This document shows positions 1 through 15,916 of a DNA stretch of 15,916 nt, piece by piece. Within the stretch, counting starts at the first letter, position 1. The number at the start of each line of letters is the position of its first letter. A model generated the notes under the pieces. The model searched no databases. It had not been told where the DNA came from and saw only the letters and a program-made list of their open reading frames with translations. Both the position numbers and the translations under genes were made by a program. The stretch comes from Promethearchaeota archaeon (GTDB lineage Archaea > Asgardarchaeota > Lokiarchaeia > Sigyniarchaeales > SOKP01), in contig JAGXNO010000063.1 of the NCBI GenBank assembly GCA_019894975.1, forward strand, positions 1 to 15,916. Reading direction: 5' to 3'.

Positions 1-994
1 ATTCAATAGCAGACAAATTCTTTATTATTACTCCACTTTGAGCCATATTTAATACTCCCGTGATGAGTACCAAAGTTGTTAAAAGGGGTAAATTTATAGG
101 AAGAACATTTGTACCTCTTAAAATAGAGCTGACTAATGCGTTACTTACTTCAGAGGGAACAAAATTTCCCGCATAAGCAAGAGTAACTAACTTATAGAAA
201 ATTAACATGTATAAATTAATAAGCACAATTGCCCCAAGTATATAACCTAGCCTATTTAGTTTTCGGGTCAAGGGAATATCTTCAATACTTCCCATCTCAT
301 TTAAGGTAGTGGATATTTTTCCTATTTCGGTATTCACGCCTGTACCTGTTATTAAGGCTTTTGCTCTTCCTGTGTCAATGTACGTTCCCATAAATACCAT
401 ATTAAATTGTTTTTGAATAGGTAGAGTTATTTTTTCTATGTTCTTATTCGATTTTTCTACAGGTTCACTCTCTCCTGTTAGAGGTGCTTCATCTACAGTT
501 AAATTTACCTGATGAATTATTCTACCATCTGCGGGGATTTTATCTCCTTGTTCTAATAATACTATATCTCCTGGTACTAATTCTCTATTAGGAATCTCGA
601 ATTGATTCCCATCTCTTATTACTGTAGCTTTTAAAGCCGATATCTGTTTTAAGGATTCTAAGGCCTTTTGAGCTCTAAATTGTTGAATAATGACAGTTGT
701 TGAATTTATTATAACCACAGTGAATGTAATAACTGTTTCCCCGGGAGAACCTAAAATAACAACAGCTATTCCGGTAATAAGAAGAATTATTATTAAAAAA
801 TTAAATATTGGAGCAAGATATATTTTCCATATAGATATTTTAATTTTAGGAAGTTCATTATAACCCGAATTTAGATGTCTCTGTTCTAGCTCAGAAGATT
901 TTAATCCTCGATCTATATCAGTGCTAAAATATTCAACTAAATCATCGATTGAATTATGAAAATAAGTTTTACTAGAACTTTTACTTGTTGACAT
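1..994 (-). CDS. P-type ATPase, P2-like scaffold with atypical M4 motif; N-terminal ~331 aa, runs off the left edge
   Basis: Manual translation from ATG at 994-992: MSTSKSSSKTYFHNSIDDLVEYFSTDIDRGLKSSELEQRHLNSGYNELP... Contains M1/M2, A-domain motifs LVPGDIVLLEQGDKIPADGR and DEAPLTGESEPVEK (TGES at 467-478), NMVFMGT, TGVNTEIGKI, M3, M4 TNVLPINLPLLTT and VIIKNLSAIE, which normally precedes DKTGT (expected just outside the window). Confidence 0.93.
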   Translation of the reverse strand, partial: MSTSKSSSKTYFHNSIDDLVEYFSTDIDRGLKSSELEQRHLNSGYNELPKIKISIWKIYLAPIFNFLIIILLITGIAVVILGSPGETVITFTVVIINSTTVIIQQFRAQKALESLKQISALKATVIRDGNQFEIPNRELVPGDIVLLEQGDKIPADGRIIHQVNLTVDEAPLTGESEPVEKSNKNIEKITLPIQKQFNMVFMGTYIDTGRAKALITGTGVNTEIGKISTTLNEMGSIEDIPLTRKLNRLGYILGAIVLINLYMLIFYKLVTLAYAGNFVPSEVSNALVSSILRGTNVLPINLPLLTTLVLITGVLNMAQSGVIIKNLSAIE

Positions 995-1008
995 GTTTTA
1001 AACAATTG

Positions 1009-1056
1009 AAATGGCAAAGTTATTCTAAATAATAAATATAATAGAATCTGCCATTT
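1009..1056. promoter_or_regulatory. Interrupted inverted repeat upstream of the P-type ATPase
   Basis: AAATGGCA (1009-1016)/TGCCATTT (1049-1056) and inner ATTCTA (1022-1027)/TAGAAT (1042-1047) enclose an AT-only segment; the element lies 15-62 nt upstream of the ATG. Confidence 0.35.
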
Positions 1057-1102
1057 TTAATGGTTTATGTTTTCTAAGAATTTATTTACAAAGTTTTAAG
1101 AA

Positions 1103-2053
1103 TTAGAGTATAAATTCTTGAGGATCTCCCAAGATTTCTTTTAGTTCATGAAATTTCTTTCTTATAGTCGTGCTTGAGAATTTACTATACTTTTCTATAA
1201 GACTTTGTGTAAAAATCTTTCTATTCTCTAAGCTTTGTCCAATATAATAAATTAATCCGGCAGTAAAGGCTTTATAGTTTAAGTTTTGAATATGTGAATA
1301 TGATATTAATTGAAGAATTTCATCTGCTACCAGTTGCATGTTGATTTTAGTTTTATCAAATTCCGATTTGGAGGTAAAAAATTCTGAAATTTCTTCATAG
1401 GGTATACTGTTTAGATCCTTTTGAAAAACGATTTTTATTCTATTTTTAATTTCTTTTTCAATTATTGATGTATCTGAAGTATCTGTCTTTTTCTCCAGCA
1501 TCTTCTCAATTCTTTTTACTTTTACCATAGCATTTGATAACATTTTTTTATTGATTTTATGGCCCAATTCCTTAGAAACTGCAATGAATTCTTCGATCCG
1601 GGTATTAGTAGTGTCTTTTATTTCCAACCAAATGATAGCAAGAAAAATTATAATCATATTTTGATAGTTATGTCTGTGATATTTATTATAGCGTAAATAG
1701 CGGTCTTTAATATCGCGATATCTAACATTATCAATATTTAATCCAATACCATGGCCTTTCAATAAATCAATTGTCTTTTTTTGCTCTGTAAAGTCAGACT
1801 GATAATCTCGGAACCATTTTTTAAGTGTTTTAATTCGTTCATATTTCTCTCGAATAACAGGATCTTGCAAAGCTTTTGAATCGCTAATCCGAATACGTCT
1901 TTCATAATCTCTTTGTGTTTCTGAATAATATTCCCCGTATGATTCTAAATATTCAGAGGCTAGTTTTTCTTCTAAAATTAAACCACAATCTTGACAAACT
2001 AACTCCCCACCTTCTTGCATTACATTTTTATGGAGGCAAATTGAGTTTTCCAT
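1103..2053 (-). CDS. Divergent TFIIB/TFB-like protein (zinc ribbon plus cyclin-fold C-terminus)
   Basis: N-terminal CLH-x11-CQDCGLIL zinc ribbon. The C-terminal AFTAGLIYYIG...TQSLIEKYSKFSSTTIRKKFHELKE aligns by eye with the TFB second cyclin repeat/HTH (LAAACIYIAA...TQSKVADVAKITEVTLRSRAKQIK in the neighbouring TFB). 316 aa. Confidence 0.75.
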   Translation of the reverse strand: MENSICLHKNVMQEGGELVCQDCGLILEEKLASEYLESYGEYYSETQRDYERRIRISDSKALQDPVIREKYERIKTLKKWFRDYQSDFTEQKKTIDLLKGHGIGLNIDNVRYRDIKDRYLRYNKYHRHNYQNMIIIFLAIIWLEIKDTTNTRIEEFIAVSKELGHKINKKMLSNAMVKVKRIEKMLEKKTDTSDTSIIEKEIKNRIKIVFQKDLNSIPYEEISEFFTSKSEFDKTKINMQLVADEILQLISYSHIQNLNYKAFTAGLIYYIGQSLENRKIFTQSLIEKYSKFSSTTIRKKFHELKEILGDPQEFIL

Positions 2054-2226
2054 ATTCAGATCCTAATGATTTCGCTAAAAAAATTCAATTCTTTTCTATA
2101 TATTAATTACAATACTATTGCATTTTCTTAAAAACAATAATATTAATAATTTTTATATCAAAAACAATAATAAGTAAAAATATAATTGCATAAAAAAATT
2201 TTTCTTATATATTTAGTAAAAGTGAG

Positions 2227-2802
2227 ATGGTAAATATGGAACATAGGAAAGTTATTAAATTTCTTACAATAATTGGTTATATTTTCATAATTATCTCTTA
2301 CATTGAAATTAGTTTTTTCATTGCATTAAATTTTATAGATTTCAATTATTTAGAAATAAATCCAATCCCCTTGTCAGAGTTCATTTATGGTTCTTCCTAC
2401 ATATCTTTAACGGGTTCTACACTGTGGATATTCTTAATTATTTCCATGGTTTGTTTTCTAGTTTTGGGATTTTATATATTTAGAACTGCTAAATCCAGTA
2501 AAATAGGAAGTAAATCATTAGCAAAACTAATGGTAGTAATTGGAATGGTGGTTTTAATTGGGGCATTTGTAAAAATGAATTTTTTAGTACTTCTGGGCAA
2601 GACGGATGTATCTACTTTTTATGGACCGATTACATTTCAATCGGCACTCTATGATTTTGATATTACACCCATTATGCCTGGAGTCTTTTGGATTTATTTC
2701 ATTTCTGTGAATTGTGCCTTAATGATTGCAGGGTTGGTTTTAACTGCAATTGGGATTAAATGGTCATTATTAATAGAAAATCCAGAAAAACCAGAAGAAT
2801 AA
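2227..2802 (+). CDS. Hypothetical four-transmembrane protein
   Basis: 191 aa with four hydrophobic segments (~10-35, 62-85, 99-123, 152-180), a basic short M2-M3 loop (RTAKSSKIGSKS) and a charged C-tail. Start may be the second Met (2236). Confidence 0.75.
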   Translation: MVNMEHRKVIKFLTIIGYIFIIISYIEISFFIALNFIDFNYLEINPIPLSEFIYGSSYISLTGSTLWIFLIISMVCFLVLGFYIFRTAKSSKIGSKSLAKLMVVIGMVVLIGAFVKMNFLVLLGKTDVSTFYGPITFQSALYDFDITPIMPGVFWIYFISVNCALMIAGLVLTAIGIKWSLLIENPEKPEE

Positions 2803-2852
2803 AAAGAGAAATAAATAAAAATTAAAAATTTTATCTCAAATTATGAGATGAA

Positions 2853-3779
2853 TTATATAAGCTTACTTTTAATTTGTTTAGCACGACTTCGAAGCGTTAC
2901 TTCGGTAATTTTCGCCACATCCGCAACTTTTGATTGGGTCTTCCGCACGCTATTATTTTTAGCCGCAATGTAAATACATGCCGCAGCTAAACCCTTTGGA
3001 TCTTTTCCTGTTCGTTTTAATCCATTCCTAGATGCATCTTTTAGCATATTAATAGCTTCTTTCTGAATCTGAATAGGAAGGTCTAACTCATTACCAAAGC
3101 GAAATACTAAACTTTCAGCTGTGATTGGTTGATATCTAAGGTTTAATTCGGGTAGTACTTCCCTTATTATCATCGCAAGACTTCGATGAACAGTTCGTCT
3201 TGGTGTTAACGAAGCTTCGCAAACTTCATCTAATAAACGGGGAAAATCATGAACACGAATAGCTGCATATAAAGAGCCCGCTATGAATCCATTTATTGAT
3301 CTTCCCATGGTTAGTTTTTTCTTTGCGACTATACTATATATTTTCCAAGAAGTTTCAGCAATATATTCGGGAATATTTAGTTTAGAAGTAAGCATCTTTA
3401 GTTTTGGTTTTGCTTCCCAAAAATTCCTCTCTATACTTGAGATTAAAGAATTTTGAATTTTAGAAAGACGGGAAAAAAGGGCTTGTTCTTTCGCACCAAT
3501 ACTCTTCCCTTTGCTATCTGTCTTCGTGTTGGGTAGCATAGTACGAGGTCCAAAGTCTCTCCAGCGAGGTTCTGTCCTACGACGGTTCTGTATCTCTTCG
3601 ACTGTGTACGCTCTCCTTTCATTTCCTACAAAAGTTCTTTCAAAGATCAGTCCACAGTTTAAACATACTTTGTTACCATCTCGAGCCTCAACAAATGGAT
3701 TGTTACAACAATAAGTATGGGCAGGGATGTTCTCTTCGATTTTTTCCTCAACATAACGATTACGATATTGTTCGTTCAT
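2853..3779 (-). CDS. tfb: Transcription initiation factor IIB (TFB)
   Basis: Zinc ribbon CC-x13-CLNCG, ERRAY B-reader-like segment, first cyclin repeat with GRSINGFIAGSLYAAIR...PRLLDEV, second repeat with GKDPKGLAAACIYIAA and HTH TQSKVADVAKITEVTLRSR. Confidence 0.95.
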   Translation of the reverse strand: MNEQYRNRYVEEKIEENIPAHTYCCNNPFVEARDGNKVCLNCGLIFERTFVGNERRAYTVEEIQNRRRTEPRWRDFGPRTMLPNTKTDSKGKSIGAKEQALFSRLSKIQNSLISSIERNFWEAKPKLKMLTSKLNIPEYIAETSWKIYSIVAKKKLTMGRSINGFIAGSLYAAIRVHDFPRLLDEVCEASLTPRRTVHRSLAMIIREVLPELNLRYQPITAESLVFRFGNELDLPIQIQKEAINMLKDASRNGLKRTGKDPKGLAAACIYIAAKNNSVRKTQSKVADVAKITEVTLRSRAKQIKSKLI

Positions 3780-3822
3780 ATTTTCTCACAAAATATTGAA
3801 TTAAAGCAGAATAGGGTACTTC

Positions 3823-3844
3823 AAATATCACCAGAGTGATATTT
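3823..3844. promoter_or_regulatory. Perfect 9-bp inverted repeat in the probable tfb leader
   Basis: AAATATCAC (3823-3831)-CAGA-GTGATATTT (3836-3844), 44-65 nt upstream of the tfb ATG. Confidence 0.45.
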
Positions 3845-3887
3845 TAGGTTGAAAATTTTTTATGTAAGCAATATGTGTATAGTTGTA

Positions 3888-3895
3888 TATTTAAA
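3888..3895 (-). promoter_or_regulatory. Putative archaeal TATA box for tfb
   Basis: Minus-strand TTTAAATA about 110 nt upstream of the ATG; AT-rich background lowers specificity. Confidence 0.35.
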
Positions 3896-4117
3896 TCTAT
3901 GTCTCATGTTGAATTCTTTTCTAAGAAAAATGCAAAAAAGTCAATTTTTTTTTTTTTCATTATAAATAACCTATTCATCATTTCAAACTAAATAACGATA
4001 AAATTAGTTTATTATAAAATAATTTCAGTTTTTGGGAGAATTTGCAAACAATAGGGGGAATTGTTTTCTATAAGATAAAGTAAAAAATAAAATATTTTCA
4101 GCTATTATTGTTAAATC

Positions 4118-5833
4118 ATGAGAATTGCTCGAATAAATGTTGAATTTGAAGAAACGCATAATGAAGAAATAACCTCTGATTCAAAATTCTTTTTACTTGG
4201 TGGCCGAGGATTAAGTTCTCAAATCATTCTTGATGAGGTTCCACCATTATGTGATCCTTTAGGTGATGAAAATAAACTAATTTTAGCTAATGGATTACTT
4301 ACAGGTAGCCCATTCCCTTGTTCTGCTCGCACATCCATTGGTGCTAAGAGTCCCTTGACTAATGGGATAAAAGAGGCGAATGTTGGAGGACGCCCTTCCA
4401 TAATGTTAGCATCTCACGGAATTAGAGCCTTAGTTTTAGAAGGAAAATCGTCAGAATTAAAATTTATAGTTATTGATAAAGAGGGTATAAAATTCGAATC
4501 GGCAGGGAATTATATTGGAGTTGGAAATTATGATCTTCATAGGGAGTTGTATAAAAAATTTGGATACAAGATAGGGATTTACTCAATTGGACCTGCTGGA
4601 GAACATTTATTGAAGGCTGCTACTGTTGCTACGAACGATTTAGAAGGATATCCAAGTCGACACGCGGCACGAGGTGGTTTAGGTGCTGTTATGGGTTCCA
4701 AACGAATTAAAGCAATTATAATAGTACCTTTAAAAAACTCACAAGTCAAAATTTTTAATATACAAGCGTTTCGAGAAGTTTCAAAACCATTTGCTAAAAA
4801 CCTCGCTGAGTCAAAGAAAAATTTCTCGATTTATGGAACAGCAAACATGGTCAGGGCTATGAGTGCTTATGGAGGACTGCCTACGAAGAATTTTAGGATG
4901 GGTTCATATGATAAAGCGATGGATATCTCAGGAGAGAAACTTCACGAACTTGTCATTGCGAGAAATGGTAGAAAACGTGTTCCATGCAGTCCTACCTGTG
5001 TTATTAAGTGCTCCAATATAATCACTGATGAGAAAGGTGAACATATAACATCTAGTTTAGAATATGAAACCATTTTCGCAAATGGCTCAAATTTACTAAT
5101 TAATAATCTTGATGATGTCGCACGGATTGATCATTTATGCGATGATAACGGGATCGATACAATTGAATTTGGAGTGACTATGGGCGTTGCAATGGATGCT
5201 GAAAAAGTTAAATGGGGTGACTCTCATAAAGTATTTGAAATATTAAAGGAAATTAAGAAAGGTTCAACAATTGGGAAGCTTTACGGGAATGGAGTTTGTC
5301 ATCTTGGAGAGAAAATTGGCTTTGAGAGAATTCCCCACATTAAAGGCCAAGGTATTTCAGGTTATGATCCACGGGTTTTTAAGGCTATGAGTATAACTTA
5401 CACCACAACTCCCATGGGTGCTGATCATACTGCCGGTGCGGCTATAGCAGGAAGGGTTGCAAATCAAGAAAAAGATTATGGAGAATTAACTGAGAATAAA
5501 GGTAAACTTGAATTATCCTATGAACTACAGTTATATACAACAATACTGGATTCTTTAGGATGTTGCTATTTTATAGGTCCTAGTTATGAGAATATGGAAA
5601 TTATAAAAGGAGCATTGAACGCAATGTACAACTTAGAATTAACCCTAACGGACGTAATAGATATTGGAAAGCGCATATTAAAATCTGAAATAGATTTTAA
5701 TGAAAAAGCAGGGATACCCCAAGATCTGAATGATGTACCCGAATTTTTTAGAACCGAATCTTCTAAACCAACTGGATTGAAATTTACATTTACAGAAGCA
5801 GAATTAAAACAATTCTGGAAAAGATTAAGTTAA
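4118..5833 (+). CDS. aor: Aldehyde:ferredoxin oxidoreductase family protein (W/Mo-pterin, 4Fe-4S)
   Basis: LLGGRGL, AKSPLTNGIKEANVGG, IGPAGE, AARGGLGAVMGSKRIKAI, Cys cluster CSPTCVIKC, EYET, CDDNGIDTI, GYDPR, GADH and DSLGCCYF are all AOR-family motifs. Substrate cannot be determined. Confidence 0.93.
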   Translation: MRIARINVEFEETHNEEITSDSKFFLLGGRGLSSQIILDEVPPLCDPLGDENKLILANGLLTGSPFPCSARTSIGAKSPLTNGIKEANVGGRPSIMLASHGIRALVLEGKSSELKFIVIDKEGIKFESAGNYIGVGNYDLHRELYKKFGYKIGIYSIGPAGEHLLKAATVATNDLEGYPSRHAARGGLGAVMGSKRIKAIIIVPLKNSQVKIFNIQAFREVSKPFAKNLAESKKNFSIYGTANMVRAMSAYGGLPTKNFRMGSYDKAMDISGEKLHELVIARNGRKRVPCSPTCVIKCSNIITDEKGEHITSSLEYETIFANGSNLLINNLDDVARIDHLCDDNGIDTIEFGVTMGVAMDAEKVKWGDSHKVFEILKEIKKGSTIGKLYGNGVCHLGEKIGFERIPHIKGQGISGYDPRVFKAMSITYTTTPMGADHTAGAAIAGRVANQEKDYGELTENKGKLELSYELQLYTTILDSLGCCYFIGPSYENMEIIKGALNAMYNLELTLTDVIDIGKRILKSEIDFNEKAGIPQDLNDVPEFFRTESSKPTGLKFTFTEAELKQFWKRLS

Positions 5834-5870
5834 CAGATAAAATTTAATTAAAATTAAGAGGAAAGTTAAA

Positions 5871-6740
5871 ATGAGAATTGGAGCACACATGAGTGTTTCA
5901 GGTGGTAAGCATTTAGCCTTTGAAAGCGGTAAAGAGTTAGGATGCGAGGCAATCCAAGTATTTGTAAGAAATGTACGGGGTTGGACTTCTGGATCTCTAA
6001 AAGAAGAAGAAATTCAACACTTCATAGAGAAGAAAGAAGAATTCAAGGATGATATCTGGCCTGTTATTTCTCATAACAGTTATTTAGTCAATTTAGCAAG
6101 CTTAGATAAGGAGAAATTAGAAAAATCATATAATGCTATGGTAGACGAGCTTACTAAAGTGGATCAATTATCGATAGAATATGATAATATACACCCTGGA
6201 GTCATCCCAATTAGTGATAAGAAGGAAATCACAAAAATAGAAGCACTAACTCAAATAGCTGCACAGTTAAACAAGCTGATGGAAGCAACAGGATCATCAA
6301 ATGTTATAATATTACTTGAAACCACTGCCGGACAAGGTAAAGGTTTAGGGAATAAATTTCACCACTTTAAAACTATACTAGATAAAATTCAAACTAAAAA
6401 ACGGATTGGAATTTGTTTTGATACTGCTCATTCCTTCGCCGCAGGATATGATTTTACTGTAAAAAAAAGATATGAAGAGATGTGGAATGAATTTGATGAT
6501 ATAATTGGTTTGAAGTACTTATTTGCATTTCACTTAAACGATACAGATAAAGAATGTGGTTCAAGAGTAGATAGACATATCCACATTGGGCAAGGAAAAA
6601 TTGGTAAAGAACCTTTTAGATTCTTTATCAATGATGAACGATTTAAAGATATGCCTGGAATATTAGAGACCCCTAAAGGGAAAGATATGAAAGAAGATGT
6701 TATGAATTTAAAAATACTCAAATCATTGAGGAAAAATTGA
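5871..6740 (+). CDS. nfo: Endonuclease IV (AP endonuclease 2 family)
   Basis: IGAHMSVSGG, HNSYLVNLAS, IHPG, LETTAGQG, CFDTAHSFAAGYD, HLND, DRHIHIGQG and ILETP Zn-ligand motifs; 37 nt after the aor stop, with GAGG upstream. Confidence 0.97.
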   Translation: MRIGAHMSVSGGKHLAFESGKELGCEAIQVFVRNVRGWTSGSLKEEEIQHFIEKKEEFKDDIWPVISHNSYLVNLASLDKEKLEKSYNAMVDELTKVDQLSIEYDNIHPGVIPISDKKEITKIEALTQIAAQLNKLMEATGSSNVIILLETTAGQGKGLGNKFHHFKTILDKIQTKKRIGICFDTAHSFAAGYDFTVKKRYEEMWNEFDDIIGLKYLFAFHLNDTDKECGSRVDRHIHIGQGKIGKEPFRFFINDERFKDMPGILETPKGKDMKEDVMNLKILKSLRKN

Positions 6741-6741
6741 A

Positions 6742-7146
6742 TTATTCTACATCAAACCATACAGGAGCCTTATTAGATGGGCTTCCATTGTAATTTACAG
6801 TAATTTCTTCTCCTTTAGAAATATCTCGAATTGCTATATATTCAATTGACTTACTTTTATAATTATACCTATATTTAGCATTAGGTTTATAAGAATGGTT
6901 TATGAGTTGACTAATACTAAAAGCGATTGCCTGATCATATTCTCCTTTACATTTAGGATCATCCCATTCAAAAGAATAATTAGATAGGATTGTATCTTCG
7001 ATTAAATCCCAATCAGTATTAGAAATAAGGACGATTTGAGCAATGTCTATTGTTGCTCCTTTTGCTATATTCTTTTTTGCAAAAAGACCTTTTCCTTTTT
7101 TTATTGATATAAATTTAACTTCTAATAGATTATTCGTTGAATTCAC
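6742..7146 (-). CDS. SET-domain protein-lysine methyltransferase, copy B
   Basis: KGKGLFA (motif I), LINHSYKPNA (motif III), AIRDISKGEEITVNY (motif IV); no pre- or post-SET Cys cluster; GTG start. Confidence 0.92.
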   Translation of the reverse strand: MNSTNNLLEVKFISIKKGKGLFAKKNIAKGATIDIAQIVLISNTDWDLIEDTILSNYSFEWDDPKCKGEYDQAIAFSISQLINHSYKPNAKYRYNYKSKSIEYIAIRDISKGEEITVNYNGSPSNKAPVWFDVE

Positions 7147-7178
7147 CTTAATGAATAATTATTGATTATATCAGTGCA

Positions 7179-7186
7179 TATTTAAA
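7179..7186 (-). promoter_or_regulatory. Putative TATA box for SET copy B
   Basis: Minus-strand TTTAAATA ending 33 nt before the GTG at 7146, which fits a short-leader archaeal promoter. Confidence 0.45.
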
Positions 7187-7258
7187 TTGATAGGTTTTCT
7201 TGATTCTTTACAAGAGAATGAACTTGGTGGAATATGGCTTTAAGAGACATAAAATCAA

Positions 7259-7663
7259 TTATTCTACTTCAAACCACATAGGGCTGTGATCTTCGACCAG
7301 ACCATTATAGTTGACTGTTAGTTCATCTCCTTGAGCAATATCTCTAATAGCCGAGAATTCTATTGATTTATCTTTATAATCATAAAGATATTTTAGATTT
7401 GGTTGATAAGAATGATTAATAAATTGACTTATACTTAGAGTTATAGCATTTTTATATTCAGGCTTATGCTTGGGGTCTTCCCAAATATAGCAGTAGTTAT
7501 ATAACACTGTTTTGCTAACTTTCTCGTACTCTTTATTAGGGATAGGGATTACATATGCTACATCAACGATGGTACCTTTTTTTATATGTTTCTTAGCAAT
7601 AGCCCCTTTTCCTTTTTTTTCAGAAATTGGTTTTACATCGATATATTCGTGCAATATTATCAC
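7259..7663 (-). CDS. SET-domain protein-lysine methyltransferase, copy A
   Basis: KGKGAIA, FINHSYQPNL, AIRDIAQGDELTVNY. Start is GTG 7663 or TTG three codons later, with AGGTGA as its RBS. Confidence 0.92.
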   Translation of the reverse strand: MIILHEYIDVKPISEKKGKGAIAKKHIKKGTIVDVAYVIPIPNKEYEKVSKTVLYNYCYIWEDPKHKPEYKNAITLSISQFINHSYQPNLKYLYDYKDKSIEFSAIRDIAQGDELTVNYNGLVEDHSPMWFEVE

Positions 7664-7688
7664 CTAAGATGCTTTAATTAATTTGTAT

Positions 7689-8276
7689 CTATTCTATTGA
7701 AGCATGTCTATTATCAATGTCAGCTTCAGTCACACCTAACTTATTCATCAAAACTCCGCCAATAGAATCTAATACTGCCAGGGTTGGGATATCAAATAAA
7801 CTTGTGTAGGGTGCGAGTGTTTCTTGAGAAAGCGCAAGGTTTTTACTTTTCCCTTTCACCCTAATAACAGTATCAGATATTTTTCCTATTGTACTTTTTG
7901 GATTGTTAGTTAATAAAATAAGTTTCCCTCCAATTGATTTTGCCTTATTTGCTATGGCAACTGTAGATGTTGTCTCTCCGCTTCCACTGATTAGAATTAA
8001 TAGATCTTGTTCTTTATATTGGTAAGTTACTGCATCTGAGATAAAACAGGATTTAATTCCTAAGTGCATTAGTCTTTGAGCAAAACTTCTCCCAATAAAT
8101 CCAGATCTCCCTGCACCATATATAAAAGTTATATTTTTAGCTTCGTGGATTTGTAATATTAAGCTGATTGCGTCTAATATTTCCTTAATATTTATAAGGT
8201 TTGCGTTTTCTTTTACTTGTTTAGCAATCTCCAGCATTGTATCAGAAAATCTACCTTTAAAATCATCATTTTTCAT
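7689..8276 (-). CDS. hxlB: 6-phospho-3-hexuloisomerase (SIS domain, RuMP pathway)
   Basis: FIYGAGRSGFIGRSFAQRLMHLG, DLLILISGSGET, LAPYTSLFD and C-terminal RHASIE match PHI/HxlB. Confidence 0.88.
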   Translation of the reverse strand: MKNDDFKGRFSDTMLEIAKQVKENANLINIKEILDAISLILQIHEAKNITFIYGAGRSGFIGRSFAQRLMHLGIKSCFISDAVTYQYKEQDLLILISGSGETTSTVAIANKAKSIGGKLILLTNNPKSTIGKISDTVIRVKGKSKNLALSQETLAPYTSLFDIPTLAVLDSIGGVLMNKLGVTEADIDNRHASIE

Positions 8277-8295
8277 TTTATCTTACTCTATTGAG

Positions 8296-9561
8296 TTATT
8301 CACTAAATTTTTCGGGATTAACACATTTTCTCCACTCTAAAACTGTTTCTTTTGGACCTAAACCTATAAGTAGATCTCCCGTTTGAAAAACAAAATCAGG
8401 ATTAAAACGGTAAATCCATTTAGCTTCTCTTTTCAAAGCAATAATATGGAACCCGCGTTTATAACGACTATCTTGTAATTCAATGTAAGTTTTTTCTTTA
8501 AAATAAGAATCTTCTGAAAGGGTTTCTCTCACAACTATTTCTGATGTTTCTCGAATAGCTTGTTGCAGAATACTATGGGGCTCAAATCCTTTAATTATGT
8601 TTTCTGCTATATGTGTTGCGGAATCTGCAATGAGTTCACAAGAAAAAACAATCCGCATAAGACCTGTTAGATCTCTTGGTGTTTCTACTAATCGCGCTAA
8701 ATCAAGAAGATCTTTTTCAAAAGCTAAGTTGAGACCATCCATTAATTCTTCCATTTCTAATATATCTTCAGCAAGTTCGTTATTATTAAGGAAAATAGCA
8801 GCTAAGGCTAATTCAATCATGGTTTCTGATATATCAGTAATTAAAATGTAATTTTTTTGGAGTTCCTCGACTTTTTCGCAAATATCTGTGTTTTCAAAAT
8901 CAATCATCAAATCAGTCTTTTCTTCACCGATGTCAAATGAGAAAGGTTCAGGATCATTACAAAGGATTTTAAGATCTATTATAGGTTGTATCTCTCCTTT
9001 TACAATTAAGATATCCTTTAACACAATCTTCTCATTTTTTTCAAATAACCATTCATCTCCTCTACGTATTGCAATTAAGTCGACTCCGTGCTTAGATCTA
9101 AAGTGAATATCGAGTCTTATTTGTCCTATAAAACTACATTCTCGGTTTACTACTATTTTAACGATAGGTTCAGGTACAAAACTAATATCACTAAACAACT
9201 GCACGAAATAAGATATGTCTTTATTGATATAAACAATTCGTGCTATATCACTCAATGCATCAGAGATTTTATCTATTGAATAACCCATAACCACTATGGG
9301 TTCGAGTTTTTTTGCGCCTTCTTGACCTCTAGGATGAGCTTGAATTATTTGAAAATTCAGTAAAAATGTGAGTTCATGGATTCTTTGCTCCATTTTATAA
9401 GCTTCATCAGCTAAATCTTTACTGCCGAATTTAATGGCACTATAAGCCAAATCAATCATGAAATCTATATTCTGTTTCATCTCCCTAATAATATCTTTTA
9501 GGGAAATAGGCTTATATTTAAATTTTTTACTCCGTTTTGACATTTTGTTGTGTTCACTCAT
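8296..9561 (-). CDS. Tandem (PhoU-like helical domain + TrkA-C/RCK_C) x2 regulatory protein
   Basis: Unit 1: FMIDLAYSA...DKISDALSDIA + GVDLIAIRRGDEW...DILIVKG. Unit 2: TMIELALAA...ELIADSATHIA + GFHIIALKREAKW...GDLLIGLG. No TM segments. Confidence 0.85.
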   Translation of the reverse strand: MSEHNKMSKRSKKFKYKPISLKDIIREMKQNIDFMIDLAYSAIKFGSKDLADEAYKMEQRIHELTFLLNFQIIQAHPRGQEGAKKLEPIVVMGYSIDKISDALSDIARIVYINKDISYFVQLFSDISFVPEPIVKIVVNRECSFIGQIRLDIHFRSKHGVDLIAIRRGDEWLFEKNEKIVLKDILIVKGEIQPIIDLKILCNDPEPFSFDIGEEKTDLMIDFENTDICEKVEELQKNYILITDISETMIELALAAIFLNNNELAEDILEMEELMDGLNLAFEKDLLDLARLVETPRDLTGLMRIVFSCELIADSATHIAENIIKGFEPHSILQQAIRETSEIVVRETLSEDSYFKEKTYIELQDSRYKRGFHIIALKREAKWIYRFNPDFVFQTGDLLIGLGPKETVLEWRKCVNPEKFSE

Positions 9562-9580
9562 TTTGCATATTTATTAGATT

Positions 9581-10132
9581 TTATATAAATATTGTTATAA
9601 ATAAAATAATGAATAAAGGGGTTAGAAAATCTGCTAGCGATGTAATAAAGGGTATAAGAAAATTATTTGGATCTGTACCACGTTTGAAGAGATAAATTGC
9701 ACTTAAAAATAATAAAATAAACATCATAAAGAATAATATTATAATTGTAAGAATCATGATTAAAATAATTAAAAATGGGTTTACCAATTTTACTCCAGAA
9801 ATTATTCCAACAGAAAATCCTGCAATTATTAAAAAACCCAAGCTTAATAAGAGAGTAAAAAAGAGACCGTAAAAGTCTTCCTTTAGTCTTTCAGATCTCT
9901 GGATTTTAGGTAAGATTGTACCTATATAAAGATGAGTGGTTAATCTTGATACCAAGACTGTCGAGATATCTCCTATCAGAGAGTTTAACGCAGGTAATAT
10001 TAATAGGAATATAGGGATGGTATAGAGAATCTCATCGTTAGAAGAAAGTAAAGTACCAGAAAATAGACCAAATATTGAGGATAAGATTACTATTATTATT
10101 GACTCCTTGAAAATTTTGATAAAATATTTCAT
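9581..10132 (-). CDS. MgtE-family integral membrane domain protein B (divalent cation transporter)
   Basis: About 5 TM; LPALNSLIGD (PX6GN-like) and DPNNFLIPFITSLAD motifs. The likely start is ATG 10132, overlapping the upstream stop (TAATG), rather than 10171. Confidence 0.85.
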   Translation of the reverse strand: MKYFIKIFKESIIIVILSSIFGLFSGTLLSSNDEILYTIPIFLLILPALNSLIGDISTVLVSRLTTHLYIGTILPKIQRSERLKEDFYGLFFTLLLSLGFLIIAGFSVGIISGVKLVNPFLIILIMILTIIILFFMMFILLFLSAIYLFKRGTDPNNFLIPFITSLADFLTPLFIILFITIFI

Positions 10133-10686
10133 TAAGGCACCCCCAACATTAGTAATGTTAAGAAGAAGCAAAATACAGTAAAAAAGTCGTCAATCGCAGT
10201 CATAACAGGATTTACAACATTATTTGGGTTCAGACCTCTTTTAAAAGCGAAATAGTTTAACCCTGTTGAACAAGGAATTGATATGCAAAGAGTAAGAATT
10301 ATTGATACTGATGGTATTGCAAAGTACTGCACAACTGTGAGTTCCGTCAAATTGAAAAACAAAAAATTCAACAAAATAGAGAAAATACCAATAATAACTG
10401 CTGTTATCATTGCTAACAGGAAAGTAGCAAGAGTATTTTCGATCCAAGACCTTTTGGAAAAATTTCCAATAATGAGATCGCGAGAAGTCCTTGCAATAAA
10501 AGGACCACTTAGATTTCCTCTTAATGAAAGGAGTGCTGGAATGATTAGAATAAGGGCAATAAAGGAATCAAAAGGGATAATTAAAAGAGAAAGAATAATG
10601 CCCGCTAAAATATCTCCAATAATAGAAACGGATTCTGATGGGAAGGTTTCCTTAATAATTTTACCTTTAGTATCTTGCATTTCCAT
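10132..10686 (-). CDS. MgtE-family integral membrane domain protein A (divalent cation transporter)
   Basis: About 5 TM; IPALLSLRGN (PX6GN) and NPNNVVNPVMTAIDD motifs; no N or CBS domains. Confidence 0.87.
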   Translation of the reverse strand: MEMQDTKGKIIKETFPSESVSIIGDILAGIILSLLIIPFDSFIALILIIPALLSLRGNLSGPFIARTSRDLIIGNFSKRSWIENTLATFLLAMITAVIIGIFSILLNFLFFNLTELTVVQYFAIPSVSIILTLCISIPCSTGLNYFAFKRGLNPNNVVNPVMTAIDDFFTVFCFFLTLLMLGVP

Positions 10687-10844
10687 ATTTATACTAATAG
10701 TAAATTATTCCCATAAATAAATCCATTCCTAATAACATTAACACCAAATTCAATGATATTAAAACAAATTTTATTTGAAAAAGACAATTTCTAATTATAT
10801 TTTAGTTTAACCACTATCATTAAATTAATGAGAGAAATTATAAT

Positions 10845-12497
10845 TTGAGCCTCTGGAAGATCATTGCAAAAAATGAAATTCGGTTAAAAACAAATAGAGT
10901 AAGAAACCATCGAAAATTATTTTTTGTTTTAGTTTTTGTGATATTTCTGTTTTGGGCAATTTATCTCGGTCCTGCATTATTTGATGCCATTATTCCTGAA
11001 ATTATCAAAAATTTTTCTGATATGGTTGTTCCAATCCTTTCAACGTTAATTGAGTATTCATTTATGATAATGTTTATAACGTATATTATGTATCCGATTC
11101 TCATGCTCTATAGAAAAGCTGAAATAGGATATAAAGATATTTTACTTTCGACTCCTGCGACTCCTGGAGATTTGTTTGTTGGTGAATTTTTGGGACAAAT
11201 GCCATTTTATTTCTTATTTATATTAGGGATGGGACCCTTAGTAAATAGTATAATGCTCCAAATCAATCCTAGCTTGACCATAATTCATCACTTTATCTTA
11301 TATGTTGTCATTTTTATATTACTTATTTTTGGTTTATTGATTGGAACAATTATAGCTAGTTGGATCGAGCATAAAATGATAAGGAAAAAAAAGAAAAAGG
11401 AATTAAATTATTCGCTACTTCTGTTGATATCCTTTCTCCTTATTCTTATGTTTTATATTTTTCATTTTTTATTCGATCTTATTGAAGATAATCCCGATCT
11501 AAAGGTATGGATGGTGTTTTATCCTTCGTATTGGTATTCTAATATTCTTTTATACCTTATTAATCCAGTTTTAGTTGAACCTTATATAATAAACATTTGG
11601 ATAAGTACGATAGTTGCCTTCACTATTCCAATCATTCTATTCTATATCGCGTATAAAAAAGCATATAAATTTTATATAATAGAAGATTACATTAGGGGGA
11701 GCGTAATTAAAATAAAATACAAGTCTAGATTCTATTCGTTTTTAGAAAGAATTACTCCACAAAATTATAAAATACTAGTAGTCATACAATTCAAAGATTT
11801 CTTTCGAAAGAAAGAAAATATCCCTAAATTGCTCTATATAACAGGATTTACAGCAATCTTAGGTTTAATAATATATCTCTCCCTCGATATACCTCTCTTA
11901 GAATATGAGGGATTTATTGTCATTTCTACTTTTGTATTTCGAATTTCTTACTTTAAGTATTTATTAATGATGGTTATATCATGGATCGGGGGACTCTTTT
12001 TTGGAATTTTTATGGGAATATATGTATTAATCAGTTCGAAAAATGTAGTCTTTCTCTATAAAAAATCTGTAAGAGGAATTAAGACACTTATATTTTCTTT
12101 TTTTTTTGAAATGTTTTATATTATCATCTTCTTGGACATCATTTTAACCATTTTTTTTACTATTCTATTTCCATTAGATTTCTTCGCCGCTTGTACTTTT
12201 TTTCTTTTCTATTTAATAAATACCTTTATTGTACTTATACATGCCATCGGGATTCAATGTATAAAACCCTTATTTGATGAGAGGGGAAAAAATGTATATT
12301 TCAATATATATCTCATCATTCTCATACAGGTTATTTCCTTGTTTATTGCCGTTTCACTAATTATGCCCAACATTCCTTTTACAATTGATCACTCACTTGG
12401 ATTAATATATATTCTGTTAATAAATACAGGAATATCTCTTGGATTTGCTATTTTACTCCTTCTTTTAGGTGTCCGAAAGTTAAATAGAATTGAATAA
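10845..12497 (+). CDS. Polytopic membrane protein, ABC-2-type exporter permease-like (apparently two fused halves)
   Basis: TTG start; about 12 or more TM. Amphipathic LWKIIAKNEIRL start, ILLSTPATPGDLFVGEF coupling-helix-like motif, second half starting at IQFKDFFRKKEN. Confidence 0.65.
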   Translation: MSLWKIIAKNEIRLKTNRVRNHRKLFFVLVFVIFLFWAIYLGPALFDAIIPEIIKNFSDMVVPILSTLIEYSFMIMFITYIMYPILMLYRKAEIGYKDILLSTPATPGDLFVGEFLGQMPFYFLFILGMGPLVNSIMLQINPSLTIIHHFILYVVIFILLIFGLLIGTIIASWIEHKMIRKKKKKELNYSLLLLISFLLILMFYIFHFLFDLIEDNPDLKVWMVFYPSYWYSNILLYLINPVLVEPYIINIWISTIVAFTIPIILFYIAYKKAYKFYIIEDYIRGSVIKIKYKSRFYSFLERITPQNYKILVVIQFKDFFRKKENIPKLLYITGFTAILGLIIYLSLDIPLLEYEGFIVISTFVFRISYFKYLLMMVISWIGGLFFGIFMGIYVLISSKNVVFLYKKSVRGIKTLIFSFFFEMFYIIIFLDIILTIFFTILFPLDFFAACTFFLFYLINTFIVLIHAIGIQCIKPLFDERGKNVYFNIYLIILIQVISLFIAVSLIMPNIPFTIDHSLGLIYILLINTGISLGFAILLLLLGVRKLNRIE

Positions 12498-12499
12498 TA

Positions 12500-12772
12500 T
12501 TATTCAGGATTTTTCTTCGAACTAGTATATTTCAGAAATTGTAGGATCCCATAGAAAAAGAGGGGAACACATACCACCAGCAAACCAAAAGGATTGAAAA
12601 ATACGAATTCGATCGTATCTATTAGAATCTCTATTGGATCCATAAAAAACAATAGGACTAAAACGTATATTAAAACAACTGTCCCAAAGATCATAAAAAA
12701 AATATCTGCTTTTATGCCCCAAAGAAAAGCTATTAAAAACAGTAAAAAGACCAGGGAATCTTCAAAATTCAT
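12500..12772 (-). CDS. Small hypothetical membrane protein (2-3 TM)
   Basis: 90-aa ATG ORF filling the gap between annotated genes; very hydrophobic with a charged C-tail; stop abuts the convergent permease stop. Confidence 0.55.
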   Translation of the reverse strand: MNFEDSLVFLLFLIAFLWGIKADIFFMIFGTVVLIYVLVLLFFMDPIEILIDTIEFVFFNPFGLLVVCVPLFFYGILQFLKYTSSKKNPE

Positions 12773-12828
12773 AAATCTGAATAAGAAAGTTTAATCTAAT
12801 TTTTAATCGAGGTTAATAAAAAGAAATT

Positions 12829-12843
12829 AAAAAATAAAAAAAA
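12829..12843 (-). terminator. Putative oligo-T terminator of the surface protein gene
   Basis: Minus strand T8-A-T6 beginning 17 nt after the stop at 12861. Confidence 0.4.
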
Positions 12844-12860
12844 GATTTAGATTATAATAA

Positions 12861-13766
12861 TTATATTATATGTTTTTTCCTCTTTATAACGGAAACTACT
12901 CCAAGGATTGTCGCAGCACTTACTCCCACGAAAACTGGAATTACAAAACCAGGAATTTCAGCATCTGCAGGAAGTAATTGTAAGCTAAAAAGTGTCAGTC
13001 CTAAGTAGGATACGGAAACCAAATCTAAAACACCATTACTATTCCAAGTAGCTATACAATTTATATCCGAAAATGTTGGTAGTGGAAGAGGAATCCCAGA
13101 TTGAGTAAATCCCCATTCTAGAAAAGATGCTAAGAGGGTTATGTTAAATCCGTTTGAAAGTCCTGATAGGGTCATATTATTATAGAGAGGAGGCAAACTA
13201 CCAAAAGCTGCACTCATCCATGGTGCCACGGTAAGAAATGGAAATCCTTTTGCCATTATTAAAGGTACCATTCCACTACCACCACCAGCTAGAAAATACA
13301 TAAAATTAGTGGAATTAATATTGGCAGGATCCATTACTACGGCGACAGGTGATGAGAGAGGATTGAGAGGACCCCACGTTCCTGGTTCGAACGCCACAGA
13401 GATTTGACCAAAAACAGCTGCTCCTGGAAAAGCGGGATGAGGTAGGGGGAGAGGAACCATTCCTTCGTCGGTTACATTATGAACTTGTAATCTGAACGCA
13501 GTACCGAGAAAATCGCCTATGTTAAGTCCGGTGCTATTCCACACCAATTCATCTAGCATATCGTAAACTAAAGTCCAATTATCTTGTCCAAGTATAGAAA
13601 TTGCTGTTACATTAACATTTGCCATATTTGCTGAGACGACCCAAGTATACGTCTGTCCACCACTTACACCTACGTAATCTGGAGGAGCTGCTCTTGATAC
13701 GTTTGCGAAAGAGAAAATCAATAGTGTGCTTAATAAAGATAAACCTATAATTTTACTTTTCTTCAT
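12861..13766 (-). CDS. Secreted, C-terminally anchored surface glycoprotein with Loki-CTERM-type sorting signal
   Basis: Signal peptide MKKSKIIGLSLLSTLLIFSFANVSRA; 7 N-x-S/T sequons in the mature part; C-terminal EIPGF + TM helix + KRKKH. Confidence 0.85.
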   Translation of the reverse strand: MKKSKIIGLSLLSTLLIFSFANVSRAAPPDYVGVSGGQTYTWVVSANMANVNVTAISILGQDNWTLVYDMLDELVWNSTGLNIGDFLGTAFRLQVHNVTDEGMVPLPLPHPAFPGAAVFGQISVAFEPGTWGPLNPLSSPVAVVMDPANINSTNFMYFLAGGGSGMVPLIMAKGFPFLTVAPWMSAAFGSLPPLYNNMTLSGLSNGFNITLLASFLEWGFTQSGIPLPLPTFSDINCIATWNSNGVLDLVSVSYLGLTLFSLQLLPADAEIPGFVIPVFVGVSAATILGVVSVIKRKKHII

Positions 13767-13983
13767 ATTTAATCATTAATTTTTTCAAATTGGTATCTAT
13801 AGATTAGATAAATGTTATTATAATTATCTTAATTCTCTTATTTAAATATATCAATAAAATAAATTTTCAATACATCTCATTTTTTCCTTACTATCGTTCA
13901 TTTGTAGGTAGCAATTGGTACTTTCTCGGATTAGAATATAACTATAATTTTTAAATTGGATTTTGTGCTAGTTATATAGTAAT

Positions 13984-14685
13984 ATGAGATTTCAAAAATA
14001 TGAAACTCGATTCCAAGCTGGAGAATTTTTAGCAAAATATATTGAAGATACTGAACATCAACTTTCTGACTTAATTCTGAAAAATCCTTCTAACTATTTT
14101 TGTTATGCTATCCCAAATGGTGGAGTTCCTGTCACAGATGGATTTTGTACCCATTTTAATCTGAAATTTGATATTTTAATTGTCCGAAAAATCAAAATAC
14201 CATATAATACTGAAGCGGGTTTCGGTTCTGTTACAACTGATGGTTCTGTTTTAATGAATCAATCTCTTCTCTCTCAATTAAACCTGTCAGAGAAGGCGAT
14301 TAGCGACTCAATTGAATTAACCAAAAGCGAAATCAGAGACAGACTGCAGTTCTATAATAAAGGCATAAAATTAGAAGGATTTTATGAGGAACACATTAAA
14401 CAAAAAGGTATCTTCATTCTTGATGATGGATTAGCTTCTGGATTTACAATGCTAGCAGCTATAAAGATGATCAAGAAATATAGCCCAGATAAAATCTATG
14501 TTGCAGTTCCAACGGCCCCATTAAGAACGGTTAGAGTTATCCAACCTGAGGTTGATAAAATTTTTTGCCCAAATATAAGAGAAGTAACGTGGTTTGCAGT
14601 GGCTGATGCTTATAGAAACTGGTACGATCTAACAGAAGCAGAAGTACAAAAAATCCTTACCGCTTCAAAATTTTATATAAAATAG
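13984..14685 (+). CDS. Type I phosphoribosyltransferase (COG1926-like)
   Basis: AIPNGGVPV, VRKIKIPYNTEAGFG, PRPP-binding loop ILDDGLASGFTM, VAVPTAP, AVADAYRNWYDL. Confidence 0.9.
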   Translation: MRFQKYETRFQAGEFLAKYIEDTEHQLSDLILKNPSNYFCYAIPNGGVPVTDGFCTHFNLKFDILIVRKIKIPYNTEAGFGSVTTDGSVLMNQSLLSQLNLSEKAISDSIELTKSEIRDRLQFYNKGIKLEGFYEEHIKQKGIFILDDGLASGFTMLAAIKMIKKYSPDKIYVAVPTAPLRTVRVIQPEVDKIFCPNIREVTWFAVADAYRNWYDLTEAEVQKILTASKFYIK

Positions 14686-14743
14686 ATTGAAAAGTATGAT
14701 TCTGAAGATGTCAGATTAATTCTTAAAATATTAAAAGAAAAGT

Positions 14744-14752
14744 AAAAAAAAA
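14744..14752 (-). terminator. Putative oligo-T terminator
   Basis: T9 on the minus strand starting 6 nt after the stop at 14759. Confidence 0.35.
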
Positions 14753-14758
14753 TAATAT

Positions 14759-15025
14759 CTAGGCACTTATAAGACGAAATAGAAGACTTGCATGTGGAAT
14801 ATAGAACTCATCCTTACGCTTTATAACAACAGTGTGAAAATATTCAGCAAGTCCTAGGAACCCACGAATTACTGACTCATCTTCCTCAAACTTAAAAATA
14901 ACTGTTGCTACAGCAGCCCCTGTGCTAAATTTAACAGTATCATATACTCTTTCATCGATCAAAGGAATCTTTAATTCATTGACAATTTCGTAAACTCTTT
15001 TTATGAAAAGTTCTCTTTTAGGCAT
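14759..15025 (-). CDS. Small hypothetical soluble protein (88 aa)
   Basis: ATG at 15025 (MPKRELFIKRVYEIVNELK...); globular alpha/beta-like composition; the track start at 15034 is a TTG alternative. Confidence 0.7.
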   Translation of the reverse strand: MPKRELFIKRVYEIVNELKIPLIDERVYDTVKFSTGAAVATVIFKFEEDESVIRGFLGLAEYFHTVVIKRKDEFYIPHASLLFRLISA

Positions 15026-15300
15026 TTTAATCAACTTTTTTAGAATAATTCAATTCAGAAGAATTTTTTAAAGGATTGAATTTTTTAATGATTTTAATGA
15101 TATATTATATTATTAGCTTTTTTAATAATTAACGTTTTTTGAGAAATATAGAATGATATGGAGATAAGATTCACTAATAGATGTCAATAAAAATATAAAT
15201 ACATAAAATATGTATTATATATAATTTAAGTATAAAAGTTATTACTAGTAATATAAAAAATATTCTAATTTTCTATAATAACAGAGGAATTGAGTAGAAC

Positions 15301-15916
15301 GTGGTTTCAAAAGAACAGAAAAAAATCGAACGCGTCATAAATTTTATGAAGAAGGGTTTAACTTCTTTATCTGATGATCTCGAAGATACAGTTAAAGGAA
15401 TTAATGATTTCATCAAATCTCTGGCAAAAGCTCAGAAAGATTTGAAGGAAGTAACCGTTGGTGAAGAAGTTCAAACAGTCAGCACTTCCTCGAAAAAGAT
15501 CGTAGCATCCTCAACTGGTGAAGCAAAAACAGCAGCGGCTAGTACCTTATTTACTTTATTAAGCGGTGGTGGACAACCCGCAACAGCACATGCAACACCG
15601 GGAGCTCCACCTGTATCTGCAGCACCGGCACCACCCAGTGCTGGTGGACCACCAAAAGCACCACCTAGTGTCGGGGGACCACCAAAAGCACCACCCAGTG
15701 GAGGTGGGCCTCCCAAAGCACCTCCTTCTGGAGGAGGACCCCCTAAAAGACCAAATTTACCTCCAGCACCAAAATTACCACCAAGCGGTGGAGCGCCACC
15801 TCAAGCACCTGGTGCACCACCTAAAGCCCCTGCTTTTGCTAAAAGACCAGCGACACCTGGTGCACCACCTAGTGGACCTCCGAAAGCGCCAGGAGCACCT
15901 GCAGCAGCTCCAGCAC
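15301..15916 (+). CDS. Proline-rich protein with N-terminal helical/coiled-coil segment; runs off the right edge
   Basis: Manual translation, open from GTG 15301 (in-frame TAG at 15295; GAGG upstream): MVSKEQKKIERVINFMKKGLTSLSDDLEDTVKGINDFIKSLAKAQKDLKEVTVGEEVQTVSTSSKKIVASSTGEAKTAAASTLFTLLSGGGQPATAHATPGAPPVSAAPAPPSAGGPPKAPPSVGGPPKAPPSGGGPPKAPPSGGGPPKRPNLPPAPKLPPSGGAPPQAPGAPPKAPAFAKRPATPGAPPSGPPKAPGAPAAAPA... Confidence 0.88.
   Translation, partial: MVSKEQKKIERVINFMKKGLTSLSDDLEDTVKGINDFIKSLAKAQKDLKEVTVGEEVQTVSTSSKKIVASSTGEAKTAAASTLFTLLSGGGQPATAHATPGAPPVSAAPAPPSAGGPPKAPPSVGGPPKAPPSGGGPPKAPPSGGGPPKRPNLPPAPKLPPSGGAPPQAPGAPPKAPAFAKRPATPGAPPSGPPKAPGAPAAAPA
15628..15747 (+). repeat. Four tandem 30-bp coding repeats (APPS[A/V/G]GGPPK)
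   Basis: Units at 15628, 15658, 15688 and 15718; differences are mainly synonymous; a degenerate fifth unit LPPSGGAPPQ lies at 15775-15804. Confidence 0.92.

Follow-up and report, generated by a model that had tools for sequence, protein, structure and literature searches.

The DNA analysed here (the window) covers positions 1 to 15,916 of contig C135 from a Promethearchaeota genome, assembled into 175 contigs with a total of 3.9 Mb and 31.6% GC. It opens with part of a P-type ATPase whose fourth membrane helix (M4) reads TNVLPINLP, in place of the PEGLP of canonical P2 cation pumps. Transport-site residues are the basis of P-type ATPase classification, and the locus raises the question of which class this protein belongs to and what it carries. 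The initial annotation, made from the window alone, proposed a non-cation transporter on a P2 scaffold, possibly a relative of the precursor of the eukaryotic P4 lipid flippases. Translation of bases 2-994 of the minus strand recovers QQFRAQKAL, TGES and TNVLPINLP (PINLP at 86-100), all where that annotation had placed them. The ATG lies at 992-994 and the frame is open to base 1 of the window; since the window begins at base 1 of C135, the gene (copy A) is cut by the contig end. The fragment runs from the N-terminal domain through M1, M2, the A domain and M3 to M4, ending 11 residues before DKTGT. The features of the region are:

2..994, minus strand: N-terminal 331 residues of a P-type ATPase (copy A, 955 aa), translated without a stop
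767..958, minus strand: Cation_ATPase_N (PF00690), residues 13-76, including the start of M1 (Pfam, E 3.9e-11)
797..829, minus strand: M1 segment WKIYLAPIFNF, residues 56-66 (alignment of family against canonical pumps)
659..685, minus strand: cytoplasmic end of M2, QQFRAQKAL, residues 104-112 (translation)
467..478, minus strand: dephosphorylation motif TGES of the A domain, residues 173-176 (translation)
38..637, minus strand: E1-E2_ATPase (PF00122), residues 120-319, covering the A domain, M3 and M4 (Pfam, E 2.4e-40)
86..112, minus strand: M4 motif TNVLPINLP, residues 295-303, with PINLP at 86-100 (translation)
1103..2053, minus strand: divergent TFB-like protein of 316 aa with a Zn ribbon, upstream of copy A (homology in family loci)

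The other end of the gene lies on contig C7 (5,369 bp), which terminates in the C-terminal 386 residues of a P-type ATPase (C7:4210-5367, minus strand). A complete paralogue of 965 aa (copy B) follows this fragment downstream on the same strand. A metagenomic protein of 955 aa, P0002, matches the window fragment at 99% identity over residues 1-331 and the C7 fragment at 100% over residues 570-955. Because both match P0002 at 99-100%, the start of C135 and the end of C7 represent one gene, and an assembly gap appears to have split an otherwise intact P-type ATPase gene between the two contigs. Residues 332-569 of copy A (about 714 bp, comprising DKTGT and the N domain) are unassembled anywhere in the contigs of this genome, in which their best match is copy B only, at 42%. 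Recovery of the full gene, as the initial annotation had envisaged, yielded both ends, while the middle was taken from P0002, which we use as the full-length proxy for copy A. This protein carries DKTGTIT, TGDH and GDGIND; TGES is seen in the window, and TGDH and GDGIND in the C7 fragment. DKTGT is intact and not degenerate in the proxy, and although it was read only in P0002 and copy B, we infer from P0002 that the phosphorylation site of copy A is intact as well.

The fragmentation of the gene in this assembly, with its DKTGT-bearing middle unassembled, would be expected of a non-pumping ATPase (a sensor, a scaffold or a decaying gene) or of a motif artefact. Such an origin is highly improbable: intact full-length orthologues free of stops occur on many contigs and genomes, the catalytic motifs are all conserved over a deep clade, and copy B is intact in the same genome. 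The catalytic machinery is complete, with TGES, DKTGT, TGD, GDGxND, ten predicted helices and an M4 unwound at Pro.

The unusual M4 is a property of a family of proteins. Among 120 close homologues (67-99% identical over the fragment), none carries PEGLP: PINLP is found in 116 and PFNLP in four, and M4 of copy B reads PINIP. Since the motif is conserved in the homologues and in copy B, PINLP is not a private change or a sequencing error; this explanation, which the initial annotation had allowed for, is ruled out by the 120 close homologues, by a family set of 180 sequences and by copy B. A search of 1.84 billion cluster representatives yielded about 38 clusters at 50% identity sharing the combination of motifs, below which the match list shifts sharply to canonical pumps with QExxAE, PEGLP and NLVTDGLPA.

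We compared the family set (n=180) with a canonical set (n=109). The family set was selected by His757 together with any residue but Glu at position 300, and the absence of the M4 Glu and the presence of His757 in 180/180 sequences are selection criteria, not independent findings. Over the 180 sequences, M4 follows the pattern P-(I/V/F/L/W)-N-x-P. Position 300 (SERCA E309) is occupied by Ile in 91% of the family and otherwise by V, F, L or W, against Glu in 109/109 canonical pumps; Asn301 (SERCA G310) is present in 98% of the family, where canonical pumps have Gly. At the end of M2, both Glu of the canonical QExxAE are Gln in copy A; Gln105 is found in 97% of the family, and Glu in 98% of canonical pumps. 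The family averages 0.04 acidic residues at this end of M2, and the canonical pumps 2.0. The loss of the M4 Glu and of the M2-end acids, which the initial annotation had described in a single fragment, is conserved family-wide in the 180 sequences. A similar depletion affects the first part of M1, with a mean of 0.04 acidic residues in the family and 0.93 in canonical pumps. The SERCA positions E51/E55/Q56/E58/D59 of M1 are K/A/P/F/N in copy A, and Pro62 is family-specific (98% of the family, against Gln in 95% of canonical pumps).

Changes in M6 accompany those in M1, M2 and M4. The SERCA positions N796/T799/D800 are F/V/H in P0002, with Val at the T799 position. Position 753 (SERCA N796) is Phe or Tyr in 87% of the family and Asn in canonical pumps, and position 757 (SERCA D800) is His in 180/180 family members, by definition of the set, and Asp in 109/109 canonical pumps. 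Other residues are retained. M5 of the family protein reads FICLNIMEA (N..E): Asn724 (SERCA N768) is found in 98% and Glu727 (SERCA E771) in 100% of the family, and both residues are also present in canonical pumps. In M8, Glu856 (SERCA E908) is present in 99% of the family, where canonical pumps have Gln or Glu, and the adjacent Thr/Ser857 in 87%, where they mostly have Leu or Met. Of the cation ligands that lay beyond the reach of the initial annotation, M5 N..E and the M8 Glu are intact, while the M6 Asp is replaced by His. Copy B has the same pocket as copy A: PINIP in M4, YICINIFEG in M5, His in M6 and FFCES in M8. TGES prevails in the A domain of the family representatives. As read from these alignments, the membrane part is remodelled in a coordinated fashion across the clade.

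Profile searches place the family closest to the P2A pumps. Among NCBIfam models, P0002 scores highest with IIA2 (447 bits) and IIA1 (445 bits), followed by IID (396), IIB (391), IIC (374), IIIA (326), IIIB (318), V (228), IB (220) and IV, the P4 model (99.8), all of them below the cut-off of the model concerned. P0002 falls short of the P2A equivalog cut-offs (445 vs 703 and 447 vs 798 bits; TIGR01116 / TIGR01522), and family scores lie about 250-350 bits under them. Canonical PEGLP control pumps taken from the same match list give the same order of models and reach 670-823 bits with the IIA models. The solved proteins nearest by sequence are LMCA1 (1.7e-121), then SPCA1 and SERCA.

In a tree of 74 sequences (32 family members, 34 canonical P2A-like pumps, five Asgard P3A pumps, E. 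coli MgtA and, as outgroup, the two P1B pumps of this genome), the family is monophyletic (SH-aLRT 100) and sister to canonical P2A (99 for the union); P3A, MgtA and P1B fall outside this union. After removal of 89 signature-motif columns, the family, the canonical group and their union have SH-aLRT values of 97, 94 and 82. The trees were inferred under LG+G4 with a short search, and the canonical sample is biased toward query-like sequences; for eukaryotic P2 (including P2B-D), P4, P5 and P6 pumps, which the trees leave out, HMM scores and structural alignment act as stand-ins. The deep nesting in a bacterial P2A clade that the initial annotation had considered is not seen; the family branches beside the P2A pumps sampled, as their sister.

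An AlphaFold2 model of P0002, built on an alignment of 100 sequences (pLDDT 85.6, pTM 0.80), resembles known pumps in that M4 is unwound at 297-300 and M6 is interrupted at His757; ten membrane helices are predicted for the protein. All of the top 50 Foldseek matches belong to the P2 class (SPCA1, SERCA, LMCA1, Na,K- and H,K-ATPase), and the best TM-scores (0.77-0.84) belong to E2P-type states. Exhaustive structural alignment gives Z-scores of 32.8 for PfATP4, 30.1 for SERCA2, 28.9 for MgtA, 28.5 for AHA2 and 28.4 for LMCA1; among the P4 structures, Neo1 reaches 27.2, Drs2 25.8 and ATP8A1 25.6. Because conformational state dominates these Z-scores (33 to 24), they split P2, P3 and P4 poorly, and we did not use them for membership. 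The fold alone, at Z 24-33, does not separate the classes. The P2 scaffold that the initial annotation had recognised is supported by the highest scores with IIA models, the sister relation to P2A and the 50 Foldseek matches.

The likeness to P2A pumps (LMCA1, PDB 9euq/6zhh; SPCA1/PMR1; SERCA) extends to the domain order, Cation_ATPase_N, TGES, DKTGT, the ten helices, and the M5 N..E and M8 Glu common to the family and SERCA. P2A pumps also rank first in sequence searches (E 1e-121 to 1e-99), in HMM scores and in Foldseek, and they form the sister group in the trees. The family differs from them in M4 (PINLP instead of PEGLP), M6 (F..VH instead of N..TD) and M2 (QQ..AQ instead of QE..AE), and in an M1 that has Pro62 and no acids. 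These features define a clade beside the prokaryotic P2A Ca2+-ATPases, set apart by transport-site residues, which is apparently undescribed; the TCDB FUPA families (TC 3.A.3.23-32) lie outside this comparison. A literature search for 'PINLP' or 'PINIP' gave no match, and searches pairing P-type ATPase with Asgard lineage names showed no paper on this family among the results listed. A P2-like prokaryotic clade without the M6 Asp, represented by Mycobacterium CtpE, has been proposed as a new family, P6, also on phylogenetic grounds (PMC10654040). CtpE keeps PEGL and has Ile in M6, whereas the present family lacks PEGL and has His in M6; the two are set apart by description only.

The P3A H+-ATPases share some of the unusual features. 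In P3A pumps (AHA2, Pma1), too, the M4 Pro is followed by a hydrophobic residue (IPVALP or IPIAMP in the class), both groups have one protonatable residue where SERCA has D800 in M6, and the P3A model TIGR01647 ranked second among models for the N-terminal fragment. With P0002, however, this model gives 326 bits against a cut-off of 615, and P3A pumps have an M6 Asp (the proton acceptor), an M5 Arg and QE in M2 where the family has His, N..E and QQ; the two form separate clades. Bona fide Asgard P3A pumps (700-1077 bits, with LLNDA in M6 and IPVALP in M4) occur in 26/151 genomes.

P4 pumps are unique to eukaryotes, their origin is unknown, and further prokaryotic P-type families are expected (PMC10654040). 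An Asgard host and an M4 of the form N-x-x-P-I-x-L in copy A could indicate a direct prokaryotic relative or precursor of the P4 lipid flippases. Like ATP8A1, Drs2 and Neo1, copy A has Ile after the M4 Pro, no M4 Glu and an Asn three residues before the Pro, and the folds align at Z 24-27. The Ile and upstream Asn in P4 spacing, which had suggested the link in the initial annotation, are present in copy A and its close relatives. Over the family at large the Asn is found in only about six of some 38 representatives at 50% identity, and basal subgroups keep the canonical AAIP (AAIPVNFP or AAIPWNFP); since they lack the upstream Asn, it is a derived trait of a subclade. At the M4 gate position, PINL of copy A compares with PISL of P4 pumps, and the place of the P4 Ser is taken by the near-invariant Asn. 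Having a hydrophobic residue next to the Pro of M4 does not mark P4 pumps in particular, because P3A pumps also have one there.

The P4 model TIGR01652 (cut-off 431) gives 89-142 bits for five family members and 95-105 bits for four ordinary PEGLP pumps; since ordinary Ca2+ pumps score alike, the model has no special affinity for the family. In a profile search of 151 Asgard genomes, none (0/151) had a sequence above the P4 or P5 cut-off, and the best P4-model matches (about 84 bits) were the P/N domains of family genes. The P5 model TIGR01657 gives P0002 228 bits against a cut-off of 618, and M4 of copy A has a single Pro before the Ile where P5 pumps read PP(E/A)LP. P4 pumps differ from the family in having DGET instead of TGES and an M5 Lys instead of N..E, at 16-19% identity. 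The M5 Lys is conserved in P4 flippases (K873 in ATP8A2). The specific link to P4 pumps suggested in the initial annotation finds no support in these comparisons or in the trees, which group the family with P2A; a direct relative or precursor of P4 pumps is very unlikely indeed.

A broader alternative has the protein carrying a non-cation substrate by convergence with P4 and P5 pumps, either a lipid whose head group would pass along a groove or an organic cation, for example a polyamine, that would sit in an aromatic pocket. We regard this as unlikely, and hold the same of its structural detail, in which the neutralised surface of M1, M2, M4 and M6 would form a hydrophobic gate and the His-Glu cluster would fill site I as a built-in charge. 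In its favour, the remodelled helices M1, M2, M4 and M6 are those lining the P4 lipid path, the Ile after the M4 Pro agrees with the P4 PISL, every funnel acid is lost, M1 is rich in aromatic residues (W56, Y59, F64, F66), and, in structural alignment with the model, the P4B pump Neo1 reaches Z 27.2 where P2 pumps reach 28-33. The canonical cation site is likewise neutralised in P4 and P5 pumps (Palmgren 2023, PMC10654040). Against it, the hydrophobic M4 residue is variable (I, V, F, L, W) and shared with P3A proton pumps, the A domain has TGES instead of DGET, M5 lacks the Lys, the P4 HMM shows no extra affinity, and identity in structural alignment is 16-19% to P4 structures and 26-31% to P2 pumps. 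CDC50 (PF03381), the beta subunit, was matched in 0/151 Asgard genomes, in a search that matched none of the control genomes either and so lacks a positive control. CDC50 is dispensable for P4B pumps. Moreover, E727 (100%), the M8 Glu (99%) and the set-defining His757 fit ligands better than filler. It is doubtful that a widespread Asgard class derived from P2 pumps has moved from inorganic cations to a membrane lipid or an amphipathic or organic cargo; if true, it would represent a prokaryotic, independent (or even ancestral) instance of the shift from ions to giant substrates that gave rise to the eukaryotic P4 and P5 pumps.

At E<=1e-100, P0002 has matches in 139 of the 151 genomes sampled from the phylum to which the window belongs, canonical pumps included. 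Scores split the matches: all inspected loci at or above about 580 bits carry the signature, and those at or below about 540 bits are canonical. By this score threshold, we estimate that about 90/151 Asgard genomes carry a family member. The named members, basal ones included, are all Asgard (Promethearchaeota, Hod-, Thor-, Loki-, Hermod-, Odin- and Helarchaeota). In a wide scan with one genome per species, the signature was found in 1/80 loci among the matches listed, and that one was a Promethearchaeota contig; nearly all of the other 79, from bacteria and other archaea, have PEGLP or a close variant. Restriction to Asgard archaea is a statement about a non-exhaustive sample and its source names, all of which are Asgard lineages for the homologues, in agreement with the 'Asgard-type' label of the initial annotation. 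The clade is large and old, and it is present almost throughout several Asgard lineages.

The copy A type, at at least 56% identity, is found only within the window's own taxonomic family, where copy B usually follows it immediately downstream in the same orientation (16 genomes; also L059). Copy-B-like genes are spread over many Asgard families. Copies A and B appear to be the product of a duplication within the window's taxonomic family, with the same pocket kept in both. The TFB-like gene lies near copy A in all three further loci searched from the window's taxonomic family, directly upstream in two and about 3 kb upstream in the third, with homologues 47-61% identical in L059/L167 (same contig), L168 and L169. 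Over 15 loci of about 19 kb (14 distinct) from several Asgard families, the pump alone recurs in all and no neighbour is conserved; the recurrence of the TFB-like gene is confined to the window's own family, and its product is probably not part of the pump. An Rfam search of the window and seven loci detected tRNAs only and no metal riboswitch, and the loci examined contain no operon partner, metal regulator or riboswitch pointing to an ion.

The P-type ATPases found in this genome, which is 95% complete, are the two family genes and two P1B pumps, with no canonical P2A pump, P3A pump or KdpB among them. The absence of a canonical P2A pump here would suit a protein that is still a Ca2+ (or Ca2+/Mn2+) exporter with an unusual single site. 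Homologues are named 'Ca2+-transporting ATPase' or 'cation-translocating P-type ATPase' in their sources, the top HMM and PDB matches are Ca2+ pumps, and a transportome survey lists Asgard homologues as putative Ca2+-ATPases, TC 3.A.3.2.21 (PMC7997004). P6 CtpE provides a precedent, as it reportedly takes up Ca2+ without the M6 Asp (PMC10654040). We nevertheless consider Ca2+ export quite improbable: the site-II Ca2+ ligands E309, N796 and D800, which form the only site of LMCA1, are replaced in every family member, and the scores lie about 250-350 bits below the P2A cut-offs that canonical prokaryotic pumps reach or approach. Many Asgard genomes also carry canonical PEGLP pumps beside the family, so the family is not simply the Asgard Ca2+ pump.

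With moderate confidence, we favour a pump of P2 descent that carries some small cation, but not Ca2+. Site II of SERCA is removed by the replacement of E309 with Ile or another hydrophobic residue, of N796 with Phe/Tyr and of T799 with Val, and the acidic funnel that M1 and M2 form on the cytoplasmic side is neutralised. The site-I residues N724 (N768), E727 (E771) and E856 (E908) are kept, and His757 (in place of D800), Asn301 of M4 and Thr/Ser857 of M8 join them. With site II lost and His replacing the M6 Asp, the usual Ca2+/Na+/K+ site cannot form. Since one ion site is filled in and the other rebuilt around His, another small ion is probable. The protein would run through a normal E1-E2 phosphoenzyme cycle, with one small cation held in the His/Glu/Glu/Asn pocket.

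Judged by the pocket residues, the cargo is most plausibly H+ or a borderline divalent metal (Mn2+, Fe2+, Co2+, Ni2+ or Zn2+), not Ca2+. For H+, the His and Glu could act as a relay, and the neutral funnel and hydrophobic M4 position would parallel those of P3A pumps. For a metal, the His and two carboxylates could serve as the ligand set. A metal-cation pump would not be expected to lose its acidic funnel, a loss that agrees equally well with H+ and with a non-ionic cargo. The buried His-Glu cluster could also be a built-in counter-charge, by analogy, and not a binding site. Built-in counter-charges elsewhere are the Lys of P4 pumps and R795 of LMCA1.

That the family does not carry Ca2+ is a reasonable reading of these sequences, and it affects the annotation of many genomes: the family is annotated as a Ca2+ pump though its Ca2+ site cannot form, and the identity of the cargo would correct annotations in many Asgard MAGs. 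In this genome, the family genes are the only P2/P3-type pumps found. A His/Glu/Glu/Asn pocket would add a new type of transport site to a much-studied enzyme class, and the cargo would reveal if P-type pumps had already been put to uses beyond the usual ions in the archaea most closely related to eukaryotes. Full-length orthologues exist for expression.

The pump gene at the start of the window (2-994, reverse strand; copy A) is split by an assembly gap, and its remainder lies on another contig of the same assembly, C7, together with a full-length tandem paralogue (copy B). The two contig C7 features are:

G000:C7:4210-5367, reverse strand, remainder of copy A
G000:C7:607-3483, reverse strand, copy B, 42-44% identical to copy A, with PINIP in M4 and a His in M6

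At least 16 genomes from the window's taxonomic family keep the order of copy A followed by copy B. Across the whole assembly (95% complete, estimated contamination 8.6%), the P-type ATPases found comprise only these two genes of the Asgard P2A-like clade and two P1B pumps (contigs C33 and C120); no canonical PEGLP Ca2+ pump, P3A pump or KdpB was found in it. Bona fide P3A-type H+-ATPases, at times in multiple copies, are carried by 26 of the 151 sampled Asgard genomes (for example, loci L048-L053). They score 700-1077 bits on TIGR01647, with IPVALP in M4 and LLNDA in M6; a further Asgard group reaches ∼450-480 bits, under the cut-off.

The other annotated genes of the window include:

1103-2053, reverse strand, divergent TFB-related Zn-ribbon protein (316 aa), directly upstream of copy A
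2853-3779, reverse strand, bona fide TFIIB-repeat protein
4118-5833, forward strand, aldehyde:ferredoxin oxidoreductase (AFOR_N and AFOR_C)
8296-9561, reverse strand, PhoU and TrkA_C protein
9581-10171 and 10132-10686, reverse strand, two short overlapping MgtE-domain ORFs

The two TFB-related genes lie near each other. The divergent one was found again near copy A, at 47-61% identity, in all three other loci searched within the taxonomic family: directly upstream in two, ∼3 kb upstream in the third.

On the reverse strand of 8296-10686, the MgtE-domain ORF pair is followed by the PhoU and TrkA_C gene; together they may encode a divalent-cation channel, either split or made of two subunits, along with a partner that regulates it. 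After the oxidoreductase gene comes one for a xylose-isomerase-like TIM-barrel protein (5871-6740), and two SET-domain genes of 134 aa each are adjacent in tandem (6742-7146 and 7259-7663, both reverse strand).
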